62,813 bases of DNA from Gemmatimonadota bacterium (GCA_024641745.1 JAHECL010000002.1:1-62813); one strand, 5' to 3'. Numbered from the stretch's first letter, positions 1-62,813 are shown. Notes: a model not told the origin generated them from the letters alone. Translations and numbers: made by a program.

Positions 1-710
1 CTGACGTACTCGGGACGGGACCACTTGAGGCTGGCGATCCGGCCGGTGATGGCCACCGGGCGCACCGAGGAGCGGGGTGCGCCGGGCTTGGTGAGCAAAT
101 GGCGCACCACCTCCACCGAGTGGCACATCATGTCGTTCAGCACCCCGCCGCCCTGCAGCTTCCCCTGCCAGAACCACGGCATGTGCGGCCCGCTGTGCTC
201 CTCCGCGGCGCGCGCCAGGTAGGGCCGGCCGGTGGTGGCGGCACCGCGGGCCCAGATCAGCATCCGGCCGTATTCCACCTGCGGGCTGAAGAGCTGGTTC
301 TCGAGGTAGCCGTGGGCGATGCCGGCCTTCTTCGTCATCGCCGCGACCTGCTTCGCCTCCTTCACGGTGCGGGCGAGCGGCTTTTCGCAGGCGAGGCCAA
401 GCAGCTCGCCCTTGCCGCGGAGGACGGCGTCGGTGATCTCCTCGACGTTCTCGATGCGGGCGTGATTGGGCCCGCAGAGCCAGATGGCGTCGATGGCGGG
501 ATCGGCCACCATCTCGGTGATCGAGCCGTATGCCTTCGCGCGTCCCACGTCGAGCTTTCGGGCGTACGCAGCGGCGTCCGCGGCGTTCTTCCTGTTGGGA
601 CTCCAGACGCCGAGCACGTCGGCATCGCGCACCCCCTGCCAGCCCTGCATGTGGAACCGGGTGTTGAAGCCGCTGCCGATGAATCCGACGCCAAGGCGAC
701 GCGTGGCCAT
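1..710 (-). CDS. Gfo/Idh/MocA family NAD(P)-dependent oxidoreductase (3' end cut by window edge)
   Basis: Own translation of the minus strand from the ATG at 708-710 gives MATRRLGVGFIGSGFNTRFHMQGWQGVRDADVLGVWSPN...EKPLARTVKEAKQV...GYLENQLFSP. It has a Rossmann N-terminus and the EKP motif typical of the family. The frame stays open to position 1, which is why it is absent from the ORF track. Confidence 0.8.
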   Translation of the reverse strand, partial: MATRRLGVGFIGSGFNTRFHMQGWQGVRDADVLGVWSPNRKNAADAAAYARKLDVGRAKAYGSITEMVADPAIDAIWLCGPNHARIENVEEITDAVLRGKGELLGLACEKPLARTVKEAKQVAAMTKKAGIAHGYLENQLFSPQVEYGRMLIWARGAATTGRPYLARAAEEHSGPHMPWFWQGKLQGGGVLNDMMCHSVEVVRHLLTKPGAPRSSVRPVAITGRIASLKWSRPEYV

Positions 711-721
711 GTGTGCTCCGT

Positions 722-1297
722 TCAGGTGTAGCTGACGCCCAGCTTCTTGAGCTGCGGCTCGGGGCAGCCCTTCCACTCGGTCACGAAGGTGTTGCCGATG
801 TATTTGAGGTCCTCGACCCCGACCTTGCTCGACCAGTAGCCGGTGGCGGTCAGGCCGCGGAACTCGTTGAAGAATGCCGCCGGTTCCCTGAACTCCTCCG
901 TCGCCTGCTTCGGCCAGGCGATGTCGTCGAGGATCGTCTTCTGGTCGGCCTCCGATGCGCTCACAAACGGCACGCCGAAGCGCGCCTGCGAGGCGGTGTC
1001 GAGCCAGGCCAGTCCGGTGCGCATCCGCTCCCGGTTGTCCATCTCCTCCGACATCACGAAGTCGATGAAGGCCGGCACGCCGGCCTCGGTGGCGCTGGGG
1101 CCCCGCTCGTCGGCCGGCAGGGTCAGATCCGCCAGCACGATCACGGTGGCGTATTCCTCGGGCGTGAAGAAGGTCGGGGTGTAGGGCACGGCCCGGTCGG
1201 CTGCCCGGCGGAGGGTGTCGGGACGGCAGCCGGCGGCGCCGGCGGCGAGGGCCACGCCAAGGAGGCCCAGCATGTCGCGGCGGCTGAGGTCGGTCAC
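722..1297 (-). CDS. Gluconate 2-dehydrogenase subunit 3-like small subunit with Tat signal
   Basis: 191-aa ORF with a twin-arginine leader (SRRDMLGLLGVALAAGAAGC). The GTG start overlaps the stop of the upstream GMC gene (GTGA at 1294-1297). This is the usual pairing with an FAD GMC subunit. Confidence 0.8.
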   Translation of the reverse strand: MTDLSRRDMLGLLGVALAAGAAGCRPDTLRRAADRAVPYTPTFFTPEEYATVIVLADLTLPADERGPSATEAGVPAFIDFVMSEEMDNRERMRTGLAWLDTASQARFGVPFVSASEADQKTILDDIAWPKQATEEFREPAAFFNEFRGLTATGYWSSKVGVEDLKYIGNTFVTEWKGCPEPQLKKLGVSYT

Positions 1298-2988
1298 AGG
1301 GCCCCCTGGCGACGCTGGGCCGCGATGTACTCGGAGGTGCGCATCGAGAGCGCGAGGATGGTCCAGGTGGGGTTCTTGTCCGCCTGCGACACGAAGGGCC
1401 CGCCGTCCGCCACGAAGAGATTCTTCACGTCGTGCGCCTGGCAGTTCGCGTTGACCACCGAGCTTCCCGGGTCGTTGCCCATCCGCACACAGCCGAGTTC
1501 GTGGATGATCTGCCCCCCGGTGGCGATGCCATAGCCCTGTTCCTTCGTCGGCATCGGGCTGAAGACTTCGCCGCCCATGTCATCGATCAGGGCGCGGAAG
1601 GTCTCCTGCATGTGCTTCACCTGCCGGTATTCGTAGTCGCTCCACTTCCAGTGGAAGCGCAGGACCGGGATGCCCCACTGGTCGGTGGTCTCCGGGTCGA
1701 TCTCGCAGTAGGAATCGGCGTTGGGGATCATTTCGCCGCGGCCGCTGAACCCGATGGTCGTGCCGTAGAGCCGGCGGTAGGAATCCTTGAGCGCCTTCCC
1801 GTACCCGCCGAACTCGGGGTAGTTCTGGATGCCGCCCATGAAGCCGTACGACGGCTGGCCGCGGCCGCCCCAGATCTCGATATGGTAGCCGCGCGGGAAG
1901 TCGAGCTTCCGGTTGTCGAGCCACCAGGGGCTGTAGAGGTGTCCGCCGCCGACCCCGTCCTCGTTGTGCGGGATGCCGTTCTCGAGCCTGGGGATGAAGC
2001 CGGCCACGTCGGTGCCGGTGGTGTCGGTCAGGTACTTGCCCACCACGCCGCTCGAGTTGGCCAGGCCGTGGGGGAAGTGACTGCTCTTCGAGTTGAGGAG
2101 AAGCCGCGCCGACTCGCAGGCGCTGGCGGCCAGGACCACCACCCTGGCCCGGACCTGCTGGTCGGTGTTGGTGGTCTTGTCCACGTAGGTCACACCGTCA
2201 CAGAGCCCGTCGGCGCCGACCGTCACCTCGCGGGCCATCGCGTTGGTGATCATCGTGAGCTTGCCGGTGGCCATCGCCGGCGGGATCAGGACGTTGGTGG
2301 AGGAGAAGTTCGCGTTGACCCCGCAGCCGCGGTTGCACTGTCCGCAGTAGTGACAGGCGGGGCGGTCGCCCAGCGGCTGGGTGAGGATCGAGAGTCGTGC
2401 CGGGATGCAGGTGACTTTCAGGTTGTCGCAGGCCTGCTTGACCAGCAGCTCGTAGCAGCGGGGCCGGGGTGCGGGCATGAAGTGGCCGTCCGGCTCATTC
2501 GGCAGGCCCTCGGCGCTGCCGAAGATGCCGATGAGGTCGTCCACCCGGTCGTAGTAGGGGGCGAGGTCGTCGTAGCCGATCGGCCAGTCGTCGCCCAGGC
2601 CGTCGAGGCTCTTGCGCCTGAAGTCCTTCGGACCGAACCGGAGGGAGATGCGTCCCCAGTGGTTGGTGCGGCCGCCCACCATCCGGGCCCGCCACCAGCC
2701 GAACGTCGAGCCCGGCGCCACGGTGTAGGGCTCCCCCTCGATTTCCCAACCGCCGATGCAGGCGTCGAATTCGCCGAAGGGTCGTTCCTTCGTGCCGGCG
2801 CCACGCTTCGGCGTGTTGAATGGCCAGGTGAGCATCGCGGAATCGGAGAAGTTGTTCCACGGGCCGCCGGCCTCGAGCAGCACCACGTCGGCGCCCGCCT
2901 GCGTGAGCATGTAGGCCGCCATGCCGCCGCCGGCACCGGAGCCCACGATGCAGACGTCGTACACCTTCGGCTGATCCTGGAGTGTCAT
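1294..2988 (-). CDS. GMC family FAD-dependent oxidoreductase (sugar/gluconate dehydrogenase large subunit-like)
   Basis: 564-aa ORF. The N-terminal FAD fold reads DVCIVGSGAGGGMAAYMLTQAGADVVLLEAG, and the GMC-type C-terminus contains HELGCVRMG. Confidence 0.9.
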   Translation of the reverse strand: MTLQDQPKVYDVCIVGSGAGGGMAAYMLTQAGADVVLLEAGGPWNNFSDSAMLTWPFNTPKRGAGTKERPFGEFDACIGGWEIEGEPYTVAPGSTFGWWRARMVGGRTNHWGRISLRFGPKDFRRKSLDGLGDDWPIGYDDLAPYYDRVDDLIGIFGSAEGLPNEPDGHFMPAPRPRCYELLVKQACDNLKVTCIPARLSILTQPLGDRPACHYCGQCNRGCGVNANFSSTNVLIPPAMATGKLTMITNAMAREVTVGADGLCDGVTYVDKTTNTDQQVRARVVVLAASACESARLLLNSKSSHFPHGLANSSGVVGKYLTDTTGTDVAGFIPRLENGIPHNEDGVGGGHLYSPWWLDNRKLDFPRGYHIEIWGGRGQPSYGFMGGIQNYPEFGGYGKALKDSYRRLYGTTIGFSGRGEMIPNADSYCEIDPETTDQWGIPVLRFHWKWSDYEYRQVKHMQETFRALIDDMGGEVFSPMPTKEQGYGIATGGQIIHELGCVRMGNDPGSSVVNANCQAHDVKNLFVADGGPFVSQADKNPTWTILALSMRTSEYIAAQRRQGAL

Positions 2989-3019
2989 CAGCGGTTCCGG
3001 ATTGAGGGGATGGAGGAAC

Positions 3020-5290
3020 CTACTGCGCGAGGAAGGCGCCGGCCAGCGGGACGGGGGGAGCCCCTTCGAAGGCGATCGTCGCGGAGAGTGCCGAGCCGCC
3101 GCTTCCCTGCACGAACCGGACGGTCAGCGGATGGATGCCGGCCTCGAGCGCGATCATCCCGGCGCGCTCTGCTTCCGAGTGCCAGCCGTCGTTGTCCACC
3201 ACGACGCGGTCGCCGATCTCGAGCACGCTGCCGTCGTCCGAGGAGAGGGCGATGGTGTAGAGCCCGGACCGCTCCACCCGCAGGTAGCCGGTGAACAGCA
3301 GGCCATAGGTTTCCTGCCGCTGGAATCCCGGCAGGGCGATTGCGTCAGCGGTGGCCACACGCGTCGGTGCTGCCGTCGCCACAGCCCGGGCACCGGGGAA
3401 TTCTCGTTCGTGGTATGCCACGCGCAGCCCCGGCTTCAGCCCTTCGCTCGGCATCCGCGATGCCGGCCGAAGGGTGGTCCGGCGCACCCGCGCCTGGCGG
3501 GGCGGGCTGGAGAGGCCGCCGGGCAGGAAGACCGCCCCGGTGATGACGGTCCCGACCGTATCAACGCGCAGCACCAGCGGCTTGGTGTAGAGGGCCGACT
3601 CGACCGTGGGCACGGTGCCGTCCAGAGTGTATCGAATCTGTCCGTTGGGCAGCGGGCTCCGGAGGGTCACGACGGCGGTGTCCGCCAGCGTGATCCGGTC
3701 CCGCTCGAGCCCGAGCACGCTCGGCGTCCGGTAGCTGACGCCGAGGCGGTCCAGCGCGGCCAGCGCAGACGGCAGCCGGGCGATGAAGCTGTCCCAGTCG
3801 CGGGCCGATGCCGGGCTCCAGGTCACCTCCGCCATCGCGAGCATCCGGGGAAGAACCATCCACTCCACCCGGTCGCTCGTCGTCATGTACTCGGTCCAGA
3901 CGTTGCCCTGCGCGCCGAGGACGTGCCGGGCCTGCGCCGGCGTCAGCTCGGCAGGAACCGGCTCGAAGCCATAGACCTTCTCGAGCGGCACGTTGCCGCC
4001 GATCGAGAAGGGCTCCAGCGTCGGGTCGCCCTGGGCGTAGTCGAAGTAGGCGTGGCTGGTGGGGGTCATCACCACGTCGTGCCCCTGCTGCGCGGCGGCG
4101 ATGCCGCCGCTCACGCCGCGCCAGCTCATCACCGTGGCGTCGGGGGCCAGTCCCCCTTCGAGAATCTCGTCCCAGCCGATGATCCGCCGGCCGTGGGCGT
4201 TCAGGAACCGCTCAATCCGCTGGATGAACCAGCTCTGCAGGGCGTGTTCGTCGGCCAGCTGCTCCTTCTTGATCACCTGCTGCGCCAGGTCGCTCGACTT
4301 CCAGCGCGCCTTGGGCGCCTCGTCCCCGCCGATGTGGATGTAGGGGCCGGGAAAGAGCGCCATCACCTCGGTCAGGACGCCCTCGAGGAAGGTGAAGGTG
4401 GCCTCGCCGGGGCAGAGGATGTCCTCCTCCACGCCCCAGACGGTACCGACCTCGAAGGGGCCTGGGGTGCAGGCCAGTTCGGGGTAGGCGGCGAGGGCCG
4501 CCAGGGAGTGGCCCGGCATCTCGATCTCGGGGATGATCGTGATGTGCCGCGCAGCGGCGTAGGCCACCACTTTCCGGATCTCGGCCTGGGTGTAGAAGCC
4601 GCAGTAGGGAATCCCGTCGCCGACGTAGGGATCGAAGTGCTTCTCGAGGATCGTTTCCCGGCGGCAGGAGCCGACGGTGGTGAGCCTCGGATAGCGCTGG
4701 ATCTCGATCCGCCATCCCTGGTCGTCGGTCAGGTGCCAGTGGAAGGTGTTGAACTTGTAGCGGGCCAGGAGGTCGATGTAGCGCTCGACGAACGCGACCG
4801 GGAAGAAGTGGCGGCTGACGTCGAGATGCATGCCGCGGTAGGGGAAGCGGGGTGAATCCTCGATCCGCACCCGCGGTACGGTTCCGATGAACGCGGCATG
4901 CAGCAATTGTCGAAAGGTCTGCAGCCCGTGGAAGAGCCCCGCCTCGGTGGGGGAGGAGATGGTCACGCCGCCGTCAGCCGCGTCCAGGCGGTAGCCCTCG
5001 GCGCCGAGGGCGGAATCGGGTGGGGTGAGCCGAAGGGTGAGGCCGGGGAGGCTCTTCTCGGTCAGCGAGTCGAGGCGGCGTCCAATCTCCGCGGCCACCA
5101 GGGCATCGGCGTAGTCGGCGAGCCCGTCGAGATCCGCCGACGCGGCGCCCTCGATCCGCACGGAAGCCTTGAGCTGGATGTATCCGGTGTCGCGGATGAC
5201 GATTCGGGGATACGGGATGAGCGGGAGAGGGGCCTGGGCACCGGCGTCTGTGGCGAGCGCAACAATCAGGAACGTGAGCAATCGTGTCAC
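3020..5290 (-). CDS. Secreted GH20 beta-N-acetylhexosaminidase with C-terminal PA14 domain
   Basis: The GH20 core motifs are RGMHLDVSRHF, FHWHLTDDQGWR and HIGGDEAP. The C-terminal ~130 aa are PA14-like (GLLFTGYLRVERSGLYTIALSSDDGSVLEIGDRVVVDNDG). The start was trimmed to the GTG at 5288-5290 (VTRLLTFLIVALATDAGAQA signal peptide), which overlaps the kinase stop codon. The track ORF 3020..5695 is over-extended. Confidence 0.9.
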   Translation of the reverse strand: MTRLLTFLIVALATDAGAQAPLPLIPYPRIVIRDTGYIQLKASVRIEGAASADLDGLADYADALVAAEIGRRLDSLTEKSLPGLTLRLTPPDSALGAEGYRLDAADGGVTISSPTEAGLFHGLQTFRQLLHAAFIGTVPRVRIEDSPRFPYRGMHLDVSRHFFPVAFVERYIDLLARYKFNTFHWHLTDDQGWRIEIQRYPRLTTVGSCRRETILEKHFDPYVGDGIPYCGFYTQAEIRKVVAYAAARHITIIPEIEMPGHSLAALAAYPELACTPGPFEVGTVWGVEEDILCPGEATFTFLEGVLTEVMALFPGPYIHIGGDEAPKARWKSSDLAQQVIKKEQLADEHALQSWFIQRIERFLNAHGRRIIGWDEILEGGLAPDATVMSWRGVSGGIAAAQQGHDVVMTPTSHAYFDYAQGDPTLEPFSIGGNVPLEKVYGFEPVPAELTPAQARHVLGAQGNVWTEYMTTSDRVEWMVLPRMLAMAEVTWSPASARDWDSFIARLPSALAALDRLGVSYRTPSVLGLERDRITLADTAVVTLRSPLPNGQIRYTLDGTVPTVESALYTKPLVLRVDTVGTVITGAVFLPGGLSSPPRQARVRRTTLRPASRMPSEGLKPGLRVAYHEREFPGARAVATAAPTRVATADAIALPGFQRQETYGLLFTGYLRVERSGLYTIALSSDDGSVLEIGDRVVVDNDGWHSEAERAGMIALEAGIHPLTVRFVQGSGGSALSATIAFEGAPPVPLAGAFLAQ

Positions 5291-8001
5291 CGCTCCTCCA
5301 CCTCCGCCACCCAGATGTCCGCCTGGTGTTCGCCGGCGACGAAGTAGAACCGGCTGCCGTCGGTGTCGAAGTTCCCGCGGGTGACCCAGGTGTCCGCGGG
5401 GTCGAAGGCGACGATCTTCCGCAGCGTTCCCCGCGCGGTGTCGATGGACCAGTAGGCGGGTACCCCCAGTGAGTCCAGCGAAAAACTGTAGAGCCCCTGA
5501 CCGCCGAGGCCGCTCTGGGCCCAGGTCGTGCTGAACCAGTGGGGGGCCTGGAAGAGTACCTCCGGGGTGGCGCGTCGCCCCGCAGGCACGGCGAGCAGGC
5601 GAGGCAGGCTGTCCCTGGTCCAGATCAGGTAGGCGGTTCGGTCGGCGGTCATGAAGTTGACGAGCCCCCGCCCGACCCGTGTCGGCGGGCCCCATGGCAT
5701 TGATCGAGCATTGCGCCGGATCTCCACGAACTCGAGGGCGGGCACCTCTCCGCGGGAATACACGAGCGTGTTGTCGTCCGGGCCCCAGGCGGCGTACCAG
5801 TCGCTCAGGGTGTCGGTGGTGACCTGCGCGAGGCCGGTGCCGTCGGCGTGGATGGTGAAGACGTCGCGGTTGCCGGTGCGGAACGAGTGGAAGGCAATCT
5901 CCGAACCGTCGGGCGACCAGTTGGCGCTCAGGTCGTCGGCGGGGTCGTCGGTCAGCTGCCGAGGCGTACCGCCGTCAGAGGGGACGATGAAGAGGTCGCC
6001 GTTGCCATTGAGGTCGGAGTCATAGAGCAGCCACTTGCCGTCGGGAGAGAGCCGCAGGATCTCGCTCGCCTGGTTCCCCCGGGTGATCGCCACCCCCGAG
6101 CGCGCGTTCACGCTTCCCGTAGGCGAGAGCCGCACCATCCAGATGTTGAGATCCCGGGTGTACTTCGAGTAGGCCAGTCGCGAGCCGTCCTTCGACAGGG
6201 CGAAGGTATGGGCGTCGAGCCCCGTCGTGACCCGCCTCGGCACGCCGTCCGCACGTCCTCCGCGCCGGATTCGTTGAAGGTAGACGTCACGACCCCCGCC
6301 GCGGCTTGAGAGATAGAGCAGAGCGCTGCCGTCGGGGAGCCACGCCGGGGAGAGGTTGAGGGAGGTCGAATCGCTCACCATGACGGGGGTGCCGCCGGTG
6401 GCGGGCATCACGAAGACAGTGCTCGCGGCGAGGTTGCCGAAGGCATCCGCGCTATAGGCGAAACTGGAGTTCCCCCGGACGCCCGCCAGCCACTGACCGT
6501 CCGGGGACCAGGCCAGGGAGTGGACGTCGCGGACCCGGGCGAGGAGCACCGGTTCGCCCCCGTCCGCCGCCATGACCATCACGCTGTCGCCCTTCTCGAA
6601 GGCGATCCGCGAACCGTCGGGCGACCACTTCGGGGCATCCGGCACGCTCCCGTCGTAGGAGAAACCTCGAACCCGGCGAACATCTCCTCCGGTCGGCGGC
6701 ATCGTGACGATGCTCGCCCCGCTGGAATCGTAGGAGACGAACACCAGCCGCCGTCCATCGGGAGACCAGTCCGGCGAGATCTGGCCGCCGCGCATGCCTT
6801 CCGTGATGTTGATCGCCCGCCCCCCATCGACGGGCTGGAGGAAGATCTTGGCCGGTTCGCGAGGCCGGGCGCCGGTATAGGCCAGGAACTGCCCGTCGGG
6901 CGAGATGGCGGGCAGGACCTCCAGCCCCTGCGCGCTGGTGAGGCGGGTCGTGGTGGTGAGCGCCACCTCGGGCCCGCCGCCGGTGCGCCGCGCCAGCAGC
7001 AGCCCCAGGCTTCCCACCACGACGACCAGCGCCGCCACTCCCATTGCCCACTTGCGACTCGAGGGCACCAGGGGGGCCACACCCGTCACCGGCTGGGTGT
7101 AGGTCGGCGTCATTCCGCCGCTCGGCGTGGCCAGCGGTTCCAGCGCCGTCACCAGTTCCTCGGCGCTCTGGAACCGGTCGGCCGGGCGCTTGGCGAGGCA
7201 CTTCATCACGATCGCCTCGAACGCCGGCGAGATCCCCGGCCGGAGCCGCGAGACCGGCTCCGGCGTCTGCATCACGTGGGCGGCGAGGGTCTCCTGCGGC
7301 GTGCGCCCGCTGAACGGCGTCCGGCCGGTGAGGAGTTCGTAGGCCAGGACGCCGAGGGCGTAGATGTCCACCCGGTGGTCGAGATGCGGATCGGCGGCGG
7401 CCTGCTCCGGCGCCATGTAGGCCGGGGTGCCGAGCGCCACGCCGGCGGTGGTGAGCTGCTGGCGGCCGGTGGCCTCGCTCACCGCCTTGGCCACGCCGAA
7501 GTCGCTCACCAGCGCGTGCCGTCCCGACAGCAGGATGTTTTCCGGCTTGATGTCGCGGTGGGCCACGCCGTTCGTGTGCGCGTGGGCCAGGGCGTCGGCC
7601 ACCTCGACGAGGATCCGGATCGCGTCGTGCACCGGCAGTTCGCCGGTCCGGGCCAGCCGGTCGCGGAGCGTCTCGCCGTCCACGAACGGCATGGCGTACC
7701 AGAGGAACTCAGCCGAGCTGTCGTCCGCGGCTGAAGCCGTGGCTCGGCCTGAGGCGCCGCTGTCGAACAGAGGAAGGATGTGGGGGTGCTGGAGCTGGGC
7801 GGCGACCTCGATCTCCCGGAAGAACCGGTCGGGGCCGAGCGACGCGGCAAGTTCCGGTCGCAGGACCTTGACCGCCACCTTCCGGTGGTGCTTGAGGTCC
7901 TCCGCCAGGTACACGGTAGCCATCCCGCCCTGGCCCAGCTCACGCTCGAGGCGGTAGTTGTCGGCCAGCGCGGCGGCGACCCGGTCGAAGGGAGTGGTCA
8001 T
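5287..8001 (-). CDS. Ser/Thr protein kinase with one TM helix and an extracytoplasmic TolB/PD40-type beta-propeller
   Basis: 904 aa. The Hanks kinase motifs are GQGGMATVY, VAVKVL, HRDIKPENILL, DFG and APE. The TM segment is AMGVAALVVVVGSLGLLLA. The C-terminal half carries repeated SPDG/WSPDG PD40 motifs. Confidence 0.9.
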   Translation of the reverse strand: MTTPFDRVAAALADNYRLERELGQGGMATVYLAEDLKHHRKVAVKVLRPELAASLGPDRFFREIEVAAQLQHPHILPLFDSGASGRATASAADDSSAEFLWYAMPFVDGETLRDRLARTGELPVHDAIRILVEVADALAHAHTNGVAHRDIKPENILLSGRHALVSDFGVAKAVSEATGRQQLTTAGVALGTPAYMAPEQAAADPHLDHRVDIYALGVLAYELLTGRTPFSGRTPQETLAAHVMQTPEPVSRLRPGISPAFEAIVMKCLAKRPADRFQSAEELVTALEPLATPSGGMTPTYTQPVTGVAPLVPSSRKWAMGVAALVVVVGSLGLLLARRTGGGPEVALTTTTRLTSAQGLEVLPAISPDGQFLAYTGARPREPAKIFLQPVDGGRAINITEGMRGGQISPDWSPDGRRLVFVSYDSSGASIVTMPPTGGDVRRVRGFSYDGSVPDAPKWSPDGSRIAFEKGDSVMVMAADGGEPVLLARVRDVHSLAWSPDGQWLAGVRGNSSFAYSADAFGNLAASTVFVMPATGGTPVMVSDSTSLNLSPAWLPDGSALLYLSSRGGGRDVYLQRIRRGGRADGVPRRVTTGLDAHTFALSKDGSRLAYSKYTRDLNIWMVRLSPTGSVNARSGVAITRGNQASEILRLSPDGKWLLYDSDLNGNGDLFIVPSDGGTPRQLTDDPADDLSANWSPDGSEIAFHSFRTGNRDVFTIHADGTGLAQVTTDTLSDWYAAWGPDDNTLVYSRGEVPALEFVEIRRNARSMPWGPPTRVGRGLVNFMTADRTAYLIWTRDSLPRLLAVPAGRRATPEVLFQAPHWFSTTWAQSGLGGQGLYSFSLDSLGVPAYWSIDTARGTLRKIVAFDPADTWVTRGNFDTDGSRFYFVAGEHQADIWVAEVEER

Positions 8002-8090
8002 TGCCCCCTAAGATGGCGCGCGCAGGGGCGGAACGGAAGCAGGGGCGAACCGACTATTCTACAGCGTGCCTCAACCCGAGCGGAGCACAC

Positions 8091-8705
8091 ATGCATCGAC
8101 GATTCCTGCCCCTCCTCCTGCCGGCGCTCCTCGCCTCCCCCCTCGCCGCCCAGTCGGGCGTCGAAATCACGCCGACGGTGGGGTATCGCTTCGGGGGCAC
8201 CGTCGGCAGCGAAACCGGCCAGTTCTCCGTCGATCCGAATGTCGACTGGGGCGCCACCCTGGGCTACCGGGTCAAGCGTGATGGGCTGGTGGAGCTCGTT
8301 TACAGCCGGCAGTCGACACCGATCCAGTTCCACCCTGATGGCGGGGCGTCGGTGACGGTCGGCGACGGCTCCATCGAGTACTTCCAGCTTGGCGGCGCGC
8401 TCGAGTTCGGGAACGACGAGGTGACGAAGCCCTATTTCGCCCTGACGGTCGGCGGGACCCGCTTCGCCGCGGAGAATTCCGCTGTCGGCGATGAATGGCG
8501 TTTCTCGTTCGGGGCCGCGCTGGGACTCAAGTTCTACCTGAGTCAGCATGTCGGGCTCCGGACCCAGGCCCGGCTCTGGATGAGCACCCTCTCCAGTGAC
8601 ACCAATTTCTGGTGCACCCTCCCGGGCGGGTGCGTGATCGTCGCGTCCAACGGGGTTTTCTTCACGCAGGGGGAGGTGAGCGGCGGGGTGATGTTCGTAT
8701 TCTAG
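8091..8705 (+). CDS. Outer-membrane beta-barrel protein (OmpW/porin-like)
   Basis: The ATG at 8091 opens MHRRFLPLLLPALLASPLAAQ, a signal peptide. The rest shows alternating beta-strand hydrophobicity and ends in an aromatic residue (...GGVMFVF). The track ORF start at 8001 was trimmed. Confidence 0.7.
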   Translation: MHRRFLPLLLPALLASPLAAQSGVEITPTVGYRFGGTVGSETGQFSVDPNVDWGATLGYRVKRDGLVELVYSRQSTPIQFHPDGGASVTVGDGSIEYFQLGGALEFGNDEVTKPYFALTVGGTRFAAENSAVGDEWRFSFGAALGLKFYLSQHVGLRTQARLWMSTLSSDTNFWCTLPGGCVIVASNGVFFTQGEVSGGVMFVF

Positions 8706-8726
8706 GCTGTGCCATCCATGCACCGA

Positions 8727-8832
8727 CGGCTCGGGATGGTCCTCCGGGTCTGCGGTCCGCGCCCCCTCCGAGCCACGGTCTCTGCGGGGGACGCGGACCG
8801 ACGCCCCTCCGGCCCATTCCCATCGCCGCCGG
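8727..8832 (+). repeat. Copy A of a ~105-nt intergenic repeat element (conserved ends, divergent middle)
   Basis: The 22-nt block cggctcgggatggtcctccggg (8727-8748) is identical to 28983-29004. A second block, gacgcccctccggcccattcccatcgccg (from 8800), matches 29055 onward with 2 mismatches. Block spacing is 73 nt here and 72 nt in copy B. Confidence 0.6.
8754..8799. terminator. GC-rich hairpin between convergent genes (possible bidirectional terminator; lies inside repeat copy A)
   Basis: ggtccgcgccccc (8754-8766) pairs with gggggacgcggacc (8786-8799) with one bulged A and a 19-nt loop. It sits between the convergent stops at 8705 (+) and 8866 (-). There is no U-tract. Confidence 0.4.
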
Positions 8833-8865
8833 CTGTAACGGGCTTGGTCGAGGGGCGACCCACCC

Positions 8866-9969
8866 TCAATAGACCGGCAGCGCCGGCGCCGCGCCGGACG
8901 CCGCGGACCAGTTGAAGCCGATGGCCTGGGCCACCGTGGCGGCGATCTGTGCCTGATGGAGTTCCGGCATTGCCTGCCGCACGCCGAGCCCGGGTGTCTC
9001 CGGCCCCAGCACCGCCACCCAGACCTGCTCCGCGCCATCCACGTCGGCACCGTGGTCTCCCCAGTCCTGCAATCCGCTCCCCCGTCCATGATCAGTTGTG
9101 ATGATGAAGGTGGTGTTGCCGGCGTACTCCGGCATCGCCTGCATCGTGTTCCACAAGTCGCGGATGAACCCGTCCACCCGGTGGGCGGCCTCCAGGTAGC
9201 GGTCATACCGCCCCTCGTGGGCCCACTCGTCGGTCTCCCCGAATCCGATGAAGAGTGCCTGCGGGCGCTCCGTCCGCACGTACTCCGTCACCACCGCCTG
9301 CATGAAGGCGTCGTAGGGCATGACCGACCAGAGCCGGGTGGTGGTGGCGTAGAGGGTGTCGAGCAGGACCTGGGCGGGCACGGCGCTGCCCGGGAAGGGA
9401 GGCTCCCACCCGGCGTGTACCCGCATCGGCGCGCGCGCCTGGTTGAAGATGTCAGCGAAGACGTCCCAGGTCCCGAACGCCGCCGTCGTGCGCGGCGCCA
9501 GCTGCGGGGCCAGCCACTCGAACACCGTCGCGTTCGGGTTGGGGCCGTAGGCGTTCCGGTCGATGCGCGGATCGGGCCTTCCCGTCAGCATCTCGTTGTA
9601 GCCGGGATAGGAGAACTTGTATCCGTTGGTGACCACCATGTCGCTGCCGGAGGCGGGGTCGCCGAGGAGCTGCCCCGCTGTCGCCACGATGTCCCAGAGG
9701 AAGGGCATCAGCGCCCGGCGGTTGGCCTCGGCATCGCCCGCCAGGTAGGCGCGCCGGAGCGCGGCGGTGTCCTCGACGCCGCCGTGCTCCCTGTTGTTGA
9801 GCGCGGCGTCGGCACCGCCGAAGACCTCCTGCCAGCGGGTGCCGTCGATGGTGATGAGGACGACGTTTCTCCGCACCTCTGCGTTGTCCTGGGCGACTGC
9901 CGGCGCGGTGAAAGTTGCGGTTCCCAGCACGACCGCCGCCGCCAGCCAGGTTCGAGCAAGACGAGTCAC
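8866..9969 (-). CDS. Alkaline-phosphatase superfamily metalloenzyme (phosphodiesterase/pyrophosphatase-like), secreted
   Basis: 367 aa with a signal peptide. It has the ITIDGTRWQEVF motif (metal/nucleophile region) and ITTDHGR near the C-terminus. The GTG start overlaps the upstream stop (GTGA at 9966-9969). Confidence 0.75.
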   Translation of the reverse strand: MTRLARTWLAAAVVLGTATFTAPAVAQDNAEVRRNVVLITIDGTRWQEVFGGADAALNNREHGGVEDTAALRRAYLAGDAEANRRALMPFLWDIVATAGQLLGDPASGSDMVVTNGYKFSYPGYNEMLTGRPDPRIDRNAYGPNPNATVFEWLAPQLAPRTTAAFGTWDVFADIFNQARAPMRVHAGWEPPFPGSAVPAQVLLDTLYATTTRLWSVMPYDAFMQAVVTEYVRTERPQALFIGFGETDEWAHEGRYDRYLEAAHRVDGFIRDLWNTMQAMPEYAGNTTFIITTDHGRGSGLQDWGDHGADVDGAEQVWVAVLGPETPGLGVRQAMPELHQAQIAATVAQAIGFNWSAASGAAPALPVY

Positions 9970-10814
9970 GAGGCGTCCTTGAATCGGAGATGCCGGAGGT
10001 ACCGGTAGCTGGCGGCCGCGGAGGCAAGAGGGTCCGCCGGCTCGTCATGCTCCACGAAGAGGTGCTTGACGCCCGCCTCTGCTCGCCGGGCAAAGATGGC
10101 CGCCCAGTCCACACGGCCGGCACCCACGTCCACCATGGCGCCGTCGGCCGCGCGCCCCTTCACGTGCAGCAGCGGGAACCGGCCGGGCCACCGTGCGAAA
10201 TAGGCCAGGGGGCTGCCGCCCCCCTCCAGCACCCAGTAGATGTCCATCTCGAAGCCGACCGTGTCGGGATCGGTATTCGCGAGGAGAAGGTCGTAGGGCA
10301 CCTGGCCGTCGATCGGGCTCAGTTCCGCGGCGTGGTTGTGGTAGGCGAATCGGAACCCCGCGTCCCGCGCCTTCCGACCGCAGGCGTTGAAGCGCTCGGC
10401 CCAGTGATGGTAGTCGTCGAGCGTCCTCCGCTGGTCGGCGTCGATCCAGGCGAGGACGAGATACTCCGCCCCGAGCGCCCGTGCCGCCGTCACGGTGGCA
10501 TCCCAACCCGCCTCGAAGTCGGTGACTTCGAGGTGGGCCGCAGGGGCGCGCAGCCCGAGGTCGTGAAGGAGCTGCCGCGTGCCGGCCGGCGAGCCGCCCC
10601 GATTCCAGGCGAACTCGACGTCCTGGTAGCCGATGGCGGCCAGTCGCTGGAGCGTCCCCGCAAAGTCAGCCTCGAGGGCGTTCCGCACGGTATAGAGCTG
10701 GATGCCGATCCGTCCGAGCCTGTCTGGATGCACGGGGACCAGGCTTCCGGGAAGGGCGGCCCCCAGCGCGGCAGCGGTGGCGCCTTCGACGAACGACCGG
10801 CGGGAGAGGCTCAC
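9966..10814 (-). CDS. Xylose-isomerase-like TIM-barrel protein (sugar phosphate isomerase/epimerase) with Tat signal
   Basis: This is the C-terminal 282 aa of the chimeric track ORF 9966..12122. The GTG at 10812-10814 opens VSLSRRSFVEGATAAALGAAL, a Tat leader, followed by the ...AYHNHAAEL...FEMDIYW motifs. The start overlaps the upstream stop (GTGA). Confidence 0.85.
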   Translation of the reverse strand: MSLSRRSFVEGATAAALGAALPGSLVPVHPDRLGRIGIQLYTVRNALEADFAGTLQRLAAIGYQDVEFAWNRGGSPAGTRQLLHDLGLRAPAAHLEVTDFEAGWDATVTAARALGAEYLVLAWIDADQRRTLDDYHHWAERFNACGRKARDAGFRFAYHNHAAELSPIDGQVPYDLLLANTDPDTVGFEMDIYWVLEGGGSPLAYFARWPGRFPLLHVKGRAADGAMVDVGAGRVDWAAIFARRAEAGVKHLFVEHDEPADPLASAAASYRYLRHLRFKDAS

Positions 10815-11116
10815 GCCTTCCCCTGCATCTTGGCCATCCACCACCGCAGCCCGACGAAGAGGAACCGCCAGTCCTTGAAGAACTCGGGGGGCTTGCCCTC
10901 GAAGGCGTGCCCGACGAACTGGAAGACCCACCCTACGACGAACAGGGTCAGCGGGACCCGCCAGAACCCGGGCACCCAGATGCCGATCAGGAAGAGGGGA
11001 AGCGAGAGGGCGATGAGCGGGATGCCGATGGTGTGGCACACCCGGTTGACCGTATGCTGGTGGCTGGTGGCGTACTGCGAGATCCACTCGTCCCAGCTCC
11101 TGCCGCCGAGCGCCAT
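10811..11116 (-). CDS. DUF962/Mpo1-like small membrane protein
   Basis: From the ATG at 11116: MALGGRSWDEWISQYATSHQHTVNRVCHTIGIPLIALSLPLF... This matches the typical YxxxHxxxxNxxxHxxGIP signature, with 2-3 TM helices. The alternative TTG at 11176 would run into the terminator at 11188-11217. Confidence 0.7.
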   Translation of the reverse strand: MALGGRSWDEWISQYATSHQHTVNRVCHTIGIPLIALSLPLFLIGIWVPGFWRVPLTLFVVGWVFQFVGHAFEGKPPEFFKDWRFLFVGLRWWMAKMQGKA

Positions 11117-11187
11117 GCGAGCCTCGCCATTCGGGAGAATACCCCGAAGTGTTCCACCGAAACGGGTGGGGGGCAAGTGGGGGGCGG

Positions 11188-11217
11188 AAAAAACCCGCCC
11201 GGCGACGGCCGGGCGGG
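11188..11217 (-). terminator. Rho-independent terminator downstream of the lysine 2,3-aminomutase gene
   Basis: Read on the minus strand: CCCGCCCGGC-cgtc-GCCGGGCGGG (10-bp perfect stem, 4-nt loop) followed directly by TTTTTT. It lies 38 nt after the stop at 11255. Confidence 0.7.
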
Positions 11218-11254
11218 GGTCTTCCAGTGATGCACCAGGATCGGTGCCCGGCGC

Positions 11255-12442
11255 TCAGGCCAGTTTCCGCTTCGCTGTCTTGGTGCCTGTCTTGCTGGTT
11301 CGCTTCGCTGGCTTCTTCAGCTGCAGCGTCGGCTGGAAGAGATACTCGGGATCGGTGCGCCGGCCCATGGCCACCATCGCCTCCTCCTCGTTGGGCTGGC
11401 GGTAGACGAACCGGTCGCCGCGGAAATTGCGCAGGACGACCTCCTCGTCGCTCATCGACTCGACATACTCCGGGAGGAGCGGGATCTTGCCGCCGCCGCC
11501 GGGCGCGTCGATGACGAAATGCGGGTTGGCCAGGCCGCTGGTCCAGCCGCGCAGCGCTTCCATGATCTGCAGGCCGGTCTGGACGCTGGTCCGGAAGTGC
11601 TCGGCGCCCGCCACCTGGTCGGCCATGTAGATGTAGTACGGCCGGACCCGTGCGATCATCAGCTTGTGCATCAGCTGCTTCATGACCTCGGGGCTGTCGT
11701 TGACGCCGCGGAGGAGCACGGTCTGGCACCCGAGCGGGATGCCGGCATCGGCCAGCATGCCGAGGCCCTTGATGGCGGCCGGCGTCAGCTCGTCGGGGTG
11801 GTTGAAATGCGTGTTGATCCACACCGGATGGTACTTCTTGATCGTGGCGCAGAGTTCCGGCGTGATCCGCTCCGGGAGGTGACAGGGGACGCGGCTCCCG
11901 ATCCGGATGATCTCGATGTGCTTGATGCTCCGGAGCCGGGACAGGATGGCGTCCAGCCGGCGGTCGTTCAGGAGCAGCGGGTCGCCACCCGACATGATGA
12001 CGTCGCGGATCTCGGTGTGGCTCTCCAGGTACTGGAAGGCCGACTCGAACTGCGACATCGGGATCTTCTCGGGGTCGCCCACCTTGCGCCGCCTGGTGCA
12101 GAACCGGCAGTAGCTGGCGCACACCGGGCTGACCAGGAAGAGCGCCCGGTCGGGATAGCGGTGCGTGATGTTCGGCACCGGGCTGTCCTCGTCCTCGTTC
12201 AGGGAGTCCACGATGCCGTCGTGGACCTCCAGTTCCTGGACGGAGGGGATGTACTGACGCCAGATCGGGTCGTCGGGGGACTTGATCAGGTCCACCATCG
12301 CCGGCGAGATCCGGAACTCGAAATTCTCCGCCGCCAGCCGGAGCCGGTCGAGTTCGGGGAAGTTCTCGGCCCCGAACCGGCTGGCCAGCGTGTCGAGCGA
12401 CGCGATCGAGTTCTTACGCAGGACTTCCTGCCAAGTCTCCAT
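11255..12442 (-). CDS. kamA: Lysine 2,3-aminomutase (radical SAM/PLP, KamA family)
   Basis: 395 aa. It carries the CASYCRFC radical-SAM CX3CX2C cluster motif and the HRYPDR, SGGDPL and APGGGGK (PLP lysine) motifs. It also has YYIYMAD and VIDAPGGGGK, which keep the two Asp residues that I recall binding the lysine epsilon-amine in Clostridium KamA. An SD (GAGGGTGAGG) precedes the ATG. Confidence 0.9.
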   Translation of the reverse strand: METWQEVLRKNSIASLDTLASRFGAENFPELDRLRLAAENFEFRISPAMVDLIKSPDDPIWRQYIPSVQELEVHDGIVDSLNEDEDSPVPNITHRYPDRALFLVSPVCASYCRFCTRRRKVGDPEKIPMSQFESAFQYLESHTEIRDVIMSGGDPLLLNDRRLDAILSRLRSIKHIEIIRIGSRVPCHLPERITPELCATIKKYHPVWINTHFNHPDELTPAAIKGLGMLADAGIPLGCQTVLLRGVNDSPEVMKQLMHKLMIARVRPYYIYMADQVAGAEHFRTSVQTGLQIMEALRGWTSGLANPHFVIDAPGGGGKIPLLPEYVESMSDEEVVLRNFRGDRFVYRQPNEEEAMVAMGRRTDPEYLFQPTLQLKKPAKRTSKTGTKTAKRKLA

Positions 12443-12457
12443 GCCAGAACCTCACCC

Positions 12458-12958
12458 TCAGTGTGTTGCGGGGGCCTCGAAATACTTCACGAACGTCACC
12501 TGGTCATCGCCCGGGGCGTAGAAGTCCGGGATCAAGCCCACGGCCCGATATCCCCGGGCCTCGTAGAAGGCGCGCGTCGGCGCGTAGTCCGCACGACCCG
12601 CCGTCTCCACGACCACCAGCCGTGCCACCCCGGCGAGCCGGCGCTCCATCTCGTCCACCAGCAGCGTGCCGAGTCCATGCCCGTGCAGCGCCGGATCGAC
12701 CGCCATCCAGTAGAGGTCCCAGGTGGCGAGGGTGCAGGGCGTCGGTCCCCAGCAGATCCACCCCGCCAGCCGGCCGTCCACCTCGACGCCCAGCGCCGTG
12801 TAGTCGGGACTGCCGGCGACCGCGGCGTCGAAGACCTCAAGCGCGACCGGCACCTCGTCGTCCCGAAAGAGCCCCACCGCCCTGGTGATCTCCTCCAGCC
12901 GACCGCGGTCGGCGGCGGTCATGCCCCGAAGCTGCCCCGCCGCCACCGCGCGGGTCAC
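12458..12958 (-). CDS. GNAT family N-acetyltransferase
   Basis: The acetyl-CoA motif region is LYWMAVDPALHGHGLGTLLVDEMERRL, and the C-terminus reads ...RAFYEARGYR. The chosen start is the GTG at 12956-12958, overlapping the upstream stop (GTGA). An alternative ATG lies at 12922. The track ORF start at 13057 was rejected. Confidence 0.8.
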   Translation of the reverse strand: MTRAVAAGQLRGMTAADRGRLEEITRAVGLFRDDEVPVALEVFDAAVAGSPDYTALGVEVDGRLAGWICWGPTPCTLATWDLYWMAVDPALHGHGLGTLLVDEMERRLAGVARLVVVETAGRADYAPTRAFYEARGYRAVGLIPDFYAPGDDQVTFVKYFEAPATH

Positions 12959-13962
12959 GAGGTGACCCGGCCCGCCAGCGCACCGTCCGCCAGCGCAATC
13001 CGTCCCCGCTCCAGCGCTTCCTCCGCGATCTGCAGCACCAGCGCCGGGTAATCCCATCCGTGCGCCCGGCCCATCCGCGCCAGTCCCGCGTCACTCGACA
13101 GGTCGGGATCGGGATTCAGTTCGAGCACCCACGGGGTGCCGTCGGCATCGAGGCGGATGTCGACTCGCCCATATCCCTCGCACTTTGCCAGGGCGCGCCA
13201 CGCGCGTTCTGCAACGGTGACCAGTTTTTTCGCCGTTGCCTGGTCGACCCTGGCCGGACAGACCGGAATGGTGTGCAGGTCGTAGTCGCTGCCTGCATTC
13301 CACTTGGCGGCATAGGTCACGATCGGCGGCTTGCCCTCGCCGAGTCCGGTGAAATCGATCTCCGAAATCGGCAGCGCCGTCGTCCCGACGAAGCCGACAT
13401 TGAACTCGCGGCCCTCCACATACTCCTGGACCAGCACGTCTTCCCAGGTCGCCGTCACCTTGGCGAGCCGCTCAAGGAGCGCCGCCGGCGTGTGGCAGAC
13501 GGACCCCTCGTCGATGCCGACGCTGGCGTCCTCCATCGACGGCTTCACGATGACCGGAAACCGGACCCCGTCCGGCACCACCGGTTCGTGTACCAGGGCG
13601 AAGGCCGGGACCGGCACGCCCGCTTCCCGGAGCAGCGTGTTTGCCACATGCTTCCGGTGGCAGATCGTGATCGGCCAGGAGCGGCACCCGGTGAACGGCA
13701 CCCGGACCAGCTCCAGCGCGGCCACCACGTAGTCCTCGAACCGGGCGTGGCCGTTGATGCCTTCGCACAGGTTGAAGATCAGGTCGGCCTTCTGACAGCG
13801 TTCGACCCACGCGAGGTCGGCGAGGTACACCGGCACCAGTTCGGTGGTGTGTCCGGCGGCCTGGAGGATCGCCGCGATTTCCCGGACGTTGGACAGGACC
13901 GCCGCCACGTCGGCCGCGGTCCACTCGTCGCTCCCCCCGTCGTGGAGGAGGGCGACCTTCAA
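12955..13962 (-). CDS. D-Ala-D-Ala ligase-like ATP-grasp enzyme (paralog 2)
   Basis: 335 aa. The motifs DLIFNLCEGINGH, FPVIVKPSMEDASVGI, VLVQEYVEGREF and GRVDIRLDADGTPWVLELNPDPDLS fit a Ddl-type ATP-grasp fold. The TTG start overlaps the upstream stop (TTGA at 13959-13962), and GAGGTGG lies 5 nt upstream. Confidence 0.85.
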   Translation of the reverse strand: MKVALLHDGGSDEWTAADVAAVLSNVREIAAILQAAGHTTELVPVYLADLAWVERCQKADLIFNLCEGINGHARFEDYVVAALELVRVPFTGCRSWPITICHRKHVANTLLREAGVPVPAFALVHEPVVPDGVRFPVIVKPSMEDASVGIDEGSVCHTPAALLERLAKVTATWEDVLVQEYVEGREFNVGFVGTTALPISEIDFTGLGEGKPPIVTYAAKWNAGSDYDLHTIPVCPARVDQATAKKLVTVAERAWRALAKCEGYGRVDIRLDADGTPWVLELNPDPDLSSDAGLARMGRAHGWDYPALVLQIAEEALERGRIALADGALAGRVTS

Positions 13963-15062
13963 GCCGCCACCTCAGCCAGGAGCCGTCGGCCGGTGATCCG
14001 CCGCCAGGCAATGTCGGCCACCGTCTGGATCAACTCGTCGTAGTCCATCCCGGCGGAGCGCGCCGCCTTGGGAAAGCAGGAGTTGTCGCGCGGGTCAGGG
14101 AGGATGCCGGGCAGCGGGTTGAGCTCGACGATCATCGGGTTGCCGTCGGCATCGCAGCGGACGTCGATGCGGCACCAGTCGCGACAGCCGATGGCGTGAT
14201 AGGCCCCGAGGGAGGCCTCACGGATGCGTGCCGCCAGCGCTTCCGGGACCGGCGCCGGGCATTCGTAGATGTCGAGCGGGTTGTCGAGGGTGTCCCAGAG
14301 CCACTTGGCTTCGTAGCCGTAGATCGGCGGGGCGCCCTCGGGGAGGTCGGCGTAGTTCATGGCCACGAGGGGGAGGCAGCGCGCCTCCGGACCGTTGCCG
14401 AGGACCGCGACGGTGAATTCCGCCCCGGGGAGCCACGCCTCGATCAGCACCGGCTGGCGGTAGGTGGCGAGCAGGTGCGTGACCCGGGCCACCAGCGCCG
14501 CGCGGTCATGGCAGAGGTTGTCGACGGTGATGCCCTTGCCCGAACCCTCGCAGGCCGGCTTGACGAAGACCGGGAAGGGGAGGGTGGATGCGTCGGCGTC
14601 GGCCACCGACTCGGCGATGCGGAACGGCGCGGTGGGAACGCCGCGGGCCTGCATGACTTCCTTGGCGCGTCCCTTGTGGAGGGCCAGCCCAAGCGCCAGC
14701 GGGTCGGAGGCGTGACAGGGAATGCCGTAGAACTCGCAGATGGCGGGGACGTGCCCCTCGCGGTTCGGTCCGTACAGCCCTTCGGCGATGTTGAAGACGA
14801 AATCGGGCCGCGACTCGGCGAGCTTCTGCGGGAACGACGCGTCGGCCTCGAGGCGGATCACCTGGCCGAGCGGCTGCAGCGCGCGCTCGACGGCGTCGAT
14901 GGTGCCGGGTTCGTCCCATTCGGCGTAGAGATCGGGCTGGTCGAGATCGGTGCGGAGGGCGCGGAGGGCGGTGTTCCGGTCAACAGGGGAGGCGAAGTCT
15001 CCCCCAGCAATCGCTGCGGCCTGGGGCTTCAGGTTGTAGGCGAGTCCGATCCGAACTCCCAA
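13959..15062 (-). CDS. D-Ala-D-Ala ligase-like ATP-grasp enzyme (paralog 1)
   Basis: About 367 aa. The motifs are PDFVFNIAEGLYGPNREGH, FPVFVKPACEGSGKGI, VLIEAWLPGAEF and CRIDVRCDADGNPMIVELNPLPGI. The start was assigned to the TTG at 15060-15062, preceded by GAGGGGGAG. The track ORF (to 15470) runs into folA and was trimmed. Confidence 0.8.
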   Translation of the reverse strand: MGVRIGLAYNLKPQAAAIAGGDFASPVDRNTALRALRTDLDQPDLYAEWDEPGTIDAVERALQPLGQVIRLEADASFPQKLAESRPDFVFNIAEGLYGPNREGHVPAICEFYGIPCHASDPLALGLALHKGRAKEVMQARGVPTAPFRIAESVADADASTLPFPVFVKPACEGSGKGITVDNLCHDRAALVARVTHLLATYRQPVLIEAWLPGAEFTVAVLGNGPEARCLPLVAMNYADLPEGAPPIYGYEAKWLWDTLDNPLDIYECPAPVPEALAARIREASLGAYHAIGCRDWCRIDVRCDADGNPMIVELNPLPGILPDPRDNSCFPKAARSAGMDYDELIQTVADIAWRRITGRRLLAEVAA

Positions 15063-15219
15063 ACACTCCCCCTCAAAAAGGCTGCCGCCGAATTGCGACC
15101 AGCCGACGCTTGCTGTTGTCGGATACCAAGTTAAGAAAAAGGGGAGCGAAGCACAATAGATTTTTTTGAAATTCGTGAACTTCGTTTGTCGGCAGGAAGA
15201 CGAGAAGACGGGAACCGGG
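15063..15219 (-). promoter_or_regulatory. AT-enriched intergenic region upstream of the ATP-grasp/GNAT/KamA operon (promoter/5' UTR; exact elements not resolved)
   Basis: This 157-bp gap lies between the folA stop (15220) and the TTG at 15062. It is locally much less GC-rich than its surroundings (…aatttcaaaaaaatctattgtgcttcgctcccctttttcttaacttgg… on the minus strand). I could not assign a clean -35/-10 pair. Confidence 0.35.
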
Positions 15220-15708
15220 TCAGCGGCGTCGTTCGTACACGCGGAACTCGAAGGAGAATTCGTTCCTGTCGTCCGCGCCATGGGACTCGGTCGACACCAG
15301 CTTCCATGCCGGCGCCCCGGGCAGTGAAAAGTGCGTGTCTCCCTCGGGAGAAGCGTGCACCAGGGTGAGGTAGATCCGCGTGGCCAGTGGCATCGCCTGC
15401 CGGTAGACGTCCGCTCCGCCGATGACGAACACCTCGCCCGCCGGTCCCGCCACTTCCAGCGCCGCCTCAAGGCTTGGCACCCGTTCGGCGCCCTCCGGCC
15501 GGAACTCGGGATTCCGGCTCACGACGAGGTTGCGGCGGCCGGTGAGTCCCTTCCCGATCGATTCGAAGGTCTTCCGCCCCATGATGACGGTGTGCCCGAG
15601 CGTGAGCGACTTGAACCGCCGGAGGTCGGCGGAGAGCCGCCAGGGCAGCGCGTTCTGCGTCCCGATCACGCCGTTCTCGGCGACCGCCACCACCAGCGCG
15701 ACGGTCAG
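15220..15708 (-). CDS. folA: Dihydrofolate reductase
   Basis: The sequence (L)[51 protein letters not shown]...[12 protein letters not shown] carries classic DHFR motifs. The start is uncertain: either the CTG at 15706-15708, overlapping the thyA stop, or the GTG at about 15690. The track ORF 15220..16566 is a chimera. Confidence 0.85.
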
Positions 15709-16499
15709 ACCGCCACCTTGCCGGGGATATGGGGATGCGGGTCGTAGCCGAGGAGCTCGATATCCTCGTACCGGAAGTCGAAGAGCGAGGTGACCGCCGG
15801 GTTGAGCCGGAGGCGGGGGAGCGGCCGGGGGGTGCGGGTCAGCTGGAGCCGTGCGGCCTCCAGGTGGTTGGCATAGAGATGCGCGTCGCCGAAGGTGTGG
15901 ATGAACTCTCCCGGCTGGAGCCCGGTCACCTGCGCCACCATCAGGGTGAGCAACGCGTAGGAGGCGATGTTGAACGGGACGCCGAGGAAGGCATCGGCGC
16001 TTCGCTGGTAGAGCTGGCAGGACAGCCGGCCGTCCGCCACGTAGAACTGGAAGAGGGCATGACAGGGAGCGAGCGCCATCTCGGGAATGTCCGCCACGTT
16101 CCAGGCGCTGACCATCAGCCGGCGGGAATCGGGGTTCCGGCGGATCTCCTCGAGCACGAGGGTGACCTGGTCGACATGGCCGCCGTCTGGCGTCGGCCAG
16201 GATCGCCACTGGCGACCGTAGACCGGGCCGAGCTCGCCCGAGGGGTCGGCCCAGTCGTCCCAGATGCTGACCCCGTGGTCGTGCAGGTACTTGACGTTGG
16301 TGTCGCCCCGGAGGAACCAGAGCAGTTCGTGGACGATCGACCTGGTGTGAAGCTTCTTGGTGGTGACCAGGGGGAAGCCGTCCGACAGGTCGAACCGCAT
16401 CTGGTGGCCGAAGATGCTGCGCGTGCCGGTCCCGGTCCGGTCCGACTTGGCCACGCCGGTGTCCAGGATGCGGGAGAGGAGATCGAGGTAGGGTTTCAT
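15705..16499 (-). CDS. thyA: Thymidylate synthase
   Basis: 264 aa with near-canonical ThyA sequence (MKPYLDLL...DRTGTGT...[12 protein letters not shown]...DAHLYANH). Confidence 0.95.
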
Positions 16500-18103
16500 C
16501 GGGCCAGCTCCAGCCGGGGACGGGCGTAGCCGCCGGTGCGTTCGATCTCACGAAGGGCGAGGGCAATATCAGCGGGGATCTCGGTCGCGGCGGCGCCGAC
16601 CTTCAGGCGATCCACCGGCGCCTCGCCCGCCGGGAGCTTGATGCCGGGGTTGAGGAGGCCGGCGGGGTCGAAGGCCGCCTTGATCTCGCGGAACAATGCC
16701 ACGAGCTCGGGTCCGAACACCGAATCGAGGGCATCGGCGCGGAGGCGACCGTCGCCGTGTTCGCCGCTGAGCGTCCCGCCCAGCGCCGTGGTGCCGCTCG
16801 AGACCTCCCGCAAGACCGCCGTCACCTCCGCCTCCCAGCCCGTCGTCGTGGTGTCCACCAGCAGGTTCACGTGGATGTTGCCGTCGCCGGCGTGCCCGAA
16901 GATGACCGCCTCCTGCCCATGCGCACGGGTCACCCGTCGGACGAGGCGAACATAATCGGCGAGGCGGGACACCGGCACCGCACCGTCCTCGATCACCTGC
17001 AGCGATCGGTGGGTGTCGGGGAGCCGGGCCAGGATCGGACTCGCGGCGTGGCGGATCGCCCAGAGCGACTCGGCATCCTCCGGGGTGATGGCGGTCTCCA
17101 CCTCGGTGGCCCACGCGCTGACGGCCCGGACCGCATCCCCCACCGTCCCGCGCGCCGCCGTCGCCGTGGCACGCTCGAACTCCACCAGGAGGAGCGCCTC
17201 GGCGCCGCGCGTGAGCGCGGGCACCTCGCCGCCCTGCTTCGCGACCAGTTCCAGGAAGGTGCTGTCGAGCATCTCGAGCGCCGAGGGCCGGAGCGGCAGG
17301 AGGGCGTTGACCACGTCCGCCAGCTCGTCGAGCGAGCGGAGTGCGATCCGCAGCCCCGCACTGGCGCCGGCGATCGGTGCGAGGCGGCATTCCAGGGCGG
17401 TGATGAGGCCGAGGGTTCCCTCGCTCCCGATCAGGAGGTCCAGCGCGTCGCCCGAGTCGAGGACGGCGTCCACGGCGTAGCCGGAAGAGTTCTTCCGGAC
17501 CCTCGGGAACCTGGCCCGAATCAGCGGCCCGGCGGCGTGGATCCGCGCGGTGACCGCCTCCCAGCGCGGCGCCAGCGGTTCGTGTCCCTCGCGCGCCCAT
17601 CGATGCGTGGCGCCGTCGGCCGCCACCCATTCGAGGGCGGCGATCCACGGTCGGATACTCCCCATCCGGACCGCCGACGCGCCGGCGGCGTTTGTGGCGG
17701 CCATGCCGCCCAGCGTGGCCCACCTTCCACTGGACGGCATCGGCGGGAAGCGCAGCCCGTGTTCGCGTGCGGCGGCGTCCAGCGCCCCGGCCGTGACCCC
17801 GGCGGTGACGCAGGCCCGACGATCCGCCGCGTGGATCTCCAGCCGCGCCGGCCCGAGACGGGTGAGGTCCACGACCACGCCGTCCCCGACGTTGCCCCCT
17901 CCCATGGCGCTGCCGGCACCGCGGGGCACGAGCGGCGTATCGGTCTCCCCGGCCCACCGCACCAGCCGGATCAGGTCCTCGACGGTGACCGGCACCGCGA
18001 CCCCCGCCGGCACGATCCGGTAGATCCCGGCGCCCTCGGCATAGGCGGCGCGGGCGCGGTCATCGGTGCGAAATTCGCCCTGCAGGCGGGGTCCCGTCAG
18101 CAT
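16496..18103 (-). CDS. FAD-binding oxidase (GlcD/D-lactate dehydrogenase-like, FAD_binding_4 + C-terminal oxidase domain)
   Basis: From the ATG at 18103: [11 protein letters not shown]...[14 protein letters not shown]...GEHGDGRLR. The stop overlaps the thyA start (ATGA at 16496-16499). Confidence 0.85.
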
Positions 18104-18173
18104 GGCCGAAACGTACGGCGGTACACCGCTGGCGCCAAGCGAACGAGGGAGCCGCCTGCTATCTTGGAACCCC

Positions 18174-18971
18174 ATGGCAGAAACCTCCCGCCCGCAGCTG
18201 ATCCGCATCGAAGTCGACCGCCGACTCGGCCACGAATGGGACGAGTGGGACGGGCAGCCGTTGCCGAACGAGGGCAACTACGACTCCCCGCCCCACCTCT
18301 TCTTCCAGTGGTCGGCGGCGGGGCTGGCCGCGGCACTCGGCGTGGTCGCCATCGGCCTCTACCTGCTCGGGCCGCGCATCGGGCTGCTCATTGCCGGGCT
18401 CCCGCGCACCCTCTGGATCGGCCTCGGCGCGGCGTCGGCCGCCGCTTGGCTCTGGTGGATCCTGATCCTGCTGAGCTACGCGACGAAGCGGTCGCTGCTC
18501 CCGGGACGACTCGCCGAGCGGGGGCTCTTCCTGCGGCTGATGCGCGTGACGTCACGGGTGGCGGACCGGTTCGGGCGGCGGGACTGGGTCGAGAATGCCG
18601 CCGTGAAGGTGTACAACGCCCTCGCCCTGGTCCGCGCCAGGGCGGTCGGGAAGGGTGAGCTGCTCCTCCTCGTGCCGCGCTGTCTCTCCAAGCCGGCCAT
18701 CGACGGCGTGCTCGCCCTGTCGGGCAAGTACGAGGTGCCGGTCTTCGTGGCCACCCGCGGCCAGCTGGCCCGGCGCGTCATCAAGGAGCGCCGCCCCCGG
18801 GCGGTCGTCGCCGTGGCCTGCGAGCGGGACATGGTGAGCGGACTCCACGACGTGGCGGGCAAGCTGCCGGTGCTGGGGCTCACGATGACGCTGCCGTCCG
18901 GCCCCTGCAAGGATGCGCGGCTGGACCTGGAGCAGCTGGAGGAGTGGGTGAAGGTGTTTGTGGGGGCGTAG
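18174..18971 (+). CDS. DUF116-like membrane protein
   Basis: From the ATG at 18174. There are three N-terminal TM helices followed by LLLVPRCLSKP...AVVAVACERDMVSGL...GPCKDA, the cysteine-containing C-domain I associate with DUF116. Confidence 0.65.
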   Translation: MAETSRPQLIRIEVDRRLGHEWDEWDGQPLPNEGNYDSPPHLFFQWSAAGLAAALGVVAIGLYLLGPRIGLLIAGLPRTLWIGLGAASAAAWLWWILILLSYATKRSLLPGRLAERGLFLRLMRVTSRVADRFGRRDWVENAAVKVYNALALVRARAVGKGELLLLVPRCLSKPAIDGVLALSGKYEVPVFVATRGQLARRVIKERRPRAVVAVACERDMVSGLHDVAGKLPVLGLTMTLPSGPCKDARLDLEQLEEWVKVFVGA

Positions 18972-19553
18972 CTAGTTCGCGGTTGCCGGCCCCGGCTTCG
19001 GCGGCGTCGCCGTGCTGTCCGCCGGGGCCGCCCTGGTGGAATCGCCTGGTGCGGCTCCCGGTGGGATGACCGTCGGTGGTTCCGCCCCCGGCACCGGATA
19101 CCGGCGCGCCATGTCGGTCAGCACCTTGGCCACGCGCTGGGCCGCGACATTGTCGGGCGGAGCCTGCCGGTCGAGTTCCCGGGGCGGCAGCGACGGATTG
19201 GCGAGCGGTCGGATCGCCGTCTCCACCCGGAACGACGCCCGGGCATGCCCGTAGGCGTTGACCCACCCCCGCACCCGCACGATGCTGTCGCCCAGCACCC
19301 GTCCGGTGGACACCGCTCCCGTCCGCGCATCGAACCACTCCGTCTCCAGATAGCCGTCCCGCGTTTCCACCCGGCTCACCGGAATCGAGTCGGTCCGCAG
19401 CGCCTCGGCGAGCAGCGCGGTGGCCTTCGGGATCTCGAGGTCCACCACCGCCTCGGCCGCGGTCGGCAGCGGGCCGAAACTGGGGCGCTTGGTGTACGGC
19501 TGGCACGCCAGCAGGGCGAGCAGCAGGAGCGCGGGGCGGCGGAGGAGTCGCAT
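18972..19553 (-). CDS. Lipoprotein, unknown function, Pro/Ala-rich C-terminus
   Basis: MRLLRRPALLLLALLACQ is a lipobox-type signal. Coding-like composition continues to the stop, which abuts the convergent gene. Confidence 0.6.
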   Translation of the reverse strand: MRLLRRPALLLLALLACQPYTKRPSFGPLPTAAEAVVDLEIPKATALLAEALRTDSIPVSRVETRDGYLETEWFDARTGAVSTGRVLGDSIVRVRGWVNAYGHARASFRVETAIRPLANPSLPPRELDRQAPPDNVAAQRVAKVLTDMARRYPVPGAEPPTVIPPGAAPGDSTRAAPADSTATPPKPGPATAN

Positions 19554-20224
19554 CAGTCCTGGTGGTCCGGCGTTCCGGGGGCATGGGTGTGGGGCGTCTT
19601 CACGCCCACCGCGGTATCGCCCCCGTCGGCGATGGAGTCGGTGACGTCGCCAGCCGCCGCCGGCATCGTCTCGTCATGCGCCTCCCCCTCGGCGTGCTCG
19701 TGCCCCGCCGCCCGGTTCTCGAGTTCCGCCTCCATCGCCTCGGTAGAGATGCCGGCGGCGTGGTCGAAGACCAGTTCGCCACCCTCCCGGCCCGTCGCGA
19801 CCAGGAAGACCAGCCCCACGAGGCCGAGGGCGGCCGCTCCCCACCGCTCGCCGCGCCCCATCTTCGTTTCGCGCAGCAGACGCCATACCGCGAGGACACC
19901 GAAGCATCCGAGGGTAATCCACGCAAACCGTTCGTGGGCCTCCATGATGTCGTGGATCGCCTGTCCGTGCTCGATCGCGTCCTCGGCGCGAAGCCCCGAG
20001 AAGAGCGCGACGGCGGTGCTGGCCGCGCCGACGACGAGCGACCAGTAGGCGGCGCTCCGGAGGCTCTCCCGCTTGGTGAAGAGATAGGCGAGCTCGAAGA
20101 GCATCCCCACGACCAGCAGGGCCGGAGGAAAGTCGTTGAGGACGGCGTGCAGCCGCGGGGCGTCGTAGCCGAACAGCCCGCCGGCGGCGGCGGCGTCGCC
20201 GTGGAGGAACAGGGAAAGGAGCAT
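19553..20224 (-). CDS. DUF2231-like membrane protein with His/Asp/Glu-rich C-terminal tail
   Basis: 223 aa with 4 TM helices. The tail reads ENRAAGHEHAEGEAHDE...KTPHTHAPGTPDHQD. The stop overlaps the downstream ATG by 1 nt. Confidence 0.6.
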   Translation of the reverse strand: MLLSLFLHGDAAAAGGLFGYDAPRLHAVLNDFPPALLVVGMLFELAYLFTKRESLRSAAYWSLVVGAASTAVALFSGLRAEDAIEHGQAIHDIMEAHERFAWITLGCFGVLAVWRLLRETKMGRGERWGAAALGLVGLVFLVATGREGGELVFDHAAGISTEAMEAELENRAAGHEHAEGEAHDETMPAAAGDVTDSIADGGDTAVGVKTPHTHAPGTPDHQD

Positions 20225-20254
20225 GGCGCCCGAGGTCTTTCGTGGTCGGTGTGG

Positions 20255-21142
20255 CTAGAGGCCGAGGTCCACCGGCACCGGTGGATTGGCGGCATAGTCG
20301 TAGAAGCCCTTGCCGCTCTTCCGGCCGTAGAGCCCCGCCATGACCATCCGCTTGAGGAGCGGCGGCGGCGCGTACCGGGTCTCGCGGTACTCGGTGAACA
20401 TGATCTCGGCGATCTTGTAGGTGGTGTCGTTGCCGACGAAGTCGAGCAGGGTCAGCGGCCCCATCGGGTAGCCGCAGCCCAGCTTCATCGCGTTGTCGAT
20501 GTCCACCGTGCTGGCGACGCCGTGCTCCAGCGCCCGGATGGCGTCGAGCAGGTAGGGGACCAGGAGCAGGTTCACGATGAAGCCGCTGTTGTCCTTGGCC
20601 GCCACCGCCTCCTTGCCGAGGCTCTTCGCAAAGGCCATGGCGCGATCAAAGGTGGCGGGGGAGGTGGTGACGGTGCGCACGACCTCCACCAGCTGCATCA
20701 GCGGGACGGGGTTGAAGAAGTGGAGCCCCACGAACCGGTCGGCGCGGGCGGTGGCGGACGCCATCGCGGCGATGGTCAGGCTCGAGGTATTGCTGGCGAA
20801 GATGGTGTGGGCGGGACAGAGGGCGTCCAGCTCCTTCCAGAGGTCGTTCTTCAGGTCGAGATCCTCGGTGACCGCCTCGATGATGATGTCGCAGTCCTTG
20901 AGCGCCGACACGTCGGTCACGTAGGAGAGCCGGGCGAGGGCGGCATCCCGATCGGCGGCGGGGAGCTTGCCCTTCTCGACGAACTTGTCGAGCGACTTGG
21001 CGATGCCGGCCTTGCCCTTGGCCATGACGGCGTCGGACACGTCCCGCACGACGGTGGTGCAGCCGGCGGTGGCGGCCACCTGGGCGATGCCGCTGCCCAT
21101 CAGGCCACAGCCGAGCACGCCGACCTTCTTGATTTCTGCCAT
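20255..21142 (-). CDS. 3-hydroxybutyryl-CoA (3-hydroxyacyl-CoA) dehydrogenase
   Basis: 295 aa with the motifs KVGVLGCGLMGSGIAQV, SNTSSL, HFFNPVP and GFIVNR-like. Confidence 0.9.
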   Translation of the reverse strand: MAEIKKVGVLGCGLMGSGIAQVAATAGCTTVVRDVSDAVMAKGKAGIAKSLDKFVEKGKLPAADRDAALARLSYVTDVSALKDCDIIIEAVTEDLDLKNDLWKELDALCPAHTIFASNTSSLTIAAMASATARADRFVGLHFFNPVPLMQLVEVVRTVTTSPATFDRAMAFAKSLGKEAVAAKDNSGFIVNLLLVPYLLDAIRALEHGVASTVDIDNAMKLGCGYPMGPLTLLDFVGNDTTYKIAEIMFTEYRETRYAPPPLLKRMVMAGLYGRKSGKGFYDYAANPPVPVDLGL

Positions 21143-21159
21143 GGTGAATTCCGATTGGT

Positions 21160-21984
21160 TCAGGGTTTGAGCGCCTTGCGCACTTCCTGCACGAGTGAGG
21201 TGATCATGCTGGGCCGGTCAGCCGGGAGCGCCGTCGGCGGACGGTTGCCACGACGCTCCAGCTGGTCGAGGGCCCGTTCGAGGCCGAGGCGGACCCGCTG
21301 GGTCACGCCGGCATAGGGGCGGGTGGCGGCATAGCCCGCCGCCAGGGCCACCGGCAGCGGCACCAGGAGGATCGGGGGGAAGACCGCCAGCACCGCCAGG
21401 ACGATCGTCGCGGCCGCGCCGACCGACGTGATTGCCGCCGCGCCGCCGATGAACGCCCCGCGGGTCATCCGGAGGTCGGCGGTGAGCTGGACGTGGCAGT
21501 ACCCCGCCTCGAGCGGTGTGATGGTGGCCGCCACGGTACCCGCCTTGCCGAGCATGGCCCGGGCGCTGCCGGTGATCGCCGCCGCCGACATCCGGAGCGC
21601 GGCCTGGATGCCGCCCATCTGCTCCCAGCTGATCCGCCCGCCCTGGTGTCGCTGCACCACCAGGTGCTCCGTCTTCTCCATCCACTCGAGAAGAAGATGC
21701 TCCTGGAGGTCGACCGTCCCCATGACCACGCGATCGGCGGTGACGGTCCCCACGCCGATGGTACGGTCGAGCCAGCGCGACTCCGCCGGCCCGGTGCGCA
21801 CCCGCTCCTCCAGCAGCGCCTGCTGCAGGTACCGGGCGGGGATGCCCACATCCCGGCCGAGGGCCAGGACCTGGTCCTCGGTCATCGCGTCACCCACGTC
21901 GTGTTCGCCGGTCTGGAGCTCGGCGGCGCGCTGGATGATCCGATCGAGGGCGGCGCGGTCGATCCGTGCGGGCAGGTCCGCCAT
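21160..21984 (-). CDS. Hypothetical protein, soluble N-domain plus C-terminal double TM segment
   Basis: 274-aa ORF starting 6 nt after the SPFH gene stop. The hydrophobic stretch is GAFIGGAAAITSVGAAATIVLAVLAVFPPILLVPLPVALAAGYA. I recognised no family. Confidence 0.55.
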   Translation of the reverse strand: MADLPARIDRAALDRIIQRAAELQTGEHDVGDAMTEDQVLALGRDVGIPARYLQQALLEERVRTGPAESRWLDRTIGVGTVTADRVVMGTVDLQEHLLLEWMEKTEHLVVQRHQGGRISWEQMGGIQAALRMSAAAITGSARAMLGKAGTVAATITPLEAGYCHVQLTADLRMTRGAFIGGAAAITSVGAAATIVLAVLAVFPPILLVPLPVALAAGYAATRPYAGVTQRVRLGLERALDQLERRGNRPPTALPADRPSMITSLVQEVRKALKP

Positions 21985-21990
21985 CGGGTG

Positions 21991-22833
21991 TTAGCTCGTC
22001 TCCTTCTTCGCGCCGGCTTCGATGCGCGGGAAACCCGCCAGCACATCGGGGGCCGGGAGCGCGGGCGTGGGCCTGCCGGCCGCGGCGTTCTGTTCGGCCA
22101 TCTGCAGGAACGGCTTGATCAGGTCGATCGGGATCGGGAAGATCGTCGTCGAGTTGTTCTCGGCGGCGATTTCCGTGACCGTCTGCAGGTACCGGAGCTG
22201 CAGCGCGCTCGGCTCGGTGGCCAGCATCTTCGCCGCCTGCGCCAGCGTCTCGGACGCCTGGAGCTCGCCCTGCGCCGCGATGACCTTGGCCCGCCGTTCC
22301 CGCTCGGCCTCGGCCTGGCGCGCCATCGCGCGCTTCATCTGCTCGGGCAGGTCCACGTCCTTCACTTCGACGGCCGACACGTGGATCCCCCACTCGTCGG
22401 TCCGTTCGTCGATGATCCGCTTCAGCACCGCGTTGATCTTCTCCCGGTCGCTGAGCAGTTCGTCGAGCTCCACCTCACCGAGCACCGCCCGCAGGGTGGT
22501 CTGGGCCAGCTGGCTGGTGGCGTAGAGGTAGTCCTCGATTTCGATCACGGCACGCTCGGGATCCGACACCTTCATGTACAGGACGGCGTTCACCTTGACG
22601 GAGACGTTGTCCCGGGTGATGACATCCTGCGGCGGGATGTCGAGCGCCATGATCCGGAGCGACACCCGCTTCATCTGCGCCAGCCCGGCCGGAAGGAAGA
22701 AGAGGCCCGGGCCCTTGGTGTTCCAGTACTTGCCCAGGAAGAAGGCGACCCCCCGCTCGTACTGCCGCAGGACGCGGAGGCTGGCGAAGGAATAGGCGAC
22801 TGCGATCCCGAGTGCGATCAGCAGGACTGGCAT
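21991..22833 (-). CDS. SPFH/band-7 (stomatin/slipin-like) membrane scaffold protein
   Basis: 280 aa with an N-terminal TM helix. The sequence [16 protein letters not shown]...[15 protein letters not shown]...[17 protein letters not shown] is typical of stomatin-type SPFH proteins. Confidence 0.9.
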
Positions 22834-22842
22834 GAGGACCTC

Positions 22843-24048
22843 CTAGGCCGGGAAGGCTTCGACGATGACGGCCGCACCCTGGCCGCCGCCGATGCAGGCG
22901 CTGCCGAGGCCGTAGCGGGTGCCGGTCTTCCGGAGCGCGTGCAGCAGGTGCAGTGAAATCCGGGTGCCGCTGGCGGCGAGCGGGTGGCCGATGGCGATGG
23001 CGCCGCCGTGGATGTTGGTGCGCGCGCGGTCGAGGCCGAGTTCCTTCTCGACCGCCACATACTGGGCGCTGAACGCCTCGTTCACCTCGACGAGGTCCAT
23101 CTGGTCCAGGGTGAGGCCGGCCTTGGCCAGCGCCTTGCGCGCCGCCGGCGCCGGGCCGATGCCCATGTACTTCGGCTCGACGCCGGCAATGCCCCACGCC
23201 ACCAGGCGGCCGATCGGCGTGAATCCCTTGGCGGCGCCTTCGCTGGCGATCACCACGGCGGCGGCCCCGTCGCAGATGCCGGAGGCGTTCCCTGCCGTGA
23301 CCACGCCGTCCTTCTTGAAATAGGGGGCCAGCCTGGCCAGCCCCTCGGCGGTCGTCTCGGGACGCATGTGCTCGTCGGCGCCCCACGGCTCGTCCTGCTT
23401 CGTCTTCCGGTTGCGGATGGGGACCGGGGCGAGTTCGTCGGCGAAGAAGCCGCCGTCCCACCCCGCCCTGGCCCGCTGCTGGCTGGTCAGCGCGTATTCA
23501 TCCACTTCCGCGCGCGAAATCTTGTACTTGTCGGCCAGGTTCTCGGCCGTTTCCGCCATCGAAAAGCCGCACTGCGGGTCCTTGAGCGACTCCCAGAGCA
23601 GGTCCTCGAACGGCGGCGCCGGGCCGAGGCGCAGTCCCCAGCGGGCGCCGCGCACCACGTGCGGCGCCTGACTCATCGATTCGGCGCCCCCGGCAAGGAC
23701 GATGTTCGATTCGCCGAGGAGGATCTGCTGGGCGCCCTGGATGATCGACTCGAAACCGGAGCCGCAGAGGCGGTTGACCGTCACGGCCGGTGTCTCGATC
23801 GGCAGGCCGGCGCGCAGAGCCACATGCCGCGCCAGGTAGATGGCGTCGGCGCTGGTCTGGAGGGCGTTGCCGAAGACGACGTGATCCACCGCCGCGCCCT
23901 CGACCCCGGCCTTGGCCAGGGCGTGCTGGGCGGCGTGGACGCCGAGGGTCGTGGCGGTCAGGTCCTTGAGGGTTCCGCCGAAACTGCCGAACCCGGTGCG
24001 GGATCCGGACAGGAAGAGGACGTCGGATTGCTGCCCCTGCGTTTTCAT
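22843..24048 (-). CDS. Acetyl-CoA C-acetyltransferase (thiolase II)
   Basis: 401 aa with the motifs VNRLCGSG (active-site Cys), NASGICDGAAA, NIHGGAIAIGHP and GLGSACIGGGQG. Confidence 0.95.
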   Translation of the reverse strand: MKTQGQQSDVLFLSGSRTGFGSFGGTLKDLTATTLGVHAAQHALAKAGVEGAAVDHVVFGNALQTSADAIYLARHVALRAGLPIETPAVTVNRLCGSGFESIIQGAQQILLGESNIVLAGGAESMSQAPHVVRGARWGLRLGPAPPFEDLLWESLKDPQCGFSMAETAENLADKYKISRAEVDEYALTSQQRARAGWDGGFFADELAPVPIRNRKTKQDEPWGADEHMRPETTAEGLARLAPYFKKDGVVTAGNASGICDGAAAVVIASEGAAKGFTPIGRLVAWGIAGVEPKYMGIGPAPAARKALAKAGLTLDQMDLVEVNEAFSAQYVAVEKELGLDRARTNIHGGAIAIGHPLAASGTRISLHLLHALRKTGTRYGLGSACIGGGQGAAVIVEAFPA

Positions 24049-24111
24049 GGAAATGCCCTTCGCGAAAGAGGGTCGGACAGGCCCGAAAGATGGCCCGAAC
24101 CGACCCCCCGT

Positions 24112-24252
24112 TCAAGGAAGGCAGAATGTGGCGGCCGCCCCGGCGATGCCGACCACCAGGTCGCCCAAGACGCCGAAGCCCTTTCCCTTCATGGGCTTGC
24201 CGGCGAGCCAGCCGGCGATGATCCCGACGATGATGAGGGTGAGGATGCCGAT
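24112..24252 (-). CDS. GlsB/YeaQ/YmgE-like small membrane protein fragment without a canonical start (possible pseudogene or ATC-initiated)
   Basis: IGILTLIIVGIIAGWLAGKPMKGKGFGVLGDLVVGIAGAAATFCLP* resembles the first ~45 aa of the transglycosylase-associated family. No in-frame ATG, GTG or TTG lies between it and the upstream TAA at 24315. GAGG sits 4 nt before an ATC codon. Confidence 0.3.
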   Translation of the reverse strand: MGILTLIIVGIIAGWLAGKPMKGKGFGVLGDLVVGIAGAAATFCLP

Positions 24253-24314
24253 GGAACCTCGGAGGGGAGTTTGGACGGCAGGCGTGCGTGCTGGTGAGAC
24301 TCGTGGCGGGCGGA

Positions 24315-24890
24315 TTATTCGCCGAGGACCCGCTCGATGCGCTGGTCCGGGATCAGCCAGATCAGCGCGACGACGATGTAGGCGGCGCCGGCCGCCCAGA
24401 CCTGGAAGAAGGACGCCATGATGCCGACGACGTAGAGCGCCAGCGAAAGATTGCCCTTCCGGTCGCGGCCGATGGCCCGGGCCAGCGGCGAATCGGGCCC
24501 TTCGACGCGGAGTGCCGCCCGCAGCATGATCGTATAGGCGATGGCGGCCATGAGCAGCACCACGCCGTACAGTGCCACGGGCGCGGGGGCGAAGTGGTTC
24601 TCGCCCATCCAGCCCGTCACGAACGGTATCAGGGAGAGCCAGAAGAGGAGGTGGAGGTTGGCCCAGAGGACGCCGCCGCTGACCCGGTGCACCACGTGCA
24701 ATGTATGGTGGTGGTTGTTCCAGTAGATGCCGAGGTAGACGAAGCTCAGCACGTAGCTGAGGAAGACGGGGAGCAGCGGCTCCAGCGCGGAGAAGCCGGC
24801 GCCGTGAGGCACCTTCATCTCCAGCACCATGATGGTGATGATGATGGCGAGCACGCCGTCGCTGAATGCCTCGAGCCGGCCGGTGCTCAT
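24315..24890 (-). CDS. TMEM175/DUF1211 family potassium channel homolog
   Basis: From the ATG at 24890: MSTGRLEAFSDGVLAIIITIMVLE carries the RxxxFSD signature in TM1. The protein is 191 aa with 6 predicted TM helices. The ATG overlaps the TauE stop (ATGA at 24887-24890). The track ORF 24315..25724 is a chimera. Confidence 0.8.
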   Translation of the reverse strand: MSTGRLEAFSDGVLAIIITIMVLEMKVPHGAGFSALEPLLPVFLSYVLSFVYLGIYWNNHHHTLHVVHRVSGGVLWANLHLLFWLSLIPFVTGWMGENHFAPAPVALYGVVLLMAAIAYTIMLRAALRVEGPDSPLARAIGRDRKGNLSLALYVVGIMASFFQVWAAGAAYIVVALIWLIPDQRIERVLGE

Positions 24891-25807
24891 CCGGCGCTCT
24901 CCGGCGCGGCGGCGGCGGGGGCCTCGTGCGCCGCGGCACGCAGCAGGTGCACGGCGGTGTAGACCACCACGACCACGACCAGCCACCGCACATAGTAGAG
25001 GTCGAGCGACCGCACGATGTAGGCGGCGATCAGCACCGCGGGGATCCCGCCCAGCGCGAGGCCGAGGGCGGCCTTCAGGTCGTAGCTCTGCTTGCGGATG
25101 AACTGCGTGCTCCCGATCGGCATCAGGAAGGCGCAGGAGCCCATCATGATCGGGAAGGCGGCGCGGGGGTCCATGCCGAGCAGGCTGATGAGGATGAGGC
25201 AGGGTCCGTAGAGACCGATGCCGAGCGACATCAGCGCCCCGAGGGTGAAATTGCCGAGGATGCCGATGGCGAGCCTGGGGCCGTGCAGGCCGAGCGCCGT
25301 GCCGCCGCCGGTGGTGGTGTCGAAGATCGCCATCAGCGTCAGGACCGCGGCGATGAGCAGGGCGATGCCCATGCCGACCTGGATCTTCCGACGGGGCCAC
25401 CGGGAGACGACCCCCGCGCCGAGCCACATCCCCAGCACCGAGGCGGCGATCAGCATCACGAGGGTGGGCATCTCCACCTCCACGATCGCGATGTAGATGA
25501 ACGCCTGCGCGATGGTGGGGAGGGTGTGCCCGACGTTGAGGGTGCCGGGCAGGTGCTCGTCCCGGACGAGGCCGCGCCACTTGAACAGCGCGGTCGTCGT
25601 TGCGAAGGAGCCGATGCCGAGGGTGTCGAAGAAGTCCGCCACGAAGCCGATGGCGTATTCCGTCGGTGTCGGGGCGATGCGCTCGGTGCCCTGGCGGCGC
25701 CGGATGGCCGACCACCAGAACCACGCGAACACGATGACGAATCCGCCGAGCGCGGTGAGCAGGGCGGCCTTCGCGGAGACCTGGGGGACGAGTGAGGCGA
25801 GTGACAT
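24887..25807 (-). CDS. TauE/SafE family anion (sulfite/sulfonate) exporter permease
   Basis: 306 aa, polytopic, with an internally duplicated 4-TM pattern (FFDTLGIGSF... / GIGLYGPCLILISLLG...). Confidence 0.8.
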   Translation of the reverse strand: MSLASLVPQVSAKAALLTALGGFVIVFAWFWWSAIRRRQGTERIAPTPTEYAIGFVADFFDTLGIGSFATTTALFKWRGLVRDEHLPGTLNVGHTLPTIAQAFIYIAIVEVEMPTLVMLIAASVLGMWLGAGVVSRWPRRKIQVGMGIALLIAAVLTLMAIFDTTTGGGTALGLHGPRLAIGILGNFTLGALMSLGIGLYGPCLILISLLGMDPRAAFPIMMGSCAFLMPIGSTQFIRKQSYDLKAALGLALGGIPAVLIAAYIVRSLDLYYVRWLVVVVVVYTAVHLLRAAAHEAPAAAAPESAG

Positions 25808-25817
25808 CGGCGCGCTC

Positions 25818-26252
25818 CTACTGCGTCGGTGCGGTGGAGCCGCGGACGGTCACCGTGATTCGCACGGCGCGGCCCGTCGGTGCGCCGGTGACCACGAGCT
25901 GGTACTCCCCGGTCGTGTTGGCCCGGATCTCCCAGGTGGCGCCTCCCTGCACGCCGCCCGACATCATCTGGCCGACGTAGGGCAGCTGCGTGCCGCTGGT
26001 CCGCGGACGCAGCTGCAGCGTGACGCCACGGACGTCGGTCTCCGCCCAGTAGACGCATCCCGCCTGCAGGGCGATGTCCCGCCGCTCGCCGGAGTTGTTG
26101 ACCTCGGTCGCCAGGACCGTGCTGCCTGTCTCGAGGGGACAGGCGCCGCCTTCGGCCGCGGCGGCCGGCGCGGGAGTCGAGGTGGTGTCGCCCTGACTGG
26201 AGGGGCTGCAGGCGACAAGCAGGACAAGCGCCGCGAGCGGATAGTGCCGCAT
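25818..26252 (-). CDS. Small lipoprotein, unknown function
   Basis: MRHYPLAALVLLVACSP is a lipobox signal. The protein is 144 aa. Confidence 0.6.
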   Translation of the reverse strand: MRHYPLAALVLLVACSPSSQGDTTSTPAPAAAAEGGACPLETGSTVLATEVNNSGERRDIALQAGCVYWAETDVRGVTLQLRPRTSGTQLPYVGQMMSGGVQGGATWEIRANTTGEYQLVVTGAPTGRAVRITVTVRGSTAPTQ

Positions 26253-26332
26253 GATGACTCCGGGAGAGTGGAAGGAAGGAAGGGAATCTACGCCGACTTC
26301 ACCGCCAGGCGAGGCGTGGTGGACCGCTCAGC

Positions 26333-26361
26333 TTGACGCATTCCGGAATGCAGACCATATT
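26333..26361 (+). promoter_or_regulatory. Candidate sigma70-type promoter for the small ORF/heme oxygenase unit
   Basis: TTGACG (26333-26338), a 17-nt spacer, then CATATT (26356-26361), in a locally AT-enriched gap. A 6-bp inverted repeat, ATGAGA-N5-TCTCAT (26382-26398), sits just before the ATG at 26401. Confidence 0.35.
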
Positions 26362-26400
26362 GGTCGCAATACAAAACTTACATGAGAGTGGATCTCATCT

Positions 26401-26511
26401 ATGCGCATTGCTCCGATTCTCGCCAAGTTTGGGATTGTCGGTACCCTCTTCTTCCTGATCAAGGGGCTCATGTGGCTGATCATCCCCGCGCTGCTGGTGG
26501 CGCTCCAGTGA
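26401..26511 (+). CDS. 36-aa hydrophobic mini-protein (single TM)
   Basis: Own reading: ATG at 26401 gives MRIAPILAKFGIVGTLFFLIKGLMWLIIPALLVALQ*. It is below the ORF-track size cutoff. Its TGA (26509-26511) overlaps the GTG (26508-26510) of the heme oxygenase frame. Confidence 0.4.
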   Translation: MRIAPILAKFGIVGTLFFLIKGLMWLIIPALLVALQ

Positions 26512-27158
26512 ACGCGGAACGGTCGGGCGCGATGCTCACCCTGCGCGAGGGCACCGCGACGCACCACCGCCGCGCGGAGCAGCACGAGTTCCAGCGGCAG
26601 TTCGTTCGGGGCACGCTGCCGAAACTCCTCTACGTCCGCTGGCTGGCCCAGATGCTCCAGATTCACGCCGCGCTCGAATCGCATCTCGACCGGGTGGTGA
26701 CCCGGAATCCGGCACTGAGGGCGGTCTTCGACGACGGGCGGCGGAAGGTGCCGGGGCTCCGGCACGACCTCGCCTTCCTTGGTGGCGATGCCGCCGGGCC
26801 TGTCCTGCCGGCGGCCGGCGCCCTCATCGCACGGATGGACGACCTCGCCGCCGGACGGCCGATGGCGCTGCTGGGCGTCTTCTACGTCCTGGAGGGAAGC
26901 ACCAACGGCTCGAAGTTCATCGCGCGGAAGGTTCGTCCCGCCTATGCACTGCCCACCACCGGCGAAGGGTCGGCCTATCTCGATCCGTACGGTGATATGC
27001 AGCCGGCGCGGTGGCAGGAATTCAAGACGGCAGTCGACGCGCTCGCCCTGCCGCCCGACCAGGTCGACCAGCTCGTCGCCGCCGCCCAGGCCACCTTCGA
27101 CGCCATCCACGATCTCGGCGGCGAACTCCTTGCCGAAAGCACCGGCGCGGCCGCCTAG
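26508..27158 (+). CDS. Heme oxygenase (biliverdin-producing, HO-1/BphO-like)
   Basis: LREGTATHHRRAEQ fits the proximal-His region, and GVFYVLEGSTNGS fits the distal helix Gly motif. The start is the GTG at 26508 or the ATG at 26532. The track start at 26382 was rejected. Confidence 0.8.
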   Translation: MNAERSGAMLTLREGTATHHRRAEQHEFQRQFVRGTLPKLLYVRWLAQMLQIHAALESHLDRVVTRNPALRAVFDDGRRKVPGLRHDLAFLGGDAAGPVLPAAGALIARMDDLAAGRPMALLGVFYVLEGSTNGSKFIARKVRPAYALPTTGEGSAYLDPYGDMQPARWQEFKTAVDALALPPDQVDQLVAAAQATFDAIHDLGGELLAESTGAAA

Positions 27159-28222
27159 TCGAGCGCCGCTGACAGCGCCGCCGCCACCTCGGCGGTGCTT
27201 CCTGTGCCGCCCAGGTCGGGCGTCAGCGGTCCGCCGGCCACCACTCGCTCCACCGCCCGCTCCAGCCGTCTCGCTCCCGCCCCGCATCCCAGCTGCTCCA
27301 GCATCAGCGCACCGCTCAACACCGTCGCCATCGGATTGGCGACGCCCTTGCCGACCAGCGGCGGCGCCGACCCGTGCACCGGCTCGAACAGCCCCGGCCG
27401 ACCGGGGTGAAGGTTGGCGCTGGCCGCGATCCCCATCCCGCCGATCAGCCCGGCGCCGAGGTCGGACAGGATGTCGCCGTAGAGGTTCGGGGTGACGATG
27501 ACCTGGAACCGTTCCGGCTCCCGCACCAGCTCCAGCGCCAGCGCGTCGACATACCGATGCTCCCGCTGGATGCCGGGGTAGCGCTCGCCGATTTCCTGGA
27601 AGAGCCGTCCCCAGATTCGCTGGAAGGGGATCGCGTTCGACTTGTCGCTCATCGTCACGCGTGTCTTCCCCTGTGCCGCCGCCCAGGCGAACGCCGCCTC
27701 GATGATCCGCGCCACTCCCTTGCGGGTGTTGATCTCCTCCGAGACGTGCACCTCGTCCGGGGTGCCGAGGCTCTCCGAGCGACCCAGACCGAGGTACTGG
27801 CCCTCGGTGTTCTCGCGGAAGATGACGAAGTCGATGGCGGTGCTGCCGCCGTCGCTCCTCCGGTCGGTGCGGAGTGGCGAGAGCTTCGGATGGAAGAGGT
27901 GGGTCGGGCGGAAGTTGATGTAGAGGTCGAGCCGGAACCGGAGACCGAGGAGGATGTCGCGGGCGTGCTCGTTGCCGGGGACGCGGGGGTCGCCCAAGGC
28001 CCCGACCAGAATGCCGTCGACGTCATCGCGCAGGTGCGCGAACGCCTCGTCGGGGAGGGTCTCCCCCGTCTCCAGGAAGTGATCGGCCGAATAGGGCAGC
28101 CGCTCCACCGCGAGCGCGAGTCCTTCTGCGTTCGCCGCCGCCTCGATGATCGGCAGGCCGGCCTCGATCACCTCCGGGCCGATGCCGTCCCCGGCGATGA
28201 TGGCGATCGTCGCTCGCGTCAC
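27155..28222 (-). CDS. Isopropylmalate/isocitrate/tartrate dehydrogenase family enzyme
   Basis: From the GTG at 28220-28222: VTRATIAIIAGDGIGPEV...FRENTEGQY...NLYGDILSDL...GSAP. The protein is 355 aa. The start overlaps the upstream stop (GTGA). The track ORF to 28648 is a chimera. Confidence 0.85.
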   Translation of the reverse strand: MTRATIAIIAGDGIGPEVIEAGLPIIEAAANAEGLALAVERLPYSADHFLETGETLPDEAFAHLRDDVDGILVGALGDPRVPGNEHARDILLGLRFRLDLYINFRPTHLFHPKLSPLRTDRRSDGGSTAIDFVIFRENTEGQYLGLGRSESLGTPDEVHVSEEINTRKGVARIIEAAFAWAAAQGKTRVTMSDKSNAIPFQRIWGRLFQEIGERYPGIQREHRYVDALALELVREPERFQVIVTPNLYGDILSDLGAGLIGGMGIAASANLHPGRPGLFEPVHGSAPPLVGKGVANPMATVLSGALMLEQLGCGAGARRLERAVERVVAGGPLTPDLGGTGSTAEVAAALSAALD

Positions 28223-28932
28223 GTCCCACCCCCGCTGACTTCCTCGCCGCAGCTCACGCAGTAGCGCCAGCCGACGTCGATGTCCGCGCCGCAGGTGCGG
28301 CAGGCGCCGACGTCCTGGCCCATGCCGCAGTGGGGGCAGAAGTTGATGGCCATGCGGGGCGGGAGAATTCCGCCGCAGAAGGGACAGCGCACCGTGGCCT
28401 TCCCCTCTTCCGGAGGAGACGGGTCGGCGGGCTTCGCAGCAGCAGCAGGTGGTGCGGCGGGCGGTGGGGTGCGGAGTTCGATGACCGGGTCGGCCTGCCA
28501 CGCGGTGTCCCTGGCCGCCGTCCGGGGCTCGGCGGCCGGCGCCGGTTCGGAGCGCCGCTCCTCCGGCGGGGCGTAGCGCTGTTCGGGGCGCTCCCCCAGT
28601 GCCGACATCAACGGATCGGTCCGGAGCAGGAGACGGCTGTCGCCCCACACCCGCAGGAGGCCGAGGTCGGGGAGCGGCTTCTTGAGTTCGGCCGTCATGG
28701 AGGTTTGCGCGGAGGGATCCGCCTGGACGAAATCGCCCTCCCCCGCGCAGAGCCGGAGCAGCAGCGTCTCGTAGTCCTCGGCGGTGTCCACGCCGAGTTC
28801 CCGCCGCACGGTCCGGTACGGGAGCACGGCGTCCATCAGCTCGTTCAGGGCGATCGGCTGGTGGAGCCGGGACGGGTCCTCGTCCGACAGCGTCTGCACC
28901 AGGAGCCGGAAGAGGGAGTCGAGGGTGGTCAT
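28219..28932 (-). CDS. Double zinc-ribbon protein with Pro/Ala-rich linker
   Basis: From the ATG at 28932: MTTLDSLFRLL... The C-terminus reads RCPFCGG...FCPHCG...ACRTCG...YCVSCG, which is four CxxC pairs. Confidence 0.7.
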   Translation of the reverse strand: MTTLDSLFRLLVQTLSDEDPSRLHQPIALNELMDAVLPYRTVRRELGVDTAEDYETLLLRLCAGEGDFVQADPSAQTSMTAELKKPLPDLGLLRVWGDSRLLLRTDPLMSALGERPEQRYAPPEERRSEPAPAAEPRTAARDTAWQADPVIELRTPPPAAPPAAAAKPADPSPPEEGKATVRCPFCGGILPPRMAINFCPHCGMGQDVGACRTCGADIDVGWRYCVSCGEEVSGGGT

Positions 28933-28982
28933 GGATTCAATCTCACAGCCATCTCCGGAACCCGCCAGTTGCAGGGGCCGCC

Positions 28983-29084
28983 CGGCTCGGGATGGTCCTC
29001 CGGGCCAGCAGTTCGCGAGCGGCGGAAAGATCCCAAGAACCACATCTGCTCACTGACGCCCCTCCGGACCATTCCCAGCGCCGG
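28983..29084 (+). repeat. Copy B of the ~105-nt intergenic repeat element
   Basis: It shares the same two conserved blocks as 8727-8832 (22/22 identical, then ~27/29). It lies in the gap between the rnhA-like stop (29098) and the zinc-ribbon gene start (28932). Confidence 0.6.
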
Positions 29085-29097
29085 CCGCCCCACAGCC

Positions 29098-29727
29098 TCA
29101 CTCCGCCGTCCGTAACTCGATGGACTCGCCGCTCGCAAGCCGGTCGGCGAGCTGTCGATACGCCGCATCGGGATCGTACTCGAGGTACTGCCCGCGCTCC
29201 CGCTTCGCGTGGAGCCACTTCTCGAAGCCGGAGGGGATGGCGCCGTCGGAGGTGTGCTGTTCGGTGGCGGCGGCGACGGCCAGGTCGTTGGCGTACTCGT
29301 TCTTGGCGTGCCCCTTGTGGCCCCGCACCCAGGTCCACTGCACGTCGTGCCGGCCGGCGGACGACACCAGCTGCTGCCAGAGCGGGAGATTCTCGATGGG
29401 GCCGCCCTTGCGGGTCCAGCCCCGTCCCTTCCACGCCGGCACCCACTCCCGCATGCCCTTGACCAGGTACTCGGAGTCGGACACCAGGAGCACCCGCATT
29501 CGCTGGCCCTTGCCGGCCAGGAGCTGCAGCGCGGCGATCCCGCTGGCCAGCGCCATCCGGTTGTTGGTGGTGTCGGCGGCGTGCAGGAAGAAGTCGCGGC
29601 GCTGGACGCCGCTCCGGGTGGCGGTCTCGATCAGGCCGCCCGCCCCGCCGGGGGTGGCGCCCTCCTGTCCGTTGCCGAGGCAGCTCTCGTCGAGGTGCAC
29701 CACGGCGATCGCCAGCGGTGGCGTCAT
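29098..29727 (-). CDS. rnhA: RNase HI homolog with ~55-aa C-terminal extension; catalytic Glu position is Ala
   Basis: From the ATG at 29727: MTPPLAIAVVHLDESCLGNG...DTTNNRMALASGI...LLVSDSEYL...VRGHKGHAKNEYANDLA. This aligns to E. coli RNase HI as I recall it (TDGSCLGNPG / TTNNRMELMAAI / STDSQYV / KGHAGHPENERCDELA). The ATG overlaps the upstream stop (ATGA). Confidence 0.8.
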   Translation of the reverse strand: MTPPLAIAVVHLDESCLGNGQEGATPGGAGGLIETATRSGVQRRDFFLHAADTTNNRMALASGIAALQLLAGKGQRMRVLLVSDSEYLVKGMREWVPAWKGRGWTRKGGPIENLPLWQQLVSSAGRHDVQWTWVRGHKGHAKNEYANDLAVAAATEQHTSDGAIPSGFEKWLHAKRERGQYLEYDPDAAYRQLADRLASGESIELRTAE

Positions 29728-29948
29728 CCCTCGTTCCTCAGGACCTGGAACCACTCGATCTCCTTCAGCAGGAACTCCATCAACTCTCCCGTCATCGGCA
29801 ATCGTGCGTGGAAGGCCTCGCCGCGGGGTCCGTTGGCCACCCGTCCGGCGATCACGATGTACTCAGTCCCCCGGCGCTGCAGGACGACGCGCAGTCCGTT
29901 CCGCGCGGCATGCTCGAGCTGGTCGTAGCGTTCGGCGTTCCAACGCAT
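29724..29948 (-). CDS. Hypothetical 74-aa protein
   Basis: MRWNAERYDQLEHAARNGLRVVLQRRGTEYIVIAGRV... It starts 25 nt after the selD stop and is translationally coupled to the RNase H homolog. I recognised no family. Confidence 0.5.
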   Translation of the reverse strand: MRWNAERYDQLEHAARNGLRVVLQRRGTEYIVIAGRVANGPRGEAFHARLPMTGELMEFLLKEIEWFQVLRNEG

Positions 29949-29973
29949 CAGGTCAGCGCCCCACGCCGGACGG

Positions 29974-31050
29974 TCACGGCCGCTTCTCCCTCGTCACCCG
30001 GAGTGTCCCGATGTCCCCCGTCACCAGCCGGCCAATGACGGCGCGTGCAAGGGTGCCCTCCGCGTGAAGGGCGTCGAGAAGGGAATCGAGCCGCTCCGGC
30101 GCCACGGCGAGCAGGAGTCCACCCGACGTCTGCGCGTCGTTCAGCAGGATGCGATCGGCGGCAGGGACGTCGGCGTCGCAGGTCGTCAGCACGGCCGCCG
30201 CCGCGATGTTGCGCTCGGTGCCGCCCGGCAGCGATCCTTCCTCCGCCATCTGGCGCGCCTGCGCGAGGACCGGCAGATTCTCGGTCCAGAGTTCGGCCGC
30301 CAGCCCGCTTCCGGTCAGGATGTTGCCGAGGTGCCCCAGGAGGCCGAAACCGGTCACGTCGGTGGCGGCGCGGACGCCCGCGGCCTGCGCGGCGCGCGCG
30401 GCGCCGGCATTGAGGGCGCGCATCGAGGCGACCGCCGGGGCAATCTCCGCCTCGGTCAGCCGGTCCCGCTTCAGCGCGGTGGTCAGCACGCCGGTGCCGA
30501 GCGGCTTGGTCAGCACCAGGCAGTCGCCGGCACGGGCGCCGCGGTTGGTCATCATCCGGTCGGGATGGACCTCGCCGGTCACTGCGAGCCCGAACTTCGG
30601 CTCGGCATCGTCGATCGAGTGGCCGCCGAGCAGCAGGCAGCCCGCCTCCTGCGTGACCTCGGCCGCGCCGGCCATCACCTCGCCGAGCAGGTCAAAGGAG
30701 AGGCCGGTGCGGGGCCAGGCGACGAGGTTGAGGGCAAAGAGCGGGGTGCCGCCCATCGCATAGACGTCGCTCAACGCATTGGCGGCGGCGATGGCGCCCC
30801 AGTTCCGCGCGTCGTCCACGATCGGCGTGAAGAAATCGGTCGTGGCAATCAGCGCGCGATCGGCGGAGAGCCGGAAGACCGCCGCGTCATCGTGCGATGC
30901 GGCATCCACGAGCACCCGGGGGTCCTCGACGCTCGGCAGGTGCCGGAGCACCTGCGCCAGCTCGGCGGCGCCGAGCTTGCACGCGCACCCGGCACCGTGC
31001 GAGAGTGCCGTGAGCCGGATACCGGTGCCCGTCGCCTGTCGATCGTTCAA
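29974..31050 (-). CDS. selD: Selenide, water dikinase (selenophosphate synthetase), Cys-type
   Basis: LTALSHGAGCACKLG is the N-terminal GxGC(C/U)xK loop, here with Cys. DAAVF...TTDFFTPIVDD...NALSDVYAMGG are the PurM-like domains. The start was assigned to the TTG at 31048-31050, giving 358 aa. The track ORF to 31233 is over-extended. Confidence 0.85.
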   Translation of the reverse strand: MNDRQATGTGIRLTALSHGAGCACKLGAAELAQVLRHLPSVEDPRVLVDAASHDDAAVFRLSADRALIATTDFFTPIVDDARNWGAIAAANALSDVYAMGGTPLFALNLVAWPRTGLSFDLLGEVMAGAAEVTQEAGCLLLGGHSIDDAEPKFGLAVTGEVHPDRMMTNRGARAGDCLVLTKPLGTGVLTTALKRDRLTEAEIAPAVASMRALNAGAARAAQAAGVRAATDVTGFGLLGHLGNILTGSGLAAELWTENLPVLAQARQMAEEGSLPGGTERNIAAAAVLTTCDADVPAADRILLNDAQTSGGLLLAVAPERLDSLLDALHAEGTLARAVIGRLVTGDIGTLRVTREKRP

Positions 31051-31080
31051 TCGCTCTTCCCAGGAAGTGGAGCCACCCAA

Positions 31081-31815
31081 TTGAGTCCTGTCGTCGCACT
31101 CACCACGGCGTTCTTGCTGGGCCTGGCGCATGCCATTGAAATCGACCACATGATCGCCGTCACGGCCTTCGTCAGCACCAGGCCGAAGCTCCGGGCCGCG
31201 GCGGGCTTCGGGCTCCGCTGGGGGCTGGGACACTCGCTCGCGGTCTTCGTCGCGGGCGGGATCCTCGTCGCCACCGGGCTGCGCTGGCCCGAGGGCTACG
31301 ACCAGCTGGGCGAGGCGCTGGTCGGCGCGCTCCTGGTGGCGGTCGGCATCTGGGCGATGCGCCGCGCCCGCAAGTTACATCTGCATCCGCCCGAGGAACA
31401 TGGAGACCACGCCCACCTGCATGCGCACACGGGGGCCGCACGCGAGCATACCCACGGCCACCACGCGCACGAGGTCCCGGCGCACCCTCCCACCGGACAC
31501 CATCACCATCACGCGCCGCACGTCGAGAAGCACGGCATCACGGTCGTGGGGCTGATGCACGGCCTGGCGGGCACGAGCGCGGTGGTGGCGCTGGTGCCGG
31601 TCACCCTGATGGACCGGAAGCTGGTGGGGCTGGGCTACCTGGTGGCATTCGGGCTGGGGACGATCATCGCGATGACGGCGTACGCGCTGGTCGCGGCGGC
31701 GGCGTTCCGCCGCGCGTCCGAGGGATCGCTGAAGTGGGGGCAGGCGCTCGGCAGGTCCGTCGGGGCCGGCAGTGTGGCCGTGGGGCTGTGGTGGATCTGG
31801 CGGGCGGTGGGGTAA
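31081..31815 (+). CDS. Nickel/cobalt transporter (NiCoT/RcnA-like) with His-rich loop
   Basis: From the TTG at 31081. LAHAIEIDHM contains the HX4DH signature in the first TM helix. The central loop reads HLHPPEEHGDHAHLHAH...HTHGHHAH...TGHHHHHAPH. The protein has 6 TM helices. The track ORF 30064..31815 is a chimera. Confidence 0.75.
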   Translation: MSPVVALTTAFLLGLAHAIEIDHMIAVTAFVSTRPKLRAAAGFGLRWGLGHSLAVFVAGGILVATGLRWPEGYDQLGEALVGALLVAVGIWAMRRARKLHLHPPEEHGDHAHLHAHTGAAREHTHGHHAHEVPAHPPTGHHHHHAPHVEKHGITVVGLMHGLAGTSAVVALVPVTLMDRKLVGLGYLVAFGLGTIIAMTAYALVAAAAFRRASEGSLKWGQALGRSVGAGSVAVGLWWIWRAVG

Positions 31816-31833
31816 GGCGGTCCTGCCCCGCCG

Positions 31834-32730
31834 CTACCTGCCGCCCTCACTCATCACCAGTGCCCGCAACCCGATCAGCGCCCGCTCCTCCTGCGCCGTC
31901 GTCCCGAAGGCGCCGTCCTTCCGCTGCATCGCGACCAGGGCCGGTACCGCGTTGGCCACCGCGCTCCGTGCCGCCGGTGTGTTGGCCGCCATCAGCGATT
32001 CGAGTGCATGGAAGAGGTCGGCGTTGGGCCACGTACCGTCGGCCTGCTGGTGGTCGGCGATGAACGCCGCTACCCGGATCGTGGCACCCCGGTAGAGGGG
32101 CGGGGCGATGCCGAGCGGGTGGAGCGCGGCGATGACCAGGTCGGGGGCGTAGTACCCGCTCCAGTCGGTCCACACATCGACCAGCACCGCCAGACTCTGC
32201 AAGTGCTGCTTGACGCTTGCCCGTCCCGCCAGCCCTGCCATCAGCACCGCGCGGAGCGCCAGGCAGCTCACCGCGAACCGCGCCTGCGCCTCCGCGCGAA
32301 AGGTCTTGCCGCACGGCATCGTGATCGGCGCCAGCCGCTCGGTGTCGGGCACCGGGGCAAAGAACCCCGCCAGGAAATGGTTGCACGCCTTCTGCTCGTG
32401 CCGCGCCGGATGGCATCCCTCCCCGAACCCGCCGGGCTGCCCCGCGAGCCCGAGCATCCAGGTGATGAACTGCGCCGTCCCCGGCTCCTGCCCCGAGTGT
32501 CCGAGGTCGATCAGCTCGATCGCGCGCCAGATGGTGGGGAGTGCGGCGCCGCCGACGCTGCCGTCGGACCGGAGCCCCTTCTGCAGTCCCGCAATCAGCG
32601 TCGCACGCGCGGCGGCATCGCCCGGCGCGGGGCGGCCGAGCGCCTCGCGCGCCAGGATGGCGGCGCGGGAGCTGCGCGGCACGAAGAACTCCGCCAGCCG
32701 CTCGATGGCGGCTGCAGGCTTGGGAGTCAC
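31834..32730 (-). CDS. Hypothetical protein, possibly alpha/alpha-toroid (prenyltransferase/terpene-cyclase-repeat-like)
   Basis: From the GTG at 32728-32730, overlapping the upstream stop (GTGA). It shows repeated helical hairpin-like segments with DGS/DGT-W motifs (LRSDGSVGG..., HQQADGTWPN..., MQRKDGAFG...). The fold call is tentative. Confidence 0.5.
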   Translation of the reverse strand: MTPKPAAAIERLAEFFVPRSSRAAILAREALGRPAPGDAAARATLIAGLQKGLRSDGSVGGAALPTIWRAIELIDLGHSGQEPGTAQFITWMLGLAGQPGGFGEGCHPARHEQKACNHFLAGFFAPVPDTERLAPITMPCGKTFRAEAQARFAVSCLALRAVLMAGLAGRASVKQHLQSLAVLVDVWTDWSGYYAPDLVIAALHPLGIAPPLYRGATIRVAAFIADHQQADGTWPNADLFHALESLMAANTPAARSAVANAVPALVAMQRKDGAFGTTAQEERALIGLRALVMSEGGR

Positions 32731-33092
32731 GACAGGAGGAGGGAGAGGATGCCACCGGCGGCGGCGCCGCGGACGCCGCCGAGGAGGACGTGCAGCAGTG
32801 GCGCAAAGGGCGCGTCGTCCATCTCCGCGACGCGCATCCACCCTGACCATTCCACCAGCAGGCCCACCAGCCCGAATACCAGCCACCATCCGCCGTGGCC
32901 GAGGGTGGCAAACCAGAGCCCCGCGATCAGGGTGAAGAGCAATGCCTCGATGAAATAGGCGCCCGGCGCGCGGCGGAGGAGGGTCCGGCCCGGCTCGCGG
33001 GGCCCGCCAGCCAGCTTTCCTTCCACCGCCTCCCAGGCGAGGAAGAAGAGCCAGGCCGCCAGCCAGCCGAGCAGGAGCCGGGTGAGCGCCAC
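32727..33092 (-). CDS. Small 4-TM membrane protein
   Basis: From the GTG at 33090-33092: VALTRLLLGWLAAWLFFLAWEAV...GILSLLLS. It starts 5 nt after the amidohydrolase stop. Confidence 0.5.
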   Translation of the reverse strand: MALTRLLLGWLAAWLFFLAWEAVEGKLAGGPREPGRTLLRRAPGAYFIEALLFTLIAGLWFATLGHGGWWLVFGLVGLLVEWSGWMRVAEMDDAPFAPLLHVLLGGVRGAAAGGILSLLLS

Positions 33093-33097
33093 CGGGC

Positions 33098-34474
33098 CTA
33101 CCAGGTCCTGCGGACGGAATCGGGACGGATCAACTGTCCGCCGACCATCACCTGCGTGATCGCGCGGGTGTTGGTGATGTCCGCGAGGGGGTCGCGGCTC
33201 AGGACCACCAGGTCGGCCGCCTTGCCGGGCTGCAGCACACCCAGCGAGTCGGCACCGAGCAGGGCGGCGGCGTCGCTGGTGGCGGCGCGCAGCGCCTGCG
33301 ATGGCGTCAGCCCCGCGTGGACCAGCAACTCGAGTTCGGCATGCTCGCTGGCGCCCGGCGTCAGCATCTGGTTGGCGGCGTCGGTGCCGGTGACGACCCG
33401 GCCGCCGGCCTGGAGGAAGGCCCGGACGAAGAGGTCCTGCTTCGGCCGTCCCCCCCGGAACGCCGCGAAATCGGCCGCGGTCCACCCGGCGCGGCCGACC
33501 ATCTCCGGCACATTCCAGGCATCCCGCTGATTCTGGGGGACGGCGAGGAGGTCAGGGTTGTCACCGGTGGTCGGGTCGTCGAGCCGGCTGAAGACCTCGT
33601 GCAGGACGAGGGTGGGCACGATCGTCGTGCGCGTCTCGGCGAGCTGGTTCGCCACCTGGGTCAGGGTGACCGAATCGAGGGTCTCCCAGCTGCGCTCGAA
33701 CGCGGTCCACCCCGTGAAGAACCCGTCGTGGTGCGCCGCAAAAAGCGGGTCGGGCTGTCCCGCCGCCTCCGGCACGCCGCTCAGGTGCTCGATCGAGGCC
33801 ACGCCAAGCTTGCCGGCCGTCACGGCATCGGTGAGGCCGAGGTGCGCCGCCACCGGCATGCGGAAGGTGCGGGCTTCGTCCGTGATCGCCTCCAGCAGCT
33901 CGGGAGTGATCCGGGTGTAGGCCTTGATGAGGTGCGCCCCCGCCACGGAGAGGCGGTCCACCGCCTGTCGGGCGGAGCGGGTGTCGGTGACTTCGGTGGC
34001 GTTGGGGTAGGTGGCGGGCACGCCGTCGATCATCGCCCCGGCCGCGTAGATCCGCGGGCTCAGGCCCGATCCGAGGTCGGCGGCCTCCGACATCGCGAAG
34101 ATGCTGTCGGCGTCGTTGTGGGCGTCGCGCACGGTGGTGACGCCGTAGACGATGTAGCGCTTGAGCGACCAGGACGCCACATGCGCATGTGCGTCGATGA
34201 GGCCGGGGATGATCCAGCTCCCCGAGACGTCGACCTCGATCGTGCCACGGGGAAGGGGGACATTCTCCCGCGCGCCGACCGCTTCGATGGCGCCGCCGCG
34301 TACCAGGACCACGCCGTCCCGCAGCGGAGTGCCGCCGCGTCCGTCGAGGATGGTCGCGCCCATCAGGGCGGTGCGCGGCGGCCCCTGCTCGGCGCACGCG
34401 CCGAGGAGACACAGCGTCAGGACCGCGGTGGCGAGGGTGGCGGCGCCACGCGTGCTGGTTGGGCTTCGGGACAT
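33098..34474 (-). CDS. Secreted/lipoprotein amidohydrolase family metallo-hydrolase
   Basis: 458 aa. The signal plus lipobox is LCLLGAC, and IIPGLIDAHAHV is the HxH metal motif. The C-terminus reads ...GKAADLVVLSRDPL. Confidence 0.85.
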   Translation of the reverse strand: MSRSPTSTRGAATLATAVLTLCLLGACAEQGPPRTALMGATILDGRGGTPLRDGVVLVRGGAIEAVGARENVPLPRGTIEVDVSGSWIIPGLIDAHAHVASWSLKRYIVYGVTTVRDAHNDADSIFAMSEAADLGSGLSPRIYAAGAMIDGVPATYPNATEVTDTRSARQAVDRLSVAGAHLIKAYTRITPELLEAITDEARTFRMPVAAHLGLTDAVTAGKLGVASIEHLSGVPEAAGQPDPLFAAHHDGFFTGWTAFERSWETLDSVTLTQVANQLAETRTTIVPTLVLHEVFSRLDDPTTGDNPDLLAVPQNQRDAWNVPEMVGRAGWTAADFAAFRGGRPKQDLFVRAFLQAGGRVVTGTDAANQMLTPGASEHAELELLVHAGLTPSQALRAATSDAAALLGADSLGVLQPGKAADLVVLSRDPLADITNTRAITQVMVGGQLIRPDSVRRTW

Positions 34475-34509
34475 CGTCCTGCCAATGCGCGGTGGGAGTG
34501 AGGGTGGAG

Positions 34510-34536
34510 CAGCGCCCCGGGGTGGCCGGGGCGCTG
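34510..34536 (-). terminator. Perfect GC hairpin just after the H1-like gene (candidate terminator, no U-tract)
   Basis: cagcgccccgg-ggtgg-ccggggcgctg forms an 11-bp perfect stem with a 5-nt loop. It begins 8 nt downstream of the stop at 34544. Confidence 0.45.
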
Positions 34537-34543
34537 GATCAAT

Positions 34544-34903
34544 CTACTTCCCTCTCTTCTTGACCGGCGACTTCCTCGCCGCCTTTTTCGCCGGCCTCCG
34601 CGCCGGTGCCTTCTTCTTCACTGGCTTCCTGGCGGCCTGCTTCTTCGCTGGCGCGTTCTTCTTCGCTGGCTTCCTGGCGGCCTGCTTCTTCACTGGCGCC
34701 TTCTTCTTCACCACCTTCTTGGCGGTCTTCTTCTTTGCCGGAGCCGGCTTCCTGGCTGCGGCTTTCTTGCTCGCTTTCGGCTTCGGCGGCCTGGGAGCCG
34801 GCGGCGGGGGCGGGGGAGGTGGTGGCGGGGGGACCCGCACGGGGGTCATCGGCATGGGATCCATCCAGCCCGCCCCGGACCAGCCCATCTCCATAGCGCT
34901 CAT
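34544..34903 (-). CDS. Histone H1-like Lys/Ala/Pro-rich basic protein
   Basis: From the ATG at 34903, with GGAGGA 7 nt upstream: MSAMEMGWSGAGWMDPMPMTPVRV, then P13, then KKxAPxKKQAARKPxKK repeats to the C-terminus. Confidence 0.7.
   Translation of the reverse strand: MSAMEMGWSGAGWMDPMPMTPVRVPPPPPPPPPPPAPRPPKPKASKKAAARKPAPAKKKTAKKVVKKKAPVKKQAARKPAKKNAPAKKQAARKPVKKKAPARRPAKKAARKSPVKKRGK
34613..34702. repeat. Two tandem 45-nt coding repeats inside the H1-like gene
   Basis: 34613-34657 and 34658-34702 differ at 3 positions. Each encodes a 15-aa KK.AP.KKQAARKP.KK unit. Confidence 0.85.
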
Positions 34904-35210
34904 CGGATCGTCCTCCGCCTGCTGGTGCGACGCCCCCCGCCGCAGGACCGCGCGGACCGCGCGGACGTGAAATTCATCCCTAATTACTCGCACGAATGGT
35001 GGGCTTGTGCAAGCGGGGGCGGAGAATTGGGGCCTGGCGGGGCCACCGACAGCCGCGCCGCCGGGGTGCGAGCGACTCGAAACAACACCATAAAGAATGA
35101 CATGACAGAGAGTTACGGTATTTTCCGTCTTTTCTGTCGGGCGAATCCCTCACGCCCGTACCCGATTCCTCCACTTTCTCCATATCTCACCCATCCTTAT
35201 ACTTTCCCCC

Positions 35211-37409
35211 GTGATCCAGCCCCAAATTCACCTTTGGTCGCTCCTGCTGCTCCTCCTGGTCTCCACCTCGAGTCTTGAGGGGCAGGCCGCCGTCGAGGTG
35301 CAGGTGACGCCCGCGCAGCTCCGCCTCCGGGCAGGGCAGAGCGAGCGGCTGTTCCTCAGCGCGTACGACGGGCAGGGCAATCTCCTCGCCGACCCCGTGT
35401 TCACCTTTACCCTCTCACGCACCGGCGTGGTGCGGGTCGGCCAGGACGGGACGGTGGTCGCCCTCGCCCCGGGCAGCGTGCAGGTCGAAGTCCGGTCCGG
35501 CACCGGCGTGGCCTCGGTGGCCGTGAGTGTGGCAACCCCTCCGCCGCCGCCGAAGCCCGAGCCGGTGCCGGTGCTTCCCGCAGGCGCCTACTTGGTCCCC
35601 ACCCCCGACACCCTCCTCCTGCTGCGGCTCGAAACCGGCATCGTGCGGATGGCGCTCCAGACCACGTCCGGCTCCGGACTGGGCCAGGTGAACGTCTCCT
35701 GGCGATCGTCGGCGCCGGAGATCGTGTCGGTCGACGGGTCGGGAGCAGTGCAAGCGCTCCAGGTCGGGTCTGCGAGACTGCTCGCGACCGGACTGGGAGG
35801 TCTGACCGGTTCGGTGTGGGTCGATGTACGTGAGGATTCGCTCACCGTGGTTCCGGCCCAGATGGCACTTCCCGTCGGCGGTGCTGACTCGATCGGCGTG
35901 AGGGTGCCGGCCCAGGGCAGCCGGCCGGTGACCTACGGTCTGGCCTGGCGCAGCAGCGATCCGGCGGTGGCCAGAGTCACTCCCGATGGGGTTGTGTACG
36001 GCAGCGGACCGGGCGAAGCCCTGGTGACGGTCATCGGTTATGGGCAGCAGCGATCGGTGCGAGTGAATGTTCACCCGCCTGTCAGTCGCCTCCGGTTCGC
36101 TCCCGCCCCAGGTACCCCCATCCGCCTCACGCTCGGCGGCTCCGCCCCGATCATGATGCAGGCGCTGGCCGCCGACTCGACCCCCCTCACCCAGGTCGCC
36201 TACGAGTTCCACGTCTCGGATACGTCGGTGGCGGTGTTTGATGAGTCAGCGACGCGAATCGTGGCCCGCGGCGTCGGCCGTACCACGCTCACCCTGTCCA
36301 CCTGGGGATTCGAGCCGACCACCTGGGAGATCGAGGTCGCCGCCGGCGGGCTGGCCATCGACCGTCCGAGGCGCCGCCTGGCGCCCAACGCGCGCGACTC
36401 GCTGGTGGTCTCCCGCCTCGGCGCCGAAGGAGCGGAAATCGGTCGCGCGACCGATCTCGACTATTCCACGAATCGTCGCGAGGTGGCCACCATCGACCAG
36501 CGCGGCGGGATCGTCACGGGGGCCGTCGGCGCCGCCACCATCACTGCGCGGACCCCCTGGGGCGCCACCGCCACCGCCGATCTCTTCGTCACCGAGGCGC
36601 TGCTGGTTGGTGTCCGACGCGGCGCCGGCGTGGAGCTGGTGCAGCTCGACACGTCGGGCGCCCGCTCTCTCGTCCCGGTCCTCAGCGTTGGCGAGGAGAA
36701 CTTCGATGGAGCCTGGTCACCCGACGGCACCCGGATCGCCTTCGCGGCCACCGTCGGGGGCAACACCGACATTTACGTGGCCGACGCCGACGGCGGCAAT
36801 GTCCTGCGCCTGACCGACGCCCCCGAGGCGGAGACCGGGCCGGCGTGGTCGCCCGACGGAGGCACCATCGTCTTCACCTCCCTCCGGAGCGGGACCGCGC
36901 AGGTCTGGGCGATGAACGAGGACGGGACCGCACGCCGGGCGCTGACCAGCGGCCCGGGCGAGAATGCGGCTCCTGCCTTCCGTCCCGATGGCCGGCTCAT
37001 CGCCTTCATCTCGACGCGGGACGGGAATCCCGACCTGTTCGAGATGGGGAACGAGGGGGGCGACCCCCGCGCCATCACCCGGACCCCGGAACCGGAGTCG
37101 CATCCCGCCTACGTCGCGAACGGCGACCTGGTCGTCGTGGTGAACCGGGGCGGCTACACCGACCTGCTCCGTATTCGCGCCGGCGACGGCCGCCGGACGA
37201 TGCTGCAGTCGATGGCCGGGCAGATCACGGCGCTGGCGGTCGCGGCGGACGGGACGGCGCTGGTCTACGGGCTGACGGAACCCGGCGCCGCCCCCAGCGC
37301 GCCCCCAGTGCACAGCCTGCGGCGCAAGCCGCTCGCGCCCGACCAGCCGCCGGTGGTGATCCCGCTGCAGGGCGAGGTCCGCTCCGTCTCCCTCCAGGTC
37401 GCGCGGTGA
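35211..37409 (+). CDS. Secreted protein with several Big_2-type Ig-like domains and a C-terminal TolB/PD40 beta-propeller
   Basis: 732 aa with a GTG start and the signal peptide WSLLLLLLVSTSSLEGQ. It shows the repeated pattern V.V.P....L..G....L.A......G, followed by WSPDG/AFRPDG PD40 repeats. Confidence 0.85.
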   Translation: MIQPQIHLWSLLLLLLVSTSSLEGQAAVEVQVTPAQLRLRAGQSERLFLSAYDGQGNLLADPVFTFTLSRTGVVRVGQDGTVVALAPGSVQVEVRSGTGVASVAVSVATPPPPPKPEPVPVLPAGAYLVPTPDTLLLLRLETGIVRMALQTTSGSGLGQVNVSWRSSAPEIVSVDGSGAVQALQVGSARLLATGLGGLTGSVWVDVREDSLTVVPAQMALPVGGADSIGVRVPAQGSRPVTYGLAWRSSDPAVARVTPDGVVYGSGPGEALVTVIGYGQQRSVRVNVHPPVSRLRFAPAPGTPIRLTLGGSAPIMMQALAADSTPLTQVAYEFHVSDTSVAVFDESATRIVARGVGRTTLTLSTWGFEPTTWEIEVAAGGLAIDRPRRRLAPNARDSLVVSRLGAEGAEIGRATDLDYSTNRREVATIDQRGGIVTGAVGAATITARTPWGATATADLFVTEALLVGVRRGAGVELVQLDTSGARSLVPVLSVGEENFDGAWSPDGTRIAFAATVGGNTDIYVADADGGNVLRLTDAPEAETGPAWSPDGGTIVFTSLRSGTAQVWAMNEDGTARRALTSGPGENAAPAFRPDGRLIAFISTRDGNPDLFEMGNEGGDPRAITRTPEPESHPAYVANGDLVVVVNRGGYTDLLRIRAGDGRRTMLQSMAGQITALAVAADGTALVYGLTEPGAAPSAPPVHSLRRKPLAPDQPPVVIPLQGEVRSVSLQVAR

Positions 37410-38443
37410 AGGCGCTCGTGCTTCCGAAACTGGGCGGGTGGCAGGATCTCGTCGTCACCGATGTGCCGGTGCCCGAGATCCAGCGGCCCGACGAGGTGCG
37501 GGTCCGGGTGCACACCGCCGGCATCAACCATCTCGACCTCTTCATCCTCGGCGGGCTCCCCGGCATCGAGTACACCTTTCCGCACATCGTGGGGAGCGAC
37601 GCCGCCGGGACGATCGAGTCGGTCGGTTCCGCGGTCACCGACTGGGCGGTCGGCGACCGGGTGATGATGAATCCCGGCATCGGCTGCAACGCCTGCGGGC
37701 TGTGCGCCGCCGACCAGCAGCCGCTCTGTCGCGACTATCACCTGCTTGGCGAGCATGTCCCCGGCACCATCGGCGAATTCGTCGTGGTCCCCCAGGGCAA
37801 CCTGGCCCGGGTTCCCGACGACATGCCATGGAGCCAGGCCGCCGGCTTCTCGCTCGCCGCACTTACCGCCTGGCGGATGATGACCGGCCGGGCCAGGGTG
37901 CGCGCCGGCGAGACGGTGCTCATCTGGGGGATCGGTGGCGGAGTGGCGCAGGCCTGCACCCGGATTGCGCGACTGCTCGGCGCCACCAGCATCGTGACCA
38001 GCTCCTCCGACGAGAAGCTCGAGCGGGCCCGCGCCCTCGGCGCCGACCACCTGCTCAACCACGTGACGACTGACGTCCCCAGGGCGGTCCGGGCCATCAC
38101 CGAGGGTCGCAACGCCGACGTGGTCATCGACAATGTCGGCGAGGCCACCTGGCAGAAGTCGCTTCGTGCCCTCGGTCGGGGCGGGCGGCTCGTCACCTGT
38201 GGCGGCACCACCGGCCCGATGGTGACGACCGACGTGCGGAAGCTCTTCTGGTATCAGTGGGACCTGATGGGCAGCACCATGGGTGGGGACCGCGAGTACC
38301 AGGAGGTGGCCCGACATGCCGCCGAGGGGCGGCTCTGGCCGGTGGTGGATTCGGTGGTTCCATTGTCGGAGGGCCGCGAGGCCTTCCGTCGCATGGCCGA
38401 TGGCGCACAGTTCGGCAAACTCGTGATCGAGGTGGCAGCATGA
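37406..38443 (+). CDS. Zinc-type alcohol dehydrogenase/quinone oxidoreductase family protein
   Basis: The GTG at 37406 overlaps the upstream stop (GTGA). The sequence reads VKALVLPKLGG...GSDAAGTIESVG...GIGCNACGLCAADQQPLC...LIWGIGGGVA. Confidence 0.9.
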   Translation: MKALVLPKLGGWQDLVVTDVPVPEIQRPDEVRVRVHTAGINHLDLFILGGLPGIEYTFPHIVGSDAAGTIESVGSAVTDWAVGDRVMMNPGIGCNACGLCAADQQPLCRDYHLLGEHVPGTIGEFVVVPQGNLARVPDDMPWSQAAGFSLAALTAWRMMTGRARVRAGETVLIWGIGGGVAQACTRIARLLGATSIVTSSSDEKLERARALGADHLLNHVTTDVPRAVRAITEGRNADVVIDNVGEATWQKSLRALGRGGRLVTCGGTTGPMVTTDVRKLFWYQWDLMGSTMGGDREYQEVARHAAEGRLWPVVDSVVPLSEGREAFRRMADGAQFGKLVIEVAA

Positions 38444-39147
38444 ACGATCTCTGGGAACGGCTGTCGTACGGGATGCAGGAATTGATGGTGTTCCTGCCGG
38501 CGATCGTCGGCGCCGCCGTCCTCCTCCTCGCCGGCTATTTCGTGGCGCGGCAGGTGCAGAAGTGGGTCAACCGCACCCTGGCCAGGCTGGAGTTCAACCG
38601 GGTGGCGAAGGAGGGGGGCTTCGCCGACTCGATGGAGCGGGCCGAACCCTCGCTCGACCCGGTGCATCAGGTCGGCAACCTCGCCTTCTGGCTGGTGATG
38701 CTGGTGGTGATCCTCCTCGCCAGCACCGCGCTCGGCCTCGAGAGCATCAACGAGATGTTCGGGATGATGCTCGGCTTCCTCCCCACGCTGATCAGCGCCA
38801 TCGTGATCGTCATCCTCGGCATCGTGATCGGCGAGTTCGTCCGCGGACTGATCGTCGCCTCGGCGGGGAAGGTCGAGGGGGTCCCGACGCTGGCCCGGGT
38901 GTCGAAGGGCGTGGTGGTGCTGATTGCGGTGTTCATGGCGGTGCAGCAGGTGGGCGTCGCCGAGGACATCGTGACGACGGCGTTCACGCTGATCCTCGGC
39001 GCCGTGGCGCTCGCCACCGGACTCGCCTTCGGGATCGGGAACAAGACGCTGGCGGGTGAAGTCACCCGCCGGTGGTATGAGGAGGGGAAGCGTCCGCGGA
39101 CCGCGCGCACCCGCGCGACCGACCCCAGGCCGCCAGAGGCGTCCTAG
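38440..39147 (+). CDS. Membrane protein with repeated conserved-TM-helix units (MscS-associated type)
   Basis: The ATG at 38440 overlaps the upstream stop (ATGA). The protein is 235 aa with 4-5 TM helices, and has a charged C-terminus. Confidence 0.6.
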   Translation: MNDLWERLSYGMQELMVFLPAIVGAAVLLLAGYFVARQVQKWVNRTLARLEFNRVAKEGGFADSMERAEPSLDPVHQVGNLAFWLVMLVVILLASTALGLESINEMFGMMLGFLPTLISAIVIVILGIVIGEFVRGLIVASAGKVEGVPTLARVSKGVVVLIAVFMAVQQVGVAEDIVTTAFTLILGAVALATGLAFGIGNKTLAGEVTRRWYEEGKRPRTARTRATDPRPPEAS

Positions 39148-39578
39148 CGGACGTCGAACATGTAGCTGTTCAGGTACTTGATGGTGTCGGTCTTCTCCGC
39201 CACCTGAAAGGCCAGCAGGTCGCCGCTGGTGACGAGCCCGATGAGTCCGCGCGCGTCAGTCACCGGCAGGTGCCGAATCCGCTTCCCGCTGAGGATCGCG
39301 CCGCACTCCTCGATGCTGGTGTCGGGGACGCAGGTGATGACCGGAGAGGTCATCACCTCGCGCACCTTGGTGTCGGCCGGACTGCGTCCCCCTGCCACCA
39401 CCCGCCGCAGGATGTCCCGTTCCGTGAAGACGCCGAGCAGCGCTCCTCCCTCGAGCACCACCAGTCCACCGATGCTGTGCTGGTTCATTGTCTGCGCGGC
39501 GGCGAGGACGGTATCGGACGGGGCGATCGAGATGACATCGCCGCCCTTGCGGGCGAGCAGGTCGCGGACGGTGGCCAT
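39144..39578 (-). CDS. CBS-domain pair protein
   Basis: 144 aa with two CBS repeats (...HSIGGLVVLEGGALLGVFTERDILR... and ...IRHLPVTDARGLIGLVTSGDLL...). Confidence 0.85.
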   Translation of the reverse strand: MATVRDLLARKGGDVISIAPSDTVLAAAQTMNQHSIGGLVVLEGGALLGVFTERDILRRVVAGGRSPADTKVREVMTSPVITCVPDTSIEECGAILSGKRIRHLPVTDARGLIGLVTSGDLLAFQVAEKTDTIKYLNSYMFDVR

Positions 39579-39646
39579 CGGCGGGCTCCTGAGGGGGATG
39601 CCCGGATACTAGGCGCCGGGTCGGGTGTCCGCCAGCGGGGCGGAAA

Positions 39647-40018
39647 TCAGCGCCCTCGCCGGGCCCGGGCAACGGCGATCGCCACGACCCCGGCAACGGC
39701 CATCGCGACAACCACCGTCAGGACAGGCCAGGGGGCAGGCCCCCCACCGGCCCCGGCCTTCCCCTCCAGGACGAGGCCGGCCACGCCGAGCCCGGCGATC
39801 AGTGCGGCGACCAGCGCCGCGATCCGCCGCCGGGGCGGGACGGTGACCGACTCCTCCCCGATGGCCAGCGCGGCGGCGTCCCGAAGGTCCTTCCGGCTGG
39901 TGCCGGGATACTGCGCCTCGAACTTCTCGACTTCCATCTTGAGGCGCCGGCCGAGGTCCTGGGCGCGGGCCGACGGTGGATCGGCCCGCGGCGGTACCAT
40001 GACGGGGACGAAGGCCAT
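39647..40018 (-). CDS. Hypothetical membrane-anchored protein
   Basis: 123 aa with two C-terminal TM helices. It begins immediately after the stop of the 58-aa ORF. Confidence 0.5.
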   Translation of the reverse strand: MAFVPVMVPPRADPPSARAQDLGRRLKMEVEKFEAQYPGTSRKDLRDAAALAIGEESVTVPPRRRIAALVAALIAGLGVAGLVLEGKAGAGGGPAPWPVLTVVVAMAVAGVVAIAVARARRGR

Positions 40019-40195
40019 CTAGAACTCCCGCTTCTTCATTTCCTTGAACAGCCGCCGGGTTTCGGAATCCATCTCCTCCGGCTTCTGTCGCAGGGTGGAG
40101 TCGTACTGCGCCGCCCGCTCGGCCACCGGCGGCTTGATCTTGGCGGCGTTCTTCTGGGCCAGTCGGGCGATCCGCTGGTCTTCCTTCTTGCCCAT
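40019..40195 (-). CDS. 58-aa Lys/Arg/Glu-rich small protein
   Basis: Own reading: GGAGGGACG then ATG at 40195 gives MGKKEDQRIARLAQKNAAKIKPPVAERAAQYDSTLRQKPEEMDSETRRLFKEMKKREF*. It is below the ORF-track cutoff. Confidence 0.5.
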   Translation of the reverse strand: MGKKEDQRIARLAQKNAAKIKPPVAERAAQYDSTLRQKPEEMDSETRRLFKEMKKREF

Positions 40196-40226
40196 CGTCC
40201 CTCCGTGGTGTGGTGTCCTCTGGAAT

Positions 40227-41297
40227 CTATGGGGTCGGGCGGCGGAAGCGCACGAACCGCATCCCCTGGGGCTGCACTTCCTTGATCAGCACGGCGTCGG
40301 GGCTCGCCGCCAGCGCGTAGCCGTACCCGTTGAATGAGATTGACTCGACCAGCCGGCCGTCCCGCCCCACCACCTGGTAGCGGCGCACCGTGTCGGGAAT
40401 GACCCGGCTCTTTTCCAGCCAGACGTGGCCGTCCCCGCCGGTGAAGGCGTTGTCGAAGGGCGCCTTGACCGGGCTGAAGGGGATCTTTTCGGCCGCCGAC
40501 CGGAGCTCCGGCGGGAATTTCCGGAGGAAGGCCTCCCGGTCAGACACCGTGATGGTGAAGACCCGGTCGGGAAGTTTCTGGCCCTTCTGGAGCTTGCCGG
40601 CCGGGGTGATCCAGTCCACCCGGTTAGGGTAGACCCGTGCCACCCACATGCTGCCGTCGGACAGTACGCCCCAGCGGTCCTCTCCGCTGAACACCCGCCG
40701 CTCGAACCGGCGGCCGGCGTCGCCGTCCACCTCGGCCAGGTCGAGGGGCGAGAGGCGGAAGACGGTGTCGCCCGCCGCGAAGTCGAGGGGATAGCGCGCC
40801 ACCGCGGCCGAGTCCCGCTTGCCCCCACCGTCGGGGCCGGGCGGGGGATTGAACTGCACGTACCAGTGGCCCTGCTCATCCCGCGCCCGGGGGAGGCTGC
40901 CCCGGGTGATTTCCGGGGTGCTGATCGCCGTCTGGTAGGTGCCCTCGGGCGACCAGACGGTGAGCCGGCGGAGCGCCCAGTCGGCCACGTAGAGTCCCTG
41001 GCCCGACGTGAAGAGGTCGAACGGTCCCTCGAACGGCTCCTTCATCGCTGTGCCAAGATCGGTCAGCGTGCCGTCACCATAATCGAGGACCACGACCCGG
41101 CGGTCGGCAGGGGAGAGCACCGCCCAGCGGTCGCCCCCCAGCCAGGCCCCGACGGTGGCCTCGAAGAGGTCGGTCTGCATGGTGTCGCCGGCGGCGCCGA
41201 GGGCGATGTCGGGGGGAGGGGCATCTGGAGCGCCGCAGGCGGCGGCGAGGAGCAGGGTGCCGAGGAGGGCGGCGCGGGTCGGGGCAGGGGTCCGCAT
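40227..41297 (-). CDS. Beta-propeller lipoprotein, paralog 1 of a local family
   Basis: 356 aa with the lipobox LLLAAAC. Its C-terminal motifs (RVDWITPAGK, PVKAPFDNAF..GDGHVWL, YQVVGRDGRLVESISF) are shared with the ORFs at 41702 and 42941. Confidence 0.75.
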   Translation of the reverse strand: MRTPAPTRAALLGTLLLAAACGAPDAPPPDIALGAAGDTMQTDLFEATVGAWLGGDRWAVLSPADRRVVVLDYGDGTLTDLGTAMKEPFEGPFDLFTSGQGLYVADWALRRLTVWSPEGTYQTAISTPEITRGSLPRARDEQGHWYVQFNPPPGPDGGGKRDSAAVARYPLDFAAGDTVFRLSPLDLAEVDGDAGRRFERRVFSGEDRWGVLSDGSMWVARVYPNRVDWITPAGKLQKGQKLPDRVFTITVSDREAFLRKFPPELRSAAEKIPFSPVKAPFDNAFTGGDGHVWLEKSRVIPDTVRRYQVVGRDGRLVESISFNGYGYALAASPDAVLIKEVQPQGMRFVRFRRPTP

Positions 41298-41397
41298 GCG
41301 GTGAATCTAACCGTCGGTACCGGCCGGGTCAGTCCCGGATTGCAACCATCTGCGGGGTGGAGTCATCTAAGAGGGTGACAAGAGAAAGGAGGACCCG

Positions 41398-41604
41398 ATG
41401 GTCATGCTCGCCACAGACAGCAAGGTCCCGACGTTTCGCCTGGTGAATGACGCGGGGATCTCCGTCGGGCGCATCGTGATGCCGGTGGCGGACCGGATCA
41501 GCGGTCAGGGTGCCGAGACGATCTACCTGCAACGGGACCCGCCCTTCCGACGGCGGCATTCACGTGGAGCCATCCTGCAGCAGCGCCCCCTCACGGAGCA
41601 CTAG
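41398..41604 (+). CDS. 68-aa ORF resembling the last blade of the neighbouring beta-propeller family
   Basis: AAGGAGG lies 6 nt upstream of the ATG. PTFRLVNDAGISVGRIVMPVADRISGQGAETIYLQRD parallels PLYDVIDGQGRLVKQVRLPAETRLVAFGKDVVYLVRRD at the end of the next gene. Confidence 0.4.
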   Translation: MVMLATDSKVPTFRLVNDAGISVGRIVMPVADRISGQGAETIYLQRDPPFRRRHSRGAILQQRPLTEH

Positions 41605-41701
41605 GACGTGAGGGGGTTCTTCGTGCCCTCCCCCCCCCTTGCGACCCCCACCCCCCGCCGCGCATCCTCCAAGCCTGAACCCACCCAATCGAGGCCCTGC
41701 C

Positions 41702-42889
41702 GTGTACCGACGCCCGTTGCTGCGCCCGAGTTCGACCGTTGCCCTGTGTCTCGCGCTTGGCGCGACCGCCCTCGCCGCCCAGCAGCCAAAGGTTCCGGTC
41801 CAGATCCTGGCCAAGCCCGATGCGACATTCGATGAGCCCTTCACCCAGGTGGTCGGGCTCCGCGAGTTGAAGAACGGCGAGGTCATCGTCGGCGACATGC
41901 GGGACCGAACACTCCAGAAGATCAACCTGAAGACCGGCAGCGCCGTCGCGCTGTCGCGCGAGGGGTCGGGCCCCGAGGAGTACGCCTTCCCGATGGCGGT
42001 GTACGCCCTTCCCGGCGACAGCACCGCCGTCTATGACCTCGGCAATCAGCGGTACCTGGTGCTCGACCCGACCGGCAAGCCGGTCGATACCTTCCGGATG
42101 GAGGAAGGCGGCAGCGGCGGGGGGATGATGATCCTCCGCGCCGCTTCCGCCACCGACGCGAAGGGGCGGTTCTACTATTCCACCCGCGGGGAGCCGAAGG
42201 GCGGCATGGGCGACGGACCGCCCACCTTCTCCGACTCGGGGCAGGTCGTCCGCTACGACCGCACGACGAAGAAGTCAGACACCCTCGGGGTGGTATTCGT
42301 CCCCAAGCCGACGGTCAACGCGAGCGGCGGCCCCAACAACAGAAGCGTCAGCATCCAGCGAGTGCCGATGGCACCGGAAGATGCCTGGGGGGTGGCGCCC
42401 GACGGGCGGGTGGGGATTGCGCGGGTGCGGACCGACCGGGTCGACTGGCTGCTCCCCGACGGCAAGACGGTTATCGGCCCGGCGCTGCCATACGCCCCGG
42501 TCAAGGTGACCGACGCCGACAAGAAAGCGTGGCAGGAGCAGGCGGCCCGCGGCGGCATCATGGTCAACAACGAGAACGGCAAGATGACGGTGAGTCCGGC
42601 ACCCAGTACGCCGCGCCCGATCGATCCCTCCATCGAATGGCCGGCCACCAAGCCTCCCTTTCCCGCCAACGCCGTGCGCGTGGCGCCGACCGGCGAGCTC
42701 TGGCTGCTTCGCTCGCAGCCGGCCAGCGTGACGCAGCCGTTGTACGATGTGATCGACGGCCAGGGTCGGCTGGTGAAGCAGGTCCGCCTCCCCGCCGAGA
42801 CGCGCCTCGTCGCCTTCGGGAAGGACGTGGTGTACCTCGTCCGGCGCGACGCGGATGATCTGGAATATCTGGAGCGGTATCGGTTGTAG
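41702..42889 (+). CDS. Beta-propeller secreted protein, paralog 2
   Basis: The GTG at 41702 opens VYRRPLLRPSSTVALCLALGATALAAQQ, a signal peptide. The family motifs are as described for paralog 1. Confidence 0.75.
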   Translation: MYRRPLLRPSSTVALCLALGATALAAQQPKVPVQILAKPDATFDEPFTQVVGLRELKNGEVIVGDMRDRTLQKINLKTGSAVALSREGSGPEEYAFPMAVYALPGDSTAVYDLGNQRYLVLDPTGKPVDTFRMEEGGSGGGMMILRAASATDAKGRFYYSTRGEPKGGMGDGPPTFSDSGQVVRYDRTTKKSDTLGVVFVPKPTVNASGGPNNRSVSIQRVPMAPEDAWGVAPDGRVGIARVRTDRVDWLLPDGKTVIGPALPYAPVKVTDADKKAWQEQAARGGIMVNNENGKMTVSPAPSTPRPIDPSIEWPATKPPFPANAVRVAPTGELWLLRSQPASVTQPLYDVIDGQGRLVKQVRLPAETRLVAFGKDVVYLVRRDADDLEYLERYRL

Positions 42890-42940
42890 GACGGGCGGTC
42901 GTTGACCCCATTGTCGTCACCCCGGTGCAAACCGGGGTCC

Positions 42941-44185
42941 ATGTTCAAGAGCGAGCGACCGATGAGCCGTTGGAAGCTTTCCACGATTCTGCTTGCAGCC
43001 GCCTGTGCCGACGCCGGCCCGAAGCTCGACGCCCCCGTGGTGACGACGCTTGGGAACGGCGCGGTCGAGGTGAAGAACACCGGGCCGAGCGGGTGGGCCG
43101 ACACCACCGGCTGGAGGCTGGTCGAGCTCTATCGAGTGGGCGGCGCTCAGGCGGAGGATACCCCGGGGGAGCTGGTGGACCCCCAGAGCATCGCGCTCGC
43201 CGCGGCGGGCGGGCTCTTCGTCGCCGACCAGAAGCCCTCGGTGATCAAGCAGTACGGGCCAGATGGAGCGTTCATCCGCAGCTTCGGCCGGGAGGGAGGC
43301 GGCCCCGGCGAGTTCCAGGTGGCGTTCATCGCCGCCGCGCCCGGCTTCCTGGCGCTGCACGATCCGCGGTCGAGCCGGACCAGTGTCTTCGATTCGGCCG
43401 GGAACTTCATCCGGAGCTGGCCGTCGAGCTGCTGCTACTGGTCGAGTATCCTCGTCAGCCGTGACACGCTCATTCACGTGCCGACCTCGGGCCCCCCCAC
43501 CGCGATGGGGGAGCCGGGCAATACCTATTACCTGCGCTACCGGCTCGACGGGACCTTCGTGGACACCATGGTGATTGACACGCCGCGCCCAGACGGCGCC
43601 CAGAACTTCTGGATGCTGCAGGGGGGCTCCGGAAACAACAAGATGTCGATGATGCTCGGCATCCCCCTGGCTCCCGATGCGACGTGGGCGCTCGACCCGG
43701 CCGGCGGCGCCGTCGTGGGATGGACGGCCGACTATCGATTCGTGGCGACGCAGACAGGCCGGGACACAACCCAGGTCGTCGAACTGGCGCGGAGTCCCGT
43801 CGCCATCCCCGAGGAGCGTCGGGTGCGCATCCGGGACTCGATGGTAAACGACTACGCGAGGCAATTCGACCGGCAGGCGGTGGAGGACGCCTTCAAGCTG
43901 TCGGGCATTCCGGCCACCGCCCCCTTCTTCGAATCGATCCAGGTGGACGGTCGGCGCAACCGGTGGCTGCGCCCCGACGACGGCGGGAACAGGGCCAACG
44001 CACGCTTCGACGTCTTCGATTCCACCGGCGCCTACCTTGGCGCGGTACCGGTGCCGGGCACCTTCGGCAACTCCTGGCGGACGGAATGGGGGATGGACCG
44101 GGTCGCGACGGTCGCCGAGGACGACGATGGGTTGCCGGTGGTGGTGGTCTACCGGATCGAGCGAGCCAAGGGTGGTGCACCGTGA
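42941..44185 (+). CDS. Beta-propeller lipoprotein (NHL/6-bladed type), paralog 3
   Basis: The start is the ATG at 42941 or 42962 (MSRWKLSTILLAAAC lipobox). It contains GGPGEF and the family C-terminal motifs (PATAPFFESIQVDGRRNRWL, RFDVFDSTGAYLGAVPVP, VVVVYRIE). Its stop overlaps the RND adaptor start. Confidence 0.75.
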   Translation: MFKSERPMSRWKLSTILLAAACADAGPKLDAPVVTTLGNGAVEVKNTGPSGWADTTGWRLVELYRVGGAQAEDTPGELVDPQSIALAAAGGLFVADQKPSVIKQYGPDGAFIRSFGREGGGPGEFQVAFIAAAPGFLALHDPRSSRTSVFDSAGNFIRSWPSSCCYWSSILVSRDTLIHVPTSGPPTAMGEPGNTYYLRYRLDGTFVDTMVIDTPRPDGAQNFWMLQGGSGNNKMSMMLGIPLAPDATWALDPAGGAVVGWTADYRFVATQTGRDTTQVVELARSPVAIPEERRVRIRDSMVNDYARQFDRQAVEDAFKLSGIPATAPFFESIQVDGRRNRWLRPDDGGNRANARFDVFDSTGAYLGAVPVPGTFGNSWRTEWGMDRVATVAEDDDGLPVVVVYRIERAKGGAP

Positions 44186-45282
44186 GGCTTGGCATCCTGA
44201 TCGGTTGGCTCGCAGCGGTGCTTGCCCTCCCCGCGTGCTCCGGCAAGAAGGCCGAGGCGGCGGACGCCGCTGCCGACTCGACCGCCGTCCTGCCCTCGTC
44301 GCTCTCGCTGCCGGTCGTCGGCCGCGAGGTGCGAAAGGGCGACCTCGTCCTGAGCGTCGTCACCACCGGACAGGTGCGCTCCGATGCCGTGGCCGAACTC
44401 AAGTTCGAGGCCGCGGGCACGGTGGACGAGGTGCTGGTCCGGCCCGGGCAGTCGGTCAAGCAGGGCGCCCCGTTGCTCCGGCTCGACCCACGCCCCTTCG
44501 ACCTGGCGGTGCAGGAAGCGCAGGCCGGTGCCGACCAGGCGGAAATGCTCTACCTCGACGCCATCGTCCCGGACTCCCTTGTCACCGGCCAGCCTCCGAC
44601 CCCCGAACGCCGCAAGAACGCCATGGCCCGCTCCGGCCTCCTCGGTGCGCGCGCCCGGCTCGGCAAGGCGCAACTCGACCGCGAGCGCTCGGTGCTCACC
44701 GCGCCGTTCGATGGTGTGGTGGACCGTATGGAAGTGGCCGACGGGGAGCGGGTGTCGGTGGGCCAGGACGCCGCCACGGTGGTGGACCTGAAGCACCTCC
44801 GCATCGAGGCGCAGGTGCTGGAGCACGACCTCCCACTGATTCAGGTCGGCGGGCAGGCGGTGGTGACCACCGCGGCCGCGCCCGGCAAGCAGATCATCGG
44901 GCGGATCGAGGCCGTCCTGCCCCTGATTGATTCGACCACACGCTCGGGTCGCGCCCTGGTGGTGGTGCCGAGCGGCAACGGGATGCTGCGGCCGGGGATG
45001 TACGCCGACCTGCGGCTCGAGGCCGCCCGCCTGCCGAGCCGGATCCTCGTGCCCTCGCGGGCGGTGATCGAGCGGGACGGGCGCCCGCTGGTGTTCGTGG
45101 TGAAGGGCGGGCGCGCGCAGTGGGTCTACATCAGCCCCGGCCGCAACAACGGGGTGGATACCGAGGTGCTTCCCGATTCGTCGAGCAACGAGATTCCCGT
45201 CGCCATCGGCGACACGGTATTGATCGAGGGGCACCTGACGCTGACCCACGACGCGCCGGTGAAGCTGGTCTCGGACGAATGA
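44182..45282 (+). CDS. RND efflux periplasmic adaptor (membrane fusion protein) lipoprotein
   Basis: The GTG at 44182 forms a GTGA overlap with the upstream stop. The lipobox is LALPAC. It carries the barrel-sandwich and lipoyl-type motifs (LRLDPRPFDLAV...VLTAPFDGVV...). The track ORF from 43684 was trimmed. Confidence 0.9.
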   Translation: MRLGILIGWLAAVLALPACSGKKAEAADAAADSTAVLPSSLSLPVVGREVRKGDLVLSVVTTGQVRSDAVAELKFEAAGTVDEVLVRPGQSVKQGAPLLRLDPRPFDLAVQEAQAGADQAEMLYLDAIVPDSLVTGQPPTPERRKNAMARSGLLGARARLGKAQLDRERSVLTAPFDGVVDRMEVADGERVSVGQDAATVVDLKHLRIEAQVLEHDLPLIQVGGQAVVTTAAAPGKQIIGRIEAVLPLIDSTTRSGRALVVVPSGNGMLRPGMYADLRLEAARLPSRILVPSRAVIERDGRPLVFVVKGGRAQWVYISPGRNNGVDTEVLPDSSSNEIPVAIGDTVLIEGHLTLTHDAPVKLVSDE

Positions 45283-45289
45283 GGGCGCG

Positions 45290-48200
45290 TTGAGCCTCAG
45301 TGCGTCGTCCGTCCGCCGCCCCGTCTCCACCATCGCGGCGGTCCTCGGCCTCGTCTTGCTCGGCAGCGTCTCGCTGGGCCGCCTGCCCGTCGCTCTCCTG
45401 CCTGACGTCACTCTTCCCGTCCTCACCATCCGCACCGACCTCTCCGGCGCGGCACCGCCGGAGGTCAGCCGTTTCGTGGCGGAACCGATCGAGGAGGCGA
45501 TCGCCGCGACGCCCGGCCTGGTGGAACTCCGTTCGGTGGCGCGCACCGGTCAGCTGACCACCACCGCCCGCTTCGCCTGGGGCACCGACATGGCGTCCAC
45601 GGTGCTGACAGTGCGCGAACGGCTCGACAACGCCCGCGGGCTCCTCCCCGACCAGGCCAGCCGCCCGACGCTCCTCACCAGCGATCCCGGCGAGCGGCCC
45701 ATCGCGGTGCTGGCGCTCACCGGACCCGGCGACCTCCGCTCCGTCAGCCGCACTGCCGAAGAGGTGCACGCCCGTCGGCTGGAACAGCTGGAGGGTGTGG
45801 CGAGCGTGGCGGTGGTGGGCGCGCCGAAGGACGAGATCCGCGTCGACGTGGATCCGGCACGGATGCGCGCCCTCGGTCTCTCGCCGACCGACGTAGCCCG
45901 CGCCATCGAGGCCGCCAATGCCACCGCCCCTGGCGGCACCATCCGCCGCGGACAGTTTCGCTTCTCGGTGCGGGCCCTCACGGAGTTCCGGACATCAGAG
46001 GAAATTGGCGCCACGCCGGTCGGCCCCGCGCAGCGGGGCATCACCCTCGCCGACATCGCGACGATTTCCCTCTCGACCGCCGATCCGCTCACCATGGTGC
46101 AGCTCGACGGCTCTCCCGCCGTCGGCCTCGTCGTCTACAAGGATGCCGGCGCCAACACCGTCGCCGTCACCCAGCGGATCTACGGCTCGCTGGGGCAGCT
46201 GGAGGAGGAGTTCCCCGAGATCGGGATGACGGTCGTGGCCGCCCAGGCCCGCTTCGTCCGGGACGCCCTCTCCAATCTCGGGCAGGAAATCGTCCTCGGC
46301 GGGTTCCTCTCGCTCCTGGTCATCCTCTTCTTCCTCCGCGACTGGCGCGCCTCGCTCGCCATCGGTCTTATCGTCCCGCTGTCGGTGCTGATCGCACTGG
46401 TGCTCCTCCAGTTGCTCCACGTCAGCGTCAACATCCTTTCGCTCGGTGGCCTGGCACTCGGCGTCGGCCTCCTGGTCGACAATGCGATCGTGGTGGCCGA
46501 GGCGGGGGCCCGCCTCCGGGACCAGGGAATCGCGCCGGACACCGCGGCGATCATGGCAGGAGAGGAAGTCTCCGGCCCGCTCACCGCCGGCACATTGACG
46601 ACGCTGCTGGTGTTCGGGCCGATCATATTCGTGCAGGGGCTGGCCGCCGCACTGTTCCGCGACCTCTCGCTCAGCGTGGTCACCTCGCTCAGCGCCGCAC
46701 TGATCCTGGCGCTGACACTGATGCCGGTGATGATGGCTCGGAGGAAGCGCGCGGCACGAGACGGCTCGCCTTCCACACCGGTGTGGGGTGCCCGAACGGG
46801 GGCCCACCTCACCGACCTGTATGAACGCGGCATGCACTGGTCACTCGACCATCCACCGCGCGTCTTCGCCATCGCGGTGGGCAGTGTCCTCGTCATGACG
46901 CTGCTCGCCTCGCGGTTGCCCAAGGAGATCCTGCCCCAGGTCGACGAGGGGGTGGTGGTGGCGGGCCTTTCCCTGCCGGAAGGCACCGCCATCGAGGAGA
47001 CCGCCCGCCAGGCGAAACGGCTCGAGACCGCTGCCGAAGAACTCGGATCCGTGGGGGTGTACGCGCGGATTGGCGCGGCGACCGACGAGGAGGTGTTGTC
47101 GGGAGCCGATCCCGGGTCATCGAGCACCGCACAGTTGATCATCCCTGTCCCCGTGAGCAGGAGCGCCGCCCGCTTTGCAGAGGCGCTCCGCACCCGCGTA
47201 CCGGACCTCGCCGCCGGCGCGCTGGCGCTCGACCTGGCGGGGCAGACGGAATTCGGCAGCCTCATCGGCCGCGAGGGCCGCCTCGTCCGGGTGGAGGTCG
47301 GCGCGCCCCGGCTGGCAATGTCCGCCGCCTGGGCCGACACGGTGCGTACGGCGATGGCCACCCTGCCGCGGCTCTCCGACGTGCGGGAGTCGCAGCGCGG
47401 CACCCAGCCGATGATCGAGATTTCGCTGGAACGGCAGCGGATCGCCGAGCGCGGCATCGATGTGCAGGCGGTGGCCGCGGCGCTGGCCGGTGGGCTCGGC
47501 GGGGTCAGCGCCAGCGAACTGCGGGAGACCGATCGCCGCACGCCCATCACCGTCCGCCTGGCCGGTAACGCCAATGAGGATCTCGGTGCCGCGCTGCAGA
47601 CGACCATCAAGGGCGTGCCGGTCGGCGACCTGGTGTCGGTGCGGGAGGTGCGCGCGCCGATCGAGGTGGTACGCGTCAACCAGCGGCCGGTCACCGTGGT
47701 CGAGGCGACGGTGGAGACGGGCGGCACCGCCCGCGCCAGCAGCGACGTATCGAAGCTCCTGGCGACGCTCTCGCCGCCGCCCGGCATCACCTGGACCTTG
47801 AGCGGCGCCGACCAGGAACGCCGCCGCACCAGCCAGGAGCTGCTGCTCGTCGCACTGCTGTCGATTGCGCTCGTCTTCCTGGTGCTGGCCGGCGAGTTCG
47901 CATCGTTCACCGTGCCGCTGGTCATCATGCTCACCGTGCCGCTCGCCGCCGCGGGCGGCATCGTGGTCCTCTGGCTGACCGGGCAGAGCCTCAACGCCGT
48001 CTCGATGATCGGGATGGTGGTGATGATCGGCATCGCCGACAACGACGCGGTGGTCAAGCTCGACGCCATCCGGCGATTCCGCGCCGAGGGGCTCCCCCTG
48101 CGCGAGGCGATCATCGCCGGCGGGCGCCAGCGGCTCCGCGCGATCGCCATGACGTCCCTCACCACCATCATGGGCGTGCTGCCGCTGGTCTTCGGCTTCG

Positions 48201-48364
48201 GGAGCGGCGGGGAACTCTACCAGCCCCTCGCCGCCGGCGTGATCGGCGGGTCGGTCTCTGCGACCCTCGTGACCTTCTTCTTGATGCCCACCGCCTACTA
48301 CGTCATCGAACGGCGATCCGAAGACGCTGCCCATCGTTCCGTCGCCCCGTCTGCCCGTCCATGA
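45290..48364 (+). CDS. RND family efflux permease (AcrB/MdtB-like), copy 1
   Basis: 1024 aa with a 12-TM AcrB architecture and a TTG start. Confidence 0.95.
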   Translation: MSLSASSVRRPVSTIAAVLGLVLLGSVSLGRLPVALLPDVTLPVLTIRTDLSGAAPPEVSRFVAEPIEEAIAATPGLVELRSVARTGQLTTTARFAWGTDMASTVLTVRERLDNARGLLPDQASRPTLLTSDPGERPIAVLALTGPGDLRSVSRTAEEVHARRLEQLEGVASVAVVGAPKDEIRVDVDPARMRALGLSPTDVARAIEAANATAPGGTIRRGQFRFSVRALTEFRTSEEIGATPVGPAQRGITLADIATISLSTADPLTMVQLDGSPAVGLVVYKDAGANTVAVTQRIYGSLGQLEEEFPEIGMTVVAAQARFVRDALSNLGQEIVLGGFLSLLVILFFLRDWRASLAIGLIVPLSVLIALVLLQLLHVSVNILSLGGLALGVGLLVDNAIVVAEAGARLRDQGIAPDTAAIMAGEEVSGPLTAGTLTTLLVFGPIIFVQGLAAALFRDLSLSVVTSLSAALILALTLMPVMMARRKRAARDGSPSTPVWGARTGAHLTDLYERGMHWSLDHPPRVFAIAVGSVLVMTLLASRLPKEILPQVDEGVVVAGLSLPEGTAIEETARQAKRLETAAEELGSVGVYARIGAATDEEVLSGADPGSSSTAQLIIPVPVSRSAARFAEALRTRVPDLAAGALALDLAGQTEFGSLIGREGRLVRVEVGAPRLAMSAAWADTVRTAMATLPRLSDVRESQRGTQPMIEISLERQRIAERGIDVQAVAAALAGGLGGVSASELRETDRRTPITVRLAGNANEDLGAALQTTIKGVPVGDLVSVREVRAPIEVVRVNQRPVTVVEATVETGGTARASSDVSKLLATLSPPPGITWTLSGADQERRRTSQELLLVALLSIALVFLVLAGEFASFTVPLVIMLTVPLAAAGGIVVLWLTGQSLNAVSMIGMVVMIGIADNDAVVKLDAIRRFRAEGLPLREAIIAGGRQRLRAIAMTSLTTIMGVLPLVFGFGSGGELYQPLAAGVIGGSVSATLVTFFLMPTAYYVIERRSEDAAHRSVAPSARP

Positions 48365-51300
48365 TTGCCTGGGCCGTCCACCGTCCCGCCGTCATCGCCG
48401 CGACGGCGATCGCGCTCTGCCTCGCCGGCGGGGTCGCCTTCACGCGGCTGCCGCTGGCCACGCGCACCACCGTGGAGCTCCCCCGCATCCGGGTGAGCGT
48501 GGATTGGCCCGGCGCCGCGGCCGAGGTGGTGGAGACCTACCTCACCTCGCCGATCGAGGCGGCGGTGCAGGCGGTGCGCGGCGTCCGGAAGACCAGCAGC
48601 GAGTCGCGCGAGGGGCAGGCCAGCCTCACCATCGAACTGGATCCCGCCGCCGATGTGCGGATGGTGCGGCTTGCCATCCTGGAGCGGATGGAGCTCCTCC
48701 GGCCCGACTTCCCGCCCGGCGCCCGCGCGCCGCGGGTGGCCAACTGGGTGCCGGAAGAACTCGATGAACGCCCCCTCATCCGGTACACCATCACCGGCCC
48801 CTATACCGCCGGCGCGCTGAGCCGGATTGCCCGCGACGACATCGTGCCCCGCCTGAGCGCCGTCCCCGGCGTGGCCGGTATCAATACCCAGGGCAGTGCG
48901 GATCTCGGCGTCTCGGTGGCCTACGATCCGAGCTTCCTCCGCCAGCAGGGAGTCTCCCCCGGTCTCCTCTTTGAGGCCATCAGCGGCTCCCGCATCGTCT
49001 CCTCCCTCGGCAACGAGCGGCTCGGCGCGTCGGTCCGTACCGTGGTCCTGCGCGACCAGCCCGGTGCTATCGAGGACCTGGCCGACCTCCCGATTGCCGG
49101 CTCCGGCGGGCGGGTCTTCCGGCTCGGCGATCTCGCCACCGTCCGACCCGAGGAGGACGCCGGCGGCCGATTCTACCGGATCAACGGCTTGCCCGCGGTG
49201 TCCCTCGACGTGGCGCGCCTCGCCGCCGCCGACGCCATCCAGACCGCGGCCCGGGTCCGGGCACTCGTCGCCGAGCTGCAGCCGATCCTTCCCCCCGGCG
49301 TCCGGCTCCGCATCGAGGACGACGAGAGCGTCGAGCTGGCCAGGCAACTGACCGGCCTGGTCCGCCGCGGGCTCCTGGCCGCGGTGTCAGTGGCGTTGGT
49401 CCTCCTGCTCACCCTGCGGAACATCCGCGCCACCGCGCTGGTGCTCGGTAGCGCCGCCGTCGCCATCGCCGGCACCGCGCTCGGCCTCTATCTCCTCGAG
49501 ATCCCCGCCAATCTCCTGACGCTCGCCGGACTCGGCATGGGCATCGGCGTGCTGGTGCAGAACGGCCTGGTGGTGATGGAGCGGCTGCGCACCGCGCCCG
49601 ATACGCCGGAGGGCCGCGCCGAGGCGGGGAAGCGGATCATGCCGGCGGTGGTGGGGAGCACCCTCACCACGGCCGTGGTGCTTCTCCCCTTCCTCTACCT
49701 GCAGGGCAACGCCCGGGCGGCGTTTGTGCCGTTTGCGGCGGCGTTCGCGCTGGCGCTCGGATCGTCGGTGCTCTCGTCGCTGATCATGGTGCCCGCCCTC
49801 GGCGCAGGGCATGGCGTGGCCCGCGGCGGCTGGCCGCGGCTCGATCGCGCCTATCGGTGGGTGCTCATCACGCTGCTCCGCTGGCGCTGGGTGACCATCG
49901 GCCTGACGACCGCCGCGCTGGCGTTCCTGACCTGGGGATTCGTCAACAAGGTCCCCCGCTACAACTGGGGCGACTGGTTTGGCCAGCGGACCACGCTCAG
50001 CGCCTCCCTCGGATTCCCGCGGGGGTCGGATCCCGTCAGCCTCGACAATGGGATGCGGGAGTTCGAGAAGATCGTGGTCGGCGTCCCCGGGGTGGAGCAG
50101 GTGGTGACGCTGGCGATGGGGGACCGTGCCTACATGCGGGTGCTCTTCGAGAAGAAGGCCGGGCTCGGCGCCCTGCCCGGCCAGATGCAGGAGGCGCTCA
50201 CCCAGCGGGCAGTGCTGATCGGCGGCGCCAGCGTGTCGGTGCAGGGGAGCGGACCCGGATTCAATTCCGGCTATGGCAGCGGCGGCAGCGTCTCCTACCG
50301 GGTCAAGCTCCTCGGCTATTCGTTTGACGGCGTCGAGCGGCTGGCGCTCGACCTCAAGGAGCGGCTGGAGCGGATTCCGCGGGTGCGGGACGTCGACATC
50401 AACGCCGGCAGCTTCTGGGGGGGCGACAAGGCGTTCGCGGTCACGCTGCTGCCCGATCGCGCCGCGCTGGCGCACTACGGGCTGACCGCGCGGGACCTCG
50501 CGGCGGCGGTGTCGCGCGAGGTGCGCGGGCCGGTGGGCGCCCAGCGGATCGACATCGGCGGCGAGGAGATCGAGGTGAACCTCAAGGCGGCGGGGGCCCG
50601 GGAGCGGAGTCTCGCCGAGCTGCGTGCCGCTCTCGTCCCGAACCGGGCGGGCGCCCCGGTGCGCATCGGCGACCTGGCGACCATCGAGGAGCGGGAGGGC
50701 CTCGGTACCGTCATGCGCGAGGACCAGCAGTATGTGCGGGTGGTGGGGTACGACTTCCGTGGGCCCAACAAGCTCGCCGAGCGGACCCACAATGCCTTCA
50801 TGGCGTCGATTGCGGTGCCCCCGGGATACTCGGTGGCCGACCAGCGCTTCGACTTCGAACGGGACGAGAGCGGCAAGGGGCTCTGGCTGGTCTTCGCCAT
50901 CGGCGTGGTCCTGGTGGTGCTCGCGGTGGCGCTGGTGTTCGACTCGGTCTGGGCGACCGTGATGGTGTCCCTCAGCCTGCCGATCGCGGTGGCCGGCGTG
51001 GCGGCGGCCTTCTGGGTGGCGGGGGCGGCCTTCGGGCGGGAGGCGGCGGTCGGCGTGATCCTGGTGGTGGGACTGGCGGTCAACCAGGCGATCCTGCTCG
51101 TGCACGGCGCCCTGGAGCGGCGGGCCGGCGGGCCGGCGGGGAGACGGGAACGACTCTCGGGGGCGGATGTCGTGCGGGTGGCGCGCGATCGGTCGGCGAT
51201 GATCGTGCTCGTCACCCTCACCACCGTGGCGAGCCTGCTGCCGCTCGCGATCGGGACTGATCCCGACTCCCTCTTCGGGTCAATCGCCCTGGCCACGGCG

Positions 51301-51414
51301 GGCGGGATCGTCTTCGGGACCATCGGCGCGATGTTCGTGCTGCCGGTGCTGCTGGCGGGGCGGAGACAGACGCAGCCACGCGGCAAGGGTGGCCCCCGGT
51401 CCATCCCGTTGTAA
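48361..51414 (+). CDS. RND family efflux permease (AcrB/MdtC-like), copy 2
   Basis: 1017 aa. The ATG overlaps the stop of copy 1 (ATGA at 48361-48364). Confidence 0.95.
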   Translation: MIAWAVHRPAVIAATAIALCLAGGVAFTRLPLATRTTVELPRIRVSVDWPGAAAEVVETYLTSPIEAAVQAVRGVRKTSSESREGQASLTIELDPAADVRMVRLAILERMELLRPDFPPGARAPRVANWVPEELDERPLIRYTITGPYTAGALSRIARDDIVPRLSAVPGVAGINTQGSADLGVSVAYDPSFLRQQGVSPGLLFEAISGSRIVSSLGNERLGASVRTVVLRDQPGAIEDLADLPIAGSGGRVFRLGDLATVRPEEDAGGRFYRINGLPAVSLDVARLAAADAIQTAARVRALVAELQPILPPGVRLRIEDDESVELARQLTGLVRRGLLAAVSVALVLLLTLRNIRATALVLGSAAVAIAGTALGLYLLEIPANLLTLAGLGMGIGVLVQNGLVVMERLRTAPDTPEGRAEAGKRIMPAVVGSTLTTAVVLLPFLYLQGNARAAFVPFAAAFALALGSSVLSSLIMVPALGAGHGVARGGWPRLDRAYRWVLITLLRWRWVTIGLTTAALAFLTWGFVNKVPRYNWGDWFGQRTTLSASLGFPRGSDPVSLDNGMREFEKIVVGVPGVEQVVTLAMGDRAYMRVLFEKKAGLGALPGQMQEALTQRAVLIGGASVSVQGSGPGFNSGYGSGGSVSYRVKLLGYSFDGVERLALDLKERLERIPRVRDVDINAGSFWGGDKAFAVTLLPDRAALAHYGLTARDLAAAVSREVRGPVGAQRIDIGGEEIEVNLKAAGARERSLAELRAALVPNRAGAPVRIGDLATIEEREGLGTVMREDQQYVRVVGYDFRGPNKLAERTHNAFMASIAVPPGYSVADQRFDFERDESGKGLWLVFAIGVVLVVLAVALVFDSVWATVMVSLSLPIAVAGVAAAFWVAGAAFGREAAVGVILVVGLAVNQAILLVHGALERRAGGPAGRRERLSGADVVRVARDRSAMIVLVTLTTVASLLPLAIGTDPDSLFGSIALATAGGIVFGTIGAMFVLPVLLAGRRQTQPRGKGGPRSIPL

Positions 51415-51442
51415 ATCAAGGCCTTACAACCGCTCTCCGCAG

Positions 51443-51472
51443 TTGATTTCCCCCCTTGAAAGAGGGTATATT
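51443..51472 (+). promoter_or_regulatory. Candidate sigma70-type promoter upstream of gyrA
   Basis: TTGATT (51443-51448), an 18-nt spacer, then TATATT (51467-51472), in a locally AT-enriched gap. Confidence 0.3.
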
Positions 51473-51530
51473 TGGACGTTCCCGGTGGCCTGGCCGGTCA
51501 CCCGGTTGTCCGCACCAACCCCGAGTCCAC

Positions 51531-54044
<2,514 letters not shown>

Positions 54045-54089
54045 CCTCGCGTGCTTGCCCCCGTCCGGCCGGGACCGTAGGTTAGCGCC

Positions 54090-55049
54090 GTGAGTCGCCC
54101 GGCCGTCACCCTCGACGACATCCGCAGCGCGGCCGGGACGATCGCGGGCGTAACGTCCCGCACTCCGCTCATCGAAATGCCGGCGCTGACGAAGCTCGCC
54201 GGGCACTCGGTCGCCCTCAAGTGCGAACAGCTCCAGCCGATCGGCGCCTTCAAGGTGCGCGGCGCCTACAACGCCATCCAGCGCATGCCGAAGGACGCGC
54301 GGGCGCGAGGCGTCATCACCTACTCGAGCGGCAATCACGGCCTGGCGGTGTCGTGGGCGGCGTCGAAGGTGGGTGTCCGCGCCGTGATCGTGATGCCGGA
54401 GACCGCCCCGCAGGTCAAGGTGGACGGGGTGCGCAAGCTTGGCGGCGAGGTGGTGTTCGTCGGTCCCCGCTCGCTCGACCGTAAGGAGAAGGCAGAGGAG
54501 ATCTGCGCCGCCGAGGGGCTGGCGATGCTGCCGCCCTTCGACCACCCCGATGTCATCGCGGGGCAGGGCACCTGCGGCGTGGAAATCCTGGAGGCGTGGC
54601 CCCACGTCGAGACCATCCTCGTCCCGGTCGGTGGCGGCGGGTTGCTGGCCGGGATCTGCGTGGCGGTGGCCGGCATGCACCCCGAGGTGAGGGTGGTCGC
54701 GGTGGAGCCGGAGGGCGCGGCCAAGCTGACCGCCGCCATGCAAGCCGGCGGCCCCTCCACACTCGAGCGCGCCACCAGCATGGCCGACGGGTTGCTCACC
54801 CTGTCGGTCGGCTCGATGACCTATCCGCTCATCGCGCCGGTGATTCACGAGGTGGTGACGGTGTCCGACGCAGAGATCGCAGACGCCGTCCGCCTGCTCC
54901 ACCGGGAGGCTGGCCTGCGGGTGGAGCCGTCCGGGGCGGTCACGACGGCGGCCCTGCTCGCCAGGAAGGTACGGCCGCACGGCCCCACGGTGGCGGTCGT
55001 GAGCGGCGGCAACATGGATACAGACACCTTCGACCGACTGGTGAGCTGA
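54090..55049 (+). CDS. PLP-dependent threonine/serine dehydratase (short, no ACT domain; serine-racemase-like)
   Basis: 319 aa with a GTG start. PIGAFKVRGAYN carries the PLP lysine, and VPVGGGGL is the phosphate-binding Gly loop. Confidence 0.85.
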   Translation: MSRPAVTLDDIRSAAGTIAGVTSRTPLIEMPALTKLAGHSVALKCEQLQPIGAFKVRGAYNAIQRMPKDARARGVITYSSGNHGLAVSWAASKVGVRAVIVMPETAPQVKVDGVRKLGGEVVFVGPRSLDRKEKAEEICAAEGLAMLPPFDHPDVIAGQGTCGVEILEAWPHVETILVPVGGGGLLAGICVAVAGMHPEVRVVAVEPEGAAKLTAAMQAGGPSTLERATSMADGLLTLSVGSMTYPLIAPVIHEVVTVSDAEIADAVRLLHREAGLRVEPSGAVTTAALLARKVRPHGPTVAVVSGGNMDTDTFDRLVS

Positions 55050-56480
55050 ATGAGCCTGGCACCGAAGATCATCGTCGCCGACGACGATCAGGCCCTGACC
55101 CGGACGCTGTCCTGGATCCTCAAGGACAACGGGTATGAGGTCGTGACCGTGCCCGGCGGCGAGAACCTCATCGAGCACCTCCTGGCCGACCAGTTTGACC
55201 TCCTCCTCCTCGACATCATGATGCCGAAGGTGGACGGCCTCCAGCTCCTCGAGCGGGTCAAGACCGACTACCGCTTCAAGGACCTCCCGGTCCTGATGAT
55301 CTCCTCGATGCCTCCCGAGGAGGCCACCGTCCGCGCCCTCGGCCTGGGCGCCGCCGACTTCATCTCCAAGCCGTTCCGCGTCCGGGAATTGCTCGCCCGC
55401 GTGAAGGCGCACCTCCGCACCGGGCGGGAGCTCAACCAGGCGCGCGCCGAGGCGCGCTCCCGCACGGAGATGGTGGACATCCTGCAGGAAGTGACCGCCA
55501 CCCTGAAGCCGGACGAGATCTACCAGATCCTCGTGCGGCGGGTGGCGCGGGGGCTCCGGATTTCGAAGTGCTCCATCCTGATCGGGTCGCCGGACGATGA
55601 GTCGGGCACCGTCGTGGCCGCGTACGAGAACCCGATGCTCCGCAACCTTCGCGTCGACCTGCGCCGCTATCCCGAGATTCAGCAGGCGCTGAAGACCAGC
55701 GAGGTGGTCCTCATCCAGGATGTCCTGACCGACCCGCTCTACCAGAGTGTGCGGACCGAATGGGAATCGGAGGGCGTCACGGTGCCGACCCGCTCGGCCC
55801 TCGCGCTTCCCTTCCAGCTGCGTGGCAAGCAGGTGGGGGTGTTCTTCCTGCGGACGACGGCGGAGGACGCGCCGCTCAACCAGCAGGACGTCGAGTTCGC
55901 CGACCAGGTGATCAAGGCGGCGGTGGCGGCGCTCGAGAAGGCGTACGACCTCGAGACGGCGATGGACGGGCAGGAGCACATGCGGCACCTGGCCGAGACC
56001 GATCCGCTGACCGACACCTTCAACCGGCGGGCGCTCGGCGAGAAGCTGGTGCAGGAGATGGAGCGGGCGGAACGGTACGGCACGGTGCTGACCTGCCTGA
56101 TGATCGACATCGACAACTTCAAGAAGATCAACGACGACCACGGCCACCTGGCCGGCGACCGGGTCCTCCGCAGCCTGGCCAACCTGCTGAAGCGGGAGCA
56201 GCGGGCGGTGGACATCCTGGCCCGCTACGGCGGCGAGGAGTTCGTCCTGCTCCTGCCGGAGACCGGCCCCACCGGGGCGCGGATCTTCGCGGAGCGGGTC
56301 ATCCGCCGCGTGGCGGGGAACGACTTCGGCGATTCGGGCCGGGTGGTCCAGGTGACGATCAGCATCGGCATCGCGACCTATCCGGACGCCGAGATCACCG
56401 ACGCCGACTCCTTCCTCAAGCTGGCCGACACCAACATGTACAAGGCGAAGGCGGACGGCCGCAACCGGTTCCGGGGTTGA
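55050..56480 (+). CDS. Response regulator receiver-GAF-GGDEF diguanylate cyclase
   Basis: The REC domain has IIVADDD...LLLLDIMMP...SKP, followed by a GAF-like middle domain. The GGDEF domain reads RYGGEEFVLLLPE, with an RAVD I-site 5 residues upstream. The ATG directly abuts the upstream TGA. Confidence 0.9.
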   Translation: MSLAPKIIVADDDQALTRTLSWILKDNGYEVVTVPGGENLIEHLLADQFDLLLLDIMMPKVDGLQLLERVKTDYRFKDLPVLMISSMPPEEATVRALGLGAADFISKPFRVRELLARVKAHLRTGRELNQARAEARSRTEMVDILQEVTATLKPDEIYQILVRRVARGLRISKCSILIGSPDDESGTVVAAYENPMLRNLRVDLRRYPEIQQALKTSEVVLIQDVLTDPLYQSVRTEWESEGVTVPTRSALALPFQLRGKQVGVFFLRTTAEDAPLNQQDVEFADQVIKAAVAALEKAYDLETAMDGQEHMRHLAETDPLTDTFNRRALGEKLVQEMERAERYGTVLTCLMIDIDNFKKINDDHGHLAGDRVLRSLANLLKREQRAVDILARYGGEEFVLLLPETGPTGARIFAERVIRRVAGNDFGDSGRVVQVTISIGIATYPDAEITDADSFLKLADTNMYKAKADGRNRFRG

Positions 56481-57460
56481 GCGCGCTGCGCTGCCCCCAG
56501 TGCCGGGCTGTCTTCCCGGCGCCCGCGCGGTTCTGCACGCGGGACGGATCCGTCCTCGAGCCGAAGGAAGAGGACTCCGACCTCCCCGGCACGGTGCTCG
56601 ATGCGCGGTTCGAGGTGGGGCGCCAGATCGGCGAGGGCGGCATGGCCTCGGTGTTCCTGGCGGCGGATGCCACCACCGGTGCTGACGTGGCCGTCAAGGT
56701 CCTCGCCGCCCACCTGATGGCCGACGCCGACGCCGTCGAGCGCTTCAAGCGCGAGGCGCTGATCGCCAGCCGGTTCAACCACGCCAGCGTCTGTCCCATC
56801 CTGCAGCTCGGCGCCACCCCGACCGGCCTGATCTATCTCGTGATGCCGTGGTATCCGGGGGAGGCGCTCCACGACCGGATCAACCGGACCGGCCCGCTGA
56901 CCCTGGCGGAAGGGCTGCCGCTTCTGCTGCAGGTCTGCCGGGGGCTCCAGCATGCCCATGAACTCGGCGTCCTGCACCGCGACCTCAAGCCCGAAAACAT
57001 CATGCTGGTGGACGACCCGGCGCTTCCGGGGGGAACGCGGGCCGTGGTGATGGACTTCGGCCTGGCGCTGGAGATCGTCCGTCGTCCCGCGAGCCAGAAG
57101 CTGACCGCCGCCGGCGTCATCCTCGGCACCCCCGAGTTCATGAGCCCCGAGCAGATCCGTGGGCGTGACCTCGATGCCCGCAGCGACGTCTACTCCCTCG
57201 GGCTCGTGGCCTTCGAAATGTTTGCGGGACGCCTGCCATTCGACGGGGAGAGCGCGCAGGAGCTGCAGATCGCGCGGCTGCGGGGCCAGCCCACCCAGCT
57301 CCGCGCCGTGCGGCCCGAGTTGCCGGCACGGCTCGATGCGGCGCTCACCCGGGCACTCGCGATGGACCCCGCCAACCGCTACGACTCGATGGCGGCGTTC
57401 GGCGATGCGCTTGATGCCGTCGCACGCCCCACGCCCCCCGGGGGGAGCCGCATGTCATGA
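56477..57460 (+). CDS. Cytoplasmic Ser/Thr protein kinase with N-terminal zinc-ribbon-like motif
   Basis: The TTG at 56477 forms a TTGA overlap with the upstream stop. The sequence opens LRCPQCRAVFPAPARFCTRDG, followed by GEGGMASVF, VAVKVL, HRDLKPENIML, DFG and SPEQ. The protein is 327 aa with no TM segment. The track ORF from 55760 was trimmed. Confidence 0.85.
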   Translation: MSALRCPQCRAVFPAPARFCTRDGSVLEPKEEDSDLPGTVLDARFEVGRQIGEGGMASVFLAADATTGADVAVKVLAAHLMADADAVERFKREALIASRFNHASVCPILQLGATPTGLIYLVMPWYPGEALHDRINRTGPLTLAEGLPLLLQVCRGLQHAHELGVLHRDLKPENIMLVDDPALPGGTRAVVMDFGLALEIVRRPASQKLTAAGVILGTPEFMSPEQIRGRDLDARSDVYSLGLVAFEMFAGRLPFDGESAQELQIARLRGQPTQLRAVRPELPARLDAALTRALAMDPANRYDSMAAFGDALDAVARPTPPGGSRMS

Positions 57461-58545
57461 AGCGCTATCCCGCCTTCGAGCCGCCCGAGTACGTGGCGTG
57501 GACCGCGGACCCCGCGCTGCTCGACGCCTTCCGCGCCACGATCAACGCTGTGCCGGAACGGAAGGCCGTGGTGGCCCGCCTCTCCCGCGACGAACTCCTG
57601 TCGCTGTACGCGCGGCTGATCCGCGCGCGCCAGCACGACATCGCGCTGGCCCGGTGGGTCCGCCAGGGGGTGATCTCCAAGGCGTGGCTCGGCACCGGTG
57701 AGGAGGCCGCCACGGTCGGACCGGTCTTCGCCCTCGACCCCGCCGTCGACTTCGTGGCGCCGATGATCCGGAACGCCGCCGCCTGCTGTGACATGGGGAT
57801 GCCGCTCGCCGACATGCTGCGCGCCTACCTCGCCACCGCCGACTCACCCTCCGGCGGCCACGACCTGCATGCCGGATCCCAGGCGCACCATGTGCTCCAG
57901 CCGGTGTCGCCGGTCGGGGTCATGGTGCCGGTGTCCGCCGGCGTGGCGCTGGCGGGGCGGATTACCGGGGCGCCGCGTGTCGTGATGAACTGGATCGGGG
58001 ACGGCTCCGTCAAGTCGGGCGCCAGCCACGAGGGGCTCAACTTTGCCGCCGTCCAGCGGCTGCCCGTCGTGTACATCCTCCAGAACAACCAGGTCGCGCT
58101 GGGCACCCGGCTCGAGCAGCATCACGCCGGTGGCGACTTCGCCGAGTGGCCCGAGGCGTACGGAATGGCCGGGTGGGGCTTTGACGGCAACAACGTGCTC
58201 GACGCCTACGCCGCCGCGGTCCTCGCGGTGGAGCGGTGCCGCCGCGGCGAGGGGCCGGTGCTCCTCCTGGCCAACACCTTTCGGATGGGCGGGCACGCCA
58301 CCCACGACGAGCGGGAGGCGCGGGCCACCTTTCCCGCGGAGCTGTTCGCGTACTGGGGCAAACGGGACCCGATCGGGCTCTTCGAGGCATACCTCAAGGG
58401 CGCCGGCGTCCTGGAGGCGGAGTTGGCCGACGTGGAAGCCGCTGCCACCGCCGTGGTCGAGGCCGCTGCGGACGCCGCGCTCGAGAGCCGACACCACCTT
58501 CCCGATCCGCAGACCGCCCTCACCGGAGTCTACGCACCGGATTGA
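57457..58545 (+). CDS. Thiamine-diphosphate-dependent 2-oxoacid dehydrogenase E1 alpha-subunit homolog
   Basis: 362 aa. The ATG overlaps the kinase stop (ATGA). The TPP motif is GDGSVKSGASHEGLNFAAVQRLPVVYILQNN, and the sequence also contains RMGGHATHD. Confidence 0.85.
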   Translation: MKRYPAFEPPEYVAWTADPALLDAFRATINAVPERKAVVARLSRDELLSLYARLIRARQHDIALARWVRQGVISKAWLGTGEEAATVGPVFALDPAVDFVAPMIRNAAACCDMGMPLADMLRAYLATADSPSGGHDLHAGSQAHHVLQPVSPVGVMVPVSAGVALAGRITGAPRVVMNWIGDGSVKSGASHEGLNFAAVQRLPVVYILQNNQVALGTRLEQHHAGGDFAEWPEAYGMAGWGFDGNNVLDAYAAAVLAVERCRRGEGPVLLLANTFRMGGHATHDEREARATFPAELFAYWGKRDPIGLFEAYLKGAGVLEAELADVEAAATAVVEAAADAALESRHHLPDPQTALTGVYAPD

Positions 58546-58560
58546 GGGCGATGGTGCGCC

Positions 58561-58617
58561 TCCCCTCCTCCTCCTGGTGGAGGGGACCGTCTCTTTCTCT
58601 GTTCGCGTTTTCAGTTT
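58561..58617 (+). terminator. Hairpin plus T-rich tract after the E1-alpha gene (candidate intrinsic terminator)
   Basis: TCCCCTCC (58561-58568) pairs with GGAGGGGA (58579-58586) across a 10-nt loop. The tail is ccgtctctttctctgttcgcgttttcagttt. Confidence 0.5.
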
Positions 58618-58628
58618 GTGGAGGTCCC

Positions 58629-59417
58629 ATGCGCCGTGCCATTCCACTGTTGATCGCCCTGGTCGCCGTGACCGGCCTCACCGCCTGGCTGGCCATTCCG
58701 GATGCACGAAGCCCCGGCGTCGCCGACACCCACGGCGAATGGGTCGCGTTCACCAACGCCGCCGGCGAGACGATTCCCGCCTACGTGGCGTGGCCGGAGC
58801 GGAAGGACCGGGCGCCGACGGTCATCGTCATCCACCAGATCTACGGCCTGACGCAATGGGAGACGACGGTGGTGGACAAGCTGGCGGGGCGGGGCTACGT
58901 GGCGGTGGCCCCCGATCTCCTCGCGTCCAGGTACGGCAAGTCGCCCGAGAGTGCCGACTCGGCCCGGAGGCTCTTTGCCGGGCTCACCGCCGAACGGATC
59001 GCGGGCGACCTCGACGCCACCGCCGCGTGGGTCGATACCCTTCCCGGGGCGGAGCGCGGCAACATGGCCACCATCGGTTTCTGCTGGGGCGGTCAGCAGA
59101 GCTTCGCCTACGCCACCCACAACCCGAAGCTGAAGGCCGTCGTCGTCTGCTACGGCCCCGCCCCGGATTCCGCCGCGATGGCCCGGATCGCGGCGCCGAT
59201 CCTCGGCGTGTACGCGGAGAACGACGCCCGCGTGAACGACCCGCTTCCGCAGGTGAGCGGCACGATGCAGGCGCTGGGCAAGCCGTTCACCTATGACTTC
59301 TATCCTGGCACCGGCCACGGCTTCCTCACCCCGGGTCGGACGGGGAACGACACCGATCAGCCGGCGCTCGCCTGGGAACGCATCTTCGCCTTCTACGCGC
59401 AGCACCTCGGCTCCTGA
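58629..59417 (+). CDS. Dienelactone hydrolase family protein, secreted
   Basis: The ATG at 58629 opens a signal peptide. The motifs are VIVIHQIYGL and IGFCWGG (nucleophile elbow with Cys), with GTGHGF near the C-terminus. Confidence 0.85.
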   Translation: MRRAIPLLIALVAVTGLTAWLAIPDARSPGVADTHGEWVAFTNAAGETIPAYVAWPERKDRAPTVIVIHQIYGLTQWETTVVDKLAGRGYVAVAPDLLASRYGKSPESADSARRLFAGLTAERIAGDLDATAAWVDTLPGAERGNMATIGFCWGGQQSFAYATHNPKLKAVVVCYGPAPDSAAMARIAAPILGVYAENDARVNDPLPQVSGTMQALGKPFTYDFYPGTGHGFLTPGRTGNDTDQPALAWERIFAFYAQHLGS

Positions 59418-61015
59418 TGCTGGCGCTCCTCCTCGCCCTCCAGGCCGTGCAGGGTCCGCTGGCCCAGCGGGCCGACAGCGCCGTCCCGGTGCACGACGCG
59501 CTGCACTACGACATCACCCTCCAGATTCCGGACAGTGGGAGCCGGATCGTGGGGCAGGTCGAGGCCACCTGGCGCATCCGCGGATCGGCGCCGCTGCGCG
59601 TCGACCTCGACTCGGTGCTTGCGGTGACCTCGGTACAGACCCCCGGGCGCGACGCCAACGTCGGCGCCTGGACCCGTGAGTCGGGTCGGATCGTGATCCC
59701 GCAGCGGCTGCGGGTCGGCGACACGCTGGTGACCCGGATCCGGTATGCCGGCGTGCCGCGGGCCGGCCTGATCTTCGCCTCGGACGGCGTGACCGGGCGC
59801 ACGGTCTTCGCCGACAACTGGCCCGACCGCGCCCGCGGATGGTTTCCGTCCCACGACTATCCCGGTGACAAGGCCACGGTCGCCTTCCACGTCGAGGTCC
59901 CTGCCGGACAGCAGGTGCGCGCCAACGGGCGGCGGACCGGGGTGGATACCCTGGCGAACGGCCGGACGGTCTGGCACTACCGGATGGCGGAGCCGATCCC
60001 GACCTACACCATGGTGGTGGGCGTCGCGCACTTCGCCGTGACGACGCTCGACCCCGCCGCCTGCGCGCTCAAGTGCGTCCCCCAGTCGATCTGGACCTAC
60101 CCCGCCGACTCCGCCTGGGCCGAGACGGTGCCATTCCGCCGGGTGGACGAGATGGTGCTCCTCTTCAGCGAGCGCTTCGGGACCTATCCCTACGACGAGC
60201 TGGCCCACGTGCAGGCGAACACCATCTACGGCGGCGTCGAGAACAGCGGCGCCATCTGGTACGACCAGAAGGCCGTGGCCCGGCACACCCTGAGTGAGCG
60301 GACGGTGGCGCACGAGATCGGCCATCAGTGGTTCGGCGATGGGGTGACGGAGGGCGACTGGCACCACCTCTGGCTGTCCGAGGGGTTCGCGACCTATCTC
60401 GCCGCGCTCTGGGCCGAGCAGGCCGGCGGCGACAGCGCCCGCGCGGCGGCGATGCAGGGGGCCGCCACGGCCGTCTTCACCTCCAAGGTGACGGAGCGCC
60501 CCATCCTCGATTTCGAGACGATGGACCTGATGGGGCTGCTCAACTCCAACAACTACCCGAAGGGCAGCTGGGTCCTCCACTCGCTGCGGGGGCTCGTCGG
60601 CGACGCCGCCTTCTTCGCCGGGATGCGGTCCTACTACGGACGGTACCGCAACGGCAACGCGCTGAGCGCCGACTTCGCCGCGGCGATGAACGACGCGGCC
60701 GGCACCGACCTCACCTGGTACTTTCTCCAGGCGCTGACCCAGCCCGGCTATCCGGTGCTCTCCGTCCGGATGACCCAGGCCGGCGATTCCCTGACGCTCC
60801 GGGTGCGCCAGGTCCAGCCGGAACGGTGGGGCACCTATCGGTTGCCGGGCGTGGAGTTTCTCGCTGGCGGGAAGCTGCTCCGGGCCGACGTGGTGGGCCG
60901 GGAGACGACCGTCTCGTTCCGCGGGTTCGATGCCCTGCCTGCCTCACTCGCGATCGACCCGGACGGCTGGTGGCTGCTGCAGTCGCGCCTCGAGCCCCGG
61001 GAGGATGTCGAATGA
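59417..61015 (+). CDS. M1 family zinc aminopeptidase
   Basis: HEIGHQWFGD-X-WLSEG fits the HEXXH-X18-E zinc site, and GGVEN is a GAMEN variant. The protein is 532 aa. The ATG overlaps the upstream TGA by 1 nt. Confidence 0.9.
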   Translation: MLALLLALQAVQGPLAQRADSAVPVHDALHYDITLQIPDSGSRIVGQVEATWRIRGSAPLRVDLDSVLAVTSVQTPGRDANVGAWTRESGRIVIPQRLRVGDTLVTRIRYAGVPRAGLIFASDGVTGRTVFADNWPDRARGWFPSHDYPGDKATVAFHVEVPAGQQVRANGRRTGVDTLANGRTVWHYRMAEPIPTYTMVVGVAHFAVTTLDPAACALKCVPQSIWTYPADSAWAETVPFRRVDEMVLLFSERFGTYPYDELAHVQANTIYGGVENSGAIWYDQKAVARHTLSERTVAHEIGHQWFGDGVTEGDWHHLWLSEGFATYLAALWAEQAGGDSARAAAMQGAATAVFTSKVTERPILDFETMDLMGLLNSNNYPKGSWVLHSLRGLVGDAAFFAGMRSYYGRYRNGNALSADFAAAMNDAAGTDLTWYFLQALTQPGYPVLSVRMTQAGDSLTLRVRQVQPERWGTYRLPGVEFLAGGKLLRADVVGRETTVSFRGFDALPASLAIDPDGWWLLQSRLEPREDVE

Positions 61016-61791
61016 CCCGACCGGTGGCCCCGCTCCTCGTCCTCCTCACGCTGGCCGGCGTCGCCGGCTGCCGCGTGTCGATGTCGCCGGTGCAGAACCG
61101 CCTGGCGCCGGGCGAGGAGCCGTTCGCGGTCTTCGTGGCGACCGGCGAGGCCGGCGTCGGCGATCTCTTCGCCGTTCGCGCGGACGGCGGCACCACGTTC
61201 CCGATCACCTATACGCGGGTCCGCGAGATGGCGCCGGCCCTTTCACCAGCCGGGACGGATATCGCGTTCATCCGGGAAGGGGTGCGCGACGATGTGTCCA
61301 GCCGCCGGGTCGTGGTGATGAACCTCCTCAACGGCGCGGAGCGGGTCATCAGCACGCCAGGCATCACGCCCGGCGCGGTCGCCTGGAGTGCCGACGCGAC
61401 CCGGCTGTACATTCGCGCCGGAGGGGCGACGCTTGCCGCCCACGCCCCCCCGAGCGACCCCTCGCCGCGTGCCCTCAGCGGTGCCGAGTCCCGCCACGCC
61501 GATTCGGCGTTCGCGGTGCTCGTCGGCACGCCGGCGTTTGGGCAGGTGATCGACTGTCCGGAAGGCGGCGTGTGCGTCGAACTGGGTGATGGAGAACGGA
61601 ATCTCTTCTCGGCGGACGGGCGGGGCCCCACCCGGTGGGGCAGTGACTCGGTGGGGTACTTCGTCGGCACGTCCTTCTTCGTGCGTCCGCTCGGCCCGGG
61701 GCGGATGCGGGAACTGCGGCTCACGCCTCCGCGGCTGGAGCCTCGGGAGATGACATACTTCCCGGGCCCGGCGGGGCAGGGGCCGCAATAG
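61012..61791 (+). CDS. Lipoprotein with TolB-like repeats, unknown function
   Basis: The ATG at 61012 forms an ATGA overlap with the upstream stop. The lipobox is LLTLAGVAGC. The track ORF from 60328 was trimmed. Confidence 0.65.
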   Translation: MTRPVAPLLVLLTLAGVAGCRVSMSPVQNRLAPGEEPFAVFVATGEAGVGDLFAVRADGGTTFPITYTRVREMAPALSPAGTDIAFIREGVRDDVSSRRVVVMNLLNGAERVISTPGITPGAVAWSADATRLYIRAGGATLAAHAPPSDPSPRALSGAESRHADSAFAVLVGTPAFGQVIDCPEGGVCVELGDGERNLFSADGRGPTRWGSDSVGYFVGTSFFVRPLGPGRMRELRLTPPRLEPREMTYFPGPAGQGPQ

Positions 61792-62380
61792 CGCTCCACG
61801 CGGCATCGATCGCCTGCCCCACCTGCGGCTGCTCCAGGGTCCACTCGCGCGACGACACCCGCTCGATGACGAACGCCAGGACCACCAGCCACACCGATGT
61901 CCACAGTTCCGCCGGCCCCGCCCGCACCATCCCGTCCGCCTTGCCTGCTGCCACGACCTGCTGCACCGCGTCCCGGAATTCACGCGCGGCGTCCCGGCTC
62001 GGCGGGTCAAGGTATTGCTCGTCACGCCGGCGAAACAGCATCCGGGCGCCCGCCGGGTCGCGCTCGGCGGTCTCCACGAAGCGTCGCGCGATCCGATCCA
62101 GCCGTTCCCGGGCCCGGAGCGAGCGATCGGCGTCGACCTCCTTGACCACGCCGGTGGCCCACCGCTGGGTGCCACGGAACACCTCGTTCAGCAGGTGCTC
62201 CTTGCTGCTGAAATGCCGGTAGATCGTGCCTTCCGCCACGCCGGCCCGCTGGGCGATGAGCGGCGTGGTGCTGGCCAGAAACCCTTCTCCCGTAAAGAGT
62301 TCCAGCGCTGCCCGGAGCAGTTTCTGCCTGGTGCCTTCGCCATCGCGGCGGCCGGTCGTGGCGGGGGTGGGGGCGGTCAT
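61721..62380 (-). CDS. TetR/AcrR family transcriptional regulator
   Basis: From the ATG at 62380. The HTH region is TRQKLLRAALELFTGEGFLASTTPLIAQRAGVAEGTIYRHFSSKEHLL. Confidence 0.85.
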   Translation of the reverse strand: MTAPTPATTGRRDGEGTRQKLLRAALELFTGEGFLASTTPLIAQRAGVAEGTIYRHFSSKEHLLNEVFRGTQRWATGVVKEVDADRSLRARERLDRIARRFVETAERDPAGARMLFRRRDEQYLDPPSRDAAREFRDAVQQVVAAGKADGMVRAGPAELWTSVWLVVLAFVIERVSSREWTLEQPQVGQAIDAAWSAIAAPAPPGPGSMSSPEAPAAEA

Positions 62381-62471
62381 CGCACTCCAGAGGTGATGGT
62401 TGAAGCCGGAAGCTGCTCCGGGGTAGATTTCAAGGCTGTCTCCAAACCCGTGATTTGACAAGGACTCCGGT

Positions 62472-62813
62472 ATGAAGATGCTGGTTCTCGGCGCCGGCCT
62501 GCAGGGCTGCGCCACCGCCTACGATCTCCTCCAGAACCCGGCCGTCACCCAGGTGACGATCGCCGACCTCCACCCGGAGCGGATCGCCCCGTTCCTCGCC
62601 TCCTACCAGGGATCCGACCGCTTCACGGCGGTGAAGCTCGACGTGAAGGACCTCGCCGCCGCGACCGAGCTGATGCGGGGCCACGTCGCGGTCATGAGCG
62701 CCATTCCCTACTATTTCAACGGGCCGATGGCCGCCTGCGCCGTCGAGGCTGGCTGCCACTTCTCCGATCTCGGCGGCAACACCGAGATCGTCTTCGAGCA
62801 GAAGAAGCTGCAC
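62472..62813 (+). CDS. Saccharopine dehydrogenase-like NAD(P)-binding protein (5' part; runs off window)
   Basis: Own translation from the ATG at 62472: MKMLVLGAGLQGCATAYDLLQNPAVTQVTIADL... This is a Rossmann GxGxxG fold. The gene is divergent from the TetR gene. Confidence 0.7.
   Translation, partial: MKMLVLGAGLQGCATAYDLLQNPAVTQVTIADLHPERIAPFLASYQGSDRFTAVKLDVKDLAAATELMRGHVAVMSAIPYYFNGPMAACAVEAGCHFSDLGGNTEIVFEQKKLH

Follow-up and report, generated by a model that had tools for sequence, protein, structure and literature searches.

Two Ddl-like ATP-grasp ligases, a GNAT and a predicted lysine 2,3-aminomutase in a conserved operon: a candidate pathway to a small beta-lysine-containing amide

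Introduction

In the Ngg/AsnO system, a fused GNAT and ATP-grasp ligase (Ngg), whose partner AsnO is an amidotransferase, makes the N-acetylated dipeptide solute N-acetylglutaminylglutamine amide (NAGGN). Mycosporine-like amino acid synthesis uses a pair of distinct ATP-grasp ligases, MysC and MysD, of which one is Ddl-like, successively on one small scaffold. A KamA gene beside a GNAT gene is the arrangement of ablAB (PMC3543383, PMC2821294), and ablA is elsewhere placed under terminator-based Na+ and c-di-AMP riboswitches (PMC9337991). In the beta-lysylation of EF-P by EpmA/EpmB, the ligase is a paralogue of LysRS, and efp is part of the gene cluster (PMC2821294).

Here, we describe an operon from a 62,813-nucleotide stretch of Gemmatimonadota DNA (the window) that carries an aminomutase gene and a GNAT gene together with genes for two Ddl-like ATP-grasp ligases. 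Neither NCBIfam nor Rfam nor the literature open to search yielded a description of this cassette, in agreement with a preliminary description of the locus, which had matched it to no characterised pathway.

Results

The operon is one minus-strand unit of four overlapping or adjacent genes, G1 and G2 (Ddl-like ATP-grasp), G3 (GNAT) and G4 (KamA), with the following features.

15126..15167, minus strand: promoter-like element (AAAAAATCTATTGTG, spacer of ~15 nt, TTTTTCTTAACTTGG), conserved upstream of G1
15075..15104, minus strand: leader hairpin with T5, a terminator-like candidate attenuator, downstream of the promoter-like element and 5' of the G1 Shine-Dalgarno sequence
15066..15074, minus strand: G1 Shine-Dalgarno sequence GAGGGGGAG, 4-12 nt before the TTG
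13959..15062, minus strand: G1, Ddl-like ATP-grasp ligase, TTG start, 367 aa
12955..13962, minus strand: G2, second Ddl-like ATP-grasp ligase, TTG start, 335 aa
12458..12958, minus strand: G3, small GNAT acyltransferase, GTG start, 166 aa
11255..12442, minus strand: G4, KamA-family radical-SAM/PLP aminomutase, ATG start, 395 aa
11188..11217, minus strand: intrinsic terminator closing the operon (hairpin 11217..11194, ten G-C pairs, 4-nt loop, T6)

The TTG start of G2 overlaps the G1 stop as TTGA, the GTG start of G3 overlaps the G2 stop as GTGA, and 15 nt lie between the G3 stop and the G4 ATG, with GGTGAGG as the G4 Shine-Dalgarno sequence. Upstream, 157 bp with a GC content of 51%, compared with 69.7% for the window, separate the operon from the folA stop. 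The preliminary description had given the coordinates and junctions of the four-gene unit correctly to the base; the AT-enriched 157-bp gap and the Shine-Dalgarno sequence (GAGGGGGAG) that it placed before the first TTG were recovered, as was its textbook terminator (10 G-C pairs and T6), and its domain assignments for G1-G4 match our Pfam results. A longer G1 reading frame, extending to 15470, is disfavoured, since the N-termini of homologues support the start at 15062.

Pfam detects Radical_SAM and LAM_C in G4, whose C-terminal tail is Lys-rich. The protein belongs to the KamA family (TIGR00238, 289.4 bits against a cut-off of 199.2), and its best-scoring specific model is the AblA/LAM equivalog TIGR03820, at 450.7 bits, below the cut-off of 525.4. 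It does not reach the NCBIfam cut-offs for glutamate 2,3-aminomutase (384.6 vs 650), arginine 2,3-aminomutase (314.4 vs 600) or EpmB (228 vs 369.3). In an alignment with PDB 2A5H (1.3e-110), C125, C129, C132, R134, D293, D330 and K337 are identical, covering the CxxxCxxC motif (Fe-S), the carboxylate-binding R134, the D293/D330 pair (epsilon-amine) and K337 (PLP). All 113 readable conventional cassette KamAs keep D293, D330, K337, R134 and the three Cys, and the divergent KamA paralogue from locus L033 (the one inspected out of three) retains the CxxxCxxC motif, the Asp pair and the Lys. The logic by which the preliminary description had linked the two Asp residues to lysine holds across this whole set, including 2A5H and the L033 paralogue, and G4 is predicted to be a lysine 2,3-aminomutase.

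G3 is a member of the GNAT superfamily, as judged by its Pfam domain (Acetyltransf_1, 7.4e-11) and by the acetyl-CoA loop motif Q/R-x-x-G-x-G/A; its own loop reads HGHGLG, and orthologues have QSQGVG and QGHGVG. At E <= 0.01, G3 is matched by only five NCBIfam models, and the AblB beta-lysine N6-acetyltransferase model (TIGR03827) is not among them. The weak family matches of G3 are to the amine-acetylating enzymes AAC(6') and RimI, and the nearest solved structure is that of an uncharacterised protein (2R7H, 8e-25).

G1 and G2 are paralogues (32% identity), in which Pfam detects only the C-terminal domain Dala_Dala_lig_C (2.7e-34 and 1.1e-25, respectively), Dala_Dala_lig_N going undetected. 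The top family models for both are Ddl models, although the scores of 171.9 bits (G1) and 126.2 bits (G2) miss the NCBIfam Ddl cut-off of 243, and no curated Ddl cut-off is reached. Judged by cut-off and by both Pfam domains, neither protein classes as a D-Ala-D-Ala (or D-Ala-D-Lac / D-Ser) ligase; both class as Ddl-like ATP-grasp enzymes, with Lys215, Arg255, Asp257, Glu270 and Asn272 (DdlB numbering) present. Ser281 is retained in G1 only, the corresponding loop of G2 reading NPDPDLSSDAG, and Tyr216 is replaced by Trp in both ligases. They are small, Ddl-sized and, according to Pfam, devoid of extra primer-binding domains; G2 matches the BL00235 ligase (PDB 3VOT) weakly. No curated NCBIfam family passes for G1, G2 or G3.

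The preliminary description had proposed its own test, asking if KamA and the GNAT are conserved together with the ligases, and the cassette passes it. Our Gemmatimonadales set comprises 73 species loci that span G1-G2-GNAT, 69 of which also show what follows the GNAT gene. G1-G2-GNAT is contiguous in 73 of 73, and a KamA-family gene comes next in 60 of the 69 (57 conventional, 3 of the divergent paralogue), with the core lacking a downstream KamA in 9. Among metagenome loci, which range from 31 to 73% GC, the order G1-G2-GNAT-KamA is found in 39 of 46 informative cases, and the core stands without a following KamA in 4 of them. The order is also kept in L093, where the relatives of G1 carry the name Kryptonia, while in a Myxococcota locus KamA is followed by a G1-G2 fusion and next by the GNAT; the cassette is probably also present in Archaea. 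With well over 100 independent loci sharing it, the four-gene arrangement is far beyond chance. Its invariant core is G1-G2-GNAT, so that the ligases, not KamA, are the fixed partners of the GNAT.

The genomes closest to this one are Gemmatimonadales MAGs. Contig titles that name a habitat refer to sediment or activated sludge, not especially saline.

Separate gene fusions tie the parts of the cassette together (Rosetta-stone evidence), and G1 is their hub. KamA-G1 fusions were found in three proteins (P0257, P0290, P0332) and a G1-KamA fusion in another (P0283), along with ~40 tandem ligase fusions (both G1-G2 and G2-G1) in the top 150 representatives of the family. G2-GNAT fusions are represented by P0374 and by the second gene of L087. 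The fused GNAT of L087 has no match to G3 and matches other GNAT Pfam models, which suggests that the requirement is for the acylation step itself.

The ligase pair has relatives in other company as well. In one variant they are translationally coupled to a gene for Peptidase_S58, the DmpA/BapA beta-aminopeptidase family. In six loci, genes for a SpeY-like DHS, a SpeB-like agmatinase and a pyruvoyl ArgDC are followed by G1 and G2; these three match the agmatine-dependent homospermidine pathway (PMC13625781), and the ArgDC proteins of the six loci, all from one lineage, are 87-95% identical. These sister variants imply that beta-lysine is the usual, not the only, partner of the ligase pair. No further gene is consistently adjacent to the cassette in the related loci compared, no exporter or importer is linked to it, and the operon contains no amidotransferase. 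As for individual surroundings, L087 adjoins Na+/H+ exchanger and TrkA genes, a Bdellovibrionales variant adjoins a trehalose phosphatase gene, L093 sits downstream of Wzc-like and NusG-paralogue genes, and L126-type loci run on into genes for a methyltransferase and two GT4 glycosyltransferases.

Upstream of the operon, the promoter-like element is recognisable 5' of G1 in 68 of 76 relatives, and its motif has a single copy in the whole window. A sigma-70 consensus scan did not call this element, and we therefore only infer its promoter role. The leader hairpin (15104..15080; 9 bp, one bulge, -13.2 kcal/mol) is followed by T5 at 15079..15075 and is flagged in part by the terminator scan; it has no match in Rfam. 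A hairpin with a T5-8 run ending 14-21 nt before the start is present in 46 of 68 Gemmatimonadales leaders, and the stems include several differing yet complementary sequences, that is, compensatory changes. The conserved hairpin and U-tract look like an attenuator, and in Gemmatimonadales the operon would probably be expressed through read-through of this leader terminator. At the position of the G1 Shine-Dalgarno sequence, relatives keep GTAGAGG or GTAGGAGG, and RNAalifold pairs this element with the preceding CCUUUU.

Discussion

We see about an even chance that the operon encodes a self-contained, separately regulated cytoplasmic pathway to a small beta-lysine-containing amide. Based on its conserved active-site residues, G4 would turn L-lysine into beta-lysine, which G1 would join to a second substrate through an ATP-dependent amide bond, as the KamA-G1 fusions suggest. 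G2 would then make a second amide bond, and the GNAT would N-acylate a remaining free amine, probably with acetyl, in line with the G2-GNAT fusions; these last two steps may run in either order. Such a route would yield a beta-lysyl dipeptide or tripeptide bearing an N-acetyl group, or a related amide, and a small N-acetylated beta-lysine amide or peptide is our best guess. That the enzymes are competent is supported by the key residues kept in all 113 KamAs and by the Ddl catalytic residues kept in both ligases. Against the proposal, KamA is missing after the core in 9 of 69 Gemmatimonadales and 4 of 46 metagenome loci, the Peptidase_S58 and homospermidine variants show that the ligase pair is not tied to beta-lysine only, and G3 might serve for self-protection instead; the lack of a linked exporter or importer is neutral as to an intracellular role.

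Least secure in this proposal is the role of the product, possibly a stress solute. Hints come from the ion-transport neighbours of L087, the trehalose phosphatase of Bdellovibrionales and the riboswitch control of ablA elsewhere (PMC9337991). Such a solute would be expensive per molecule, at 2 ATP, one acetyl-CoA and a radical-SAM step, and the named habitats are not especially saline.

The ligases might alternatively decorate a macromolecule (protein, peptidoglycan or surface polysaccharide), adding beta-lysine or a beta-lysyl peptide whose acetylation would follow. Both ATP-grasp RimK and KamA-family EpmB modify proteins (PMC2821294), and the envelope-type genes near L093 and in L126-type loci would fit, but such neighbours are confined to particular lineages and the cassette has no conserved neighbour that might encode a target or carrier. 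Neither the 177 loci (~1.9 Mb) nor the window contains an efp-like gene, and the AblA score of G4 (451 bits) is far above its EpmB score (228, cut-off 369). We consider macromolecule decoration unlikely.

It is quite unlikely, too, that G1 and G2 are conserved as a pair for acylating an amine of the di- or polyamine type, with beta-lysine (3,6-diaminohexanoate) being simply the amine supplied here and a polyamine-like conjugate the product. The six loci in which homospermidine genes precede G1 and G2 (cf. PMC13625781) and the weak GNAT matches to the amine acetylators AAC(6') and RimI point this way. However, the six loci come from one lineage and thus represent one evolutionary event, their adjacency may reflect operon packing, not common chemistry, and the idea overlaps with our best explanation without excluding it.

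A polymerase of a beta-lysine-containing polyamide (a cyanophycin-like storage compound or polycation), capped or primed by the GNAT, appears improbable. While paired or fused ligase domains resemble the two-activity cyanophycin synthetase, and the Peptidase_S58 variant resembles a synthetase and hydrolase pair, no hydrolase is found in the window or in type-A loci, the enzymes are Ddl-sized without extra primer-binding domains, and these data contain no sign of processive synthesis.

The ablAB-like placement of KamA beside the GNAT could be taken to mean an ordinary AblA/AblB-type pair making N-epsilon-acetyl-beta-lysine as an osmolyte, with two unrelated Ddl paralogues adjacent by chance. 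This is very improbable: G3 lacks an AblB match, G4 falls under the AblA equivalog cut-off, ligase fusions with both KamA and the GNAT exist in other organisms, and the invariant partners of the GNAT are the ligases, not KamA. Housekeeping or catabolic genes, that is, true cell-wall D-Ala-D-Ala ligases with a lysine-fermentation KamA, are hardly credible, since despite the Ddl models heading the G1/G2 families and clostridial KamA starting lysine fermentation, the Ddl scores (172 and 126) lie far under 243, the Ddl N-terminal Pfam domain is undetected in G1/G2, Pfam places none of eight flanking genes in a known lysine-fermentation family, and related loci have no consistent neighbour.

Returning to the small-amide pathway, we tentatively suggest, at somewhat short of even likelihood, that the operon stands for a widespread, hitherto overlooked class of metabolites in Bacteria and probably Archaea, namely small amides that are cationic or zwitterionic. 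A dedicated Ddl-like ligase pair and an N-acyltransferase would assemble them from beta-lysine or, where sister cassettes are concerned, from a polyamine, with lineage-specific leader control outside Rfam. If true, soil and sediment bacteria might, for instance, make them as a new family of molecules that act as compatible solutes or protect against desiccation.

Among known systems, EpmA/EpmB resembles the proposed pathway in that a KamA-family enzyme supplies beta-lysine and a dedicated ligase attaches it via an amide bond; the cassette differs in lacking efp linkage and in a G4 that scores under the EpmB cut-off. Unlike MysC/MysD, it lacks genes for a sugar-derived core (EEVS/DDGS, O-methyltransferase), and the scaffold would be an amino acid. 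D-Ala-D-Ala ligase and the L-amino-acid ligases (BacD/YwfE, TabS, RizA, BL00235) share the fold and the catalytic Lys/Arg/Asp/Glu/Asn with G1 and G2, which nonetheless score only ~100 bits to any Ddl, have a divergent N-terminal substrate domain and carry Trp for Tyr216; in contrast to stand-alone L-amino-acid ligases, they form a dedicated pair accompanied by KamA and a GNAT. The G2-GNAT fusions are comparable in architecture to Ngg as described, whereas the cassette has Ddl-like ligases, lacks an amidotransferase, includes a second ligase and an aminomutase, and would use other substrates. As in AblA/AblB of methanogens and some bacteria, a single operon holds a LAM/AblA-type aminomutase gene beside a GNAT gene, the intermediate is likely to be beta-lysine, and leader terminators also regulate ablA elsewhere. 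Unlike in AblA/AblB, G3 is not of the AblB family, G4 is under the AblA cut-off, and two ATP-grasp ligases are obligatory and often fused, implying that the product of the cassette must hold one or two more amide bonds than that of AblA/AblB.

The operon and its setting

Coordinates and sequence bear out the preliminary description exactly, from the four minus-strand genes and how they overlap to the gap 5' of them and the terminator. The cassette is about 4 kb in size and encodes two Ddl-like ATP-grasp ligases (G1 and G2), a GNAT protein (G3) and a KamA-family aminomutase (G4).

Features of the operon in the window
15167..15126, minus: promoter-like element, conserved in Gemmatimonadales, single copy in the window
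15104..15080, minus: leader hairpin, followed by T5 at 15079..15075; scored per sequence
15062..13959, minus: G1, Dala_Dala_lig_C (Pfam), TTGA overlap with G2
13962..12955, minus: G2, Dala_Dala_lig_C (Pfam), TTGA overlap with G1
12958..12458, minus: G3, GNAT domain (Pfam), GTGA overlap with G2
12442..11255, minus: G4, Radical_SAM and LAM_C (Pfam), start 15 nt past the G3 stop
11217..11194, minus: terminator, 10 G-C pairs, then T6

The 157-bp gap 5' of G1 has 51% GC, compared with 69.7% for the window, and the composition of the operon itself is that of the host genome. Names on the closest relatives place the organism in the Gemmatimonadales. Neither the upstream same-strand neighbours (thyA and folA) nor the downstream ones (an Mpo1-like gene and a xylose-isomerase-like TIM-barrel gene) are related to the operon.

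The ligases are co-conserved with KamA and the GNAT

We scanned one genome per species and retained the best 80 loci; since these were ranked by similarity, the genome-scan loci are exclusively from Gemmatimonadota, and taxonomy beyond this phylum was taken from protein names and contig look-ups. G1, G2 and the GNAT gene were contiguous in 73/73 Gemmatimonadales loci long enough to show it. The slot directly 3' of the GNAT gene, visible in 69 of the Gemmatimonadales loci, held a conventional KamA (76-95% identical) in 57, a divergent KamA-family paralogue in three and no KamA in nine. A metagenome scan seeded with distant family members yielded 80 loci with GC contents from 31% to 73%, and the order G1-G2-GNAT-KamA was found in 39 of the 46 with enough sequence, the remainder being G1-G2-KamA (2), G1-G2 only (4) and KamA-G1 (1). 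The preliminary description had staked its beta-lysine proposal on co-conservation of the ligases with KamA and the GNAT, which is what both scans returned (57/69 Gemmatimonadales and 39/46 metagenome loci).

The divergent paralogues occupy the KamA slot in three Gemmatimonadales species (loci L017, L033 and L038). That of L033 (about 10631-11971) has 446 aa, is ~28% identical and falls under every NCBIfam cut-off; this paralogue, the one of the three that was inspected, retains the Fe-S cluster motif, both Asp residues and the PLP Lys.

Among distant loci, L093, with G1 relatives bearing the name Kryptonia, has the same G1-G2-GNAT-KamA order on a 2.5-Mb contig. Rearranged versions occur in the Myxococcota locus L086 (KamA, fused G1-G2, GNAT) and in L089 (G1, KamA, fused G2-GNAT); a G2-GNAT fusion protein identical to that of L089 lies on contig L088 next to archaeal-type genes (TFIIB zinc ribbon, Trm1, B-block TFIIIC domain). 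Names on further family members include Bdellovibrionales, Polyangiales, Kofleriaceae, 'Deltaproteobacteria' and Bacteroidetes.

The recG gene is the upstream same-strand neighbour of G1 in 30/68 metagenome loci (for example L100, L103, L107, L109 and L112), which we attribute to synteny within lineages and not to a functional link, and no consistent downstream accessory gene was seen across related loci. In L093 (3852-6758), two genes directly precede the cassette: one Wzc-like (chain-length/tyrosine-kinase) and one for a NusG paralogue, which may be a specialised antiterminator.

Active sites of the four enzymes

G4 scores above the cut-off of the NCBIfam KamA family model. Its best specific model is AblA, at 451 bits and hence under the equivalog cut-off of 525; the models for glutamate and arginine aminomutases and for EpmB give lower scores. 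Alignment with Clostridium lysine aminomutase (PDB 2A5H; E 1.3e-110) matched the three cluster cysteines, Arg134, Asp293, Asp330 and Lys337, and all of these are kept in 113/113 readable conventional cassette KamAs. The argument for lysine specificity that the preliminary description drew from the two Asp residues is thus borne out, and G4 probably makes beta-lysine. At its C-terminus, G4 has a Lys-rich tail, KKPAKRTSKTGTKTAKRKLA (window 11255-11330); as Pfam LAM_C is matched over only its first 60 of 127 positions, the protein is without most of the clostridial C-terminal domain.

G1 and G2 are paralogues with 32% identity. Equivalents of Ddl Lys215, Arg255, Asp257, Glu270 and Asn272 (DdlB numbering) are present in both, Tyr216 is replaced by Trp in both, and Ser281 is retained in G1 only. 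On these models neither is a true D-Ala-D-Ala ligase: both score under the Ddl cut-off of 243 (G1, 172 bits; G2, 126 bits) and the Ddl N-terminal Pfam domain was detected in neither.

G3 gave no match to the AblB model (NCBIfam). Its nearest solved relative is PDB 2R7H (8e-25), a structural-genomics entry titled 'Putative D-alanine N-acetyltransferase', which shares the motif GPTPxTxxTxDLYWIAV and represents the crystal structure of an uncharacterised G3 orthologue, probably from a Desulfovibrio strain.

Gene fusions suggest a chain of reactions

The family numbers roughly 940 clusters at 50% identity (E < 1e-30). Among the 150 best cluster representatives found with G1 (50% identity clustering), we detected ~40 in which two ligases are fused in tandem, in either order, along with three KamA-G1 fusions, one G1-KamA fusion and one ligase-GNAT fusion. 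Such links of KamA to G1, G1 to G2 and G2 to the GNAT suggest that intermediates are passed from one enzyme to the next. L087 encodes the complete pathway in just two proteins, KamA-G1 and G2-GNAT. The GNAT part of the latter has no match to G3, matching other GNAT Pfam models instead, a hint that selection acts on acylation as such. As judged from the proteins compared, the four-enzyme unit is conserved, often fused, and intact in its active sites.

The ligase pair also occurs with other partners

Besides the arrangement with KamA and the GNAT (type A), we found two variant cassettes.

Variant cassettes
L091 7001-10432; L095-L097 7001-10227: type B, fused tandem ligase and Peptidase_S58 (DmpA/BapA beta-aminopeptidase family)
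L126 3455-11732; also L117, L138, L144, L160 and L172: type C, six loci, one lineage

In type B, found in Bdellovibrionales and another lineage, the Peptidase_S58 gene (2e-94) shows translational coupling to a gene in which both ligases are fused, with neither KamA nor GNAT; the two genes could be a synthesis/degradation pair for a peptide with an N-terminal beta- or D-amino acid. A trehalose-phosphatase gene follows them in L095 and L096. Type C comprises, in order, a SpeY-like DHS, a SpeB-like agmatinase, a pyruvoyl arginine decarboxylase, G1, G2, a methyltransferase and two GT4 glycosyltransferases. The leading three genes correspond to the agmatine-dependent homospermidine pathway (PMC13625781), which links this ligase pair to homospermidine synthesis and not to beta-lysine. 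Locus L085 (7171-9258) has a lone G1-KamA fusion with Gln in place of Asp293, without G2 or GNAT, adjoining genes for a class I/V aminotransferase and a RaSEA-like radical SAM protein; the substrate of this fusion may be another amino acid. Taken together, the gene contents of these variants indicate that the ligase pair is a module combinable with different basic-amine suppliers, of which beta-lysine is by far the commonest within the sample reached.

A candidate attenuator precedes G1

The promoter-like element common to Gemmatimonadales, located 5' of G1, consists of AAAAACTATTGTG, ~15 nt and TTTCTTACTTTAG. In 46/68 Gemmatimonadales leaders it is followed by a GC hairpin with a T5-8 run ending 14-21 nt before the start codon, and the stems vary in sequence yet stay complementary, that is, through compensatory changes. 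RNAalifold on these leaders reported a CCUU/GAGG pairing only; the GC hairpin is misaligned because loop lengths differ, and was therefore scored per sequence. With the hairpin placed after the promoter-like element and before the G1 SD, expression of the operon should need terminator read-through, making the hairpin and U-tract a candidate transcription attenuator. No antiterminator was identified, and Rfam gave no match in the operon region, leader included (E <= 5), or in 15 related loci (gathering thresholds).

Cassettes outside Gemmatimonadota have a different leader motif in the 90 nt 5' of G1 (L104, L112, L128, L132, L134, L136, L103, L130, L169 and others), consisting of ATGTTGAAC, GAGAGGA, 20-30 nt and ATCTTCC. 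This motif is located 15-25 nt 5' of a start codon that lacks its own SD, and gave no consensus structure in RNAalifold and no Rfam match.

Proposed function

In the pathway we propose, KamA (G4) would convert L-lysine to beta-lysine, G1 and G2 would make two amide bonds at the expense of ATP, and G3, the GNAT, would carry out N-acylation. The outcome would be a small peptide or amide of beta-lysine bearing an N-acetyl group. We give this general mechanism roughly even odds. The finding of the preliminary description is real, and its interpretation came through the co-conservation analysis on which it could have failed.

The product could alternatively be a modification on a macromolecule. Cassette loci showed no consistent link to a transporter, carrier protein, target protein or hydrolase, and no efp-like gene was found in any locus with the E. 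coli EF-P sequence as query; a link to EF-P was rejected on the latter ground. A free cytoplasmic metabolite is consequently the simplest reading. Behind macromolecule modification comes a polyamine-type conjugate, a kind of product that type C brings to mind, followed by a polyamide polymer and a plain AblAB pair, the last leaving aside both ligases; a housekeeping role as Ddl or in lysine catabolism is the weakest alternative. For the small amide preferred here, the analogy with AblAB and NAGGN and the few ion- or osmolyte-related neighbours suggest a possible compatible-solute or stress role, in which our confidence is much lower.

Comparison with known systems

The cassette as a whole belongs to no curated family in NCBIfam, and the portion of the full-text literature searched yielded no description of it. 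We class it as a putative small-amide pathway with ATP-grasp ligases and a beta-lysine scaffold, common in environmental bacteria. Its recurrence in the same order across GC contents of 31% to 73% implies that microbes commonly make a metabolite, or a modification, so far undescribed, and a function could be assigned to a large protein group now annotated 'D-alanine--D-alanine ligase'. A new leader-based regulatory element may also emerge. The proposal is directly testable, given that all enzymes are on one small operon, that the GNAT orthologue has a structure (2R7H) and that there are probably cultured relatives. In its logic the cassette is similar to Ngg, to MysC/MysD and to the L-amino-acid ligases. 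With ablAB it shares KamA and a GNAT, but its GNAT fails AblB membership, and two dedicated amide ligases extend the beta-lysine chemistry.
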